NCBI GenBank assembly: GCA_039190745.1
Contig: JBCCXZ010000005.1
Span: 1-64,000, forward strand
Source of the DNA: Planctomycetota bacterium
GTDB lineage: Bacteria > Planctomycetota > Planctomycetia > Pirellulales > Lacipirellulaceae
DNA length: 64,000 nucleotides
Direction: 5' to 3'
The notes beneath the pieces are model-generated. The model made no database searches. It had not been told where the DNA came from and worked only from the letters and a program-made list of their open reading frames with translations. Both the position numbers and the translations under genes were made by a program. How positions within the stretch are numbered: the first letter of the stretch is position 1; every line of letters begins with the position of its first letter. This document shows, one piece after another, positions 1 through 64,000 of this stretch.

Positions 1-176
<176 letters not shown>

Positions 177-352
177 ATGTATGCTTCAAACCACCGCCGA
201 AGCGGCAGGTTAAAGAGCCATTTCGAGTTTGAACGCGTCGACGCGGGAATCAAATGCGCCGACGCAAAGTTACAGTCTTGTGCTGGCAAAAAAACTCAAG
301 AACCACCGGCCGAGGCCGACGGCTCTTAAATAACAAGAGGTCACTCACCAAA

Positions 353-364
353 TTGTCAAAGAGC
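353..364 (-). promoter_or_regulatory. rRNA leader antitermination boxA-like element
   Basis: Minus strand reads GCTCTTTGACAA, close to the boxA consensus GCTCTTTAACAA, between the promoter and the 16S start. Confidence 0.7.
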
Positions 365-481
365 TGCTTTGCAGGACCCGCTGGGCGGGCCGCTGGTTCG
401 GGCATCCGGCCGTTGCCGGCACCAGAACAAAAAACTCAGCCTCACCCTGCGGACTCCGCTGGGCTCAGCTGAGATCGACCA

Positions 482-509
482 ATTGTAGCCGACTTCGCAC
501 CCCAGTCAA
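482..509 (-). promoter_or_regulatory. sigma70-type rRNA promoter
   Basis: Minus strand TTGACT-N16-TACAAT about 300 nt upstream of the 16S start; a 16-nt spacer is typical of rrn promoters. Confidence 0.75.
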
Positions 510-530
510 CGGGCTGCTTGCAGAATACGA

Positions 531-607
531 GAAAAAGCCGCCGGCCCCGGGGAGCGCGGAGCTCCGGGCTCGTGGGGGTGGCCGCTCTTGAGGCTGGCGG
601 CTTTTTC
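531..607. terminator. Long inverted repeat, terminator-like, upstream of the rRNA promoter
   Basis: GAAAAAGCCGCCGGCC (531-546) and GGCTGGCGGCTTTTTC (592-607) form a 16-bp inverted repeat with one mismatch and A5/T5 tails, just downstream of the 641-1594 gene. Confidence 0.5.
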
Positions 608-640
608 CAGCTTTCCTAATCGTTACTGGCGGTGTCGCGG

Positions 641-1594
641 TTAGACGAGCTGCTCGGATTGCTCGTTGCTCCCGTCGACCGGTAACTCAAAACCGCGGAT
701 GAAGGCCCGGCCGAAGCGGTTGCCGCCGAGGCGGACCACCTCATCGGATTCTCCCGCCCCGCCAAAGAAGGCCGCGAACGCTGCGTCGGTCTCACCGACA
801 GAAAACGTGTCGTCGCCCGCCCCGAGGGCGACCTTTAAGCCGCCAAACCGACTGCCCTGGACGCCAACCTCGTCGGCGCCGTCGCCTGCGGCGATCGACG
901 CCATGACGGCGTCGACCCCTGTGAGGCCGATCGTGTCTGCCGCTTCGCCCCGGCCTCCGTACACACGCAGGACACGGCTGGCGGTATCGGTGAGCCGGAT
1001 GTCGTCGGCCCCCTCTCCGCCAGCGAGGGAGATGGCCCTTCGGACCCTGGCGTTGCCAACTACGGCTACGTCGTTGTCGGCTCCGGTATGGATCGACAAC
1101 CCGCCGACGATGGAGACCATTCCGCCGGATTCGCTTGAGGGCGGGTCGTCAGGCGTCGCTGCGTCGGCCATCGACGAATCGGCGGGTACGGGGCCGGGTG
1201 GCGGCGGCAGCGGGACGCCGACAAAAACGCGGTCCTCGCCCTGCCCTGTCGCCACCCGCACGTTGCCGCGGAAGCGGGCGTCGTTGATCGAGAGGGTGTC
1301 GTCGCCTTCTCCCATCGCGGCACGGACGGAGCGCACGCCGCTGACCTCGACGGCGGCCTGAGGCGCCTGCGGTCCGGAGCCGTCGCCGGGGCTGTAAACG
1401 ACATTCGTGCCAGGGCCGCCGGAGACGACGTAGGTTCCCGGCGATTCGCCGCCTGTAATAGCGACCTGGTTGCCCAGCTCGTCGCCAAGGATGCTGAGCA
1501 CGCCCGCATCGACCGAAACCATCACGTCGCCGGCAAGCGGTTGTTTGGGCTCGAGGGCCTCGATGCGCAGACCGCGAGCGCGAGAATTCGACAT
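641..1594 (-). CDS. Planctomycete extracellular protein with LEPR-type N-terminal motif and Gly/Asp-rich beta-helix-like repeats
   Basis: N-terminus LRIEALEPKQPLAG resembles the planctomycete extracellular (LEPR-xLL) motif; repeated GxGxD-D-x-V units. Confidence 0.75.
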   Translation of the reverse strand: MSNSRARGLRIEALEPKQPLAGDVMVSVDAGVLSILGDELGNQVAITGGESPGTYVVSGGPGTNVVYSPGDGSGPQAPQAAVEVSGVRSVRAAMGEGDDTLSINDARFRGNVRVATGQGEDRVFVGVPLPPPPGPVPADSSMADAATPDDPPSSESGGMVSIVGGLSIHTGADNDVAVVGNARVRRAISLAGGEGADDIRLTDTASRVLRVYGGRGEAADTIGLTGVDAVMASIAAGDGADEVGVQGSRFGGLKVALGAGDDTFSVGETDAAFAAFFGGAGESDEVVRLGGNRFGRAFIRGFELPVDGSNEQSEQLV

Positions 1595-1839
1595 TACTCT
1601 GTTCCTATTCCGTTTCCGTGCCTTGGGAAAACTGATTAGCGGCGGCGGAGTAGGACGAGGCCGCCGGGCACGCAGATTGAATCGCGTGCATGCCCTCTAT
1701 AACCCTGCCGGTTCGGACAGGTTTCGAAAGCGGAAATGAAAAGCCGCAGCAGTTGCGTGGGCGAGAGGCCGCCGACGAGGCCGTCTCGTTGTGGGAACCG
1801 CTGCTTCGCGGCGGCTCTGCCTTGGGTTAGAATACAAGC

Positions 1840-2259
1840 ATGCAATGCCGAGGCGTCCGAGGGGCGACAACCGTTGACGCGAACGACCGAGAGCAGATCC
1901 TGCTCGCGACGCGGCAGCTGCTTGCGCTGCTGATCCGTCGCAACGAGATCGAGAAAGAGGACGTCGCCAGCGCCACCTTCACAACCACGCCGGACATCGA
2001 CGCCGAGTTCCCTGCCCTGGCGGCGCGGCAGCTCGGCTGGCTCGACGTGCCGCTCTTGTGCGGGCACGAGATGGCGGTCCCGGGCTCGCTGCCGATGTGC
2101 ATCCGTGTGCTGGTGCACTGGAACACCACGCGGCGGCAGGACGAGGTGTGCCACGTCTACGTCCGTGAAGCGAAACGCCTGCGGCCGGACCTCTCCAACC
2201 TGCCGCCGGTTGATTGGGACGAGTTGGAGCAGTGGATCAGCGAGCAGATGCAGGGCTGA
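1840..2259 (+). CDS. aroH: Chorismate mutase, AroH class
   Basis: [51 protein letters not shown] motifs. Confidence 0.93.
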
Positions 2260-2286
2260 TAGCGTCTTGCAGTTCCCTTTTGTCGA

Positions 2287-3462
2287 CTATTCCTTGCCAT
2301 TAGACTCTTCAGGCTCGAAGTCGAGCGCCGCGGAGTTCATGCAGTAGCGGAGCCCGGTCGGTGCCGGCCCGTCGGGGAAGACGTGCCCCAGATGGGCGTC
2401 GCACTTCGCGCAACGGACCTCGGTGCGCGTCATCAGCAGTTTCCGGTCGGTGTGCTCGCTGACCACGCCCTCGTGGATGGGCTTGTAGAAGCTCGGCCAG
2501 CCCGTGCCCGAGTCGTACTTGGTTTTCGAATCAAACAACCGAATTCCGCAAACCACGCAGTCGTAGACGCCCGGCCGCTTGTTGTCCCAGTACTCGCCGG
2601 TGAAGGCGCGTTCGGTGCCTTCCTCTTGCGTGACGCTGTACTGGATAGGCGAGAGCCGCTGCTTGAGTTCGGCCTTGGTCGGTACGGGCTGCTCATCGTC
2701 TTGCTTCTTGCTCTCCGCTTCCTGATTTTTCTTCAGGCGGTCGGCGAACACCTTGCGGAGCTTCTCTAGCTTCGGCTCGATGACAAACCGGCAATACGCC
2801 TGCCCGCTGTTGCGTGCGTAGTAGTCTTGGTGGTAATCCTCGGCGGGAAAGAACTCCTGGTAGGCGGTGATCTCGGTGACGATCGGGGCTTCGAACGCGC
2901 CCGACTTGTCGAGCTCGGCCTTGAGCGACTCAGCGGTCTTCTGCTGCTCGGCGTCGTGGTAGAAGATCGCCGAGCGGTACTGCGTGCCGACGTCGTTGCC
3001 CTGGCGATTGAGCGTCGTCGGGTCGTGCGTCTTCCAAAAGATTTCCAGGAGCTGTGCGTAGTCGACCTTTTCGGGGTCGTACTCGACCTGGACGGCCTCG
3101 GCGTGGCCGGTGTTGCCGCGGCAGACTTCTTCGTAGGTCGGGTTCGGATTGGGCCCGCCGATGTAGCCGGAGACCACGCGATAGACGCCATCGACCTCGG
3201 CAAACACTGCCTCGGTGCACCAGAAGCAGCCGCCGCCAAAGGTGGCGAGGGCCGACTCGCCGGAAGGTTGGGTGTCGCTGGACGGCATGGGCTTCTCGTC
3301 TCCTGCGTGGCTGGGTTGGACGCCGCCGATGAACCGCCCGGCAAGCAGCATGACGGCAATCGCCGTGAGCGTCCCGATAGCGAGGCGGACGCTGGCCGCT
3401 TTGGTGGGCGGGGCGTGGATTGGCGGGTCTTGGTTAGGCGAGTCTTCTTTCGGCTGGCTCAT
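2287..3462 (-). CDS. msrAB: Bifunctional peptide-methionine sulfoxide reductase MsrA-MsrB with N-terminal hydrophobic/signal segment
   Basis: Msr[10 protein letters not shown] and AEDYHQDYY; Msr[28 protein letters not shown] with two CxxC pairs. Start placed at ATG 3462 (MSQPKED), uncertain. Confidence 0.93.
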
Positions 3463-3700
3463 CGCGTTCGTTCGCACGTGGGTGGATCGTGGCAGCGGGC
3501 CGGGACACGGCCCCTGCTTACGTGACGGCCTGACTCGCGGTTCCTTACGCCGACGATCGCCCTTAGTGCGGCAATCGATCGAGGCGCCAACCTGTGTAAG
3601 AACCCGCAAAATCGGCGTCGCCGATCACGCTTATGCGTTTATTCTACGTCTTTAGGCAAGTGCCGAATGAGCAAGAAGCCCAATAGAAGCCCAGAAAGAG

Positions 3701-3785
3701 TGCCGGAGAGAGGATTTGAACCTCCACGCCCGTAAAGGGCACATGGACCTGAACCATGCGCGTCTGCCAATTCCGCCACTCCGGC
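3701..3785 (-). tRNA. tRNA-Leu(CAG); CCA not encoded
   Basis: GCCGGAGTGGCGGAATTGGCAGACGCG-CATGG-TTCAGGT-CCATG, long variable arm, GGAGGTTCAAATCCTC, then TCTCCGGCA. Confidence 0.97.
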
Positions 3786-3875
3786 AAGAGTGCTGTCGGC
3801 GATCACGATCCGGGCAAGGATGCCATACGCGGACAGCTGCGGCAAGTCCCCGCGTGCGGGCAAGCCCTTCCGAAG

Positions 3876-4208
3876 CTAATACTTCGGCAGGGACGGGTCG
3901 ATTTCATCCGACCAGCGATCAATGCCGCCGGCCATCGACTGGGCCCGCTCGAAGCCGTTCTGCCGCAGCCAAACGGCCACCTGGGCGCTCCGCATGCCGT
4001 GGTGGCAGTGGACGATCAGCCGCTGGTCGGCCAGCGGACGGAGGTCTTCGACGCGGGCGGCCAGTTCGCTCATCGGCGTGAGCCGCGCCCCCGCGATGTG
4101 CACGAGCTGGTGCTCGTCTTCCTCGCGGCAGTCGATGAGCACGGCGTCTGCCGCGTCGACGAGCGTCTTGGTTTCTTGACAGCTGACTTCCAGGGGGAGT
4201 TCGGACAC
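3876..4208 (-). CDS. Single-domain rhodanese / sulfurtransferase
   Basis: LIDCRE, active-site loop VHCHHGMRS, SMAGGIDRWS, C-terminal IDPSLPKY. Start placed at GTG 4208. Confidence 0.9.
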   Translation of the reverse strand: MSELPLEVSCQETKTLVDAADAVLIDCREEDEHQLVHIAGARLTPMSELAARVEDLRPLADQRLIVHCHHGMRSAQVAVWLRQNGFERAQSMAGGIDRWSDEIDPSLPKY

Positions 4209-4283
4209 GCATTCCTCGCGAGGCTGGGCCCTCAGTGGATTAGGGCTACGTTGGCTTGATGGAGATTGGGAAAGAAACGCTAC

Positions 4284-4318
4284 AAAAAAACCGCCGCGGC
4301 CCGGAAGGGCCGCGGCGG
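4284..4318 (-). terminator. Intrinsic terminator after the DUF1559 gene
   Basis: Perfect 12-bp stem CCGCCGCGGCCC / GGGCCGCGGCGG with a 4-nt loop, followed by T7 on the minus strand. Confidence 0.9.
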
Positions 4319-4349
4319 CTGTGACAACTTCAGTGTTAGCCAACAAGGC

Positions 4350-5666
4350 CTACAGGTCGTTGGCGTTGACGACTTCGCCGCCGTTACGCGTCACGATGGC
4401 TAGGTAGGCGTTCCGGTCGATGTCTTCCTGAATCGCCTGGCCGTGGCCGTCGCCGAACCCGTGCTGCACCACGCCGGGGTGGGCGCTGCTGGGGCCGTAC
4501 CAACGCTCCTGCGTACCGTTCTGGTGCTCGTAGGTCTGCTGGTAGAAGTCCTCGGGAACAATGTCGGCGCCGCTCGGCCCGCCTTTGCGGCGAATCTCCG
4601 ACCCGACGTTCAGGGCCACCGCACCGGTCGTGTTGGCGTCGGGCCAGCCCAGCGTCGGCGGGAGGCTGCTTGTGGTTCCACCGGGGGAAACCTTCTGCAG
4701 ACCTTGCATCACCGTAGTGTTATTGGAGATGGCAACGACGTAGGCAGACAAGCCGCTGATCCACGAAGCGTAGGTTTCCTCACGCGACTCGGAGAAGAGC
4801 ACAGTGTTGGACGTCCCGTCCCGGATGCTGGCGAAACCGAAAGCACCCTTTAGGATGTCGCTAGCGTTACGCTGGCCAGTGCCGCCGCCGCCGGCGGTGA
4901 TGTCTTCTTGAGGGAAAACAAGGATGCCGTTGCCGGCGAACCGCTTAAGCCGTCCGCTCCCAGAGCTGCTCTCAAAAAGAGTACCGTCCTCTGCACCGTC
5001 GTCCTGAGCGGTCGCGTCTTGGCCGAAGCCATTGTAGTGCGTCGAGGGCATCGCCACGTAGTTACCCACTGCGACGTCAGAGAGGCCGTTGTAGTTGGTC
5101 GTCGAAGACCGGACGGTGTCCGAACCCGGGAAGCTCGGGCAAACGTAAACCTCGATCTTCTGCTGTGCAGCGGTCGGCGTGTCGTCACCGGGGCTGCCGT
5201 TCTCGATCACGGCAACCGGGCCTGAACCCGCGTTGCCGAACGGGCCGATACGGAGCCGGTTCGAGCCGACGCCTGCCGCGGGCGGGTCGTTGTTCAGTTC
5301 GGAGTCTCGCGTCCGGTTATAAAGGTTCTGCTGCTCCATCTCCGGGAGGATCTGGAAAAGCCAGCTGTATCCATCGCCCAGCACCCAATCGTCGGTAATG
5401 TTGCTGGAAATATCCATAGGGCTTGCAACCGGGGCCTTGAATACGAATGGTCCAGTAGACGCCGAGGGGAACCTCTTCCGACGGTCGGCAAAGTTCTGGC
5501 AAGCCAGGGCGATGTTCTTGATGTTGTTCAAGCACGAGTTGCGGCGTGCGGCCTCGCGGGCCTGCTGAATCGCCGGCAGCAACAGTGCCACCAAGATGCC
5601 GATGATGGCGATCACCACCAGCAGCTCGACGAGGGTAAAGCCCCGCCTCTTCTGACGCGTTTCCAT
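4350..5666 (-). CDS. DUF1559 family prepilin-type (N-methylation) protein
   Basis: [41 protein letters not shown]-terminal H-X9-DG ([12 protein letters not shown]); SD AGGAGG before ATG 5666. Confidence 0.95.
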
Positions 5667-5964
5667 GGGAAACCTCCTGAAAAAACTGGAAAACAAAAAT
5701 AATGCCGCCGGCGGAGGATAATCACCGCCGGACAGATAAGAAGACCTCAACTATTGAGCGTTGCATCGCAACCGGTATTCACGAGACGAGCTTCGATGCT
5801 TCTGCGGTTGCGTGGGGCTTCTACGGTTGCGTGGGCCTTGTGGCAGGCGGTAGCCGCTCCAGTGGGCACCCCGGTAACTGGCGTGGCTGTGGTGTGAAAA
5901 GCCCACGCCGGGGGACCATGGCTTCGGACGCATGCTGCCTCTTCATTTCTCCGACTAACCTCTT

Positions 5965-5994
5965 ATCCTAGGGTTAAGCCGCCAACGCTGTCAA
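5965..5994 (-). promoter_or_regulatory. Putative sigma70 promoter for the DUF1559 gene
   Basis: Minus strand TTGACA-N18-TAGGAT. Confidence 0.5.
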
Positions 5995-6145
5995 ACATCT
6001 GTGGGAAACTTGCAGCAACTCTCGCTCGGTTTTGCGAACTGCCGCCCACGAGAAGCGCACAGCAATCACGCCAAGCTTGCCGTTACCCGGTATGCCACTC
6101 AGCCTTGGACATACCCCCCGAGCGTCGCTCTGGTAGATTCGCGGC

Positions 6146-9100
6146 ATGCCGAAGCAATGGATTAAGACGGCAAGGCTGGGCGACGCCTCGCGAGCACGGC
6201 TGCTTGAGCGTTATCTCGCGGCTGCACTGGTTCCTGAAGACCGCGGCCTTTCGCAAGGGCCTTTGTGGCTAGCCCCCAACGCTCTGGCGGCGGAAGAGGC
6301 ACGCGACTCGGTTGCGTCCGCCCTGTCAGCCAAGCACGCGGGCCGGGCGTTGCTGAGCCCCCGAATCGGCACTTTCGACGCCCACGCACAGCGGCTGCTG
6401 TTACTGGCGGGCGCCACGGTGCGACTGCTCGCACCTTTTCAGCGGAGCGAGTTGCTCAGGCTGGCCATCACCCAAGTGCAGAGCAGCCAGGAATTGCCGT
6501 ACTTCGGCCGCGTCGCCCAGACCGACGGCGTCGTGCGGCTTGTCGGCCAAGCCATCGCTGAGATGAAGCGCTGTGACCTTTGGGCCGAAACATTCGCCGA
6601 GGAAGCAGCCGGTCCCCGCGACCGCGAGTTGGCTTTGTTCTACTCGATGTACCAGCGGATGCTGGTCCGAAACGGGTTGTTCGACCGAGAGGGCTGCTTC
6701 TGGGCCGCCCGGGCGGCGCTGAGAGACAGACCGGAACTAGCCGGTCGCCCAACGCTGGCGATCGTGGAGGGGTTCACCGACTTCACACCGGCGCAGCTTG
6801 AAATCCTGGGGGTACTGGCTTCACGGTGCGACGAAATGGTGATCGCCTTGCCCGTCGCCGCGGGGGACGGCTCAGACCCGTCTCGGTCGGCACTGACGGC
6901 ACGGGGGCACGCAACGGTCGAGTCGCTCAGGCGGGTCTTGCCAGAAGCCATAGTCGAACCTGAGCCAGCGGCCGAGAACGATCACTTCACCCGCCGCGTG
7001 GCAGAGCGACTCTACGCCGCCCCGACTGACCGAAACGACCGCGACGGCGAAGCCCCGCCCGCGATCCGCATCATCGCCGCGGGCAACGAGCAGACCGAGT
7101 TCGAAACGGTGTGCGACCGGGTGAAGGGGTCGCTGGTCGCCGGAACAACGCAGCCTGATGACGTGCTGATCGTTTTGCGAGCCGGGCCGGACGGATGGGA
7201 CCGGCTGCGCTGCACGCTGCAAGACTTCGGCCTGCCGGCTTGGCTGGAGAAGCGGCCGACGTACGCCACGACGCCGGCCGCACGGCTGGTCGATTCTCTC
7301 CTGACCGTCGTCGCCGAAGACTGGCCGGCCGCGGCGGTGCAGACGGTCGTCTGCCACTCGGCGGTAACGGTTCCGATCGATACGCCCGTCGAGCCACGTA
7401 CGCTTGAGGAGTTGTTGCGGAAGATGGTCTTCGCTTCGGGACGCGAGTCGCTGCTGCGGTCGGCAGATCGCCTGGCCGAAACCGCAGAGCCGGCGGCCGT
7501 GGCCGCGGCCGGCCTGAGCTGGCTCTCGGACGAACTGCAATCATGGCCCGACCGCGCACTACTCGGGGTGTGGCTGACGGTGCTGGACGAAACGCTCAAC
7601 CGACTCGGCGCCGTGGGCGACCCTTTGTTCTCGGAATCCTGGTCAGGCTTGCGGCGCTTGCTCGCCGCGGCCTCGGACGTGCGGGCGTTGGTCGACGACT
7701 CCGGCCAAGTGAACCCGACCGAGCTCCGCGATGTGTTCCGGCGGTGCTGCGCGGAAGAGATCCGACGCGAGGCCGCGACCCCCGCCGGGCGGCTCCGCGT
7801 GGTCACTCCAGAAACGGCTCGTGGTTTGACGGCGGCGGACGTTTACGTGCTCTCGGTAGGTGAGGGCAACTACCCGCGTGTCGACGGTGCGGGGGCAATC
7901 GAACAGCCCGACCCCGGGCTGGAGGTGAGCGACGAGATGCACCTGTTTCTCGCGCTGGCCTCGAAACCGCGCGGGAAACTAACGCTGAGCTACACGGCGT
8001 TGGACGACAAAGCTCAGCCGCGTTCGCCCAGCCCCTACCTTGCAGAGCTGCGCGGGTGCTTCCCCGACCAGGAGATCCCTACCGAGGAGGTCGGCCTGAC
8101 CGGCAAGCCGGAGTTGCCGGACGCGCCTCACGGGCGGAGGCTGCAGCGGCTGGGAGCGGTCTCCGCCGCTTTGGAGGGCGACGCCGCGCCGCTGGCCGGG
8201 TTGCTTGGCTCACCGGTCGCGTCTCCAACGGCACGCAACCTCGTCTCGGCAGTGCGGACAATTCTCGACCGTGCACAACCCGACCAATTCGGCACGTGCG
8301 AGGGGCTTCTCTCTGGCAAGGGAGCCCGGGCCAATCTCGCAGACCGCTTCGGCACGCAGCACCTCTGGAGCGCCAGCCGGTTGGAGCAGTACGCGGCGTG
8401 CCCGTTCCGGTTCTTCGCCGAGCACGTGCTGAAGATCAGCCCGCCGCCGTCGGCGACTCCAGAAACCGATCCTCGACGGCGGGGGAGCCTACTGCACGAC
8501 CTACTCGCGGCGCTGCTACGTCAAGCCGCGGGTGACCCGGCCAGCGTCGACTGGGAACGCGCCTTAGAGGGCCTCATCGCAGAGGCCGCGGGGCGCTTCG
8601 ACCGTTACGGCGTGGAATCCGGCCTGCGGGCGGTCGAGGCCCAGGAGATCGGCGAGTGGGTCCCGCGGATCGCAAGCCAAGCTGCGGCTTACGAAAAGAT
8701 GTGGCAGGGTTTGGACCAGACGCCGAAGCCGACCGCGCTGGAGGTTCGTTTCGGCCCATCTCGGGCGGGAGCCGACCGCAGCGGCGACGACCCACGGTCA
8801 ACCGACGAGCCCTTCGCGCTGCGAGCCGGGGAGCACACCGTGCTGCTGACTGGGCAGATCGACCGGGTCGACCTCGCCAAAGCGGGCGGGCATCCGGCGT
8901 TGGTGGTGATCGACTACAAGTCGAACGACGCCAAGTTCGACCCGGCGCAAGCCGAAGCGGGGCGGCAGCTCCAGCTGCCGCTCTACGCGCTCGCGGCTGA
9001 AACGCTGCTGTTCAGCGACCAAGGCGCCCAAGCGCTCGCGGCGGGCTACTGGCCCCTCCGCAGCGAGGGCAAGGGCTTTGCCGACAACCGTGCCAACCTC

Positions 9101-9382
9101 CGCCTGCGTGAGGCAACCGCGGAAGGCTTGAGCGTGGCCGCAGAGTGGGAGCGGTTGCAGGCCGCGATCGCAGAGCGCGTGGGCCAGATCGTCGAGGGCG
9201 TCCGCCGGGGAGACTTCCCCGTCTACAACACCGACGAGCACTGCACGAGCTGGTGCGACTTCCGCACGGTGTGCCGGGTCGGTCAGGTCCGGAGCCTGAA
9301 CAAGGCCTGGCCCCCGACCGAGTCGCCCCAACCGACCGTAGAGAACACGCCGTCAGCGGAGGCAGCCGATGCTGACCGCTGA
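6146..9382 (+). CDS. addB: AddB/RexB-like helicase-nuclease subunit (PD-(D/E)XK nuclease with Fe-S staple)
   Basis: WSASRLEQYAACPFRFF, GQIDRVD, VIDYKS, QLPLY, and C-terminal CxxxCxxxxxC; overlaps the addA start. Confidence 0.88.
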   Translation: MPKQWIKTARLGDASRARLLERYLAAALVPEDRGLSQGPLWLAPNALAAEEARDSVASALSAKHAGRALLSPRIGTFDAHAQRLLLLAGATVRLLAPFQRSELLRLAITQVQSSQELPYFGRVAQTDGVVRLVGQAIAEMKRCDLWAETFAEEAAGPRDRELALFYSMYQRMLVRNGLFDREGCFWAARAALRDRPELAGRPTLAIVEGFTDFTPAQLEILGVLASRCDEMVIALPVAAGDGSDPSRSALTARGHATVESLRRVLPEAIVEPEPAAENDHFTRRVAERLYAAPTDRNDRDGEAPPAIRIIAAGNEQTEFETVCDRVKGSLVAGTTQPDDVLIVLRAGPDGWDRLRCTLQDFGLPAWLEKRPTYATTPAARLVDSLLTVVAEDWPAAAVQTVVCHSAVTVPIDTPVEPRTLEELLRKMVFASGRESLLRSADRLAETAEPAAVAAAGLSWLSDELQSWPDRALLGVWLTVLDETLNRLGAVGDPLFSESWSGLRRLLAAASDVRALVDDSGQVNPTELRDVFRRCCAEEIRREAATPAGRLRVVTPETARGLTAADVYVLSVGEGNYPRVDGAGAIEQPDPGLEVSDEMHLFLALASKPRGKLTLSYTALDDKAQPRSPSPYLAELRGCFPDQEIPTEEVGLTGKPELPDAPHGRRLQRLGAVSAALEGDAAPLAGLLGSPVASPTARNLVSAVRTILDRAQPDQFGTCEGLLSGKGARANLADRFGTQHLWSASRLEQYAACPFRFFAEHVLKISPPPSATPETDPRRRGSLLHDLLAALLRQAAGDPASVDWERALEGLIAEAAGRFDRYGVESGLRAVEAQEIGEWVPRIASQAAAYEKMWQGLDQTPKPTALEVRFGPSRAGADRSGDDPRSTDEPFALRAGEHTVLLTGQIDRVDLAKAGGHPALVVIDYKSNDAKFDPAQAEAGRQLQLPLYALAAETLLFSDQGAQALAAGYWPLRSEGKGFADNRANLRLREATAEGLSVAAEWERLQAAIAERVGQIVEGVRRGDFPVYNTDEHCTSWCDFRTVCRVGQVRSLNKAWPPTESPQPTVENTPSAEAADADR

Positions 9383-12300
9383 ACAAACCGCCGCGCTCGA
9401 AGCGCGAGACCGGAGTGTTTCACTCGCCGCCGGGGCGGGTTGCGGCAAGACCTTTGTGCTCACCGAGCGGTACCTTTCGTACGTCGACCCCCGCGTGCTC
9501 TCGGCCACCGCCGACCTGCAAGAGCTGGTCGCGATCACCTACACCGACGCCGCAGCCCGGGAGATGCGCAGCCGTATCCGGGAGCGTTGCGTCGAAAGGC
9601 GACAAGCGGCAACCACCCCAGAAGAGCAACAAGCTTGGCAGAGCGTACTCCGCGGGCTCGACCGGGCGCGGATCAGCACGATCCATTCGTTCTGCGGCGA
9701 CGTGCTCCGGGCCAACGCGGTGCAGTTGGGGCTCGACCCCGGGTTCGAGATCCTCGAGCCCGCGTCGGCCGACCTGCTGAAACTCGACACGCTAGACCGC
9801 CACCTCCGTTGGCTCTTGAGCAAGGGCGACGAGGAGCTGATCGCGCTGGCCGCAAGACTCGGCCTGCACACGCTCCGGGGCGTCGTGCCCGGTTTGCTCG
9901 GCTCGGTCCACCAAGTCGCGGAGCGTTGGTTCGACGCCACGCCTGGCGAACTGCTGGAAGTTTGGGACGGCTACCGCTCCACCACGCTGCAGCAGACGCT
10001 GCGCGAGGAGCTGCTCTTAAAGCCGAGCTTTGAGGAGCTCCGCGAGATCGCCTCCGGCGGGCCCCGCGGCAACGGACCGCTGAACGAACGCCTCGCGGAG
10101 ATCGCCGACGTGATTGCGGCCATCGACTCGGGCCAATCTCTGGGGGAAGCGTCGGAGACGCTCGTCGAGCTAGCCCGCGTGCAGGGCGGCCCGGCGAAGA
10201 AGTCTGCCTGGGACGACGAAACCGACTACACACGGTTCAAGAACGCCGCCGCCGAAGTACGCAAACAGGCCGAGAAGGCCCTCGCCCTGCTCACGCCCGA
10301 CGACGACGCCCTGGAAGAAGCGGCCCAGACCGGGCTCGCTCTCATGAGGCTCGCGGTCCGCGTCGGCGACGAGTACGAGGCAATGAAGCAGGCCCGCGGC
10401 CAGCTGGAGTTTGACGACCTGCTCTCGCACACGCACCGGCTGCTGCACGACCAGGCCCACGCCGCAGCAAAGAAGCGGCTGCAGAACGGCATCCGGCTGC
10501 TGATGGTCGACGAGTTCCAAGACACGGCGCCGCAGCAGGTCGAGTTGGTGCAGGCGTTATGCGGGCCTGACTGGAAACAGTCGGGCCTGTTCGTGGTGGG
10601 CGACTACAAGCAGTCGATCTACCGTTTCCGCGGGGCCGAGCCGGAAGTGTCGGAGCAGCTCCGCGCGTCGCTCCCCGGCCCGGGCCGGCTGTCGCTGACA
10701 ACCAACTTCCGCAGCCAGCCGGCGGTGCTGGACTTTGTGAACCGGCTGTTCGAAGAGGAGTTTTCCGGGTATGAGCCGCTGCGAGCCTTCCGCCCGCAGC
10801 AGACCGACGGCCCGTGCATCGAACTGCTGTGGTCCAGCCCCGCGGCCGGCTCAGCCGATTCCAGCACCGCCGCGGAGCGGGCCGCCGAGGCCCGTTGGAT
10901 GGCCCGGAGGGTCGCCGAGCTGATCGCTTCAGAACGGCCGATCGTCGCGGAGCCCCACGCGGGAGCCCCGCGGGCCGCCCGGCCCGGGGACGTGGCGGTG
11001 TTGATGCGGTCGCTGTCGGACGCGCCGGTCTACGAGGCCGCGCTCCGCGAGGCGGGGCTGGACTATTACCTCGCCGGGGGGCACACCTTCTACGCGCAGC
11101 AAGAAGTGTTCGACGTGCTGAACCTGCTGCGGTCGGTTGACAGCCTGACCGACGAAGTGAGCCTCGCCGGCGTGCTGCGGAGCCCGTTCTTCTCGCTCGA
11201 GGACGAGACGCTGTTCTGGCTGGTCGAATCGCGGGGTTCGCTTTCGCGGGCGGTGGGCGAGGCCTCGCCGCCGACTCAACTGAGTGCCGTAGAGGCCGAC
11301 AACTTCACGCGGGCCGCGGCGGTGCTCGCCGACCTCCGCCTGGCGAAAGAGCGGCTGAGCGTTGCCGGCCTGTTGGATCGGGCGTTGTCGCAGACCGGCT
11401 ACGACGCGGCGCTGTTGAGCGAGTTCCTGGGCGAACGCAAGCTCGCGAACCTCGACAAGCTCCGCGAGCAGGCCCGGCAGGCCGACCGCCTGCGGCCGGG
11501 AGATCTGCCCTGGTTCATCCGCCAGCTGCAGGAGTTTGTCGACCGGCCGCCGAAAGAGGCGCTCGCGGCCACGACGACCGAGGGCGACTCGGTCCGCGTG
11601 ATGACCATCCACCACGCCAAGGGGCTGGAGTTCCCCGTGGTGGTTGTGCCGGACCTCGGCCGCGGCAACCGGCTGGGCGCCACCCGGCCAGTGTTCGACG
11701 CGGAGCTCGGGCCGCTGGTCTCCGCGAAGCGGAAGGGCGCCAAGACCCCGCTCGACTGGCTGCGCAAGCGAGGCCAGCAGCTCGAACGCGAAGAACGGGT
11801 GCGGCTCATGTATGTCGCCTGCACGCGTGCGGCGGACTACCTCATCCTGTCCGCGAGCGCTTCCGCTGCGGAGAAAGCGTCGAGCGAGTGGCTCTCGCTG
11901 CTCGCAAAGCGGTTTGACCTGTTCCAAGGTCAAGGCGCCCCAGGAGCCGAGATGGGGGGGCCGGTTCCCAAAATCACGGTCACGACCGCAGAGCCGCCGC
12001 GCTCGGGCGCGGCGCGGCCAGAATCCCGGGCGTCGCTCCGGAAGGCGGTCGACACGGCGCTCCAGAGCAAGAAAACCCGCCACGGCGACCCGGCGGCTCC
12101 TGTGGCGGTAGATCCCAACGCCCGGCGACGGTTTTCGTTCTCGCTGCTCTCGGGCGCGTTGGTCGACAAGGCCGACGAGCCTAAGTTGGCCGACCCACCG
12201 CGCAGCAACGGCGTCGACCCGCTCGCGCTCGGGCAGCTTGTGCACGGCGTGCTCGAACGGATTGACTACCGGCGGCCCGACTTGCACCAGAGCCTGTGCG

Positions 12301-12776
12301 AAGAGCTGGCGCCGTTGTTCACGTCGGGTGCGCCGGGGCAGCTCGCCGCCGAGGCGACTCAACTGGTCGGCCGTTTCGCCGAGTCGGAACTCTGGAAATC
12401 GCTCGCCGCCGCCGACGTCCACCGTGAGGTGGAGTTCCTGCTGCCTTGGCCGGGCAAGCCGGGCTCCAAGCAGTACCTGCACGGCTTTGTCGATTGCCTT
12501 TACCGCGACCCCAACGGTCTTTGGCGGATCGTCGACTTCAAGACGAACCGCGTCGGGGCGGGCGGTATCGCGGAAGCAAGCCTGCCGTACCATTTGCAGA
12601 TGGCCGTCTACGCCGAAGCCTGCCGTCGGGCCCTGGGAACGGCGCCGGCGGGGTGTACGCTGTACTTCCTGCGCGCCGGCGAAGGGTTCGACGTGCCGCC
12701 CGAGGCGCTGTCCATCGACGCCGCGCTGCCCACCCTCAACGCCGCCCGCGACCAACTCGCAAGCGAAGGCCGATGA
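9369..12776 (+). CDS. addA: AddA-like UvrD helicase / nuclease subunit
   Basis: AGAGCGKT, ISTIHSFC, VDEFQDT, VGDYKQSIYRFRGA, MTIHHAKGLEFPVV, YVACTRA; nuclease GFVD..IVDFKT..QMAVY. Confidence 0.93.
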   Translation: MLTAEQTAALEARDRSVSLAAGAGCGKTFVLTERYLSYVDPRVLSATADLQELVAITYTDAAAREMRSRIRERCVERRQAATTPEEQQAWQSVLRGLDRARISTIHSFCGDVLRANAVQLGLDPGFEILEPASADLLKLDTLDRHLRWLLSKGDEELIALAARLGLHTLRGVVPGLLGSVHQVAERWFDATPGELLEVWDGYRSTTLQQTLREELLLKPSFEELREIASGGPRGNGPLNERLAEIADVIAAIDSGQSLGEASETLVELARVQGGPAKKSAWDDETDYTRFKNAAAEVRKQAEKALALLTPDDDALEEAAQTGLALMRLAVRVGDEYEAMKQARGQLEFDDLLSHTHRLLHDQAHAAAKKRLQNGIRLLMVDEFQDTAPQQVELVQALCGPDWKQSGLFVVGDYKQSIYRFRGAEPEVSEQLRASLPGPGRLSLTTNFRSQPAVLDFVNRLFEEEFSGYEPLRAFRPQQTDGPCIELLWSSPAAGSADSSTAAERAAEARWMARRVAELIASERPIVAEPHAGAPRAARPGDVAVLMRSLSDAPVYEAALREAGLDYYLAGGHTFYAQQEVFDVLNLLRSVDSLTDEVSLAGVLRSPFFSLEDETLFWLVESRGSLSRAVGEASPPTQLSAVEADNFTRAAAVLADLRLAKERLSVAGLLDRALSQTGYDAALLSEFLGERKLANLDKLREQARQADRLRPGDLPWFIRQLQEFVDRPPKEALAATTTEGDSVRVMTIHHAKGLEFPVVVVPDLGRGNRLGATRPVFDAELGPLVSAKRKGAKTPLDWLRKRGQQLEREERVRLMYVACTRAADYLILSASASAAEKASSEWLSLLAKRFDLFQGQGAPGAEMGGPVPKITVTTAEPPRSGAARPESRASLRKAVDTALQSKKTRHGDPAAPVAVDPNARRRFSFSLLSGALVDKADEPKLADPPRSNGVDPLALGQLVHGVLERIDYRRPDLHQSLCEELAPLFTSGAPGQLAAEATQLVGRFAESELWKSLAAADVHREVEFLLPWPGKPGSKQYLHGFVDCLYRDPNGLWRIVDFKTNRVGAGGIAEASLPYHLQMAVYAEACRRALGTAPAGCTLYFLRAGEGFDVPPEALSIDAALPTLNAARDQLASEGR

Positions 12777-14023
12777 CCGAGTCCGCCCAACGCCGGTTCG
12801 CCCGCGAGGTCGTCGCCGCGCTGCGCGAGGCCGGCCACGAGGCGTTGTGGGCCGGCGGTTGCGTCCGCGACGCCCTGTTGGGCAAGACGCCGAAAGACTA
12901 CGACATCGCTACCGGGGCCGAGCCCGAGCAGGTTCAGACCGTGTTCGGCAGGCGACGGACGATCCCCGTCGGCGCGTCGTTCGGAGTGATCACGGTGCTG
13001 GGGCCCCGCGGAGTGGGGCCCATCGAGGTCGCTACGTTCCGGGCAGACGGCAAGTACGTCGACGGGCGACGCCCCGAGACCGTCCGGTTCACCACGGCGG
13101 AGGAAGACGCGCAGCGGCGCGACTTCACCATCAACGGGCTGTTCTACGACCCCGTCGAAGACCGTGTGATCGACTACGTCGGCGGGCAGGACGACCTGCG
13201 GGCAAAAACGCTGCGGGCGATCGGCGACCCGGCCGCCCGATTCGCGGAGGACAAACTGAGGATGCTCCGCGCGGCGCGGTTCGCGACCACGCTGGAGTTC
13301 GAGATCGAGCCGGCAACGATGGCCGCCATCAGAGGCATGGCCGACCAGCTCTCCGTAGTGAGCGCTGAGCGGATCGGGTCCGAGACCTCGCGGCTGCTGA
13401 CGCACCCGCACGCGGGCCGAGGCCTCGCGCTGCTCGGCGAGTGCGGGCTGTTGGCAACCGTCTTCCCAGAACTGGCGGCTTGGGCCGCTGCGGATTCGAC
13501 CGAGTGGCGGGCGGCCGGTGAGCGGCTGGAAGCGCTCGGCGGCGGACCGTTGCCCACTGCTCTCGCTGCGACGCTATTGGAGCTGCCCAAGGTCGATACT
13601 CCGGCGGTCGGCCGTCGGCTACGGCTCACTAAGAAAGACGCCGCGGACGCGGGCTGGCTCATCGAGAGCGTCGCCGTGGTCGAAGCGGCGGAGGGCCTGC
13701 CGTGGAGCCGGCTGCAACCGTGGCTGGCCGATCCCCGTGCGGCGGAACTCCTGAAGCTCTCGGCGGCCGCGTTGGGCGAGGGGCACGCCGGCCTCGTGCG
13801 TTGCCGGGCGGAATTGGGCCGCGAGCGAGAGCAGCTCGACCCGCCCCCGCTGGTCTCCGGCAGCGACGTGCTGGGGCTGGGGTACCCGCCAGGGCCCGGC
13901 ATCGCGGCGGCGCTCAAGTCCGCGCGTGACGGCCAGCTCGACGGCCGGCTAGCGACAAAGGAGCAGGCGCTGGAACACCTGCGTCGCGGCTTGCCCGGCG
14001 GCCGCGACTCGGCGAGTGAATGA
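12773..14023 (+). CDS. CCA tRNA nucleotidyltransferase / poly(A) polymerase family protein
   Basis: GGCVRD, KDYDIAT, EVATFR, DAQRRDFTINGL, FAEDKLRMLRAARF; ATG overlaps the addA stop (ATGA). Confidence 0.92.
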   Translation: MTESAQRRFAREVVAALREAGHEALWAGGCVRDALLGKTPKDYDIATGAEPEQVQTVFGRRRTIPVGASFGVITVLGPRGVGPIEVATFRADGKYVDGRRPETVRFTTAEEDAQRRDFTINGLFYDPVEDRVIDYVGGQDDLRAKTLRAIGDPAARFAEDKLRMLRAARFATTLEFEIEPATMAAIRGMADQLSVVSAERIGSETSRLLTHPHAGRGLALLGECGLLATVFPELAAWAAADSTEWRAAGERLEALGGGPLPTALAATLLELPKVDTPAVGRRLRLTKKDAADAGWLIESVAVVEAAEGLPWSRLQPWLADPRAAELLKLSAAALGEGHAGLVRCRAELGREREQLDPPPLVSGSDVLGLGYPPGPGIAAALKSARDGQLDGRLATKEQALEHLRRGLPGGRDSASE

Positions 14024-14094
14024 CGACGCCCCGCCCGCGGTAGACGGGGCACACGCCCTGGCTTACCATCAACGGCCCACTCGAAAGGAACCCG

Positions 14095-14640
14095 ATGCCC
14101 GCCGACTCCGCGCTGTCCGTTTTAGAAACACTGCCCGCTCTGCAATCGCTCCCCGGCCTCAAGGGGACGCTCACGCCGCTGCTAGCCGCGGCGCCGGAGA
14201 TCAACGGGGCCTACGTTCTCGGGATCGTCGCGCGCGTGCTGCACATCGCTTCGGCGATCATCCTCCTGGGCGGGGTGTTCTACTTGAAGACGGTGCTCGC
14301 TCCGGCCGGGGCGGATGCGTGCTTCGCCGAGCGTCGCGGCGTGTGGGCCAAATGGGTCGGCATGACCAGCGGCTTCCTGCTGCTGTCGGGCTTCTACAAC
14401 TTTTACGTCGCGATCACGACGGCCAAAGCAGCCGGCGATAAGCTGCCCTCCGCGTACCACATGCTGTTTGGCGTCAAGTTCCTGCTAGCGTTGGCCGTGA
14501 TGTTCCTGGCGGCGATCGTCGCGGGCAAGACCGACGCCGCGGAGCGGTTCCGCCAGCAAATCGGCAAGTGGCTGAACATCGCCTGGGCCGCGGGGCTGTC
14601 GATCGTGGTGATCGGCGCCATCCTTCGCTCGCTGCATTAA
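14095..14640 (+). CDS. Four-TM membrane protein, loosely CopD-like
   Basis: Four hydrophobic helices; RVLHI, LLSGFYN, YHMLFGVKFLLAL patterns. Confidence 0.7.
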   Translation: MPADSALSVLETLPALQSLPGLKGTLTPLLAAAPEINGAYVLGIVARVLHIASAIILLGGVFYLKTVLAPAGADACFAERRGVWAKWVGMTSGFLLLSGFYNFYVAITTAKAAGDKLPSAYHMLFGVKFLLALAVMFLAAIVAGKTDAAERFRQQIGKWLNIAWAAGLSIVVIGAILRSLH

Positions 14641-14698
14641 GCGCCGGCTTGCCCGCCGGCCAATCTCTTATCACACACCAACCCCGGGCGGGCGCGTT

Positions 14699-14869
14699 AT
14701 GGACAAGAAAGCAAAGAAACGCGTCGAAGTGCTCCGCAAGAAGGTCGCGCAGCTTCAGCAACAGCTGGCCGGAGCGAAAGAACAGCCGGACGACCCCGAA
14801 GAGCCGAAGCGGCTGCAGGACGCGATCGACGCGGCCAAAGCCGAGATGGCCGAACTCAAAGCGAGCTGA
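14699..14869 (+). CDS. 56-aa helical-hairpin small protein (below the ORF-track cutoff)
   Basis: MDKKAKKRVEVLRKKVAQLQQQLAGAKEQPDDPEEPKRLQDAIDAAKAEMAELKAS; host-like codon usage; fills the gap after 14640. Confidence 0.8.
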   Translation: MDKKAKKRVEVLRKKVAQLQQQLAGAKEQPDDPEEPKRLQDAIDAAKAEMAELKAS

Positions 14870-15854
14870 TCGCCGCCACGCGGACGGCTTCGTCTTCCTG
14901 ACGCTCCCTCGGAAGATCGGCCTCGGCCCGGCGCTCGGGCTCGCTCGCGGGACGCTGCTGTTGGCCGCGGGCGGTGCGGGGCTCGCCCGGTTTCGGATCC
15001 GCCGGCTCGGCCTCGGATTGAGGCGCCTCGTTCTCAACCGTTTGGTCAACCCCGCGCAACCGCAACGCCTCGTCCACCGACTCGACGCCCATAGAGTTGT
15101 CTGTCTTCTCGGTCGAAGACAGCAAACGCTCGTCGCACGAGCCGCCGATGCCCGCGGGTTCCACTTCCAGCTTCGGGAGGACGGCGTCGTACACCGCAAC
15201 GACAACGGCCGGTGCGGCATCGAGCGTGTCGTCCGAATCGTCCGAATCGTCCGCAATGACTGCCAGCCCCGGTGCCGGCGGCACGTCGACAATCAGCGGC
15301 AAAACCAAACCATCGGCAGCCGGCTGCAACAGCGTCGCGGCCGCAGGCTCGATCCTCACGTCGGCAAAGTCGTAGCCGACCAACGCGGCCCCCGCCGCGA
15401 GGTTGATGTCGCCGATCAGATTGGCCGACAGCGTCACCCCGCCGCCGGTGCCCTGCATCGAGCGGCCGTCGTAGTACCCGGCGGGCTGGACCTGCTGCAC
15501 GCCGTACCAGCCGGCGTCGAGCCCCGGAAAGGCGTAGCCCCCCGCGGCGTCGGTGGTTGACTCGGCCACGAACCGCCCTTGGTTGTCGAGCAGCCGGACG
15601 GTGACGCCGCCCATGCCGCCAACACTCTCGAACGGCGCCACGAGGCGGTTGGCCTCGAACACCGTGCCCGCGATCGACGCCGTGCCGGGGATACCCGTGC
15701 CCGGCGTGGGCGGGTCGAGGATCTCGCCGCCGGGCTGAAAGAGCGGGATATCGACCCCGCTGAGCACCGCGAACGGCCGCCGCGGCTCCAGTTGCTCGAC
15801 TGCTAGCAGGCGAGGGAGGGGGCCGTGGGAGTGGGCGGGGTCGTGGCGCAGCAT
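14856..15854 (-). CDS. LEPR-motif protein with SdrD B-like (Cna-B/prealbumin fold) domain
   Basis: LAVEQLEPRRPFA; ASIAGTVF..GVTVRLLD..TTDAAGGYAF.GL.AG.Y.V.Q.QPAGY.DG..YDFA. Confidence 0.8.
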   Translation of the reverse strand: MLRHDPAHSHGPLPRLLAVEQLEPRRPFAVLSGVDIPLFQPGGEILDPPTPGTGIPGTASIAGTVFEANRLVAPFESVGGMGGVTVRLLDNQGRFVAESTTDAAGGYAFPGLDAGWYGVQQVQPAGYYDGRSMQGTGGGVTLSANLIGDINLAAGAALVGYDFADVRIEPAAATLLQPAADGLVLPLIVDVPPAPGLAVIADDSDDSDDTLDAAPAVVVAVYDAVLPKLEVEPAGIGGSCDERLLSSTEKTDNSMGVESVDEALRLRGVDQTVENEAPQSEAEPADPKPGEPRTARGQQQRPASEPERRAEADLPRERQEDEAVRVAAISSL

Positions 15855-16143
15855 AGGAATCGCCGGGGCTAGGAGGCTGTGCGGGCGGGAGAGTAGCAGA
15901 ACGCACTCCTTGTACCTATCGGGAATGAACCCGAGGCGGCTGCAGGCGGCATCCGCAGGGCCGTAAACTCGCGAAATCCCGCCGCCCGGCGTGGAAAGGA
16001 CCGGGCGCCAGCTTGTCTCGGGCTAGCCCGCTTGTCACGGATTCGGACTGCAAGCCGCTCGGAGTCTTGGTCCTCCGCAAAGCCCTCTGACCGATCGTAA
16101 AGCGCCTCGTCGGGCAGGCTACTCCCCACCGCTTTCCCCAGCC

Positions 16144-17175
16144 CTACCGCATCACAAAAAAGCGGACGTAGGCCCCGTCCAGGCTGAGGTCATCAACGAG
16201 GTGAGAGTTCTGAGCCTCGATGTGCGAATCGGAGAACACCCGCGTGTCGGTGAGGTTGAACCAGTTGGTCATCTCGTAGCCGCCGGCTACCCCAACCAGG
16301 AACGAACCGATCTGCCGCTGCATGTCTAAACCCGCAGACATCGTCAGGACGGGCGTCATCCGTGTATCGCTGAATTCCACGTCTGTAGGCACGCCGGGCT
16401 CATCATCCGGAATGAACACGCGGGTATCGACCGTGCCCATCATCATCGCGACGTTTGTGCCGACGCTGAGCCGGATCGATGGCATGAGTTGCCAAACCAG
16501 GTCGCCGCCCGCAGTGATCCCGCCGCCCTCGTACGCGCTCTCCTTGAAGGAGTTGAACGCGGTTTGGAAGTCACCGCCGGTGTACTGTACATTGAACGAA
16601 GAATCGATGCTCGCGATCCGGCCGCCGCCGCTCAGCCGCAGCTGCAGAGTGTCGGTCAGTGTCAGCGACTGAGCCATCTCGATATCGTAGATCTCATAAT
16701 CGAACGTCATTTCTGCTGTCGCCGACGTCGCCCGATCGTCGGGCGTAATCGTCTCTACGCCCAGAGTGTTGATGTTGTCGGAGTCGTCGTTCTCGCTGTT
16801 ATCGCTGGAGACGAACGTGGCGCGCAAAGGACCGACGTACGTCTCTGAAGACGCCGTATCGAACGTGGTGTACTCGAACAGCACCTCGGGCCCCGACACG
16901 CCGCTGCGGCCAATAGCGAACCGGAAGCCCGAGTCGTAGGAAGGGTCCAAGGTCAGGATTTCGCCTACCGGGCCGCGGTCCTGCACCCCCCCGATGTCTG
17001 TGATCCCGTACTCGAGATCCGACGACCTCACACTCCAGCTCAGATAATCGAAGGACCCAATCCAGCCCCCCTGGCTCTTGGTAGCAAGGCTGGACTGTGC
17101 CGTAGCGGCCTGGCTGACGCCGGCGACGGTGAGAAGGGCGAGAAAGAGAGAGAGCATCCTGGGGGCGCCGGACAT
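16144..17175 (-). CDS. Outer-membrane beta-barrel protein (Lpg1974/BBP7-like)
   Basis: Signal peptide, YLSW, DSGFRF.IG, GYEMTNWFN and terminal LSLDGAYVRF amphipathic strands. Start uncertain (ATG 17175). Confidence 0.7.
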   Translation of the reverse strand: MSGAPRMLSLFLALLTVAGVSQAATAQSSLATKSQGGWIGSFDYLSWSVRSSDLEYGITDIGGVQDRGPVGEILTLDPSYDSGFRFAIGRSGVSGPEVLFEYTTFDTASSETYVGPLRATFVSSDNSENDDSDNINTLGVETITPDDRATSATAEMTFDYEIYDIEMAQSLTLTDTLQLRLSGGGRIASIDSSFNVQYTGGDFQTAFNSFKESAYEGGGITAGGDLVWQLMPSIRLSVGTNVAMMMGTVDTRVFIPDDEPGVPTDVEFSDTRMTPVLTMSAGLDMQRQIGSFLVGVAGGYEMTNWFNLTDTRVFSDSHIEAQNSHLVDDLSLDGAYVRFFVMR

Positions 17176-17562
17176 CGTCACACTCCGTGGCTTCTTGTGT
17201 TCAGAAATTACAGGGGAGATCCGCAGACGCTCCTCTGGGCATCGCCCAGAACCGAGAGCTGCCCGGACCGCCAGCTCCGCGCACTGGCCGCAGCGCCCGA
17301 TCGACGGGAACAACCGTTCCTTTGCGTACGGCCGTTTAGATCGAAAAAATGGCTTCGAACGGATTATCTAATTCGCTCGCTACGATCGGGAAATCGATAG
17401 AAAGCGAAGCCGGCGGATCGGATGCGCCATTGGTGAGGATTATGACGGCGAACCACCAGTCACACGGACGAGAGAGTGGTCGCACACGAAGAGTGCCGCC
17501 ATCGCGACCCGCGGCCTGGCGACAGCCCGTGTGACAGAGAGGCCCCCGTCGGACGTCTAGAG

Positions 17563-19131
17563 CTAACGGTCGCGCCAGAACCCCGGCACGAGCAGCACAA
17601 GCACGGGGAAGAGCTCCAGCCGGCCGAGCATCATCAGGAAGGTGAACAGCAGCTTCGACAGCGTGGAGAACGGGGCGTAGTTCTGGGTGGCCCCCACGAT
17701 GCCCAGCCCCGGGCCGATGTTGTGCAGCGTCGCCGCGACGGCGCTGGCGGAGTCGACCAGCTTGTTCTGCGGGTCGTGCCCGGCGCCGGACCATGTGGCG
17801 TCGGGCTCGATGGCCACCAGCACGAGCCAGCTGAGCGTGAACAGCAGCGCGATCAGGCCGAAGTAGACCAGGATGCTGCGGGGCAGGTCGTTGTCGGTGA
17901 TCGCCTCGCCGCCCAGCCGCACGTGGCGGACCACCGCCGGGTGGAACGCCCGTTCGATCTCTCGGTGGAGCACCTTCACGCAGAGGACGTGGCGGATGAC
18001 CTTCATGCCGCCGCCGGTGCTCCCCGCGCAGCCGCCGACCGACATCAGCACCAGTAGCAGCGCCCGGCTGAAGTTGTGCCACTGGTCGAAGTCGGCCGTG
18101 CCGAAGCCGGTGGTCGTAAGGATCGACGTCACCTGGAACAGGCTGTCGCGGAAGGCGGTCTCGCCGTCGGCGAAGTCGCTGTGAACCCAGAGGCCGAGCA
18201 CGACGATCACCGCCGACGAGGCGACGATAATCAGCGCGTAGGTCCGCCACTCCAAGTCGCGGAGCAGCGTGACCGGGCGGCCGATCAGCGTGAGGTACAG
18301 CAGAGTGAAGTTGGTGCCGGCGAGCACCATGAACACGATGACGGTGTACTCGATGAGCCGATAGTTCTCAACGCGCCCGTCGAACCCGCCGAGGCTGGCG
18401 TTGAGCGTGCTGAAGCCGCCGGTGGCCATCGTGCCAAACGAGTGGCAGAGGGCCTCAAACACGGTCATGCCCTCCAGCCACAGCAGCACCGTGAGCACCG
18501 CGTTGAGGCCGCAGTAAATCGCGGCGAAGTTCCAGGCGGTGTGCTGCATCCGTTCCTGGGAGCCCTCTTTGCTGGGGCCGGGCATCTCGGCCCGCATGAG
18601 CGCCTTGCCCGCCGAGCCCTGCCCGAGCACCGCGACGAACAGCACGATGATGCCCAGGCCGCCCAGGAAGTGCGTGCTCGAGCGCCAGAACAGGATGCAC
18701 TGCGGAACCCACGCGGGGTTCTCGATGTCGGTCAGCACCGTTGCGCCGGTCGTGCTGAAGCCGGACTGGCTCTCGAACAGGGCGTCGGAGACGCCCATCC
18801 GGATGTCCTTTCCCCCTTCGGCTCGGTAGACCACTCCGCCAAGCAGGTACGGCATCGCGCCCAATACCGTGGCGAGCACCCAGCTCAGCCCAACCACGGC
18901 CATAGCCTCTTTGCGGTAGATGGCGTCGGGCGCATCACGCCCGACCGAACGGAGGCCGTAACCCGTGGCGAAGCAGAGCACCATGCTCGACAGCAAGGCC
19001 CAGAAACCACGCGCCTCGAACGAGCCGGTTTCGTTCACCGACGGCAGCGCCCACACCAGGCTGAAGGCCATCGTCAGGCCGATCAGCCACGCGATCATAC
19101 CCAGCAGACGGCAGACAAGGCGGAAGTTCAT
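17563..19131 (-). CDS. trkH: Trk potassium uptake membrane protein
   Basis: FESQSGFSTTGAT, MATGGFS, TTTGFGTADF, GGCAGSTGGGMK, NIGPGLG, MLGRLE. Confidence 0.96.
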   Translation of the reverse strand: MNFRLVCRLLGMIAWLIGLTMAFSLVWALPSVNETGSFEARGFWALLSSMVLCFATGYGLRSVGRDAPDAIYRKEAMAVVGLSWVLATVLGAMPYLLGGVVYRAEGGKDIRMGVSDALFESQSGFSTTGATVLTDIENPAWVPQCILFWRSSTHFLGGLGIIVLFVAVLGQGSAGKALMRAEMPGPSKEGSQERMQHTAWNFAAIYCGLNAVLTVLLWLEGMTVFEALCHSFGTMATGGFSTLNASLGGFDGRVENYRLIEYTVIVFMVLAGTNFTLLYLTLIGRPVTLLRDLEWRTYALIIVASSAVIVVLGLWVHSDFADGETAFRDSLFQVTSILTTTGFGTADFDQWHNFSRALLLVLMSVGGCAGSTGGGMKVIRHVLCVKVLHREIERAFHPAVVRHVRLGGEAITDNDLPRSILVYFGLIALLFTLSWLVLVAIEPDATWSGAGHDPQNKLVDSASAVAATLHNIGPGLGIVGATQNYAPFSTLSKLLFTFLMMLGRLELFPVLVLLVPGFWRDR

Positions 19132-19165
19132 GCGGCGTCTGCCGGGGATTCTCTGCGGGCACGCG

Positions 19166-20503
19166 TCAGGCGAACAGCCCGACGGCTACGTCCATTACCT
19201 CATCCGCCACGAGCAGCACCACGGTGTCGCCAGCCAGGAGGCGTTCGTCGCCGCCGGGGACCTGGGCGAAGCCCTCGCGGACCACCGCGGCGATTAGACA
19301 CTGACGGGGCAACCCGAGCTGCGCGATCACGTGCTCGGTCGCGGCGGTCGACTCGCGGACATCGATCTCCAGCACGCTCAGGCCCGTGTCTTCGCCGAGC
19401 GGGCTCTGGGCGACGACCGGCCCGGTGGTGAGGTAGCCGAGCACCTGCTTGGCGACGACCTCTCGGGGACTAACAGCCAGGTCGATGCCGAGCTTGCCGA
19501 CCACCGCGGCGTAGTCGGGCCGGCCGACCAGCGAGATGATCGTCTCGGCGCCGATCTCGTTCGCCTCGACCGACGCCAGGATATTCTCTTCGTCGTCGCC
19601 CATGCACGCGACGAAGGCGTCGGCCGTGCCGACACGCTCTTCTTCCAGGTTGGCGTGCCGGGTCGCGTCGCGGTTGACGACCACGGTGTGCTCCAAGTGG
19701 CTGGCGAGGAACTCGCAGCGTTCGCGGTCTTGTTCGATGAGCGTCACGTTAAACCGCTGCCCCTCGAGGATGCCGGCGAGGTGGTAGCCCGTTTCGCCGC
19801 CCCCGGCGATCACGATCCCCAGTTGCTTCGGCTTGCCCGAGCGGAAAAGCTTCTTCACGCCTGCCAGGTCGCCGGTCTTGCCGATGAGGGTAATCCGATC
19901 GCCCTCGGCGATCACGTCCCCGGCGCCGGCGATGCGTGTGCTACCGTCGCGTCCCAGCGAACCGACCCGTACGCCCGATGGCAGGCCCAACTCCTTGAGC
20001 TGCACGCCGACCGCTTTGCTCTCCGGCTCGACAAGAACCTCGTGCACTTCGATCTCGCCGCGGGCCATGTTCTCTACCGCGACCGAACCGGGGTGGCGGA
20101 TGCCGCGGGCGATCTCCAACGCCGTGAGGTGTTCGAGGCTAAGCAGCCGATCGATGCCGAAGTGACGGCGGTAATCGAATGTGCTCAGGTCGCGGAACAC
20201 GGGCGCGTAAACGCGGGCGATCGCACGGCTCGCCCCCATGGCCTTCGACATGCTGGCGGCGACGATGTTCACCTCGTCGATGCCCGTAACAGCGAGCACC
20301 AGGTCGGCCGTGCCGACGCCCGCCTGGAACAGCACGCTGGACTGCGAGGCCGAACCTACGATGCAGCGGGCGTCGAGCGTCTCGTTAATCAGCCGCGTGT
20401 GCTCCGCGTCGGCGTCGACGACGGTCACGCTGTGCTTGTGGCTGCAGAGCAGTGCGGCGATCGAACCGCCGACCGTGCCCGACCCAAGGACCACAATTCT
20501 CAT
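19166..20503 (-). CDS. trkA: Trk potassium uptake NAD-binding subunit
   Basis: Two RCK_N/RCK_C pairs (GSGTVG, GGGETG), DEVNI / DEENI; adjacent to trkH. Confidence 0.95.
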   Translation of the reverse strand: MRIVVLGSGTVGGSIAALLCSHKHSVTVVDADAEHTRLINETLDARCIVGSASQSSVLFQAGVGTADLVLAVTGIDEVNIVAASMSKAMGASRAIARVYAPVFRDLSTFDYRRHFGIDRLLSLEHLTALEIARGIRHPGSVAVENMARGEIEVHEVLVEPESKAVGVQLKELGLPSGVRVGSLGRDGSTRIAGAGDVIAEGDRITLIGKTGDLAGVKKLFRSGKPKQLGIVIAGGGETGYHLAGILEGQRFNVTLIEQDRERCEFLASHLEHTVVVNRDATRHANLEEERVGTADAFVACMGDDEENILASVEANEIGAETIISLVGRPDYAAVVGKLGIDLAVSPREVVAKQVLGYLTTGPVVAQSPLGEDTGLSVLEIDVRESTAATEHVIAQLGLPRQCLIAAVVREGFAQVPGGDERLLAGDTVVLLVADEVMDVAVGLFA

Positions 20504-20616
20504 AGGGCTGACCGGGCGGGGCTCGAAGGGGAGCGGACCGGGACAAGCCGCGGCCGCGTAAAGCCCGAGATTCTAGGCCGCGCCCGCCCCGCTTGGAAGG
20601 CCGGCGGCTCTCCGGC

Positions 20617-22353
20617 CTACTCCACGGAGGCTTCGGCGTTCGGGGGACTTGCCGGTTGCTGCTCGCCGGTCTCAGCCTCAGAACCGCCCTCGGGCTCAGA
20701 GGCTTCTTGCTGAGAATCGTCCGCCACGTCTTCGTCCGCCCCGTCCTCCGACGATCCACCGATCTGAGGCAGTCCGCTGGGCGACGCTTCCTGCCGCGCC
20801 CGCCACGCGTCGATCGCAGCGGCCAGGTCACGCTCGGGGTCGTTGGCTTCGAGCACCTCCCACAGGGGGAACTTGTCGGCCAATTCGGGGTCGACAAGGC
20901 TCTTGTCGAGTTGGGCGAGCACTCTGGCGTAGGTCTTCACGAACTCGGCGATGTCCGCCCCAGTGGGGGAGTCAACCTCCAGCCCAGGGTTCTGCTCCAT
21001 CGCTTCGGCCCAGAGGTCGAAACCCTCCTCGAAGAGTTTTTTCGACCCCAGGAGGTCGGCGTCGTCAAGAAAAGCCCGGGTGGCGGCGTAGGAGAGCCGG
21101 TGGGCCTGACGGGCCTGCTCGGTCTGCTCAAACTCGCAGCGTGTCTTCCAATAGGCGAAGTTGGCCACATCGCGGTTGTTGCGGATCAGGAACAGCTTGC
21201 TCCGCTCTTGCGCCAGTCGCGAGCTGAGCTTGCGGACCTGGGCCATCGTATCGGGCCGCTTCTCGATGACGTACTCGGCGATCGCCTTGTCGTTGATGTT
21301 TAGCTTGTCCTCGCCGGATAGGGCGAGCTCGACCTCTTCCTCGCTGCGTTCCGCGTAGTCCTTCTCCATCGCGGCCCGCTCTTCCTCGGTGAGCGTGGCG
21401 CGCCGGATCTCCAACAACTCGGCCTCGACGCCGGGGGAGAGCGCGTCGAAGTCGGCCTGAAGTTTGTCGACAAGCTCCTGCTGCTTATCGAGGCCGTTCA
21501 TGCTAATCAGGAAGCCGCGCGACGACTTGAACTGGCGGTTGCCGAAGTCCTCCCACATCTCGCCCGCGAGCTCCCAGGCACGCTCGGAGATGCGTGTGAA
21601 GACGCCCTCTTTCTGGATCGCCTCGCCGTAGTTCATCTGCGAACGCGGCGGGTCGGCGAAGAACGTGGCCGGGTTCTTCTTGCCCATCGACTTGCGGCCG
21701 GAGTCGACCACGTCGACCGCTTCCTGGTACCAGGTTTTCGAGACCAGCCAGTTGTCGCGCTGCTCGGTGGGGCGGTCTTCCGGGTGGTAGTCGTCGTCGG
21801 CGCGGAACAGCCTGCGGTAGACCTTCTGCTCGTCGGCCCGGCCGACCTTGTTGCCGATGAACCAACCCAGCTCGGCCAGCAGGTAGGGGCTGTCTCGGTT
21901 GTACTTCGTGCCTTCCTTGAGGAACTCGATCCCGCGGCGCACGTAGTAGTAGCGGTCGCGCACGTCGTCGAGTTCCACGGAGACGTTGTAGGTGAGGTTC
22001 CACGCCTGGTAGCGCCAGAACGTGATGAAGTAAGGCTGCAGCTTGGCGAGCTGCGTGAGGGTGGCCCGGTAGTTGGTCCAGTCCTCGCGTTTCTTGTAGT
22101 CGTTGCCCTTCGACCAGAGCATCGAGACCGCGATGCCCCGGAGGCCGAGCGTCGCCAGCCGGATCGTTTCGCTGGCGGGGTCGATCTCCCCAAGGTCAGA
22201 CTGGCCGAGGTCGTAGTCGGCGCGGATCTTGGCGAGCGTCCCGCCCTCTTCCTGCCGGGTGGAGGGGTTGCCCAGCTGCGCGATCGGGAACAACAGCACC
22301 CCCGCCGCCAGCAGGTAGGCCATCTTGCGGTACAGGCTGCGGCGTTCGTTCAT
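20617..22353 (-). CDS. Membrane-anchored helical hypothetical protein, ABC-exporter accessory
   Basis: N-terminal TM; LGLRGIA..LW, WRYQAWNLTYN.SVE.DD motifs; overlaps the permease stop (ATGA). Confidence 0.75.
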   Translation of the reverse strand: MNERRSLYRKMAYLLAAGVLLFPIAQLGNPSTRQEEGGTLAKIRADYDLGQSDLGEIDPASETIRLATLGLRGIAVSMLWSKGNDYKKREDWTNYRATLTQLAKLQPYFITFWRYQAWNLTYNVSVELDDVRDRYYYVRRGIEFLKEGTKYNRDSPYLLAELGWFIGNKVGRADEQKVYRRLFRADDDYHPEDRPTEQRDNWLVSKTWYQEAVDVVDSGRKSMGKKNPATFFADPPRSQMNYGEAIQKEGVFTRISERAWELAGEMWEDFGNRQFKSSRGFLISMNGLDKQQELVDKLQADFDALSPGVEAELLEIRRATLTEEERAAMEKDYAERSEEEVELALSGEDKLNINDKAIAEYVIEKRPDTMAQVRKLSSRLAQERSKLFLIRNNRDVANFAYWKTRCEFEQTEQARQAHRLSYAATRAFLDDADLLGSKKLFEEGFDLWAEAMEQNPGLEVDSPTGADIAEFVKTYARVLAQLDKSLVDPELADKFPLWEVLEANDPERDLAAAIDAWRARQEASPSGLPQIGGSSEDGADEDVADDSQQEASEPEGGSEAETGEQQPASPPNAEASVE

Positions 22354-24170
22354 TTGGCCACCTCACGGGTGCGGAGCAGGAAGTAGCCCACGACCGCCGT
22401 CCCGGCCACGTAGGCCAGACAGATCGTCAGGTCTTGCAGCACGCGGTCGGGCGGAACGTTGAACCCGTAGGCCGCGAACCCGACCGTGCTGAACGACGAG
22501 AAGTCTGGCAGAACTTGCGCAATCGCCAGCATGAACAGCTTCAGGACCGAGTCGACCGACTGGATGAACGTGGCGCCGGCGCCCGGGTCGAGGTCGGTGA
22601 TGATGTTCTTCTGAGTCAGCAGCCGGTAGAGCGATTCCACCGGCCCGCCGCCGTACTCCGTGCCCGTCGCGACGCCCTCGAAGAAGTCTTTGAAGAAGCC
22701 CAGCAGGATGAACGAGACCGTGAACAGCATCGCCACGGGGCCGTTGAGCAGCGTGCTCGCCGAGACGCCGATGGCCACCACGATCACCATCTGCACCCAG
22801 ATGCTGGAGTACACCTTCACCAGGTTCCACGCCGGCGAGGCGTCGGGCAAGCGGATGTAGCAGTCGGGCTGGGCAAAGCCGAAGTACTGGCCTCGCTCCA
22901 GGCACTGCACGATCAGCTCCATCCGGCCGCCCTTCTCGGTGACAATGTCGTCGAACAGGTCGATCGGCTCGTTCTCGGTGCTGGTCAGCTTCCGGGGGAT
23001 GTTCTGCTCGTCGACCTGAGCGTCGAGCGCCTCGAAGGGGTACAGCTCACTGGTAAGACCCGTCTCCGGGTTGCGGACCTGGATGCCGCCGGTGATGGCC
23101 TTGCCGATGATGCCCTTGTGCGTCTTGAACACGCGGACGATCAGCCCCACGGGCAGCTGCTCGCCCGACTCCGTCTCGATCACCTGCGATGCGTCCAGAC
23201 CGCGGAACGTCCAAATCGCCGCGGCCTGCGAGTTGCCCTCAATGAAGCTGCGGTAAGTCCATTCACTGCCGACGCTGATGCCCCGTTCTTTGTCGACGCC
23301 CTTGCGGTCGAGGTAGCGGAGCTTGCCGTAGAGCGGCTGCCTCGCTCGGAGCAGGCCCTGCGAACTGCTCACCACGGGCCCGTCTTCGCCCTCGATCGTG
23401 TGGTAGTGCCCGTTCTCAACGATCGCCGTTCCGGACTTTTCTGAGCCGAGGTCGATCGTATGGCGGTGGTAGAGGTCGCGGGTGGTGCGGCCCTCGTAGC
23501 CGATCACTTCGCCGCCGGGACCTTCGATGCGGCGCAGGTTTGCTGCATCGATCTCGTGCGCGTGGCTCAGCGACCGGATTACGAACACGTAGCTCGAAAG
23601 GGCCATGATCAGCAGCATCACCGTGCCCAAGAGCGAAAAACCGAGGATGCGCCCCAGCACGATCTCGCCCGAACGCACCGGCTTGGTGACCACCGTGTAG
23701 ATGGTCTTGGTTTTGAAGTCGGTCGGCAGGCTGAAGGCGCTGAGCACTAACGCAATGCCGAGCATCAGGTAGGTGGTCGCCGTGAGGACGAAGCTCATAT
23801 ACAGCTTCGTCGGGTCTTTGTGGTCGGCTTTGAGGAACCAGCTCGCAAAGAGCAGGATGACCAGAAAGACGATCAGCGCGACGACCACCCGGCGGCGGAG
23901 CGCCTCTTTGATCGCCAGCCTGGCGAGCGCCCAGATCCTCCGGCCCGACAGGTGCGTCATCTCACGGAAACCGGCGGTTAGCGTGCGGTAAACGCGGTCG
24001 CCCCCGCCAAGAGGGCCGTGCCGAGCGGCCGAGATGGCAAACCCCAACAGCAAGCCCAGCACGAGCAGCGCGAACACGATCACAAAGAACCAGGGGATCG
24101 CGCCGATCGAACCCTCCGGTCCGCCGGTCAGCCACTGCAGGTAGGGGAGAATCTCTTCTTCGAGAACCAT
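22350..24170 (-). CDS. ABC-2-type transporter permease with large extracytoplasmic domain
   Basis: Multiple TMs; TIYTVVTKPVRSGEIVLGRILG; C-terminal GYFLLRTREVAK. Confidence 0.85.
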   Translation of the reverse strand: MVLEEEILPYLQWLTGGPEGSIGAIPWFFVIVFALLVLGLLLGFAISAARHGPLGGGDRVYRTLTAGFREMTHLSGRRIWALARLAIKEALRRRVVVALIVFLVILLFASWFLKADHKDPTKLYMSFVLTATTYLMLGIALVLSAFSLPTDFKTKTIYTVVTKPVRSGEIVLGRILGFSLLGTVMLLIMALSSYVFVIRSLSHAHEIDAANLRRIEGPGGEVIGYEGRTTRDLYHRHTIDLGSEKSGTAIVENGHYHTIEGEDGPVVSSSQGLLRARQPLYGKLRYLDRKGVDKERGISVGSEWTYRSFIEGNSQAAAIWTFRGLDASQVIETESGEQLPVGLIVRVFKTHKGIIGKAITGGIQVRNPETGLTSELYPFEALDAQVDEQNIPRKLTSTENEPIDLFDDIVTEKGGRMELIVQCLERGQYFGFAQPDCYIRLPDASPAWNLVKVYSSIWVQMVIVVAIGVSASTLLNGPVAMLFTVSFILLGFFKDFFEGVATGTEYGGGPVESLYRLLTQKNIITDLDPGAGATFIQSVDSVLKLFMLAIAQVLPDFSSFSTVGFAAYGFNVPPDRVLQDLTICLAYVAGTAVVGYFLLRTREVAK

Positions 24171-24229
24171 GGGTCGCTTCGGTCAGGACGCTTGTGTCAG
24201 AACGGGTGCGCTGCTGGAGAGTCGATCAA

Positions 24230-25147
24230 TCAGCCCTGGCCTTCGCCGCCAGCGGCCTGGACCGGCTCGGCCGGCTGGGCGCGGCGCCCGGGCCGGGCTG
24301 CGCTGTCGCGGACGATCTCCAGAAACAGCTCTTCGAGCGTCGTCGTCGGGTTGGAAAGGTCCTGCAGCTCGCCGCCGTGACGTGAGATCACGTCCCGCAG
24401 TTCGTTCTTGCAGTCTTCCGAGAGGCCCTTCGCGCGGATCTGGGTGACGTCTTCGATGGTGAGCAACTCGTCCACGCGGCCGAGTTCCTTGAGTTCGCCC
24501 TGGTGGAGGATGGCAATCCGGTCGCAGACGTCTTGCACGTCGGCCAGGAGGTGGCTGCACATGATGACCGTCTTCCCCTGCTCCTTCAGTCGAAGGATCA
24601 TGTCCTTCATCTCGCGGGTGCCGATCGGGTCGAGGCCGCTGGTCGGCTCATCGAGCAAGATGAGGTCGGGGTCGTTGATCAGAGCCTGCGCCAGGCCGAT
24701 CCGCCGCGTCATGCCCTTGGAGTACTCCTGCAGCTGCCGCTTGCGGGCACGGTCGAGCCCGACCAGCTTGATCAACGAGTCGATCCGCTCGGTCCGCTGC
24801 TCCGCCGGCATGTCGAACAGCCGGGCATAAAAGTCGAGCGTTTCTTCGGCATTGAGGAACTTGTACAGGTACGATTCTTCCGGCAAGTACCCGAGCCGGT
24901 CGTTCTTGCTGACGTCCGAGGCGCTCTTGCCGAACACCAGGGCGTCGCCCTCGGTCGGGAAGAGCAGTCCGAGGATGAGCTTGATCGTCGTGGTCTTGCC
25001 AGAGCCGTTGGGGCCCAACAGGCCAAAGACCTCGCCCTTGTACACCTCTAGGTCGAGCGCCTTGAGGGCCCGCACCTTCTGGCGGCCCCAGAAATCGCGG
25101 TAAACCTTTGCCAGAGAACGGGTTTGAACTACTGCTTCTTGCGACAT
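24230..25147 (-). CDS. ABC transporter ATP-binding protein
   Basis: [14 protein letters not shown] signature, [14 protein letters not shown] loop. Start ATG 25147 or TTG 25159. Confidence 0.95.
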
Positions 25148-25520
25148 CGACTCAGACAAGGGCGAAATAGAGATGCGGGAGAAAGCCGTCTACGAGCAGC
25201 AACTAGTGCGATCCGATCGAAAAGCCTAATTGCATGAAACGACAGTACGCTAGCAGCAGGCGGCCGGTTCGCGGCTTCACAGTCAGTCGTCGCCGGCGGC
25301 TGTAACCTAAGCCGGGCAGTATAGTTTCGGCCATCCTTTACAACAAGCGGCGAGGGTGGTCTCGCTCACAATCCAAGGTCTCGGCGGCAAGCCGGCCGCA
25401 CAAAAAGGCGTTACGCTCGCAGAAGCAGCGCTGGCCCCGCCGCAACATGGCGTTGACCTAGGTCAGACCGCCAATAAAATGTTGCGGCCCATCACTTTAC
25501 GGCTCGAACAGACAGCACGG

Positions 25521-27116
25521 ATGACCAACTCCGCCACCGATATCAGCCCCGAAACGGGCCAAGACCCCACCAAAACGATGTCGCTCGAAGACGTGCGCCG
25601 CGAGAAGCTGAAGAACCTCGCCGACCTCGGCATCGACCCCTGGGGCCAACGGTTCGACGACCGCGACTTCATAGGAACGATCCGCGCCCGCAGCGGCGAG
25701 ATCGTCCTCAGAAAAGAAGACGGTGAGACAGTCCCCCTCCCCCATTGGGACGACCTGCCCGACGATTTCAACCTCCGGCAATGGAAGTCCGACCAAGGCG
25801 GCAAGGAGCTCATTGGCCCCGAGGTGCGTGCCGCCGGCCGCATCATACTCCACCGCGACAAGGGCAAGCTGCACTTCATCGACATCCAAGACATGACCGG
25901 CCGCGTCCAGTTAATGGTCGGCAAGAAGCAGGTCGGCGACGATTGGCAGATTGTCGAGCAGCTCGACCTGGGCGACATCATCGGCGTCGACGGCACGCTC
26001 GTCCGCTCGAACACCGGCGAACTGTCGATCTCCGCCAAGCGGGTCCACTTCCTCACCAAGTCGATCGAGACCCCGCCCGAGAAGCACCACGGACTGACCG
26101 ACCCCGAACTACGCCAACGCCAGCGGTACCTCGACCTCACCTACACCGAGGGCGTCACCGAGCGGTTCCTCAACCGCACGCGCATCGTCCGCTCGATCCG
26201 CGAGACGCTCAACTCGCAGGGCTTTGTCGAGGTCGAGGGACCGACGCTGCACAGCATCGCCGGCGGAGCCGCGGCCAGGCCGTTCACAACCCATCACAAC
26301 GCGCTCGACATCGACCTCTACCTCCGCATCGCGCTCGAGCTGCACCTCAAGCGTTTAATGGTCGGCGGCATTGAGCGCGTCTATGAGCTCGGCCGCGTCT
26401 ACCGCAACGAGGGCATCAGCCCCAAGCACAACCCCGAGTTCACCATGCTGGAGGTCTACCAGGCCTTCGGCGACTACCGCACGATGATGGACCTCACCGA
26501 GGCCTGCATCTGCAACGCGATCGAGGCCACGGGCCAGCCGTTCCAGCTGCCGTGGGGCGAGAAAACCATCGACTTCTCGCCGCCGTTCCAGCGACGCACC
26601 TACGCCGAGCTGTTCCAGGAGCACGCGGGCGTGGCGGCAGACGACGAGGCGGCGGTGGCGAAGCTCGCCGCGTCGCTCGGCATCGAGACCGAAGGCCGGC
26701 ACCCGGACGTCGTGAAGAACGACGTGTTCGAAGAGAAGGTCGAAGACGCCCTGTCGGGGCCGATCTTCGTGATCGACTACCCGGCCAGCATCTGCCCGCT
26801 CACCAAGCGGAAGGCAGACAACCCGGCGATCGCCGAGCGGTTCGAGCTGTTCATCGACGGCATGGAATTGGCCAACGCCTACACCGAGCTGAACGACCCC
26901 GACCTGCAGGAAGAGCTGTTCCGCAAGCAGCTCGACGGCCTGAGCGAAGAGGACTCGATGGCCAAAATGGACGACGACTTCGTCCGCGCCCTCCGCCACG
27001 GCATGCCCCCCGCGGGCGGCCTGGGCATCGGCATCGACCGCTTGGTGATGCTGCTCACCAACACGCAGACCATCCGCGACGTGATCCTGTTCCCACTGCT
27101 CAGGCCCGAGAACTGA
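25521..27116 (+). CDS. lysS: Lysine--tRNA ligase (class II)
   Basis: GGAAARPFTTHHNALD, YLRIALELHLKRL, YRNEGI..KHNPEFTMLE, GMPPAGGLGIGIDRL. Start 25521 or 25578. Confidence 0.97.
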   Translation: MTNSATDISPETGQDPTKTMSLEDVRREKLKNLADLGIDPWGQRFDDRDFIGTIRARSGEIVLRKEDGETVPLPHWDDLPDDFNLRQWKSDQGGKELIGPEVRAAGRIILHRDKGKLHFIDIQDMTGRVQLMVGKKQVGDDWQIVEQLDLGDIIGVDGTLVRSNTGELSISAKRVHFLTKSIETPPEKHHGLTDPELRQRQRYLDLTYTEGVTERFLNRTRIVRSIRETLNSQGFVEVEGPTLHSIAGGAAARPFTTHHNALDIDLYLRIALELHLKRLMVGGIERVYELGRVYRNEGISPKHNPEFTMLEVYQAFGDYRTMMDLTEACICNAIEATGQPFQLPWGEKTIDFSPPFQRRTYAELFQEHAGVAADDEAAVAKLAASLGIETEGRHPDVVKNDVFEEKVEDALSGPIFVIDYPASICPLTKRKADNPAIAERFELFIDGMELANAYTELNDPDLQEELFRKQLDGLSEEDSMAKMDDDFVRALRHGMPPAGGLGIGIDRLVMLLTNTQTIRDVILFPLLRPEN

Positions 27117-27159
27117 TCGCACAAAAAGCACCCCAAAGGCAACGGACGGCCGCTTTCTC

Positions 27160-27194
27160 AGATCTTCAATCTGCAATCTTAGATCTTCGATCCA
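27160..27194. repeat. Degenerate heptamer tandem repeat (5 units)
   Basis: AGATCTT CAATCTG CAATCTT AGATCTT CGATCCA between lysS and the lolC/E-like gene. Confidence 0.7.
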
Positions 27195-27213
27195 TTCCCA
27201 AGGACGGGAAACC

Positions 27214-28737
27214 ATGTACAAGCTGCTCCTCTGCTGGCGTTACCTCCGCACGCGCTACATCGCGCTGGTCTGCATCGTGAGCGTCACGCTCGGCGTTGCG
27301 ACCATGATCGTCGTCAACAGCGTGATGGCCGGGTTCTCGCACGAGATGCAGAACCGCCTGAACGGCATGCTCGGCGACATCGTCCTCCGCAGCCGCTCGA
27401 TGGACGGCGTGGCCGACCCGCTGGCCCACATGCAGAAGATCAAGAACGTGGCCGGCGCCGACGTGGTCGGCATGTCGCCCACCGTGCACGTGCCGGCGCT
27501 CATGTACCTGCAGGTGGGCGACCAGGCGCTCACCCGCCAGGTCACCCTGGTGGGAATCGACAAGGACACGTACGCCTCGGTCAGCAAGTTCGGCGGCTAC
27601 TTGCAGCACCCGAAGAACCGCGAGCAACTCGAGTTCACCGTCCGCGACGGCGGCTACGACGTTTACGACCAACAGACCCCCGTCGCCGAACAGAAGCACC
27701 CCCGCAACGCGATGAAGACCGCCGGTTGGCCGTACCGCCGCTACAAGGCCCGGCTGAAAGCCCAGAAGGAGCGCATCGCCCAGCACGCCGCCGCGCTGGA
27801 AACCTCCGCTAACCCGTTCCAGAACGGCCCGGCCGAGGTTGCAGAGCCCGCCGAAGGCGAGCACTTCGATCCGGCCGTCGAGCAGCACACCGGCATCGTG
27901 CTCGGCATCGGCGTCTGCGGCTACCGGACTTCCGACGGGGCCGATCATTTCATCGCCCTCCCCGGCGACGACGTGCGGGTGAGCTTCCCCAAAGCGACGC
28001 TCCCCCCCGAGGCGATCAGCGAGTTCTACACGGTGGTCGACATCTACGAGAGCAAGATGAGCGAGTACGACACGCAGTTCGTGTTCGTGCCGATCACCGC
28101 GTTGCAGCAGAGCCGGGGGATGGTCGACCCCGAGACCGGCATCGGCAAATTCACCGCCATCCAAGTCAAACTCCGCGAAGGCGCCGATCCCAACGCGGTC
28201 CGCGATCGGCTCGCCGAGGCGTTCCCGTCGCAGCTGTACTCGGTCACCACCTGGCGCGACGAACAAGGCCCGTTGCTGGCGGCCGTGCAGATGGAGACCG
28301 CGGTGCTGAATGTGCTGCTGTTCCTGATCATCGCCGTCGCAGGCTTCGGAATCCTCGCCATCTTCTTCATGATCGTCGTGGAGAAAACCCGCGACATCGG
28401 CATCCTCAAATCGCTCGGGGCTTCGTGGCAGGGCGTGATGGGCATCTTCCTTTCCTACGGGCTCTGCCTCGGCGTCGTCGGCGCAGGCGTCGGCACGTTG
28501 CTGGGTCTCTCGTTCGTGTGGAACATCAACGAGATCGCCGACGCCCTCGGGCGCCTCACCGGCACGCCGGTCTTCGACCCGTCGGTGTACTACTTCTACA
28601 AGATCCCCACGATCATCGAGCCGTTTACCGTCACCTGGATCACCGCCGGCGCCGTGGCGATCGCGGTCGCCGCGAGCGTGCTGCCCGCCTGGCGTGCGGC
28701 GCGGCTCCACCCGGTGCGTGCGTTGCGTTTCGAGTAG
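27214..28737 (+). CDS. LolC/LolE-family lipoprotein-releasing ABC permease
   Basis: SVTLGVATMIVVNSVMAGF; MIVVEKTRDIGILKSLGAS; PAWRAARLHPVRALRFE. Confidence 0.9.
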   Translation: MYKLLLCWRYLRTRYIALVCIVSVTLGVATMIVVNSVMAGFSHEMQNRLNGMLGDIVLRSRSMDGVADPLAHMQKIKNVAGADVVGMSPTVHVPALMYLQVGDQALTRQVTLVGIDKDTYASVSKFGGYLQHPKNREQLEFTVRDGGYDVYDQQTPVAEQKHPRNAMKTAGWPYRRYKARLKAQKERIAQHAAALETSANPFQNGPAEVAEPAEGEHFDPAVEQHTGIVLGIGVCGYRTSDGADHFIALPGDDVRVSFPKATLPPEAISEFYTVVDIYESKMSEYDTQFVFVPITALQQSRGMVDPETGIGKFTAIQVKLREGADPNAVRDRLAEAFPSQLYSVTTWRDEQGPLLAAVQMETAVLNVLLFLIIAVAGFGILAIFFMIVVEKTRDIGILKSLGASWQGVMGIFLSYGLCLGVVGAGVGTLLGLSFVWNINEIADALGRLTGTPVFDPSVYYFYKIPTIIEPFTVTWITAGAVAIAVAASVLPAWRAARLHPVRALRFE

Positions 28738-28800
28738 AAGGGTTTCGAGTAGTCGTCGCAGCTTCAACGCAACGTTCCCCAAAGACACCAAGGCCTCCCC

Positions 28801-29580
28801 ATGAGCCAAGCCGCCCTGCAAACCGGCACGCCCCCCTCACCTACCGGGTCGACCGGCCCCCGCCTCGCGGCGCTCGGCGATACGCAGCCGGCCGTGCTCG
28901 AAGCCCGCGGGCTGTTCAAGAGCTACCGCCGCGGCGCCGTCGGCACGCCCGTGCTCCAGGGAATCGACCTCTCGATTCGCAAGGGAGAGTTCCTCTCGAT
29001 CGTCGGCCCCAGCGGCTGCGGCAAGAGCACGCTGCTGCACCTGCTCGGCACGCTCGACGCGCCCGAAGCGGGCGAAGTGCACTTCGACGGGCACCGCATC
29101 GACAACCTGCCCACCAGCAGCCGCGACCTGCTCCGCAACCGCTACTTCGGGATGATCTTCCAGTTCTACCACCTGCTGCCCGAGCTCTCGGTGCTGGAGA
29201 ACGTGCTCGCGCCGGCGCTCATCTGCGACGGCACGCTCAAGTACCTCCGCACCCGCCGAGCCCACCGTCGGCGGGCAACCGAACTCCTGGAATTGGTCGG
29301 CCTCACCCACCGCCTGAAACACAAGCCCCGCGAACTTTCCGGCGGCGAGATGCAGCGGGCGGCCATCGCCCGGTCGCTGCTGATGGAGCCCTCGCTCCTG
29401 CTGGCAGACGAACCCACCGGCAACCTTGACCGGGAGGCCGGCGAGCAAGTTATGGCCATGCTCGGCGAGTTGAAGGCCCGCGAGAACCTCACTATAGTCA
29501 TGGTCACGCACGACCCCTGGATCGCCGAGCAGGCCGACCGCGTGGTGCGGCTAGAGGCCGGGCGGATCAAGACGGGCTGA
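28801..29580 (+). CDS. lolD: LolD-like ABC ATPase
   Basis: GPSGCGKSTLL, FQFYHLLPELS, LSGGEMQR, LADEPTGNLD; follows lolC/E. Confidence 0.88.
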   Translation: MSQAALQTGTPPSPTGSTGPRLAALGDTQPAVLEARGLFKSYRRGAVGTPVLQGIDLSIRKGEFLSIVGPSGCGKSTLLHLLGTLDAPEAGEVHFDGHRIDNLPTSSRDLLRNRYFGMIFQFYHLLPELSVLENVLAPALICDGTLKYLRTRRAHRRRATELLELVGLTHRLKHKPRELSGGEMQRAAIARSLLMEPSLLLADEPTGNLDREAGEQVMAMLGELKARENLTIVMVTHDPWIAEQADRVVRLEAGRIKTG

Positions 29581-29808
29581 GCAGTCGGCCGACTGGTCCT
29601 CGGGCGGGCCGATGAACGGGCTCGTTCCTCAACGGCTCTCTTGCCGAACCCCCGCCTGCTTGGGCGGGTCTCTGCTTGGCGAGGAACCTGTGGCAACCTA
29701 ACTACAGAAGCCCGCAGGAGTGTGCGCAAGATGGCAGCCAGCAGCCCGATCGCAGCGGCCCTCGCGTCCTACGAAGACGCCGGCCGCGCCCCCCAACAAG
29801 AGAACCGC

Positions 29809-30666
29809 ATGAGCCGACAGGTTTACATCAACGGCAACCTCGTGCCGCAAGAGCAGGCAGTCGTCAGCGTGTTCGACCACGGGCTGCTCTACGGCGACGG
29901 CGTCTTTGAGGGTCTGCGGAGCTACGGCGGAAAGGTGTTCCGGCTGAAGGAGCACGTCCGCCGGCTGTACGAATCGGGCTGGGCCATCCGCCTCGAGATC
30001 CCGATGGACGAGCAGGCGATGGGCAGCGCGATCGAGAACACGGTCGCTGCGAACAACATCGAAGACGGCTACATCCGCGCGATCGTCACCCGCGGCGCCG
30101 GCGGGCTCGGGCTCGACCCCAACAAGTGCACCGACCCGCAGATCATCATCATCGCCGACACGATCGAGCTCTACCCTGAGGAACTCTACCAAAAAGGCCT
30201 GCACATCATCACAGCGAGCACGATCCGCAACCACCCCGCGGCGATCAACTCGCGGATCAAGTCGCTCAACTACCTGAACAACATCCTCGCCAAGATCGAG
30301 GGACTGCAGGCGGGCTGCATTGAGGCCCTCATGCTCAACCACAAGGGCGAGGTCGCCGAGTGCACGGGCGACAACATCTTCCTCGTCCGCGACGGCGTGC
30401 TGATGACCCCGCCCTTGGACGCGGGCATCCTCGCCGGCATCACCCGCGACGCGGTGATCGAGATCGCCGAACAGACCGGCATCGAGGTCTCGCAGGCCCC
30501 GCTCACCCGGCACGACGTGTACGTCGCCCAAGAGTGCTTCCTCACGGGCACCGCCGCAGAAGTCATCCCCGTAGTGAAGGTCGACGAACGCCCCATCGGC
30601 GACGGCAAGCCGGGCAAGATGACGCTCGACCTTCGAGAGAAGTTCTATAAGCTTGCCCGCTCGTAA
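29809..30666 (+). CDS. ilvE: Branched-chain amino acid aminotransferase (PLP class IV)
   Basis: DHGLLYGDGVFEG, KSLNYLNNILAK, ECTGDNIF, GILAGITR, FLTGTAAEVIPV. Confidence 0.95.
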   Translation: MSRQVYINGNLVPQEQAVVSVFDHGLLYGDGVFEGLRSYGGKVFRLKEHVRRLYESGWAIRLEIPMDEQAMGSAIENTVAANNIEDGYIRAIVTRGAGGLGLDPNKCTDPQIIIIADTIELYPEELYQKGLHIITASTIRNHPAAINSRIKSLNYLNNILAKIEGLQAGCIEALMLNHKGEVAECTGDNIFLVRDGVLMTPPLDAGILAGITRDAVIEIAEQTGIEVSQAPLTRHDVYVAQECFLTGTAAEVIPVVKVDERPIGDGKPGKMTLDLREKFYKLARS

Positions 30667-30697
30667 CCGGCGGCCGGTCCACAAGCCGGGCTCGCGG

Positions 30698-31489
30698 CTA
30701 CTCCGACTGCCCGCGAACCACGTCGGCCTGCTTCAGGTCGGCCAGGTACGACTGGTTGTCGACCTTGTCGAAGGTCGCCAAGTGCTGGCGGGCTTCTTCC
30801 AGAAGCGTCCGGTCGGGCCGCGAGAGCCGCCAGGAGAGCTGGTGCACCGCCCGAACCGCTTGCGCCTCAGATTGTACCTTCCGGCGGATCTCTACCGGCA
30901 GCACGCCGCGTTCTTCCATGGCCGCGTTGAGAGCCAGCCGTGGCCCGGGCGGCAGAGTGCTATAGAGCATCGTGTTCAGCCGGCTGTACCAGTCGGCGAA
31001 CTCCCGGTAGCGGGCCAGCGCGGTCGGGCCCTCCGCGTCGATCGTCGCCACGCGGTACTCCCACAGCTCGCTCTTCAGCGTGAGCACCCGGGTCTTCTTG
31101 TCGAACGACTCTTCAAACTCAGGGTTGCACGCGAACTGCAGGAGCGGGTCGCTCTGCTCCTCGCTCCAGGCGTTGAGCTTGGTGATCAAGCCGTCGATCT
31201 TGTCGGTGGTAACCTCGGTCCGCTTGCCGGCCTCGGGGTTGAGCAGGATGAACCGCCCGGGCCGCTCGCCCACCGGGCGGCGGAAGACGGAGACCGTCTC
31301 CGGCTTGTCGGCGAAGTGGTAGACCGTGCCCGATTGGAAGAGCGTCACCGTGTGCGCCAGCGCCTTGGCCGAGTCGCCGAGGAAGACCTCGGTTTCGATT
31401 CGGAGCTCCTGGGCGCCCGCCGCGGGCACGCCGTTCATGCAAGAACAAAGAAACGCAAGAACCAAGCAGAACTGAGAGAGACGGGGCAT
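30698..31489 (-). CDS. Exported hypothetical protein
   Basis: SD-like GAAGG before ATG 31489; signal peptide ending AGA|QE; host-like codon usage. Confidence 0.75.
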   Translation of the reverse strand: MPRLSQFCLVLAFLCSCMNGVPAAGAQELRIETEVFLGDSAKALAHTVTLFQSGTVYHFADKPETVSVFRRPVGERPGRFILLNPEAGKRTEVTTDKIDGLITKLNAWSEEQSDPLLQFACNPEFEESFDKKTRVLTLKSELWEYRVATIDAEGPTALARYREFADWYSRLNTMLYSTLPPGPRLALNAAMEERGVLPVEIRRKVQSEAQAVRAVHQLSWRLSRPDRTLLEEARQHLATFDKVDNQSYLADLKQADVVRGQSE

Positions 31490-31661
31490 CGTGCCTTCCT
31501 TCGTGTCGCGGCGCCGTGACCATCGCCGCAGGGCGCAATGCTTGCGCTCCGTCGGCTGGCAGAGAATAGGCCCCCCCACTGGAGGCGTAAACCTCGTTCG
31601 CACCGTCAGCGGTGCTAGCACCAGCGCCTGCGGCTACTCGTGCCGCCAATCGTCCCCGCGG

Positions 31662-33401
31662 CTATTCACGCCGCCAATCATCCAGGTGCAGCTCCACCGA
31701 GCTACGCCCCCGGAAGTGGTTGATCACCGGCCGGAAGGCGATCGAGAGCGGCCCGTCCGCCCGCACCAAGTCTTCCTCCCACTCGGCGGCGCCAAACGCC
31801 ACGGCCCGCATCTGCACGCCGTGCTGGTCGACGGTCATCGAGAGGTGCCGGCCGTTGGAGCCCATCTTGCGAGGCGGGCCCACCAGCTTGACTTCCGACG
31901 TGCAAAGCAGCGGACGCGAGTTGCCCTGCCCGAATGGCGCGAGGCTCTCGATCTGCTCGACCGTCTGCCGGGTGAGCATCGCGAGCGACGCCTCGGCGTC
32001 GACATCGAGCTCGGCCTGCAGGTCTTGGCCGTTCATCCGCGTCGCGGCCACCCCGAAGAAATGCTTGCGGAAGGCGTCGAGGTTGCGGCGGTGGATCCGC
32101 AGCCCAGCTGCGGCGGCGTGGCCCCCGTGGCTCTCAAGGTGATCGCCGCACTCGGCCAGCGCCGCGTGCAGGTCGAACCCGGGCACGCTGCGCGCCGAGC
32201 CGATGCCCGGCTTGGCGCCCAGCGGGTCGTCGGCGATCAAAATCGTCGGCCGATGGAACCGCTCCGCCAGCCTGCCAGCGACAATGCCGATCACCCCCGC
32301 GTGCCACTCGTGGTCGCACAGCACCAGGGCGGGGTCTTCGGTCGGCTCGAACAGTTCCTGGGCCTGCTTCACGGCGCCGCGGTAGATGCTCCGCTCCACC
32401 GACTGCCGCTGACCGTTCAGCTCGTCGACGTACCTGCTGAGCTGCTCGGCCCGCTCGGCGCTATCGGTGGTGAGCAGCTCGACGCCGATCTCCGCTTGGC
32501 CCAACCGGCCGGCCGCGTTCAGCCGCGGGCCGATCGTGAACCCCAGGTCTTCGCCGCCCAAGGCTCGCTTCTTGTCGAGGCCGGTGAGCTTCATCAAGGC
32601 GCTGACGCCCGCCGTTGGGTCGCTCCTCAAGGCTTCCAGACCGTACCGGACAAGGATGCGGTTCTCGTCGACCAGCGGCACGACGTCGGCCACCGTGCCG
32701 ATCGCCGCCAAGCCAACCGCCTGCAGCAGGAACGCCCGCATCGACTCACCCACGCGACGCTCACCGGCGGCTTCTTGACACAACGCCCACGCCAGCTTGA
32801 ACGCCACCGCTGCGCCGCACAGGCCGTGGAACGGGTAGTCCGTGCCGGGGAGCGCCGGGTGGACCAGCACCGCCGCCGGCGGCAGTGTGGGAGCGAATTG
32901 GTGGTGATCGGTCACTACCAGCCGCAGCCCCAACTCGGCCGCGACCTCCGCTTCGGCCACGCTCGCGATGCCGCAGTCGACCGTCACTACCACCGACGCG
33001 CCCCGTTCGGCCAGAGCCCGCAGTGCGTCGGCGTTTAAGCCGTAGCCTTCGTCAAGACGGTGCGGCACGTAGAAATCCACGTCCGCCCCAAGCAGCTTGA
33101 GGCACCGCAGCAAGATCGCCGTGGCGGTCATGCCGTCGGCGTCGTAATCGCCGTAGACCGTAATCCGCTCGCCGTTGCGGATCGCTTGGTGCAGAAGCCG
33201 GGCCGCCTCGGAAACTCCGGGCAGCTCCCCGGGGTCACGCAGCCCCGTGAGCTTGGGGGAAAGAAAGGTACGGGCCAACTCGGGGTCGGCCACGCCGCGG
33301 GCCAAGAGAAGCTGAGCCACGATCGCCGGCACCCCGGCGTCCCGACCCAACCTGCTCGCGGCGGCCGGGTCGCAGCGCGATATTCGCCACTTCTTGGGCA
33401 T
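31662..33401 (-). CDS. recJ: Single-stranded DNA exonuclease RecJ
   Basis: YGDYDADG, TVDCG, TDHH, GTVADVVPL, PRLNAAGRL, GGHAAAAG. Confidence 0.97.
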   Translation of the reverse strand: MPKKWRISRCDPAAASRLGRDAGVPAIVAQLLLARGVADPELARTFLSPKLTGLRDPGELPGVSEAARLLHQAIRNGERITVYGDYDADGMTATAILLRCLKLLGADVDFYVPHRLDEGYGLNADALRALAERGASVVVTVDCGIASVAEAEVAAELGLRLVVTDHHQFAPTLPPAAVLVHPALPGTDYPFHGLCGAAVAFKLAWALCQEAAGERRVGESMRAFLLQAVGLAAIGTVADVVPLVDENRILVRYGLEALRSDPTAGVSALMKLTGLDKKRALGGEDLGFTIGPRLNAAGRLGQAEIGVELLTTDSAERAEQLSRYVDELNGQRQSVERSIYRGAVKQAQELFEPTEDPALVLCDHEWHAGVIGIVAGRLAERFHRPTILIADDPLGAKPGIGSARSVPGFDLHAALAECGDHLESHGGHAAAAGLRIHRRNLDAFRKHFFGVAATRMNGQDLQAELDVDAEASLAMLTRQTVEQIESLAPFGQGNSRPLLCTSEVKLVGPPRKMGSNGRHLSMTVDQHGVQMRAVAFGAAEWEEDLVRADGPLSIAFRPVINHFRGRSSVELHLDDWRRE

Positions 33402-33413
33402 CCCGTCCCCGAA

Positions 33414-33505
33414 GTTGTGAGTCGTTGGCTGTGAGCCGTGAGCCGTGAGCCAAAGCTAAGCACGCTGAACTTTGTAGCTGACTCCTGGCCCCTGGCCCCT
33501 GACCT
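33414..33505. repeat. Two blocks of heptamer tandem repeats
   Basis: GTTGTGA GTCGTTG GCTGTGA GCCGTGA GCCGTGA (33414-33448) and CTGACTC CTGGCCC CTGGCCC CTGACCT (33478-33505). Confidence 0.8.
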
Positions 33506-33512
33506 CCGCCTG

Positions 33513-33689
33513 CTACTTCTTCTTCTCAGCGTGCATCGTGTGCTTGCGGAGCCGCGGGCAGTACTTCTTCATCTTTAGCTTCTCACCGCCCAGCTTCCGC
33601 CGCACGGTGTAGTTGTAGTCGCCCGTTTCCTCGCAGACGAGGAACACGGTCTCAACCTTCTTCTTGCGCTTGCCGCCCTTCTTCGCCAT
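33513..33689 (-). CDS. rpmG: 50S ribosomal protein L33 (missed by the ORF track)
   Basis: [58 protein letters not shown] matches the L33 pattern NY.T...KL..KKYCP..RKHT.H.E. Confidence 0.93.
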
Positions 33690-33921
33690 GATTCGATTCC
33701 TGTCTTGGATGCACCGGCCAACAGGCCGGGAAATGAACCAGTGTCCCGAGGCACATCCGGAGTGCTCTCTAGGGGCCGGTCCCGCCGCTGTTCGGGGAAA
33801 CCCGGATTGTAGGGCGTCCCCGCAGCCAATTCCAGGGGCCGAACCGGGGGAGGCCTACAGCACCGGAGCGCTATAATGTGGCCAGCGGGCCTGGAACCGT
33901 GGAGGACACACTCCGCATCAG

Positions 33922-35694
33922 ATGGGAAGGGCCGTTTTGTGGGAGAGCCTGCTGAGGCCTCCCGCAGATGGCTCACAAGATAAGTCGCCGGCAAAAAACT
34001 TGAAAACACCCCAGGCCGACCACCCGCCGCTCCCCACGCCCGCCCCGCCGCGGATTCCGCCGCTGCCCGCAACGCGGTCGGATAATTCGGCGGAAGAGGA
34101 CCCAACCGGACACGGTCTGCTCTGGGCGTTGCTCTTCTCAAGCGAAACGGCCGCCTGGTTCACCAGCGCCGCCGCTCACGCAGCGATTGCCGTTGTCCTC
34201 TCGCTGCTCGTCCTCTCCAGACCGGGCTACGGCCCCTCCGAGCTGCTATTCGGCTCCGCGGCCCCAGCCGACGAGGAACTGCTCGACCTAGAACTCGGCC
34301 CACCGCTGGACGGCGCTCAAGAGAGCGCAGCCGAAGCGGAAGTTCTCACCGCCGCTCCGGCGGAACTCACGGTCGACGCATCCGTAGCAGTGCAGTCGCC
34401 GGTGAACCCCTTCTCGCCCGCGGTCACCGTGGCAGTGCCGCCGCAGTCGATCGGCAACGGCGAACTGGGCGACGCGGCGTTCGCCTCGGCCAGCAGCGGC
34501 TTCGAGGGCCGCAGCGCCGACAACCGCCGTGCATTGGCGCTCGCCGGCGGGGGCACCGACGAAACCGAAGCCGCGGTCGAGGAAGGCCTCGCCTGGCTCG
34601 CCGCGCACCAATACCCCGACGGCAGCTGGCGGTTCGACCTCGAGCCCTGCCCTTCCTGCCAAGGCCAGTGCCGCAACAGCGGCGTCGCCCGCACCGACTG
34701 CGCCTCGACGGGCCTCGCGCTGCTCTGCTTCCTCGGCGCCGGCTACACGCACCAAGACGGCCCCTACCAAGAGACGGTCCAAGGCGGCCTCTACTTCCTC
34801 ACGCAGCAGATGCGGCTCACCCGCCGCGGCGGCGACCTCCGCGGACGCAGCGGCGAGCCGCTCTTCAAGGGACGCGACTTCGTCGAGAAAGACGGCCTCA
34901 TCTCAATCCTCCGCGGCGGCGTCGAAATCGTCTCCCCCGCCGGCGACATGTACACGCAAGGCATCGCCACGCTCGCGCTCTGCGAGGCCTACGGCATGAC
35001 CCAAGACCCGGAACTTGCCGGCCCGGCCCGCAGCGCCGCCGAGTTCATCATCAACGCCCAGTACCCCAGCGGCGGCTGGCGCTACAAACCCAAATGGGAG
35101 CTGCTCCGCGAGGGCGTGCCCGAGAAAGACCAGTTCCTCCAGGGCGACACCACCATCACCGGCTGGCAGGTAACGGCGCTCAAGAGCGCGTTGCTCGCCG
35201 GCATCGACGTCCCCCGTTCGCTCTGGTACCGAGTGGCCGACTTCCTCGACACGGTGCAGTCCGACGGCGGCTCGGTCTATGGCTACACCAAGCCGGACAA
35301 GAACAAACGCAAGAAACGCACCACCACCGCCATCGGCCTGTTCTGCCGGATGATGCTCGGCTGGCCGATCGAGCACCGCCCGCTGCAGAAGGGCCTCGGC
35401 CGGCTGGCGGACGAGACGCCCGGCGGCAACCACATGTACTACAACTACTACGCCAGCCAGGTGCTGCACCACGCCGGCGGCCGCGGGTGGGAGCGTTGGA
35501 ACCAACGCAACCGCACGTACCTCGTCCGCAGCCAAGGCCGCCGAGGGCACGAACGCGGCAGCTGGTTCTTCGACGAAGAGTGGACCGACTACGGCGGCCG
35601 GCTCTACAGCACCACCATGGCGATCCTCACCCTCGAGGTCTACTACCGCTACCTGCCAATGTACGGCGACGCGTTCATCGGCGAGGCGCCGTAG
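33922..35694 (+). CDS. Membrane-anchored prenyltransferase/squalene-cyclase-repeat (alpha/alpha barrel) protein
   Basis: TM near the N-terminus; GLAWLAAHQYPDGSW, TGLALLCFLGAG, MYTQGIATLALCEAYGMT, YYNYYASQ, GGRLYSTTMAILTLEVYYRYLP. Confidence 0.85.
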   Translation: MGRAVLWESLLRPPADGSQDKSPAKNLKTPQADHPPLPTPAPPRIPPLPATRSDNSAEEDPTGHGLLWALLFSSETAAWFTSAAAHAAIAVVLSLLVLSRPGYGPSELLFGSAAPADEELLDLELGPPLDGAQESAAEAEVLTAAPAELTVDASVAVQSPVNPFSPAVTVAVPPQSIGNGELGDAAFASASSGFEGRSADNRRALALAGGGTDETEAAVEEGLAWLAAHQYPDGSWRFDLEPCPSCQGQCRNSGVARTDCASTGLALLCFLGAGYTHQDGPYQETVQGGLYFLTQQMRLTRRGGDLRGRSGEPLFKGRDFVEKDGLISILRGGVEIVSPAGDMYTQGIATLALCEAYGMTQDPELAGPARSAAEFIINAQYPSGGWRYKPKWELLREGVPEKDQFLQGDTTITGWQVTALKSALLAGIDVPRSLWYRVADFLDTVQSDGGSVYGYTKPDKNKRKKRTTTAIGLFCRMMLGWPIEHRPLQKGLGRLADETPGGNHMYYNYYASQVLHHAGGRGWERWNQRNRTYLVRSQGRRGHERGSWFFDEEWTDYGGRLYSTTMAILTLEVYYRYLPMYGDAFIGEAP

Positions 35695-35736
35695 GAGAGA
35701 AGTGGGAGTGGGAGCGGGGAGTTGGGGGAACTCTTT

Positions 35737-36005
35737 GTGGGAGGCCTCTCCGAGGCCGATTACACTTTGCAACCGTCCCTAGCCGCCGACCTACGCGTCG
35801 GCGGCCCGCCCCACGGGTGGCACGGACTGTCGGCCGCGGTAGACTCTGCCAGCAAGAGAAATCTGTTCGGCCGATTGTCCGTGTGCGCAGCACAGAAGGC
35901 AAACCCGCCGAATCCTCGGTAACACGGGCATCTTGCCAGTGCCACCCGTCGCAGTGTGAATCCAACCCGACTCACCCCTGCTGGGCAAGCCAGCAGTGCC
36001 ACCCG
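35737..36005. repeat. Cluster of REP/MITE-like palindromic elements
   Basis: GTGG+GGCCTC/GAGGCC hairpin; GCCGCCGAC/GTCGGCGGC hairpin; CGGGTGGCAC (35814-35823) inverted to GTGCCACCCG (35939-35948 and 35996-36005); CTGCTGG/CCAGCAG hairpin. Confidence 0.75.
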
Positions 36006-36008
36006 CTC

Positions 36009-36737
36009 ATGCCGCTGCACCCACTAGCCCGAGACTCGCCCATCCCGATCATCCCCGTGATCGACCTGATGGGCGGCAAAGTCGTCCGCGCCATCCGCGG
36101 CGACCGGGCGAACTACCGCCCCTGGCACTCGCACGTCTGCCCCACCGCCGACCCGCTCGAAGCCGCCGCCAACCTCACGGCGATGACCGGCCAGCGCCGC
36201 CTCTACGTCGCCGACCTCGACGCCATCGCCGGCGACCGCACGACGAACGCCGAGATCGTCCACAGGCTCGCCGCCAAGTACGACCTGCTGCTCGACCCCG
36301 GCATCCGCACCGCGGCCGACGCAGCGTCGCTGCCCGAGTTGGGAAATGGCCAACTCGTCGTCGGCTCCGAGACGCTCGCGGATTGGGAGACGCTCGCCAT
36401 GCTGGCGGAGGATCGCCCGAATGGGGTGGCGTTCAGTTTTGACCTGCGCGGTGGGCGGCTGATGGGGAGCGCTCGTGAGGCAATATCGCCTGGCGAGGCA
36501 GCTTCACGCGTTTCCGACAGCGGCGTGTTAGATGTGATCGCATTGGAGCTGGAGCAAGTCGGTACTGCGTCAGGACCCAACAGCCTTATTGAGTCCGTGA
36601 CTGGCGTGCGTGACGCTTTGCCGCGAGTGGAGCTTATGGCCGGTGGCGGCATCAAGATCCTTGGTGACATCAGGAAGCTCGCGGAGCTCGGCTGCAGTGC
36701 ATCGCTGATCGCTACTGCGTTGCATGACCTACGCTAA
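36009..36737 (+). CDS. HisA/HisF-related TIM-barrel protein (type associated with H4MPT/methanofuran C1 gene sets)
   Basis: IIPVIDLMGGKVVRAIRGDRANYRP, LYVADLDAI, VVGSETL, FSFDL, VGTASGP, AGGGI, LIATALH. Confidence 0.85.
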   Translation: MPLHPLARDSPIPIIPVIDLMGGKVVRAIRGDRANYRPWHSHVCPTADPLEAAANLTAMTGQRRLYVADLDAIAGDRTTNAEIVHRLAAKYDLLLDPGIRTAADAASLPELGNGQLVVGSETLADWETLAMLAEDRPNGVAFSFDLRGGRLMGSAREAISPGEAASRVSDSGVLDVIALELEQVGTASGPNSLIESVTGVRDALPRVELMAGGGIKILGDIRKLAELGCSASLIATALHDLR

Positions 36738-36863
36738 GACCACCCCAGGACGCACCGATTTTTGCTATGCTTCGGTCGCACACGACATAACACTTCTTCG
36801 ACTCGACTATATACAAGGCACGGTTTCAGTGCGCGCAAGTGCGTTACTTCGGCACCGCGAAAG

Positions 36864-37670
36864 TCATGCCTTCTCCTTGCGGGAGCTTGTCCAGTACCCC
36901 CACAGTATGTCGGGAATCTGACTCTCAATCTGAAAAAACGCAGAATCATATCCCTCGAACGCTTCTTCATCCTCATCCGTGATCGCATCTAGCTGAGAAT
37001 CAAACACATTACAATCTGCCGATGGTTCGCCATCTGGAAACAGCGCGAACACAGGAGCAAATACGTCACGCAGGATAGACGACTCTATATCTTTGAGTGA
37101 AGTAAGCATATCGCAGGATTCCGGCCCAACATTCGAAAGGTAGCCGTAGAAACCATTGCACTGTATCTGCCACTTTGCTTGCATTACGACCCACACGTTT
37201 CTTGAACGGGTGTCCATTCCTTCAACGCTCGAGTCTGCGCGAGAGTAGAGATCGTTGAGGATTTCCAGTAACTCATCGAAGGTACTGGCGACACTTGGAT
37301 CGGGCTGTTCCGTTACAATGACAACGTGTTTGTACTCATCCGGCGGGTCACTGAGAATCACACATCTAGCATAGCTGTGCTTCTCCGACCTGAGAGTTAC
37401 GACGATTTCTTGCTCTGGGTTGTATGTACCTACTCTAGATGAAATCGCCACACTCGAGACGCCATCAAGGCCAAGCAGATGCGACACTTCGTGAGTAGTC
37501 AGGTAAGGAGTTTCACTCGGTTGTGGAATTGGCTTATCGACATCTATAAAGAAAGTACCTCGCCGCTTGTTGGTAAACCCAGTTCGCGCTTGGCTACAGT
37601 ACTCTGGCCACTCAGCGTAGATAGACGCTGAGGCTGAATCAATAAGATGTTCTAGTTCTTGTGAGCGCAT
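36864..37670 (-). CDS. Low-GC hypothetical protein with C-terminal DUF4375/DMP19-like acidic domain
   Basis: 268-aa ORF in a visibly A/T-richer stretch; QIQCNGFYGYLSN resembles the DUF4375 NGGFxQYFxN motif; very acidic C-terminus. Confidence 0.6.
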   Translation of the reverse strand: MRSQELEHLIDSASASIYAEWPEYCSQARTGFTNKRRGTFFIDVDKPIPQPSETPYLTTHEVSHLLGLDGVSSVAISSRVGTYNPEQEIVVTLRSEKHSYARCVILSDPPDEYKHVVIVTEQPDPSVASTFDELLEILNDLYSRADSSVEGMDTRSRNVWVVMQAKWQIQCNGFYGYLSNVGPESCDMLTSLKDIESSILRDVFAPVFALFPDGEPSADCNVFDSQLDAITDEDEEAFEGYDSAFFQIESQIPDILWGYWTSSRKEKA

Positions 37671-37957
37671 GGCTTTACCGCTTAACGATCAGACTGAGTG
37701 ATTTTGCTACAGGCGAATACCTGCAACAAACTACTTCCTCTGTGACCAAGCAAGGCCCAGAAACCCACTAAACCTGCGCGGCGTATTCTCGTATTCTTCT
37801 TGCAATCGCTATCGGTCTGCTTGTGTTCGTGAACAAGGGCGGCACGGCGTCTTGTCTGGCGCTGACTTCGCTGTCGAGAAAACCCGATAGGGAAGTCATC
37901 AGCGTGCGAACCACAGAACGAAACTTCAGGCCTAGACTGTCACCGTCGATTCCCCTG

Positions 37958-38743
37958 CTAAGGCCACTCCGGCTCCCGCCCTTCCAGGTGAGCCGCAATC
38001 CCCTCCCGCGCCGCTTCAGTCGTCCGCGCCGTCGCGCTCATTGCGGCGCCGGCCGAGATCTTAGTTGACAGCCCCTCCGCAACCACCTCGCTCAACAGCC
38101 GCTTCGTGAGCTGCACCGCCTCCGGCGCCCCGGCGGCGCAGGCTTCGCCCAGCTCGGTCGCGCGGGCCCAGACCTTGTCGTTGGGCACCACCTCGTGGAA
38201 CAGGTTCAGCCGCACCGCCGCGGCGGCGTCGAGCTCCTCGCCGGTCAGTAGAAGCTTGCCGGCCAACCCGCTGCCGATGCGGGCACACAGCAACGGCCCC
38301 GCCGCTCCGGCCACTAGCCCGCGTCGCACGTCCGGCAACGAGAACGTCGCGGTCTCGCCGGCGACGACGATGTCGCTCGCCGCCACCAGCCCCGCCCCCG
38401 ACGAAACCGCCGGGCCGTTCACCGCCGCGATGATCGGCTTGGTGATCTCCAGCATCCGCCCCAGCAGGTCGCGGTAAGCGGTCGCTTCCTCGCCCCACCC
38501 GCTAACCGCGTCGGGCTGGTCGCTGTTGCTCTGCACCTCGCCGAGGTCATCCCCCTCGCAGAAGGCGTCGCCGGCGCCGGTCAGCACGATCGCCCGCACC
38601 CGTTTCTCGTAGTAAAGGTCGTCCAGAATGTCCGCCAGCCCGCGGACCATGGAGCGTGTGAGGGCGTTGCCCGCGTCGGGCCGGTTGAGGATGACGGTCC
38701 CCGTCTGGCCGACGACCTTTACCAGAATCGCGTCGCTCTGCAT
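37958..38743 (-). CDS. Enoyl-CoA hydratase/isomerase (crotonase) family protein
   Basis: LNRPDAGNAL, VLTGAGDAFC.G.DL, KPIIAAVNGPA, LLLTGE, AREGIAAHLEGR.P.W. Confidence 0.92.
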   Translation of the reverse strand: MQSDAILVKVVGQTGTVILNRPDAGNALTRSMVRGLADILDDLYYEKRVRAIVLTGAGDAFCEGDDLGEVQSNSDQPDAVSGWGEEATAYRDLLGRMLEITKPIIAAVNGPAVSSGAGLVAASDIVVAGETATFSLPDVRRGLVAGAAGPLLCARIGSGLAGKLLLTGEELDAAAAVRLNLFHEVVPNDKVWARATELGEACAAGAPEAVQLTKRLLSEVVAEGLSTKISAGAAMSATARTTEAAREGIAAHLEGREPEWP

Positions 38744-38779
38744 GAACACGGCGTCTCCTCCGCCCAGTCGCTCTGTTGC

Positions 38780-39961
38780 CTAGTACCACTCCGAGGCCGG
38801 CCGCGTGTCGATCGAGACCGACACCGAATCCCGCGGGACCGAGGCCCACTCGACGCTCGACTCGCGAAACACCGACGGCCACGGTCCGACGACATCATAC
38901 CCGCTCGCGCCCGCTTGGGCGCCTAGAGACGCAACGGCTGCGGCGAACGCCCGACAGTGTTCGGCCTCGTTCGACCTGCAGAACACAACGGCCGTATTTT
39001 CCTTTCCGGCAATCAGGCGTACCTCGACAGTCGCGTCGGTCTGTCCGGCCAGAACCTGCTTCAGGTCTTCCGCCAGGTTCTCTGTGGCGTCGTCGGTCGG
39101 TTGGACCAGCACCGGCGACGCGACATACCCCGATACCCGCTCCACCGCGGCCGGCCACCGCCCGTGCACATCGGCCGGCTTGGCGCCGCTGATGCGGCAA
39201 GCACCCCCGGGGGCTGGTTGCAGGTCCAACCCTATGAAGTCTGCATCGAAGTCGGCCCCGGGCACGACCCCGTGCGGCAATCGCAGTCGGAGGTCTTCGG
39301 CCGACAGCGGCAAGAGCAGCGAACCGTCTGCAATCACCTCGCCGGCGCAGTGCGTGCCGACGAACCGGGCCGCGAGCGATGCCCCGACGAGTGCTTCGAC
39401 TTCTTCCCAACCCCAACCGTGGTAGACCGCGGCGGCCGCTTGGAGCGGCGCGGCCGCGTCGTGCCGGCTGGTGATCACCACCTGGGCCCCCTCGGAGAGC
39501 GCCTTCGCGATCGGCCCCGCGCCCAGCTGTGCCCGAGCCGAGACCACGGCCGAGTCGGGCAGGCCCGGCAGCACGCCCGAGTCCGCCTCAGAGCCTATCG
39601 CCTCCTCCGCCGCGGCGAGCAAATCCCCCCCGGCCACCCACGAGACCAACACGTCGCCGCAGCCGCCCTCACGAAGCGTCGCCGCGACCGCCTCGACGCA
39701 CGCCACGCCCCCCCACCCGCCTCCGTCGCTGATCACCCGCAGGCCCGTCCCCAAGAAGAACGGCTTGATCAGCGCCCGCGTCGCGGTAATCAACCCGCGT
39801 GCGTAGTCGTCCCGGCCGTAACGCTTCACCGCCCCATCAACAGGCCAGCACCCCGGCCACCGGTAGTCGAGTTGCACGACGCACTCGCCCAGCGAATCGA
39901 CCGCCGCCGGCAAGCCGGGGTCGAACCCCGCCGGGTCGCTAACACTGCGGTGGAACTTCAT
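38780..39961 (-). CDS. Divergent AtuA/DUF1446-like protein
   Basis: LRVISDGGG, VAGGDL and SARAQLGAGPIAKALSEGAQVVITSR resemble AtuA SANAYLGAxPIxxALxxGADIVITGR; upstream of a crotonase. Confidence 0.65.
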   Translation of the reverse strand: MKFHRSVSDPAGFDPGLPAAVDSLGECVVQLDYRWPGCWPVDGAVKRYGRDDYARGLITATRALIKPFFLGTGLRVISDGGGWGGVACVEAVAATLREGGCGDVLVSWVAGGDLLAAAEEAIGSEADSGVLPGLPDSAVVSARAQLGAGPIAKALSEGAQVVITSRHDAAAPLQAAAAVYHGWGWEEVEALVGASLAARFVGTHCAGEVIADGSLLLPLSAEDLRLRLPHGVVPGADFDADFIGLDLQPAPGGACRISGAKPADVHGRWPAAVERVSGYVASPVLVQPTDDATENLAEDLKQVLAGQTDATVEVRLIAGKENTAVVFCRSNEAEHCRAFAAAVASLGAQAGASGYDVVGPWPSVFRESSVEWASVPRDSVSVSIDTRPASEWY

Positions 39962-40207
39962 CCACTCCGCCTCGGGTTACTGTCCTGCCGGTTGTGCCAA
40001 TCGTGTCCGGCGGTGCCTTCTGGCTACTCGGTGAGAAAACGCCACGCCGCTTGAGTCGCAAAGGCCACCGCCGCAGGCCATGCCCAGCCCGCTTTCTCGT
40101 CAAACCGCTGGAAAAACAGCCTCCGACGCAATCTCCCTCTCCACGGCACACCCGCTGCTTACTCCTCTGCCGTCCGAAGCCGTCACCCGCGCACCGAGGA
40201 AAACGCC

Positions 40208-41785
40208 GTGGCAAGCAGAACGTCGAAACAACCGCGTGTCAACGAAACCCAAGCCGGAAAGCCCCGAGGCGGGAAGCGCGGCAAACCGAGCGCATCACCA
40301 GCGGACGCCGGGAAGGAAGACGTGCTACAGGCTTCTGCCAACACGCACGACGACCACCACGACAGCGAGTACGACGACCACGAGGGCCCCGCGATCGAAG
40401 ACCCGGTCCGCATGTACCTCATGCAGATGGGCGAGATCCCCATGCTCAACCGCGCTTCGGAAATCGAAGCCGCCAAAGCGATCGAGCTCACACGCCTCCG
40501 CTTCCGCCGGACGATGCTCTGCAACGACTTCATCCTACACGGAGCCGTCGAGCTGCTCGCGAAGGTCGCCGACGGTTCGCTGCGGCTCGACCGGACGATC
40601 GAGATCTCCGTCACCAACACCGCCGAGAAGCGTCGCATCCTGCAACGGATCGAGCCGAACCTGGTGACCATCCGGGCCCTGCTCCACGAGAACCACGCCG
40701 ACTACCGGACCGCCGTGAGCCGCAAAACCACGCCCGCAGCAAAACGCGACGCCTGGCGCCGGCTGATCATCCGCCGCAACAAAGTCATCCGGCTCGTCGA
40801 AGAACTCAACCTCCGCCTGCAGCGGCTCACCCCGCTGATGGACCGGCTGCACGAGATCAACGAGCGGATGCAGGTCATCAAGAGTCAGCTCTCCGACCCG
40901 GCACAGATGCTCCACCCCGGGCAGCAACTCGAGCTGCGGCAGGAGCTGCACTACCTGATGCGGATCACGCTCGAAAGCCCCGCCACGCTGGGCCGCCTCG
41001 TCTCTCGCACCATCGAACGCAAAGGCCGGTACGACGCCGCCAAACGCGACCTCTCCGCCGCCAACCTGCGGCTAGTCGTCTCGATCGCCAAACGGTACCG
41101 CAACCGCGGCATGAGCTTCCTCGACCTCATCCAGGAGGGCAACACCGGCCTGATGCGAGCGGTCGACAAGTTCGAGCACGCCCGCGGCTACAAGTTCTCC
41201 ACGTACGCCACGTGGTGGATCCGGCAAGCGATCACCCGCGCCATCGCCGACCAGAGCCGCACCATCCGCCTGCCGGTGCACATGATCGACACCATGAGCA
41301 AACTCCGGCAGGCCACGAGCGACTTCGTCCAAGAACACGGCCGAGAGCCGAACCCCGAGGAGATCGCCGACATCGCCGGCCTCTCGGTAGAAGACGCCCG
41401 CGTGGTGCACAAGATGACCCGCCAACCGCTGTCGCTCGACCAGCCGGTGGGCGACCACGAAGACAACTACTTCGGCGAGTTCCTCGAAGAACAGCGCGAC
41501 GAAGACCCTCTCTACGAGACGCACATGGAAGCCCTGAAAGACCGCCTCGAACAGGTCATGAACGAGCTCACCTACCGCGAGCGAGAAATCCTCCGCCTCC
41601 GCTACGGCCTGGCCGACGGTTTCACTTACACGCTCGAAGAGGTCGGCAAAATCTTCAGCGTCACCCGCGAGCGCGTCCGCCAGATCGAGAGCAAGGCGGT
41701 GCGTAAGCTCCAGTCGCCCTACCGCTCACGCTCGCTGGCCGGCTTCCTCGACGGCGTCGACCCAGAGCCGGTCGACGCCGTGTAG
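40208..41785 (+). CDS. Group 1/2 sigma70 factor (RpoD-like)
   Basis: Region 1.2 [74 protein letters not shown]; region 4 [18 protein letters not shown]. Confidence 0.95.
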
Positions 41786-42026
41786 CGGCTGCGTCTATAT
41801 GGGCGAAGAGCGCAAGGCTCCGTACACCTCGCACGCCTTGCATTGGGGCCGGCCGCAGCTAGCGACCCGTGCCGCATCGTTCGGTTTGACCTACGACTCT
41901 CTGTTGCGTGATACTATTTTTCACGCGGTCTAGGGTGCCCACCCGCGGATGCCTTTGGGCCGCACTTATCCGGTAGTATCTTGCCCGAGGGCGCACGCGC
42001 CCCATCAGCAGCAGTGAGGCACGATC

Positions 42027-43670
42027 ATGAGAGGCCTTTTGATCGCGGCAGTTTTTGCTTTTTTCTCCGTCTCCGTCGCAACCGCACAGACCTACCGCTA
42101 CGAAGCCGAGAACGGCTCGCTCGCCGGCAACGGCACTTCCATCCAGAACAACGGCGGAGCCTCCGGTTCCCAGTACGTCCGCTTCAACAGCGGCGACGCG
42201 GGCAACGCCGTGACCGTCAGCCCCACCGACCTCCCCGACGGTCTCTACGAATTGTGGGTCGGCTTCCGCACCCCCTTCGGCGAGAAGGGCTACTACTTCG
42301 ACGTCGGCGGCGTCTCCGGCAGCGGCATGTTCGACGCCTCCTCGGCGTTCAGCGAAGACCTCGCCGGGCTGTTCGCCGTCGACGGCGGCCTCGGCGCCGC
42401 CTCGGTCTCCCAGTTCTGGGGCTACCACGACATCGACTTCCTCGAGTTCCGCCCCTACCAGCCCACCGAAGTGCTCCCGGTGCCGGCGACGCTGGTCAAC
42501 GAGAACGCCGACCTCCGTACCCGCCAGCTCATGCGTTACCTCACCGACATCTACGGCGAGAAAACCCTCAGCGGCCTGCAGCACGACGTCCACTCCGGAA
42601 CCAACACGTTCCCGCCGACCAGCTACGCCTCGAAGTCGGGCGGGCTGCTCCCCGCCGTCCGCGGCTCGGACCTCATGAACTACTCGCCGACCCGCGTGCA
42701 GTTCGGCCAGTCCGCCCACGACGAGGTCGAAGACACCATCGCCTGGGCCCAGCAAACCGGCGGGGTCGTCACCATGATGTGGCACTGGAACGCCCCCGAC
42801 GACCTCATCAACCAGCCCGGTATGGAGTGGTGGCGCGGCTTCTACACCGACTCCACCACGTTCGACCTCGCCGGCGCCCTCAGCAACCCCGGCGGAGCCG
42901 ACTACGGCAAGATCATCAGCGACATCGACGCCATCGCCGTGCAGCTGCAGAAGCTGGAAGACGCCAACATCCCCGTCATCTGGCGCCCGCTGCACGAGGC
43001 CGAAGGCGGCTGGTTCTGGTGGGGCGCCCACGGAGCCGACAACTTCAAGGCCCTCTGGAACATCACCTACGACCGCCTCACCAACCACCACGGCCTCGAC
43101 AATCTCATCTGGGAATTCACCGACCTGGGCGACCCCGAGTGGTACCCAGGCGACGACGTCGTCGACATGATCGGCTTAGACATCTACACCGACCCCACCG
43201 ACAACATGAGCGGCCCGTGGCTCGACGCCCTCGAGCGCTACAACGGCAACAAGCCCATCGCCCTCTCCGAGTCCGGCACGCTGCCCGACGCCGACGAGAT
43301 GGAGCAGTGGGGCATCGCCTGGAACTACTTCGCCACCTGGAACGGCTTCGACAGCGCCTTCACCGCCCAGCAGCTGCAGGAGACCCTCGGCGACGAAGAC
43401 ATCCTCACCCTCGACGAACTCCCCTGGTTCCCCTGGGCCAACACGCTCCCAACCGACGGCGACTACGACAACGACGGCGACACCGACGTCCACGACCTCC
43501 TCTGGTGGCAACGCTGGGACGGCTCCGCCGAAGGCCTGTCGAGCATCGAGGACAACGCCGGACAAGGCTCCACGGCAGCGAATGTCGCGACAACCCCCGA
43601 GCCAACCGCCGCAGTCCTCGCCGTGCTCGCCGTAGCCGGCTTCGTGCACACCCGCAGACGCACGCTCTAG
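42027..43670 (+). CDS. Secreted GH26 beta-mannanase with N-terminal CBM-like domain, dockerin-like module and PEP-CTERM anchor
   Basis: Signal peptide, YEAE, WHWNAP, WRPLHEAEGGWFWWG (acid/base), YPGDDVVD..GLDIY, IALSESG (nucleophile), GDYDNDGDTDVHDLLWWQR, then TPEP+TM+RRR. Confidence 0.92.
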   Translation: MRGLLIAAVFAFFSVSVATAQTYRYEAENGSLAGNGTSIQNNGGASGSQYVRFNSGDAGNAVTVSPTDLPDGLYELWVGFRTPFGEKGYYFDVGGVSGSGMFDASSAFSEDLAGLFAVDGGLGAASVSQFWGYHDIDFLEFRPYQPTEVLPVPATLVNENADLRTRQLMRYLTDIYGEKTLSGLQHDVHSGTNTFPPTSYASKSGGLLPAVRGSDLMNYSPTRVQFGQSAHDEVEDTIAWAQQTGGVVTMMWHWNAPDDLINQPGMEWWRGFYTDSTTFDLAGALSNPGGADYGKIISDIDAIAVQLQKLEDANIPVIWRPLHEAEGGWFWWGAHGADNFKALWNITYDRLTNHHGLDNLIWEFTDLGDPEWYPGDDVVDMIGLDIYTDPTDNMSGPWLDALERYNGNKPIALSESGTLPDADEMEQWGIAWNYFATWNGFDSAFTAQQLQETLGDEDILTLDELPWFPWANTLPTDGDYDNDGDTDVHDLLWWQRWDGSAEGLSSIEDNAGQGSTAANVATTPEPTAAVLAVLAVAGFVHTRRRTL

Positions 43671-43672
43671 GC

Positions 43673-43696
43673 GTGGGATGGGTGTATCCACCCATC
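43673..43696 (+). repeat. REP-like hairpin after the GH26 gene
   Basis: GTGG followed by GATGGGTG-TATC-CACCCATC (8-bp perfect stem). Confidence 0.6.
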
Positions 43697-44004
43697 ACTT
43701 CTCAGACCGTCCATTAGACGCCGATGGACATGCGCGCTTACCCCCACGTCACTGCTGAGGTTCTAGATACTTCTGGAAGTTTGCCACTGCGAAGTGGCAC
43801 GCCGAGAAGGAGCAGAGTTCGACCGAACCGACCACAAACCACCGATGTGTTTGTGTACGACCGATTCAGCGCCTGCGCGGGCGATTGCCTAGGCGGACAA
43901 TCCCGCGAAGCCATCCGCTACTTGCAATCTGATTGCATGTGGGTACGATATGCGTGAACGAGCCAACCGTGCTCACGTACCTTGTATCTACGGCAGCGGA
44001 ACCG

Positions 44005-44613
44005 ATGTTGTCCCGAAGTCTTGCACGCTTGCTAAGCCGACCTGAGACCGCGAACAAACGGCAAGTCATTCGACTTCGCTCATGGCTTGCTGCCCCAGGC
44101 GGACGAACCACGCCGCGAATCCGCGCTGAAGCAATAGCCAACAGGTTCCTTGCCTCACAGGTAGCTCTTTGCTTCCTGCTGGTAGCGACCGGCTGTCGCG
44201 TTGCCCGCAACTCACAGCCCGATCCCAGGACTATCGAATCTGTTTCTTACGTGACGGTAGACGAACTGGCCGCTTCGCTGTCTACGGACAGTGACTCTAC
44301 GGACAGGAACGTTGTGCTTGTCGAGTTCTGCGTTCCTTCTGGTTGCCCCCGTTGTGATGAGATGCGCGCCCCTATCGACCGGTTGGCGAGCGACCAAGGA
44401 CAGCGGCTTGAGGTTCAACGCGTGAATCTCCGCCGCGAGCCCGCCGTCGCTTGGGAGCTGGGAGTCACCGTTTGCCCGAGCTACATCGCGTTTCGTGACG
44501 GTCAAGAGGTGTTTCGGGCGGCTTACCCGACATCCGCCGAACGCATTGCCGCGGAACTCGAAGAGTGCCTGGACATGTCTCCAGCCGATCCGCAGGTATT
44601 CGCCGAACGCTAA
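44005..44613 (+). CDS. Thioredoxin-fold putative lipoprotein (start uncertain)
   Basis: VLVEF..SGCPRC..M.APID.LA..V.RVN..LGV..CPSYIAFRDGQEV; lipobox LLVATG|C. Confidence 0.75.
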   Translation: MLSRSLARLLSRPETANKRQVIRLRSWLAAPGGRTTPRIRAEAIANRFLASQVALCFLLVATGCRVARNSQPDPRTIESVSYVTVDELAASLSTDSDSTDRNVVLVEFCVPSGCPRCDEMRAPIDRLASDQGQRLEVQRVNLRREPAVAWELGVTVCPSYIAFRDGQEVFRAAYPTSAERIAAELEECLDMSPADPQVFAER

Positions 44614-44808
44614 CCAACGGGCGTAATCCAACAACGTGAGGGCCTGCCATAACGAGAAACCCTCCCACCTCTGGCCCTGGAGCACGACCGACAGGGCCAC
44701 ACATAGCCAAGGTTCATTTTGAGGCCCGCGTGCGCCACCCCGAATCAGCGGCTTGGAAGCACCCGCTTTGATCGTGCGCAGTATTGGATTAGGAGGACGA
44801 GAACGCAC

Positions 44809-45360
44809 ATGCACCCTGTTGCAACAGAAACCATCACCGCCTGGAACGCAGAAACGGTAGCTGATTTCGCCGCCGGCAGCCCTGACATCCTGGTGCTGAA
44901 ACGACCCCCACTAAACAACCTCGGCCCGGTTGTCCAGGCAGGGCGCATCCACGAGTTCCTGGCGACCGTCCGTCGCCAGAAGATCGCTCTAGAGGTCCGA
45001 GCCGGGCTGGGCGAGTTTCGAATCAGGTCGCCCGAATTGGCGTCCGACCTCATCAACCTGCTAACTTCGTTCCTCGACCAGTTTGACCTGCCGGAAGCCA
45101 GGCTCCGGATCGAGATCTCTCGGTCGCAGCCGTGTCCAAAGTTCCACAGCGATAACATCCACGTACGGATGGTCACCACCTACGTCGGCCCAACCACCGA
45201 GTACCAGTACGCCGGAGAGAGCACCACCCACGCCGCCCCGCTGCAAGGGCTTGTGTTCCTCAAAGGGAACCATCACCCCACCCACCACGACACGGTGCAC
45301 CACCGCTCGCCAGAGGTACCGGCCGGCGAAAAACGCTTATGCGTGGCGATCGACTACTAG
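44809..45360 (+). CDS. DUF1826 family protein
   Basis: CPKFHSDNIHVRMVTTYVGPTTEY, FLKG, VHHRSP, KRL match DUF1826 motifs; SD AGGAGG upstream of ATG 44809. Confidence 0.85.
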   Translation: MHPVATETITAWNAETVADFAAGSPDILVLKRPPLNNLGPVVQAGRIHEFLATVRRQKIALEVRAGLGEFRIRSPELASDLINLLTSFLDQFDLPEARLRIEISRSQPCPKFHSDNIHVRMVTTYVGPTTEYQYAGESTTHAAPLQGLVFLKGNHHPTHHDTVHHRSPEVPAGEKRLCVAIDY

Positions 45361-45526
45361 GTTCTGGTCGTCGACGGCTCAACGCAGTGTCGATCTAACT
45401 CCCCTCATTGCCTCAAGATCGGCGACAATCGAAGTAGCCATAAAAAATTAGTATGCACCACCTGGATTGGCTGGAAGCGCACATCCGCTTCGCCACTAAC
45501 GTAGACGCCTATACGAAGGATAAACC

Positions 45527-45748
45527 GTGAACGACGACCACGCCTTCCCTTCCTCGTACGAGCAGTGGCGGCACTGCATCGAAGGCATCGGCAAGATACG
45601 ACTGACGCCGAGTTACCTCAGCAAGCGCCTGTCAGAACTACAGGATGAGAAGAATGCAAATACCCGTGAGTTTTCTAGGCTCTACGGAAACGATCGCCTC
45701 CAGCGAACCATCGAGTGGTTCCGTCGGGCGGCTGACGAATTGACCTGA
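45527..45748 (+). CDS. 73-aa small hypothetical protein
   Basis: SD GAAGGA before GTG; pattern P.SYEQWRHCI..I.LT..Y...RL..L.D...T..F..LYG......WF, which I recall beside DUF1826/COG0523 loci (unverified). Confidence 0.8.
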   Translation: MNDDHAFPSSYEQWRHCIEGIGKIRLTPSYLSKRLSELQDEKNANTREFSRLYGNDRLQRTIEWFRRAADELT

Positions 45749-46200
45749 GTAACTCGAACACAAGCGGCGCCAAGAGTTGCTTGCCGAGACGGTCACTAAG
45801 CGGCGTGCGGCAGCATAGACGCAGGTATCGCACGCAGCGTCGGGCCGCCCCTTCGTGCTTCGCTCACTCGCTGAAACAACTGGGTTCTAGTCAAGCGGAC
45901 GCGAGACTGCAGCGCCAGCTTTCCGGTCCAACACTCCTGCTGCAAGAAGAGGCTCGCGCCTACGGAGAAGCACCACCTGCCTCACATCCAGGCAGTCGAA
46001 CCGGACGCACACTAAGTGGTCCAAACACCTACTCAGCAAGGCTTGCCTAGCGAGATGGAAATCGAATCAAGTCACTGCAGTATCCGTAGAACAGTAGTGG
46101 CAAGTAGCGATGATCAAAAAATTATGATTATCGACAATTAAGAAAGCTTGCGGCGAGTGACGAGGGATGCGAGATTGGTTTGCAGAATTGTGAGCCTACT

Positions 46201-46674
46201 ATGAACGCATCGCCTCTCAGGCGTTCTATCACCGCCCTGCTTGTCACGCAGCTTGCCCTCCTGGGACTCACAGGAGAGTCGCTCCACTATTTGCTGGAGC
46301 CGAGCAACCCTCTCACCGAAGCGGGACAGCAACAAGCGGACGGCGAAAAGCACGTCCACTTCCACCGTCACGGCGCAGACTACCATTGGCACGCACACGC
46401 CGTACCCTCAGTAAGCCGAGCGTCAGCGTCTGAGAATGTCAGAGAGGACGGCGTCGCCGATGCCGTCCGGATGCCGGCATTCTGCCACACACAGCACGCC
46501 TGCCCGGTCCTGAGCGCCCTCTCGGCACTCGAGGACGCGACATCGCAACACTCTGTCTTCGAACAGGTTGCTAATCATCAGCGGTTGCTGCGGAGCCAAG
46601 CTTGGCTCTGCTGGGATTGCGATCATTCTCGTGCCAACACCGCACGCGGACCGCCGGCTACCCCCTTCGGATAG
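46201..46674 (+). CDS. His/Cys-rich DUF2946-like leader protein with C-terminal RGPP motif
   Basis: N-terminal hydrophobic segment, HVHFHRHGADYHWHAH, CHTQHACPV, and ARGPP five residues before the stop. Confidence 0.75.
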   Translation: MNASPLRRSITALLVTQLALLGLTGESLHYLLEPSNPLTEAGQQQADGEKHVHFHRHGADYHWHAHAVPSVSRASASENVREDGVADAVRMPAFCHTQHACPVLSALSALEDATSQHSVFEQVANHQRLLRSQAWLCWDCDHSRANTARGPPATPFG

Positions 46675-46866
46675 CTCTGTTCTCGGTCCACTTCGATGAG
46701 TTTCTCAGGGTCGGTACGCGCTAAGCCCGTCCACTCCAGCCCACATCCGGGCGTAAGTCGGTCGACGAAGCAGCTTAGCGTTCCCGCCACTCACTCTCGC
46801 TGAAACGCACTCGGCCGCCCCCGCCAATGTGTGGCGGTGCGCCATCGCCTAAGGAAAACAACTCTC

Positions 46867-47796
46867 GTGAAGACTCGAATCCCTATCTTCTGTTTACTCG
46901 CCTTCGCGGCCGCCTGCGCAGGCTTCTCCGGCGAAGCCCACTCCCACGGCCTGCAGATCCTGCTCGACTCGGACGGGTCAGGCGGCCTGCTAGGCGGGTA
47001 CGCGAGCGGCCCGCACCCACGCGTGACAGGCGTCCAGATCGACGAGGCGCTGTTGTGGGACGAACGCGTCCGCTACGCACCGGACTACCCCAAAGACCTC
47101 GCGAACGGCATACCGGGAACCCTCCTGCCGGGCGACCCGCCAGTAGAGATCACTTGGCAAGGGCACAAGTACCTGATCGAGTACCACCCCGCCGAGTGGG
47201 ATACCCAACTCGAGTGGCGGCTGGCGCCAGAGTCGAGCGACTTCCCAGGCGTCACGCCGTTGCGCGGCGCCTTCGAGGAGATCAACGCACACTACGGCGA
47301 CGGAACGCTCGACCTCCGTTTCAATCTGCAAGGGCCGCTGCGGCGATGGGACGGAGGAGCGTTCACGCCCGCGACCGACGCAAGCGTGAGCCTCACTAGC
47401 CAAGACTGGCCCGAACCAGACGACGGATTCTGGTACGTCGAGTTGCACGACGAAGTGACGTCCTCAACCGGTGTTGTCTCCACAGTTCCTTACGATATCT
47501 CGTGGTCCGGCTACGACGACGGCGAGCACTGGCATTACCTGTGGACCCTCAACGGCCCCGACGAGCTAACGCCCGCCCCCGAGGGCGTGTACCTCGTCGA
47601 GTTCACAATCAGCAGCGGAGACGGCGGCGTGGAGAGCCACCCGATGTGGCTGCTGCTGCGGCAGGGCCTCGACGCTAACTCGGCGACCTACCTTGCCGCG
47701 GAGGCGGCGGCAATCGCAGCGGTCCCCGAGCCCGCCGCACTCGCCGTCGCAATGCTCGGCGTCACGGCGCTGACTGCACGCCGGCGGAGGGCCTAA
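46867..47796 (+). CDS. PEP-CTERM surface protein, putative metal-binding
   Basis: AAGGA then GTG 46867; signal peptide AHS|HG; EHWHYLW..APEGVY; VPEP+TM+RRRR. Confidence 0.88.
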   Translation: MKTRIPIFCLLAFAAACAGFSGEAHSHGLQILLDSDGSGGLLGGYASGPHPRVTGVQIDEALLWDERVRYAPDYPKDLANGIPGTLLPGDPPVEITWQGHKYLIEYHPAEWDTQLEWRLAPESSDFPGVTPLRGAFEEINAHYGDGTLDLRFNLQGPLRRWDGGAFTPATDASVSLTSQDWPEPDDGFWYVELHDEVTSSTGVVSTVPYDISWSGYDDGEHWHYLWTLNGPDELTPAPEGVYLVEFTISSGDGGVESHPMWLLLRQGLDANSATYLAAEAAAIAAVPEPAALAVAMLGVTALTARRRRA

Positions 47797-47799
47797 ACC

Positions 47800-48495
47800 A
47801 TGGGGCCCCCGCTCCGCCGGGCCGGGTTCACCCTTGTCGAGCTGCTCGTGGTGATCGCCATCATTGGAGTGCTCATCGCCATGCTCTTGCCTGCGGTCCA
47901 GGGCGCGCGGGAAGCCGCGCGCTCGGCCGCCAGCAAGAACAACCTGCGGCCGATAGGCCTCGCGGTGCAGATGTACTGCGACACGCACGACGGCGTGTTC
48001 CCCGAACTCGACCACAGCTACGGCGAAGACTCACGCTCGTGGATTTTCTCGCTCGAGCCTCATGTTGAGTCGGTCGACGCGATCCGCATCTGCCCGACCG
48101 ACGAGTTTGGCGATGACCGGTTGAGGCTCGACATGTCGAGCTACGTCCTGAACGACTACCTCGTTGGCGAGGTCGAGTGGGGCGTGCGCGACCGCGACAA
48201 GCTGCAAGCGACTACCAGGACCCTGCTCGCCATGGAGATCGCCGACCCGCCTCAGGACGCTCACGGCCAACCGGACGTGACCGCCCAGTACGAGCACGCC
48301 CACGCTAGCGCGTGGTTCACGCCCGGGGCGATCACCTTCGGACTGGTCCAAGCGAACGTCGAGAAAGACATCTGCCTCGACCGGCACAGCACCGGTTCGC
48401 ACTACCTGTACGTCAGCGGCCACGTGAAGACCATCTCTGCCGCGCAGGTCCACGAATGGATCGATCAACCGCACGATTTCGCGCGTCCGCAGTGA
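47800..48495 (+). CDS. Short DUF1559 prepilin-type protein
   Basis: [48 protein letters not shown]9-SG variant of H-X9-DG; starts 3 nt after the upstream stop. Confidence 0.92.
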
Positions 48496-48522
48496 CGCGC
48501 TCCCTAGAAAGGACAGGAAACA

Positions 48523-49413
48523 ATGACGACGCGCACGTGCTACGCGTTCGCGGTGATGGCGGCCCTGGCAGCCGCCCCAACCGTGCTGGGCCACGGGACA
48601 CCGGCGGATGTAACGGCTGTCGGCGGCCAATTGACCATCACCGGCAACGCCCCAACTACGCCCGGCGGTTTCACCGACCAGCTCTTCGCCGAGACAATTA
48701 CCGGGTCGGCCCTGATACCCGTTTCGCAAGATCGGCTCTTCACAGACTTCCCAGGCGTCGACATCACCGGCATCAGCGTCGGGTCGGGACTCTGGATCGA
48801 GCCCCTCATGCTCGACGCAGACCCGGGGCCCGGGGTCTCGCCGAGGGGCGTCTGGTGGTGGTCGCCGATCTCGGAGGAAGTTGAGCCGCTGGACGAAGAG
48901 TTCCGTATCGACCTGATCTCAGCCCGAGGCTTTGGGGTCACAAGCCTTGCCCCTGACGAAGCGATCGCCGAGCCCCTTGAGATCATGGAGCCCCTGGCCT
49001 CAGACCTCAACAACCACCGCCACCCACTCTATTACGTCGTGCCTAACGGCTCTGTAGCCCCGACCGGGGCATTTGCCTTCTTCGCAAAGCTCACCTCGCC
49101 GACGTACGATTCGTCTGAACCCTTCTTGATCGGCCTCAACCACGGTCTCGGGGCGACTCAGTTTGTCGAAGCCGTTCAAGCGATCAACGAAGCGGCGGGG
49201 AGTGTTCCGGGCTTCTACGACCCCGACCCCGACGGCGACGTAGCCGACCTCATGGCGTGGCAGAGGACCGACGGGACAACGCAATCGCTTACTAGTTGGG
49301 AAACCTACTTCGGCGAAGGGGCTTCTCCGATAGCGGCGGCCATCGGCGTGCCCGAGCCCTGCTCAGTAGTTCTGATGCTCGTCGGGACATTGTGTTTCCG
49401 TTCGCGCCGATAG
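48523..49413 (+). CDS. PEP-CTERM surface protein, putative metal-binding, with degenerate dockerin-like module
   Basis: SD AGGA; signal peptide VLG|HG; TDFPG; NHRHPLY..APTGAF; DGDVADLMAWQR; VPEP+TM+RSRR. Confidence 0.88.
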   Translation: MTTRTCYAFAVMAALAAAPTVLGHGTPADVTAVGGQLTITGNAPTTPGGFTDQLFAETITGSALIPVSQDRLFTDFPGVDITGISVGSGLWIEPLMLDADPGPGVSPRGVWWWSPISEEVEPLDEEFRIDLISARGFGVTSLAPDEAIAEPLEIMEPLASDLNNHRHPLYYVVPNGSVAPTGAFAFFAKLTSPTYDSSEPFLIGLNHGLGATQFVEAVQAINEAAGSVPGFYDPDPDGDVADLMAWQRTDGTTQSLTSWETYFGEGASPIAAAIGVPEPCSVVLMLVGTLCFRSRR

Positions 49414-49451
49414 GCCGAGTCGCCACTCGCAGAGATAGCCGGGCGGAAGGT

Positions 49452-49483
49452 GGAAGAAGTGGCAACGCAGCCACTCCTCTTCC
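49452..49483 (+). terminator. Possible terminator hairpin ending the PEP-CTERM cassette
   Basis: GGAAG-A-AGTGGC / GCCACT-CCT-CTTCC stem; pyrimidine-rich but not U-rich tail. Confidence 0.3.
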
Positions 49484-49924
49484 CCCCTCTTCGTTGAAAA
49501 TAGCCACCTGATCGGGTATACACTAATACGCCCTCAGCGCCCGCTCATTGATAACTCAGTCGTAAGCACGTAGCCGTCTGCCCTTAGCCAGACGAGCGCC
49601 GTGCCCTCTCTTCGTCTCAGCCCGTGTGCGTAAGGTCGCTTTCGTCCTCAGAAGCCGGGAGCACGTGCGCAGAACGAACTAGACGCCAACCGAACCCGAA
49701 GCGACCTAACGCCATCCGGAAGAAACACTTCCAGTCACGGCGTCACACGAGAGCATGACGACTTCTGCAGAGCCCCCAAACACAAAACCCCGCAGTTTTG
49801 TCACTGCGCAACTAGCCGCGACTCTACAAGTCGCTGGAGAACCCAAGCCCCGGCCCGACAAAACCAACCGATTCTGTCCACGCCACGCGTGTAGGGCTCT
49901 GAGAGGTCAATAAAGAATGAGGAG

Positions 49925-50848
49925 TCACCGAACGCCAAAGCACTCGATCTCCAGCCCCGTCAGCTCCTCGGCAACCGCAGCCGCGCTCGCCGGCCGGCGG
50001 AGCGGGTCCTTCGCGAGCAGCCGGTGCACCAGCGACGCCACGCCCTTGGGCAGCGTCGGCACGAGGTGACGCACACAGTCGGGCGTCACTTCGCGGTGCT
50101 GGCGGACAAGTTCCTCAGGCGACTCGGCTTCGAGCGGCAGCCGGCCGGTGATCAGCTCGTAGAGCGTCACCCCCAAGCTGTAGAGGTCCGCCGCAGGCCC
50201 CGCGGTCATCCGCGAGGTCACCGCTTCGGGTGCCACGTAACCCAGGCTCCCAACCACCGGCCGCTGGGTCCAGTGCAAGCACTCGGCCGGTGTTTGAGCA
50301 AAGCCCAAGTCGATCAGCGTCGCGTGCCCGTCGGCGGCGAGAACGATGTTGCCCGGCTTCACGTCGCTGTGCACGGCGCCCGCCGTGCGGTGCAACGCTT
50401 CCAGCCCCTCGGCAACCTGACGCACCGCCCACAGCATCGTAGGCAACGGCAGCTCACGCTCGCCGACGTACCGCGACAGTGGAACCCCGCCCAACAGCGG
50501 CGACACCGTGTAGAAAGGCGGCTGCTGAACGCCCGACGAGAGCACCGGCAACAGGTGCGGGTGCGAAACTCTGGCCCCGATCCAAGCCGCCCGCCGTTGG
50601 AGCTGGATCGCCACCGGGTCGGCCCACCACTCCTTCCGCAGCACCTTCACCGCGTAAGCCGGCGGCTGCTGCGACGGAGACGACTCCGATCGGGCGGCGT
50701 ACACCCGGCTGAGCGGACTCTCATGAATCAGCCGCACCAACTGCCAGGGGCCGATGCGGCCCACGCCGTCGACGGTGTTATCAGTACCCGCGAACCCCAC
50801 CATCAGCGGGGCCCGCGGCGCAGACGCCGAGGCTTCTACCGTTGCCAT
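49925..50848 (-). CDS. Hanks-type Ser/Thr protein kinase (stand-alone domain)
   Basis: YAVKVL, HPHLL, VHSDVKPGNI, LIDLG, GSLGYVAPE, DLYSLGVTLYELITG, LAKDP.RRP. Start uncertain. Confidence 0.9.
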   Translation of the reverse strand: MATVEASASAPRAPLMVGFAGTDNTVDGVGRIGPWQLVRLIHESPLSRVYAARSESSPSQQPPAYAVKVLRKEWWADPVAIQLQRRAAWIGARVSHPHLLPVLSSGVQQPPFYTVSPLLGGVPLSRYVGERELPLPTMLWAVRQVAEGLEALHRTAGAVHSDVKPGNIVLAADGHATLIDLGFAQTPAECLHWTQRPVVGSLGYVAPEAVTSRMTAGPAADLYSLGVTLYELITGRLPLEAESPEELVRQHREVTPDCVRHLVPTLPKGVASLVHRLLAKDPLRRPASAAAVAEELTGLEIECFGVR

Positions 50849-51084
50849 ACGCGTTCGAGCTGTCTTCGAGAGGAGCTGGGTCGCAGCGGCGCGGGTTGCA
50901 GTCAACCAGAACCGCTGATGGGCGGCCGCGTTGCGGGACGCGGCCTCGCTAGCGACCGCCTGCGGGGGCCGTCGCCAAAGCCTACATCGGCGCAGTTTGC
51001 GGCGTCACTCGACTACGATCAGGCCGAATACACCGAGGAATCCCGCTCAAGTGTGAAGCTAGGAAACCGAGCGCGGGTTTGCCG

Positions 51085-52122
51085 TCAGGAACCGACATAG
51101 GTTGCCAGCACCTTGCGGGCAACAGCGGGGTCGTCGGTCCCCGAGATGATGGCCCTGCCATCGGTAAACAGCGTGACGGTAAACCCGTCAACCTCGAGTC
51201 GCAGGAGGTATGCGTTTCCGCGGACGACCCCTACGGGCTTGAGCTTTTCCGAGAGGATTGCCAAGTCGATCGTACCCGCTTCGGCCGAGGCGAGCTGCAC
51301 GGCGTTGCGGCCGCAGAGCACCGCCGCCCGCGAGCCGCGGCGGCCTTCGAGCCAGGCGTAGTCGTGGCGGTCGCAAACGCGGCAGTTTCCGCCAGCGATG
51401 GCCGACAGCTCCATCGACCGGAACTGATTGCGCCAAAGGTCGATCACGAAAAAGCCCCGCTGGATGGCGTCCCGCCGCCCGGCGAGCAGCTTCAACGCTT
51501 CCATCGCCTGCAACGAAGCAACCACGCCGACGATCGGCCCGACCACGCCGGCGGTTTCGCAGGTCGGCATCTGATCGGCCGGCGGTGGCTCGGGCACAAC
51601 GCAAGCGAGGCAAGGCGTTTCACCGGGAACGACGGTCATAGACTGGCCCTCCGACCCGACGCAGGCGCCGAATACCCACGGCACGCCCGCAAAGTCGGAG
51701 TAGTCGTTCAGCAGATAGCGAGTTTCCAGGTTGTCGGTGCCGTCAACAATCACGTCGACGCTCTTGGCAAGCCGGGGCAGGTTCTCGGCGGTGACGTCGG
51801 CAACCTCCGGTTCGATGACAACCTCCGAGTTGATCGAACGCAGGTGATCGGCCGCCGCGATGGCCTTGGGCAACTCAGCCGCAACATCGGCCTCGGTATA
51901 CATCACCTGCCGGTGGAGGTTGTCGAGTTCTAGGAAGTCGCGGTCCACGATCCGCAGCCGGCCGACGCCGGCGCGGGCGAGCGACTCGCAGACTACTGAG
52001 CCCAACGCCCCGCACCCGACAACCAACGCCGTGCCGCGCCGGATCCTCTGCTGGGCTTCTTTGCCCAGCGGCTCGAACCGCATCTGGCGGCGGTAGCGGT
52101 AGAGGTCATCGGTCTCGTCCAC
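51085..52122 (-). CDS. ThiF/MoeB-family adenylyltransferase
   Basis: RYRRQ, VGCGALG, VDRDFLELDNLHRQ, DGTDN..TRY, CLAC, CRVC, LCGRNAVQ; GTG 52122 with SD GAGGA. Confidence 0.93.
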   Translation of the reverse strand: MDETDDLYRYRRQMRFEPLGKEAQQRIRRGTALVVGCGALGSVVCESLARAGVGRLRIVDRDFLELDNLHRQVMYTEADVAAELPKAIAAADHLRSINSEVVIEPEVADVTAENLPRLAKSVDVIVDGTDNLETRYLLNDYSDFAGVPWVFGACVGSEGQSMTVVPGETPCLACVVPEPPPADQMPTCETAGVVGPIVGVVASLQAMEALKLLAGRRDAIQRGFFVIDLWRNQFRSMELSAIAGGNCRVCDRHDYAWLEGRRGSRAAVLCGRNAVQLASAEAGTIDLAILSEKLKPVGVVRGNAYLLRLEVDGFTVTLFTDGRAIISGTDDPAVARKVLATYVGS

Positions 52123-52139
52123 GGGCGTCCTCGCAGCGT

Positions 52140-53024
52140 TCAGACGACGAAGTAGCCGGCCAGGTCGAATTCGGGAGCCAGCTCGGCCTGTAGCCTGTCG
52201 CTCGCGGCGCGAGCCTCGGCAGCGTCGTCGCAGCCAACGCCCGGTCGGATTGCTAAGACCGGCAAGCCGCACTCAATGGCCCAGAGCGGTGGCGTTTCAC
52301 CGAGCGGCACTTCAAAGACAACCGCGTCGGGGCGGCAACCCAATACCTTGGCTTGCTCATCACTCATCCTGGCTATCACCGCGACAAACGAACGCTCGGG
52401 CCGGTAGTCACTCGCAGCCTGCTCTGGCGTGACGACCGTCAGCAGCACGCTGTCGTGCCAGTCAAGTCGGCGACTTACTTCGATCCACTCCTCTCGGATG
52501 GCGGTTAGGTTTGCCAGCAGCCCGACTCCCAGGCGATCGGCCTCCGAGCAGACCGCTTCGGTCGGGTCATTCAGCAGCAAGCAGGCTTCGGCCCGATGGG
52601 CGGATTCGATATCGGCAACCGACTCCGCAAGAGCGGCGCCGCGGAGCACCGTCCGCTTTCGTTGCAGCCGGAAACTCGGCCCGTCGACGTGCCACTGTCG
52701 CAGGCAGACCCGAGTCAGGAGTTCCTCGGTCGTACCGTCGTCGAGACAAACCTGGGCCTGCAATTCGTATTGGAATGGCATCGCCGGCGACCAGCAGCAT
52801 AGGTCGTAGACACCCGCTGTGGCGGCTGCCGTACCGCCTTCGGCTGGCTCTGTGTTGGCGAAAGGAAAGTCGGCGGCGAGCGTCCGGGCGTACTCGCAGT
52901 ACGGCCCGCGTAATCGGCCCGAGATTGAAGCAACGCCGCTGCTCGACCGGGCGTCGAGACGGGCTTCCGCGACCGATTCGCTGTCGAGTCGGACGCTCCA
53001 GTGGAGCAGGTCGAGCACGCCCAT
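52140..53024 (-). CDS. Truncated GH2 (beta-galactosidase)-like hypothetical protein
   Basis: CWSPAMPFQYEL, FRLQRKRTVLRG and SEADRLGV echo the GH2 WSPE.P.LY, F.LNG....RG and CDELG motifs; starts 1 nt after the uvrA stop. Confidence 0.65.
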   Translation of the reverse strand: MGVLDLLHWSVRLDSESVAEARLDARSSSGVASISGRLRGPYCEYARTLAADFPFANTEPAEGGTAAATAGVYDLCCWSPAMPFQYELQAQVCLDDGTTEELLTRVCLRQWHVDGPSFRLQRKRTVLRGAALAESVADIESAHRAEACLLLNDPTEAVCSEADRLGVGLLANLTAIREEWIEVSRRLDWHDSVLLTVVTPEQAASDYRPERSFVAVIARMSDEQAKVLGCRPDAVVFEVPLGETPPLWAIECGLPVLAIRPGVGCDDAAEARAASDRLQAELAPEFDLAGYFVV

Positions 53025-53025
53025 C

Positions 53026-55914
53026 TCAACCCGCCCCGCCGGCAGCAGCCGAGCTGTAGAGATTAGCGCCAAGCTCGCCAGTAAGAACTCGGCCCGTAAC
53101 TGAATCAGGATCCGCAGCAATTTGCTCAGGGGTTCCCACGGCAACCACTTGGCCGCCCTCTTCCGCGGCCCCAGGGCCGAGGTCGATGAGGTAGTCCGCC
53201 GCTTTCATCACTAGCGGGTTGTGGTCGACCGTCACGATAGAGTGGCCCAGTTCCAGGAGCGATTCGAAGCAGTCCAGTAACTGCAAGACATCAGAGAAGT
53301 GCAGGCCTGTGGTGGGTTCGTCGAACACGAACAGCGTGCGGCCTTTACGGGGCGCGGCGATGTAGGTCGCGAGCTTAAGCCGCTGCGACTCACCGCCGGA
53401 GAGCGTGTTGGCTGGTTGGCCAAGCCGCAGGTAGTCGAGCCCCACATCCAAGAGCGACTGCAGCTTCGTGAGGATCTTCCGTTGGCCTCGGAAGAACGTG
53501 AACGCCTCGCGGACCGAGAAGTTGAGTACGTCGGCGATCGTACACCCGCGGTGCTTCACTTGCAGCACCTCTCGCCGGTAGCGGTTGCCCTGGCACTCGG
53601 CGCACTTCATGTACACGTCGGCCACGAACCGCATGTCGACCTGGGTATAACCTTCCCCAGCGCACGATTCGCAACGCCCGCCTTTGACGTTGAAGCTGAA
53701 GTGGCTCGCGGTGAAGCCCATCGACTGCGCTTCGACGCTCTCGGCAAACAACGCGCGGATTGGGTCGAACGCCTTCACCGCGGTCACCGGGTTGGAGCGG
53801 GGTGAGCGACCGATCGGTCCCTGGTCGATCATCACCGCGTCTTCAACTTGTGAGGCCCCGAGCAACTCGTCATGCTCCAGCGGCGTGTCGGCGTCGGCGC
53901 CCAACGCGCGCGCGACCGCGGGGAACAAGGTCCGCTCGACGAGGGTTGTCTTGCCCGAGCCGCTCACGCCCGTCACCGCGCAGAGCACACCAAGCGGGAA
54001 TTCGACCGACACGTCTTGCAAGTTATTTCCTCGGGCGCCGATCAGTCGCAACCAACCTTGTTCGTTTTCGCGTCGCTCCAAACCCATCTCGCCGCCCCGC
54101 CGTCCGGAGACCCAGTCGCCGGTACGGCTTTCGGTCGACTCGATCATGCCGGCGACCGTGCCCTCGTAGACCAGCCTGCCCCCGGCCTCGCCGGCGCCGG
54201 GGCCTAGTTCGACCACGTGGTCTGCCGCGGCGATCAACTGCGGTTCGTGCTCCACCACGGCGACGGTGTTGCCGCGGTCGCGGAGGGCCTCCACGCTCTG
54301 CACCAAGCGGGGTACGTCGGCGGGGTGGAGCCCTGCGCACGGCTCGTCGAGCACGTAGAGCATGCCGACCAGATTGGAACCCAGAGCCGAAGTGAGCGCA
54401 ACGCGTTGGGCCTCGCCGCCGCTGAGGGTGCGCAGCGGGCGGTCGATCGTCAGGTGCCCGACACCGACCACGTTGAGGTAATCGAGGCGGTAGGTGATCT
54501 GCTCCAGGAGCAACCTGCCAACCGACTCCTGCCAGTCGTCGAGCCGGAGACTGCGGAGCCAGTCTATCGCGTCACGGATCTTCATCCCCGCGACGTCGGC
54601 AAAACTGCGGCCCGCGATCTGCACTGCGAGGGCCTCCTGCCTCAGGCGGGCGCCGCCGCACGCGCTACAGGGGTAGTAACTCCGCCAGCGGCTTAGAAAG
54701 ACGCGGAGATGCATCTTGTATTTCCGCCGCTCAAGCCACTGGAAGAACCCGTCAAGTCCGCCGAAGTCTCGCTCCGGCACACCGGTGCGGATCAGAGCTA
54801 GGTGCTCTTCGGCAAGCTCCTCGAATGGAGTGGCCACAGGTATGCCGTAATCGGGCGCCAGTTCGAGCAGCTCATCGAGCTCGTGCTTGTAGGCTGGCGT
54901 GTTCCAAGGTGCAATGGCTCCATCGCGTATCGATTTCCTGGTGTCCGGCACCACCTTGTTCATGTCAACATCAATGACGTTGCCAAACCCCTCGCAAGTG
55001 GGGCATGCTCCGAGTGGGTTGTTATAGTTCAGCAGTTGCGGCTCAGGCTTGACGAACTCGATGCCGCACTCTTCGCACCGCAGGTCGGTGCTGCAGGAGT
55101 GGGTGATCCAGGGTCGTTCATCAAGATCGATCGTCACGAACCCCGGAGGGGCCTCCTCTCCGTCGTGCTCCGCCCACACCCTGCATACGCCGCGGCCGGC
55201 TGCCAGCGCGCTCTCCAACGAGTCGAGTGTCCGCTCGACTTGGTCGTCGCTGTTCTTTAGGCGGTCGAGGACCACGTCGGCACTGTCGCGTCCATCGAGT
55301 AACTCGACAGCTTTTTCGTCGAGATCGATAGTCCGACCATCAACTACTAGCCGGCGGTAGCCCAACGCCTTCAAGTCGGCGAGCCACGCTTCGGTGTCAC
55401 GGGCCGGGCCGCAGTGCGAGGGGAAGCCGATCATCACACGCGCTCCCTCGGGCAGGCCGCGGATGCTCTCGACGGTCGACTCGGCGGATTCTTCCTTCAC
55501 CACGTTGCCGCACCCGTAGCAGACCACGCGGCCGATCTTGGCGAAGAGCATCTGCAAGTGCTCGTTGATCTGCGACGAGCTGCCGACGGTCGCCCGGCTC
55601 GAGCGGCTGACCGACTTCCGCGTGATGGCGATCGAGGGGGGAATGGCCTCGACCGCCTCTGCGTCGGGCTTGTCGAGCTGCTCGAGGAACTGGCGGGTGT
55701 AGGTCGAGAAGCTCTCGATGTACCGCCGCTGGCCCTCGGCGTAGAGCGTGTCGAGCGCCAGGCTCGTCTTGCCGCTGCCGCTGACGCCGCAGAAGGCGAT
55801 CAGCTTTCCGAGGGGGAGGTCCAGGTCGAGCGACTGCAGGTTGTGCACCCGGACCCCACGGAGCTGGACGCAATCGGCACTCAAGGGGGAACCTGTTGGG
55901 GGCAAGAGACTCAC
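53026..55914 (-). CDS. uvrA: Excinuclease ABC subunit A (UvrA family)
   Basis: GVSGSGKTSLALDTLYAEGQRRYIES, three CxxC zinc-finger pairs, LSGGEAQR, second GVSGSGKT, LSGGESQRLKLA, DEPTTGLH. Confidence 0.96.
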   Translation of the reverse strand: MSLLPPTGSPLSADCVQLRGVRVHNLQSLDLDLPLGKLIAFCGVSGSGKTSLALDTLYAEGQRRYIESFSTYTRQFLEQLDKPDAEAVEAIPPSIAITRKSVSRSSRATVGSSSQINEHLQMLFAKIGRVVCYGCGNVVKEESAESTVESIRGLPEGARVMIGFPSHCGPARDTEAWLADLKALGYRRLVVDGRTIDLDEKAVELLDGRDSADVVLDRLKNSDDQVERTLDSLESALAAGRGVCRVWAEHDGEEAPPGFVTIDLDERPWITHSCSTDLRCEECGIEFVKPEPQLLNYNNPLGACPTCEGFGNVIDVDMNKVVPDTRKSIRDGAIAPWNTPAYKHELDELLELAPDYGIPVATPFEELAEEHLALIRTGVPERDFGGLDGFFQWLERRKYKMHLRVFLSRWRSYYPCSACGGARLRQEALAVQIAGRSFADVAGMKIRDAIDWLRSLRLDDWQESVGRLLLEQITYRLDYLNVVGVGHLTIDRPLRTLSGGEAQRVALTSALGSNLVGMLYVLDEPCAGLHPADVPRLVQSVEALRDRGNTVAVVEHEPQLIAAADHVVELGPGAGEAGGRLVYEGTVAGMIESTESRTGDWVSGRRGGEMGLERRENEQGWLRLIGARGNNLQDVSVEFPLGVLCAVTGVSGSGKTTLVERTLFPAVARALGADADTPLEHDELLGASQVEDAVMIDQGPIGRSPRSNPVTAVKAFDPIRALFAESVEAQSMGFTASHFSFNVKGGRCESCAGEGYTQVDMRFVADVYMKCAECQGNRYRREVLQVKHRGCTIADVLNFSVREAFTFFRGQRKILTKLQSLLDVGLDYLRLGQPANTLSGGESQRLKLATYIAAPRKGRTLFVFDEPTTGLHFSDVLQLLDCFESLLELGHSIVTVDHNPLVMKAADYLIDLGPGAAEEGGQVVAVGTPEQIAADPDSVTGRVLTGELGANLYSSAAAGGAG

Positions 55915-56052
55915 GGCAAACTACCCATTCTAGCCGATCGCGACCGCCCCCCGCCACCGCCTAGCCGCCTACGACTCGGGGCCGGCTGTCGCTAAAATAA
56001 TGCTAGGATCGCGTCCCGACGGGGGTTCTCAGGCCCGGCGCCAGGTAACGGC

Positions 56053-56370
56053 ATGGCTTCGAAAAAAACCAAAACGATCAACCCGTTCTACGTGCTGCTG
56101 ATCCCGGCGAGCGCCGCATTTTGCATCACCGCTGTAGCCTACGGGTACATGGCGTTCCAGGCCGTCAATTCCGGCAGACTGGGGATCGGTGAGCACGCCG
56201 ACCATCCGCTTTACGTTTGGTTGCAGGCGTACGGCACGGCGGCCATCCTGATTGAATTGGCGGTGCTGGCCGTCCTGACGATCGGGGCGATCGGTACCGA
56301 CGGCTACTGGTCGCGGGCGTCGGACGATGGCGGCGCCGGCACGGCTGACGCCGAAGACCAACCAAGTTAA
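56053..56370 (+). CDS. Small two-TM membrane protein
   Basis: NPFYVLL..F.ITA.AYG and a second TM ending IGTDGYW; 15 nt upstream of ligA. Confidence 0.75.
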   Translation: MASKKTKTINPFYVLLIPASAAFCITAVAYGYMAFQAVNSGRLGIGEHADHPLYVWLQAYGTAAILIELAVLAVLTIGAIGTDGYWSRASDDGGAGTADAEDQPS

Positions 56371-58755
<2,385 letters not shown>

Positions 58756-58759
58756 CACC

Positions 58760-60925
58760 CTATTCTTCGCTAAGGGCGCGCCGGACGTCCGGCGGCAGCT
58801 TCACTCCGGCTGCTTCGGCGGCGAGGATCTCCTGGCGAGCCTCCGCGGTCCTGCCCTGTTGCCAGAGGTGGACGCCCAGGTTGAACCGCAAGGTTGCCGA
58901 GTCCGGCCGCGACGCGAGCCCGTCTCTGTAAACGGTCTCCGCCTCTTCGGAACGCCCAACCGCCGCGAGCAACGCCCCCAAGTTCCCGGCTACGTCCGGG
59001 TCTCCGCGGCGTAACCGCCACGCCGTTTCTAGAGATTCGAGCGCCGCGGCCGGGCGCCCCGCCGCGAGCAGCGCGTTGCCGAGCAGCATGTGGGCGTCGT
59101 GCCGATCGGGCTCCAGCTCGATTGCCTTCTGGAGCGGGCCGATGGCGGCGGCCGGGTCGTTTCGACGCAGGCTCAACAGCCCGAGTTGAACGTGCGGCTC
59201 AGCGACGCTCGGCGCCAACTCCGCCGCTTGGGTTAACTCCTCGTGTGCCGCCAGCGGTTCTTCTGCAAGAGCCAGCGCAGCGCCGTACGCATTGCGCGCC
59301 CGCCAGTCATCAGGTTGTCGATCGGCAAGTTTGCCGGCCGCTTCAACAGCCGCTTCGGTGTCGCCGCCGGCCATCTGCACCGCCACTCGGCCTAACCCGG
59401 CCTCCAATGAGCCCGGGGAGACCTCTTCGAGACGCCGATATGCCCAGGCCGCGCCTGAGTAATCTCCTAACTGAAGCCGTGCCGCTGCGAGGTCGTCGAG
59501 CAATTCGGCCGACCGAGGCTGCACACATAGGCCCTTCTCGGCGTGCTCGGCGGCCGCTGCCGGGTTTCCCTCGGCAAGTGCTAGTCGGGCGAGCAAGACC
59601 CGTGCGTCGGGAACGTTCGGGGTTAGTTCCGCCAGCTCCCTCATCGAGGCCTGCAATCGCTCGCGGTCGCCGCCGCGCTCCACCCCGAGGAACAAAAGAC
59701 CGGCAATGATGGCGAAGAGCACCGCGGACTTGCCCAAGTGGATCAGCGAGTCGGCCCGCGCGGCCAACGCGTTGGAGAGTGTCGGCCCTTCAACCAGGTG
59801 CTCCTGAGTCGGCTTCTCGCTCACCCGCCAGATAAATCCGTCGAAGTAAAAGTGCAGCATCGAAGAAGCCACAAACCACGAGAGGAGCCACTGGGAAGCG
59901 TCGTCCGCTGAGCCCGCGAAGAGGTACCGCTCCTCGGAACCGGTAAACAAGCGGAGCGAGCCGTAGGCCGCGATCAAGGCCAGGTAAACGCCCAGCATCG
60001 TCCACCGATCGCTGAACAGGAATGAGAAGAGCCCAAACCGTCCGCCGGCCTTCTGGAAACGCTTGCGGCTGTAGAACCAGACAATCGCGTTGTACTGCAA
60101 CGCGTGGTAGACCTCGAACATCGCGATCCCGATCGCGAGGTTGGTCGTTAACCGCCCGCAGTACCAATAGAACCAACCGGTGACCCCGGCGAGCAGCAGC
60201 TTGGTTGGGTTAAGCGGTTCGCCGGTCCGCATCCGGCGGAGGCACTCAAGCGTGTACAGCAAGAGCAGGACTAAGCCGATGGAAGCTACCGTGATCCGCA
60301 GGCCTGAGAGCATTGCCGGAGCAGGCGGCGTGGCGCCGGCGGCTGCCATCACTTGCCCGATGCCAAACACGCGCGTGTCGCTGAATACGACGCCCGCGGT
60401 AAAGATCAAGAGGCAGAGACCGTGGTCAAGCCGAGCCGACCAAGGTGTGGTCACCCCGGCCCGAACGTCGTAAATCCTCATCAAGCCGTAGGTCTGCATC
60501 AGGCCGTGCCAGGTGCCCCAGAACAAGAGCAGCAGTTCTAGGCCATGCAAATGGGTCCAAGACATCCCTAGTGTCTCTCGGACCATCGCCGGAGGCGTGA
60601 AGAGCAACGCGACGCCAAAGGCGATGGGCGGAGCGAGCAGGAACCGCCAGCGGTAACGTGCGAAGAGATCGCTGTCTCCGTACGCCCGCAAGAAGCCAGG
60701 CAGATGGTGGCCAAGCGAGGCGAAAGCGATGACGACCAACGAGATCTGTTCCGGGCCGAACCAGTTCGTCGATAGCCACCCGAGGATCGGCACGACCGCC
60801 AAAGGCGGCAGAACCAGGTACGCCAAGTCCCAGCGGGGCGAGACGATCCAGGTCCAGCCGCTGAGGTTGGCTGCCAGGGGGCGGGCGGTAAGCCCGTTGC
60901 GGGGTGCGCTGGTGGGAGAGCTCAT
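58760..60925 (-). CDS. Polytopic membrane protein with His-containing TM motifs fused to a C-terminal TPR domain
   Basis: About 11 TM segments with GHHLPGFLRAY, WHGLMQTYG, YHALQY, LHFYFDGFIW; TPR repeats such as AHMLLGNALL and FNLGVHL. Confidence 0.8.
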   Translation of the reverse strand: MSSPTSAPRNGLTARPLAANLSGWTWIVSPRWDLAYLVLPPLAVVPILGWLSTNWFGPEQISLVVIAFASLGHHLPGFLRAYGDSDLFARYRWRFLLAPPIAFGVALLFTPPAMVRETLGMSWTHLHGLELLLLFWGTWHGLMQTYGLMRIYDVRAGVTTPWSARLDHGLCLLIFTAGVVFSDTRVFGIGQVMAAAGATPPAPAMLSGLRITVASIGLVLLLLYTLECLRRMRTGEPLNPTKLLLAGVTGWFYWYCGRLTTNLAIGIAMFEVYHALQYNAIVWFYSRKRFQKAGGRFGLFSFLFSDRWTMLGVYLALIAAYGSLRLFTGSEERYLFAGSADDASQWLLSWFVASSMLHFYFDGFIWRVSEKPTQEHLVEGPTLSNALAARADSLIHLGKSAVLFAIIAGLLFLGVERGGDRERLQASMRELAELTPNVPDARVLLARLALAEGNPAAAAEHAEKGLCVQPRSAELLDDLAAARLQLGDYSGAAWAYRRLEEVSPGSLEAGLGRVAVQMAGGDTEAAVEAAGKLADRQPDDWRARNAYGAALALAEEPLAAHEELTQAAELAPSVAEPHVQLGLLSLRRNDPAAAIGPLQKAIELEPDRHDAHMLLGNALLAAGRPAAALESLETAWRLRRGDPDVAGNLGALLAAVGRSEEAETVYRDGLASRPDSATLRFNLGVHLWQQGRTAEARQEILAAEAAGVKLPPDVRRALSEE

Positions 60926-61195
60926 CGGTGCGGGCGGTGCGGTCTGCCGTTGGGCGGCGGCCTCGGTCTGGGGCCGTTTCTCTAGTATTGCACCCGGAGA
61001 CCGGAGCGCGGCGGCCGATCCCTCGGCAATCGCCTGCGGCCCTGCCTGATCGGAGTGTTTTTCTTGGATTTTCTCGCCCGGGCTGCTTATCCTAAGACCA
61101 GTGAAGGCAACAGCCTGCGTGCCCCGTGCACCCCCTCCGCGGCTCCGATCCCGCTGGCCTCCTCCCGATCGAACTACGACTTGAAGGCGAACCAG

Positions 61196-62131
61196 ATGAA
61201 GCGGCTTTTCTCGACTCTTGTGCTGGCGTTCGCGCTCACTGCCACCACGGCTCTCGGCGCCGACGCCCCCCCTGCAACCGATCCTGGCCAGCAGCCGGCT
61301 TCAGGCGGTGAGCCCGAGCCGATCGATATCTTCGACGCTATCGATACCGGGCTGCTCGAGGTGAAGTTCGTCGCTCGCGACGCCCGTCGCGGCCGGCTGG
61401 TGATGACCAACAATACCGATCAGCCGGTCGACGTGATGGTTCCGGAAGCCTTCGCGGGCGTGCCGGTCTTGCGTCAGCTCGGCGGAGGCGGAGGCGGTCT
61501 CGGAGGCGGAGGCGGCGGACTTGGCGGCGGCGGCGGCCAGCAGAATGTCGGCGGCGGTGGGGGAGGGGGTGGACGCGGTGGCGGCGGAGGACGCTTCAGC
61601 ATCCCGCCCGAACGCATCACCCGAGTCGACATCCCCCTGCTCTGCCTCGACCACGGGCTGAGAGACCCCTCGTCGAGCAAACCCTACAAAATCCGTCCGA
61701 TCGAGAATGTAGTCACCGACCCGGCCGTGATCGAGATCGTCAAAGCCTTCGCCAATGGCGAGTTGCCGCGTGCCTCTTCCCAGGCGGCGGTCTGGCACGT
61801 GAATAGCGGCGTCTCGTGGAACGAACTCGCTTCGAAGCTGACGGGCACGGTACGCCACCACGTCCGCAACCCGTACTTTAGCCAGGGCGAGATTCAGGCC
61901 GGCATCGCGATCGTCAACCGAGCGCGTGTTCTCACGGCCGGCCAGACCGTTACGCCGCGTGAGCGGACCCAGCCGGACGAGCCAACCAGTTCCGGAGGTG
62001 AAGAGCTGCGTCCCGGCGACGAGATACCCGCCGAGGACAACCAACCGGCGGAAGACCAAGCCGAGGAAGAACCCGCGGAGGGAGACGAGCAACCCGTCGA
62101 AGACGTTGGGAACGACTCCGAGGCCGCCTAA
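61196..62131 (+). CDS. Exported hypothetical protein with internal Gly-rich linker and acidic tail
   Basis: Signal peptide MKRLF..ALG|AD; PEAFAGVPV, poly-Gly, LCLDHG, QAAVWH, W.ELA.K, PYFS. Confidence 0.8.
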   Translation: MKRLFSTLVLAFALTATTALGADAPPATDPGQQPASGGEPEPIDIFDAIDTGLLEVKFVARDARRGRLVMTNNTDQPVDVMVPEAFAGVPVLRQLGGGGGGLGGGGGGLGGGGGQQNVGGGGGGGGRGGGGGRFSIPPERITRVDIPLLCLDHGLRDPSSSKPYKIRPIENVVTDPAVIEIVKAFANGELPRASSQAAVWHVNSGVSWNELASKLTGTVRHHVRNPYFSQGEIQAGIAIVNRARVLTAGQTVTPRERTQPDEPTSSGGEELRPGDEIPAEDNQPAEDQAEEEPAEGDEQPVEDVGNDSEAA

Positions 62132-62134
62132 CGA

Positions 62135-63820
62135 CTAGGCCGCCCGCGAGCCGGCAAGCTGATGCTGCGCGAGCAGCTTTTGGATTTCTTGCTGGTAGGA
62201 CGAACGCTCGACCTGCCACTTGGCTTGTTCACCCTCGTGGGCGATCCGCAGCCGATTGAGTTCCTGCTCGCGGGCCACCAGCCGGGCGGCCTGTTCCTCG
62301 AGCTCGCGCTGCCGCCGCTCAAGCCATTCGGCGAGCTCACCCCGGCTGGTTTCGAGCTGCTCGTGCTGCTCGGCCAGCTCTACGCGAACCTCTTCCAGTT
62401 CGCGACGGCGGCTCGCCACCTCTTCGGCCGCCAGCCGGAAGTGGTCCGCCAGTTGATTCTTGAGCTGCGCGACCGAGCTGGTGAGCGTCGCCGGGGCAAG
62501 CACGCCCTGCAGCCGCAGCCAGGTCTCTTCCGTTGCAAGCCGCGTCTCGAGCACGTCTCGCTGCGCCGCCCGTAACTGCTCGCGGAGCCCGTCAAGCGCG
62601 CGGCCACGTTGCTCGGCCTCGGCTTCGCGTGCGTCGAGTCGTCGTTGCTCCTCGGCCTGCTCCGCCTTGGCCTGCTGCCTCGTCTGTTCGATCTGCCGTC
62701 GCTCGCGGGTCGCGGTGGTTTCAAGTTCAAGCTGCTGCTGCTGCAGAGAGCGTCTCGACTCTTCGAGTTGCACCTGCTGGTCTGCCAGCAAGAGCTCGGC
62801 CGCCTCGACGCACTGCGCGCGGGCGTCGAGTTCGGCGTCCCGTTGCTGCACCTCGCTGATTCTCTGTTCGGTGACGCCGAGCCGCTCGTAGCGTTCGATG
62901 GCCAGCTTAATTTCACGGTCGCGGAACTCCAGCCGCCGACTCCGCTCGTCGAGGCCCGCCTCACGCTCTTCCAGTTGTACCGCAGACCGCTCGATCTCAG
63001 CGGCCCGCAATTCGATCTCGCCCGAGCGTTCACCGAGTTTCTGCTCCCAAGCCTTGAGTTCGGCCAGCCGCGATTTCAGCTCCTGGTCGACCTTACCAAA
63101 CTGCTCGCGTTCCTGGGTGAGCGCAACACGCTCGCTTGTCGCCGCCTCTTGCTGATTGTAAAGTTCGGCCTCACGCCGATCGAGCTCTCGTTGCCTGTCT
63201 TCGAGCGCTGCGTTCTTGCTGTCGAGCGCTTCCTGCTTCTCTAGGCACAGCGCGGTCCGCAGCTCCAAGTCACGCAGCTTCTGCTGCGACTCGGCCTCGG
63301 CAACTTGCAGCTCCATCTCACGCTCGTCGATCTGCTCGGCCCGTTGCTTGAGGTCTTCAGCCGCTAGGCCGGTCGCGTCTTCGCGTTCGCGCTGAGAATC
63401 CCGTTCGTTGCCGACTTCTTCTGCCTGCCTGCGAACTTTTTCCTCTCGCTCTTCGAGTTCTGACTGTTTCTGGTCCAGCCAAAGCCTTGCGTTCCGGACA
63501 CGGTCTTCGAACTCCGCTTCCTGAGAACTCACCATCGATTGACGACGCTCGAGCTCGGCCATCCGCTCCTGCAATCGGTCGCCGAGCTGCTCCGCGTGCC
63601 GAACCGAGGCTGACTCTACCAGCAGCTCCGGCGGAGCCGCTTGGTGTGAGGCTTGCGACTCCTCGGCCGTCTTCGCACGCTCGGCGTCGGCCGCCGCCGG
63701 GACGCCCGTCGGTTCGCCGGACCTGCGACGTAGGCCGTGCGCACCGTCAACACGCGACTCGCGTGACGAATCGCCGTTGGAATCTGAGGTTTCACCCGGG
63801 TTCTGTGACGATTCGTTCAT
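62135..63820 (-). CDS. Long coiled-coil protein
   Basis: E/R/Q/L heptad-rich over ~450 aa; R.ARLW and LETRLATEETW patterns. Start placed at ATG 63820. Confidence 0.8.
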   Translation of the reverse strand: MNESSQNPGETSDSNGDSSRESRVDGAHGLRRRSGEPTGVPAAADAERAKTAEESQASHQAAPPELLVESASVRHAEQLGDRLQERMAELERRQSMVSSQEAEFEDRVRNARLWLDQKQSELEEREEKVRRQAEEVGNERDSQREREDATGLAAEDLKQRAEQIDEREMELQVAEAESQQKLRDLELRTALCLEKQEALDSKNAALEDRQRELDRREAELYNQQEAATSERVALTQEREQFGKVDQELKSRLAELKAWEQKLGERSGEIELRAAEIERSAVQLEEREAGLDERSRRLEFRDREIKLAIERYERLGVTEQRISEVQQRDAELDARAQCVEAAELLLADQQVQLEESRRSLQQQQLELETTATRERRQIEQTRQQAKAEQAEEQRRLDAREAEAEQRGRALDGLREQLRAAQRDVLETRLATEETWLRLQGVLAPATLTSSVAQLKNQLADHFRLAAEEVASRRRELEEVRVELAEQHEQLETSRGELAEWLERRQRELEEQAARLVAREQELNRLRIAHEGEQAKWQVERSSYQQEIQKLLAQHQLAGSRAA

Positions 63821-64000
63821 CGAAAAGCCCGTCGTAAGCTGAGAGCAGGGGAGTTGCCGCGACCGCAGGCCACACCGATAAGTCGCCTTAATCGGCAAGA
63901 GTTGCCCAGAACGTGCAATCGGCGCCCGGGCGGTAGGCAGTCCACAGCAAAGCTCAAGAACGGCCGGAACGGCCTCGGACGGCCTCCTGGGCGCTAGCAG

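Follow-up and report, generated by a model that had tools for sequence, protein, structure and literature searches.

Which signal might a small protein with a hydrophobic N-terminus be reading, when it ends close to a ribosome-arrest motif and is followed by genes for a pilin-like protein and two PEP-CTERM surface proteins? This question is raised by four genes in a 64,000-nucleotide stretch of a Planctomycetota genome (GCA_039190745.1, contig JBCCXZ010000005.1, positions 1 to 64,000; hereafter the window). An earlier note, made from the letters alone, had described four co-directional ORFs, and all are found at those positions on the + strand, separated by gaps of 192, 3 and 27 nt. The same four-gene order recurs in two other loci, L005 and L006, amid different flanking genes, and a six-frame survey of the source genome revealed that only 3 of 46 ORFs ending near RGPP or RAPP combine such an end with a hydrophobic N-terminus and with a His/Cys motif spaced as in this leader. 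This recurrence, together with the rarity of the combination, exceeds chance: the genes exist as described, and all four are conserved together. The HxH motifs reported for all four proteins are likewise present (HVHFHRH and HWHAH in the leader, HSH25 and HWH221 in protein A, HAH166 in the pilin, HRH165 in protein B).

The leader (46201-46674, + strand, 157 aa) displays a hydrophobic segment at residues 9-25 (hydropathy 1.64, with hydropathy as the sole criterion for an export signal or anchor), a His cluster at 51-66, an HxxHxCxxL motif at 96-104, a 44-residue spacer and RGPP at 149-152. The motif had been called terminal, but five residues come after it. No homologs were matched with the leader as a single sequence, and a three-sequence profile was required; among 83 homologs retrieved with a profile that itself included RGPP, R[GA]PP lies within 15 residues of the C-terminus in 77, and the sensor motif stands exactly 44 residues upstream of it in 76 of these 77. 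None of the 77 shows CxxC at sensor distance (38-52 residues; CPVL in the window leader), a place occupied in these His-type leaders by HxxHxCxxL plus the invariant His cluster, with Thr replacing the last Cys in seven homologs. The absence of CxxC, which CruR needs, had escaped the earlier reading. A CWDC motif is indeed found at residues 137-140; it was rejected as the sensor because it is not conserved, even in a 61%-identical ortholog of the same genus, and sits 8 residues from RGPP. Two phylum-wide searches found 4 and 3 of 401, with only 8-9 candidates scored per genome, so that they provide no evidence of absence.

The family of this leader can be traced by remote comparison. The window leader has no Pfam or NCBIfam match at E<=1, DUF2946 included, and the PF11162 profile matches 0 of 66 His-type leaders, this one among them; ESM features classify it as DUF2946-like (0.96), and hhalign links it at 96% to a protein that passes DUF2946. 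The closest described counterpart is CruR of Bordetella pertussis (Bp2923, DUF2946/PF11162, operon cruR-bfrG), which shares a size of about 150 aa, an export-type N-terminus, the first place in the operon, a long spacer, and a metal motif about 45 residues (45 +/- 1-2) before a C-proximal RAPP-like motif (PMC9426467). Arrest at RGPP/RAPP, CruR included, has been demonstrated in vitro (PMC12992588). Unlike CruR, the leader carries HxxHxCxxL and a His cluster in place of CxxC, lacks a PF11162 match, and precedes pilin-like and PEP-CTERM proteins instead of a TonB receptor; no TonB receptor was found in the source genome, which is 95% complete. Judged by its sequence, the leader is a distant CruR/DUF2946-type protein of a separate His-type subfamily, and comparison of RGPP, spacing and remote DUF2946 likeness with the homologs bears out the CruR/CutF-like type first proposed for it.

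Our preferred, still tentative reading is that of a CruR-like leader, predicted to stall at RGPP, which likely leaves the cassette active as long as its sensor is free of metal, the metal being probably nickel or copper and not zinc. By analogy with CruR and CutF, the stalled ribosome would leave the nascent chain in the Sec channel with HxxHxC facing the periplasm, and the three downstream envelope genes would stay on until metal arrives; binding at the histidine-rich sensor would then release the arrest, and transcription would stop within the 192-nt spacer. From their sequences, the two anchored beta-sandwich proteins would catch the metal through a mature N-terminal His and HxH, working together with the His-bearing pilin-like protein. 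As for the metal within this reading, our best guess gives nickel about half of the weight, copper about a quarter, and cobalt or another metal the rest.

The presumed switch site is the spacer itself (46675-46866, + strand), where RNA folding predicts a GC hairpin directly 5' of the ribosome-binding site (RBS). Rho-dependent termination belongs to the CruR type, and the source genome has an intact rho; however, there is no general rut-like C>G bias behind the leaders (27 of 44 vs 92 of 184 controls, p 0.13), which counts against the preferred reading. In silico, blocking the stall footprint did not unmask the RBS across 41 loci (mean change -0.006; 3 up, 4 down), and in the window spacer the RBS measure went from 0.63 to 0.44, a further point against it. 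These folds bear on a switch of opposite sign, in which an excess of metal (copper) would induce the stall and turn on surface proteins that trap the toxic metal outside. Such is the direction of CutF from Rhodobacter capsulatus, which shares with our leader a DUF2946-type nascent exported sensor and a proline-rich stall, and whose stall opens a stem-loop over the RBS when copper is in excess (10.1101/2025.02.05.636593). His1 sites also bind Cu(II), and protein A has a weak ESM likeness (0.90) to a 'metallo-mystery four-Cys' cluster; however, the in-silico folds contain no RBS-freeing hairpin of this kind, and sister cassettes accompany uptake genes, making a CutF-like response quite unlikely here.

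In the taxonomic family of the source genome, a DUF1559 pilin-like gene occurs within 3 kb of all 21 His-type leaders and two PEP-CTERM paralogs beside 18 of the 21, a conserved synteny that supports the arrangement described in the earlier note, with its pilin-like gene and its PEP-CTERM pair carrying His motifs. The pilin motif appears 85-276 nt behind the leader in 39 of 44 cases. With a prepilin within 350 nt behind 19/21 His-type and 20/23 leaders of a sister CxxC type, which heads parallel cassettes, this is the most constant gene right behind the leader, as would be expected of a SecM/ApdP-like monitor whose arrest reports export or pilin-assembly capacity, the histidines being incidental; a DUF2946 leader even heads a Flp/Tad pilus operon in genome G428. 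Such a monitor is highly improbable given that the His/Cys ligands are invariant at a fixed distance, and that CxxC leaders also precede ZepA and a permease gene and alternate with a Zur-like box. The window cassette does depart from its family, having a PEP-CTERM gene first and strongly diverged cargo, and the closest leader ortholog heads a different cargo with an FmdE-domain gene first (a literature search on FmdE with a nickel regulon found no paper). On this view the leader, be it a small membrane protein that is still made or a mere relic, would have lost control over this cassette, which we regard as very unlikely: the window leader retains RGPP, the spacing and the ligands, as do those of L005 and L006, where the four genes stay together in other neighbourhoods.

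Protein A (46867-47796, + strand, 309 aa), with a predicted mature His1 (HSHG) and HWH221-223, and its paralog protein B (48523-49413, + strand, 296 aa), with a predicted mature His1 (HGTP) and HRH165-167, match the profile of the cassette PEP-CTERM family (E 1.1e-9 and 2.1e-10, respectively), of which A is a divergent beta-sandwich member. Both have a signal peptide as well as a PEP-TM-basic tail; the tails score below curated cut-offs (19.1 vs 20.7 and 13.7 vs 16 bits), with VPEP, hydrophobic stretch and basic end visible, and an exosortase-family gene in the source genome scores over its cut-off. The AlphaFold model of protein B on 11 rows reached a pLDDT of 34, and the family fold was taken from a typical member (pLDDT 95). 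Searches with this fold gave no clear match (best Foldseek E 2e-3; best VIA hits to fimbrial/Ig-like sandwiches, Z 6.7, rmsd 4.1, 136 aligned), and a sequence search of the PDB found nothing. Searches for choice-of-anchor M and TIGR03769 domains, presumably linked with ZnuE-type HxD/HxH proteins, gave no match. Between both genes, the prepilin-like protein (47800-48495, + strand, 231 aa; PF07963, PF07596, TIGR02532) keeps a G/FTLVE cleavage motif and conserved (D/E)HxH, RH and GH; both its N-methylation motif and PF07596 exceed their cut-offs, and since the PF07596 match (E 2.3e-10) is limited to model positions 1-62 of 268, it represents a short DUF1559 variant, which sits in a long-branch lineage. 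For a CxxC-type relative, G537, the predicted complex of the pilin and two PEP-CTERM cores scored 0.44 vs 0.14 for the best control (contact agreement at least 34%, partner pLDDT at least 76); among solved pairs 116 of 157 attain this mark, 18 of the 157 with a value no higher than 0.60, and among mismatched pairs 2 of 215 do, both no higher than 0.60. The model lends weak support to a complex of the three proteins, and to the assembled surface structure suggested in the earlier note, as judged on this relative. The novelty first claimed for the arrangement holds in part: DUF1559 is listed in the Fig. 4 source data of PMC12992588 as enriched behind RAPP uORFs (112 RAPP vs 68 AAPP uORFs, adjusted p 1e-31). 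The pairing is absent from the main text and appears there as a table row, with no discussion and no metal or cassette assigned; among 28 of its uORF rows, most show CxxC and none, by eye, HxxHxCxxL.

The comparison of both leader types supports the suggested link to metal homeostasis, and helps to narrow the metal. A leader precedes 14 of 25 ZepA genes, all 14 of CxxC type and none of His type, and 6 more of the 25 carry a Zur-like box in its place. Cargo of the CxxC cassettes begins with HxD in 19 of 22 cases vs 0 of 29 for the His type, where 25 of 29 begin with His-small-small, a contrast resting on about two lineages, as 16 His-type pilins form a single clade. The HxD/HxH surface proteins ZnuE/ZnuF/ZnuG resemble the cassette proteins in surface anchoring and in an N-terminal His motif with an HxH some 140-150 residues apart (PMC12445094); their HxD is present in the CxxC-type cargo and absent from the window cargo and all His-type cargo. 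ZepA/All3515 of Anabaena is also a secreted PEP-CTERM metal scavenger and sits in sister cassettes, but it is Zur-controlled (PMC10957091), and proteins A and B do not belong to its family (no NF040463 match in either, nor anywhere in the source genome). Secreted proteins with a mature His1 bind Ni or Cu, and the beta-rich DUF4198, DUF6702 and Ang-1/Ang-2, where His becomes N-terminal after signal cleavage, are proposed to feed Ni/Cu to permeases (PMC12537917); A and B differ in having a PEP-CTERM anchor and a pilin-like partner, and show no sequence or clear fold match to them. Since the His type heads no ZepA, and its cargo lacks HxD and mostly bears a bare His1 as in Ni/Cu binders, the switch likely reads a metal other than zinc. 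Against this, ZepA, a zinc protein, has an N-terminal His1 too (PMC10957091).

A zinc reading draws on the neighbourhood of the window cassette. A palindrome TTGCAAT-N3-ATTGCA (43922-43938), a putative Zur (Fur-family) operator, heads upstream thioredoxin-like and DUF1826 genes and is one of the five top-scoring sites of the genome. Of the remaining four, two are found in the interval separating a Fur-family gene from a ZigA-like GTPase, another stands at the front of a second ZigA-like operon, and the last precedes the paralogous CxxC cassette, 71 nt upstream. The DUF1826 gene follows at 44809-45360 (+ strand, PF08856, E 4.3e-20); its homolog in locus L100 shares its surroundings with DksA-like, HisI, L28 and Fur-family genes, and the box recurs there. 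A 73-aa ORF of no matched family (45527-45748, + strand) has a look-alike behind this L100 homolog. No + strand terminator was called between the box and the cassette, which is co-directional with these zinc-island genes, and each of the three leaders in this genome follows a Zur-like box at a distance of no more than 2.3 kb. The same arrest switch and capture module could then answer to zinc, with the His-type leader as an additional zinc sensor of different set-point, and with the cassette belonging to a Zur island that starts at 43922. Histidine clusters bind zinc well, and ZepA inside the sister cassettes would fit, yet we find this unlikely: L005, L006 and the genome G001 do not preserve the island surroundings, no box lies directly upstream of any of 22 His-type leaders, and the ZepA and HxD contrasts point elsewhere. 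The nearest site, 2.3 kb upstream of our leader and in the same direction, counts against the preferred reading; directly before the leader the score is 2.0 vs 18.5-28.4 for training sites. Control from the box at 43922 could extend as far as the cassette, but need not. Also against zinc, the leader has a conserved element (46126-46176, + strand) that may be its own promoter, TTGCGG-17-GAGATT, kept in the same-genus ortholog while the flanks diverge and preceded by an AT-rich stretch; a sigma-70 scan did not call it. The AT-rich stretch at 46110-46140, considered as a Zur-like site, does not fit the matrix, and a de novo motif search upstream of the leaders gave nothing convincing.

The source genome and G464 each contain both cassette types, which also speaks against zinc as the signal of the His type. 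A broader scheme, one that we consider rather unlikely to hold, concerns planctomycetes of this family. Two parallel arrest switches would share one scaffold, with zinc read by a CxxC form in place of Zur and nickel by the His form; each would control a pilin-like and PEP-CTERM capture module of its own, with a metal site co-evolved with the sensor, in cells devoid of TonB receptors. If true, no nickel-sensing arrest peptide would precede the His form, and its module would be a TonB-free route of metal capture; to our knowledge, metal-sensing arrest leaders have been demonstrated for copper only, and with CxxC only. A leader pair with an identical 44-residue ruler and different ligands in one cell would make it testable how a nascent chain distinguishes metals, and would offer a testable role for a single subfamily within the huge and unexplained group of DUF1559 pilin-like proteins and for an unnamed PEP-CTERM beta-sandwich family. 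On the side of nickel, NiSOD occurs in 15 of 21 genomes with His-type leaders vs 40 of 99 others, a difference confounded by kinship and habitat, and at 2 of 18 loci, both in one genus, a HupE/UreJ-2 gene is found upstream in the same orientation.

The four-gene cassette at 46201..49413 on the forward strand is a real, conserved and uncharacterised regulatory unit. Re-reading of the window sequence confirmed the ORFs described in the earlier note, namely a 157-aa leader (46201-46674), the PEP-CTERM protein A (46867-47796), a pilin-like DUF1559 gene (47800-48495) and the PEP-CTERM protein B (48523-49413), with spacers of 192, 3 and 27 nt and the HxH motifs as claimed. The leader does contain RGPP, but the motif is not terminal, since five more residues come after it. 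In profile searches, the leader matched no Pfam or NCBIfam entry, the PEP-CTERM tails of proteins A and B scored slightly below the cut-off, and the pilin-like gene matched PF07963 and PF07596, the latter over the first 62 positions of the model. The conserved synteny presupposed by the original proposal was borne out by a scan of genome contigs, which reduced 44 candidate stretches to two loci (L005 and L006), both holding all four genes in the window's order between unrelated flanks. Their leaders, 26 and 35% identical to the window's, keep the His cluster and RGPP.

A profile built from three leaders and run against 1.84 billion proteins gave 83 matches. R[GA]PP lies at most 15 residues from the end in 77 of the 83 (RGPP in 75, RAPP in 2), a count that is partly circular because the search profile itself held RGPP; the remaining six comprise a single protein of 6112 aa and five matches that are short or partial. 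Free of that circularity is the spacing from the sensor motif to the Arg of R[GA]PP, which is 44 residues in 76 of 77 homologs. The aligned sensor reads HxxHxCxxL, with Cys (67), Thr (7), Ser (2) or Val (1) at the Cys position, and none of the 77 homologs carries CxxC 38-52 residues upstream of R[GA]PP. H55, H57, H64, H66 and H99 do not vary across 66 aligned rows. The protein is probably a metal-sensing arrest leader.

Its anatomy is like that of CruR, the Bordetella copper leader, for which a required CxxC-to-RAPP distance of 45 residues is reported (PMC9426467). Because of this anatomy the leader appears CruR-like in its working, but membership of DUF2946 fails on the defining tests: none of the 66 His-type rows matches PF11162. 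In ESM features, the window leader adjoins a DUF2946 cluster (0.96), and hhalign of the leader family against one PF11162-passing leader gave 96%, with CPLL aligned on CGLC.

The relatives found include Botrimarina, Aeoliella, Lacipirellula and Adhaeretor, which would place the window in the Lacipirellulaceae. The leader profile finds matches in 41 of 120 genomes of the bacterial family. From 46 matches, 41 were fetched (leaving out the window's own genome G000, G031, which is L006, G541, G531 and G462), and second leaders in three loci raised the total to 44: 21 of the window's His type, including L079 by default as its motif is atypical, and 23 of a sister type with a CxxC sensor. Two of these loci are truncated at contig ends. 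Downstream of the leader, a prepilin motif lies no more than 350 nt away in 19 His-type and 20 CxxC-type cases, and no more than 3 kb away in 21 of each; two same-family PEP-CTERM genes lie downstream of 18 of the 21 His-type and 16 of the 23 CxxC-type leaders. Most often the leader is followed by the pilin and then by the two PEP-CTERM genes; the arrangement in the window is a minority form, and its pilin sits on a long branch.

Several individual loci add to this picture. In G001 (L090:222-1465, L063), the same-genus ortholog of the window leader (61% identical) has a different cargo: an FmdE-domain protein first, then a PEP-CTERM protein of 424 aa, a DUF1559 protein of full length and a further PEP-CTERM protein. 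In G464 (L053), a His-type and a CxxC-type cassette diverge, back to back, from a single short spacer, and the latter runs on into ZepA, a PEP-CTERM zinc scavenger. His-type leaders at L046, L047, L050 and L143 (G514, G476) precede a single DUF1559 gene without a PEP-CTERM partner, and one of these loci adjoins insertion-sequence genes. A DUF2946-passing CxxC/RAPP leader in G428 (L098:1446-9725) lies 400 nt upstream of a Flp/Tad pilus operon whose pilin has HAH. The window's genome itself holds a second cassette, a CxxC-type paralog on contig C12, and on the same contig a third leader (L088:4109-5810; CxxC plus RGPP) which, within a ZigA-MerC operon, heads an ArsP_1/SO_0444-like permease and a MoxR module.

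Regarding the metal, several signs in the wider system point to zinc. The Zur-like palindrome TGCAAT-N3-ATTGCA has five sites at up to 2 mismatches in G000, none of them inside a gene. Two separate a Fur-family gene from a ZigA-like GTPase, two others precede a second ZigA-like operon and the C12 cassette, respectively, and the fifth is at 43922. All three qualifying leaders of this genome have a co-directional box within 2.3 kb, and a box lies near 9 of 24 ZigA loci in other genomes. Among the best 25 of 34 ZepA matches (L146-L170), an RGPP leader stands directly upstream in 14, a box in its place in 6 and neither in 5. As these genes carry one or the other and rarely both (1 of the 14), leader and box behave as putative alternative zinc switches there. 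In the window (43922-45748), the putative Zur box stands before three genes: one thioredoxin-like, DUF1826, and an unknown ORF of 73 aa. In L100, the last two are placed amid DksA-like, HisI, L28 and Fur-family genes.

For the His type, a metal other than zinc is nevertheless slightly favoured. All 14 ZepA leaders are CxxC-type, and none of 22 His-type leaders has the box upstream (best score 8.4 vs 18.5-28.4 for the training sites); 24 CxxC-type leaders yielded one clear and two borderline boxes. Among intact N-termini, cargo begins with HxD in 19 of 22 CxxC cassettes and 0 of 29 His-type ones, 25 of the latter 29 starting with His-small-small. An HxD start is reported for ZnuE-type proteins (PMC12445094) and nickel or copper binding for proteins with a mature His1 (PMC12537917), a residue also described in ZepA (PMC10957091). 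HupE/UreJ-2 lies upstream of the leader in 2 of 18 His-type loci, both from one genus, the same-genus ortholog in G001 stands in front of an FmdE-domain gene, and NiSOD is present in 15 of the 21 genomes with a His-type leader against 40 of 99 others, a count confounded by kinship and habitat. The contrast between types rests on few independent events, because the His-type label takes three changes on the pilin tree and a single origin is also possible.

As to how the switch is read, blocking the stall footprint did not free the downstream RBS in folding of 41 loci (mean change -0.006), nor was C enriched over G in the spacers relative to controls (p 0.13). An intact rho is present in G000, on contig C7; a second copy (G000:C23:49231-50709) carries in this assembly an in-frame stop codon (TAG) close to its C-terminal third, either an assembly error or a pseudogene. 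Since sister leaders head uptake genes, the CruR direction is favoured, and the cassette would probably be on in metal shortage.

The cargo family of other cassettes includes proteins A and B as distant members (profile E 1e-9 and 2e-10); it has a single invariant His within HxH and a G-x-Y strand. A typical member is confidently predicted as a beta-sandwich (pLDDT 95), for which a PDB fold search gave no clear match. The cassette pilins conserve (D/E)HxH/E, RH and GH. The 95% complete genome G000 contains an exosortase-family gene; TonB receptors were looked for in it and not found. The complex predicted for the pilin domain and both PEP-CTERM cores of G537, a CxxC-type relative, with two Zn, scored 0.44 (best control 0.14), with contact agreement of at least 34% and partner pLDDT of at least 76; of the solved pairs, 116 of 157 reach the score mark, as do 2 of 215 mismatched ones, and 18 of the 157 and both mismatches do so at 0.60 or below. 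This model lends weak support to an association of the pilin domain with the two cores.

The earlier note knew of no description of this arrangement. The cassette did not appear among the papers listed on DUF2946 or RGPP arrest, CruR/RAPP uORFs, all3515/PEP-CTERM zinc and planctomycete DUF1559, further RGPP tables of PMC12992588 being a place that may hold His-type rows. The pairing of RAPP uORFs with DUF1559, however, is already in the supplement of that paper, where DUF1559 is enriched downstream (112 RAPP vs 68 AAPP uORFs); its main text does not mention DUF1559. The same source puts forward His/Cys metal sites in two arrest peptides of Streptomyces. Elsewhere in the window, the product of 42027-43670 is a mannanase-like GH26 enzyme that also has CBM35 and a tail of PEP-CTERM-like type.
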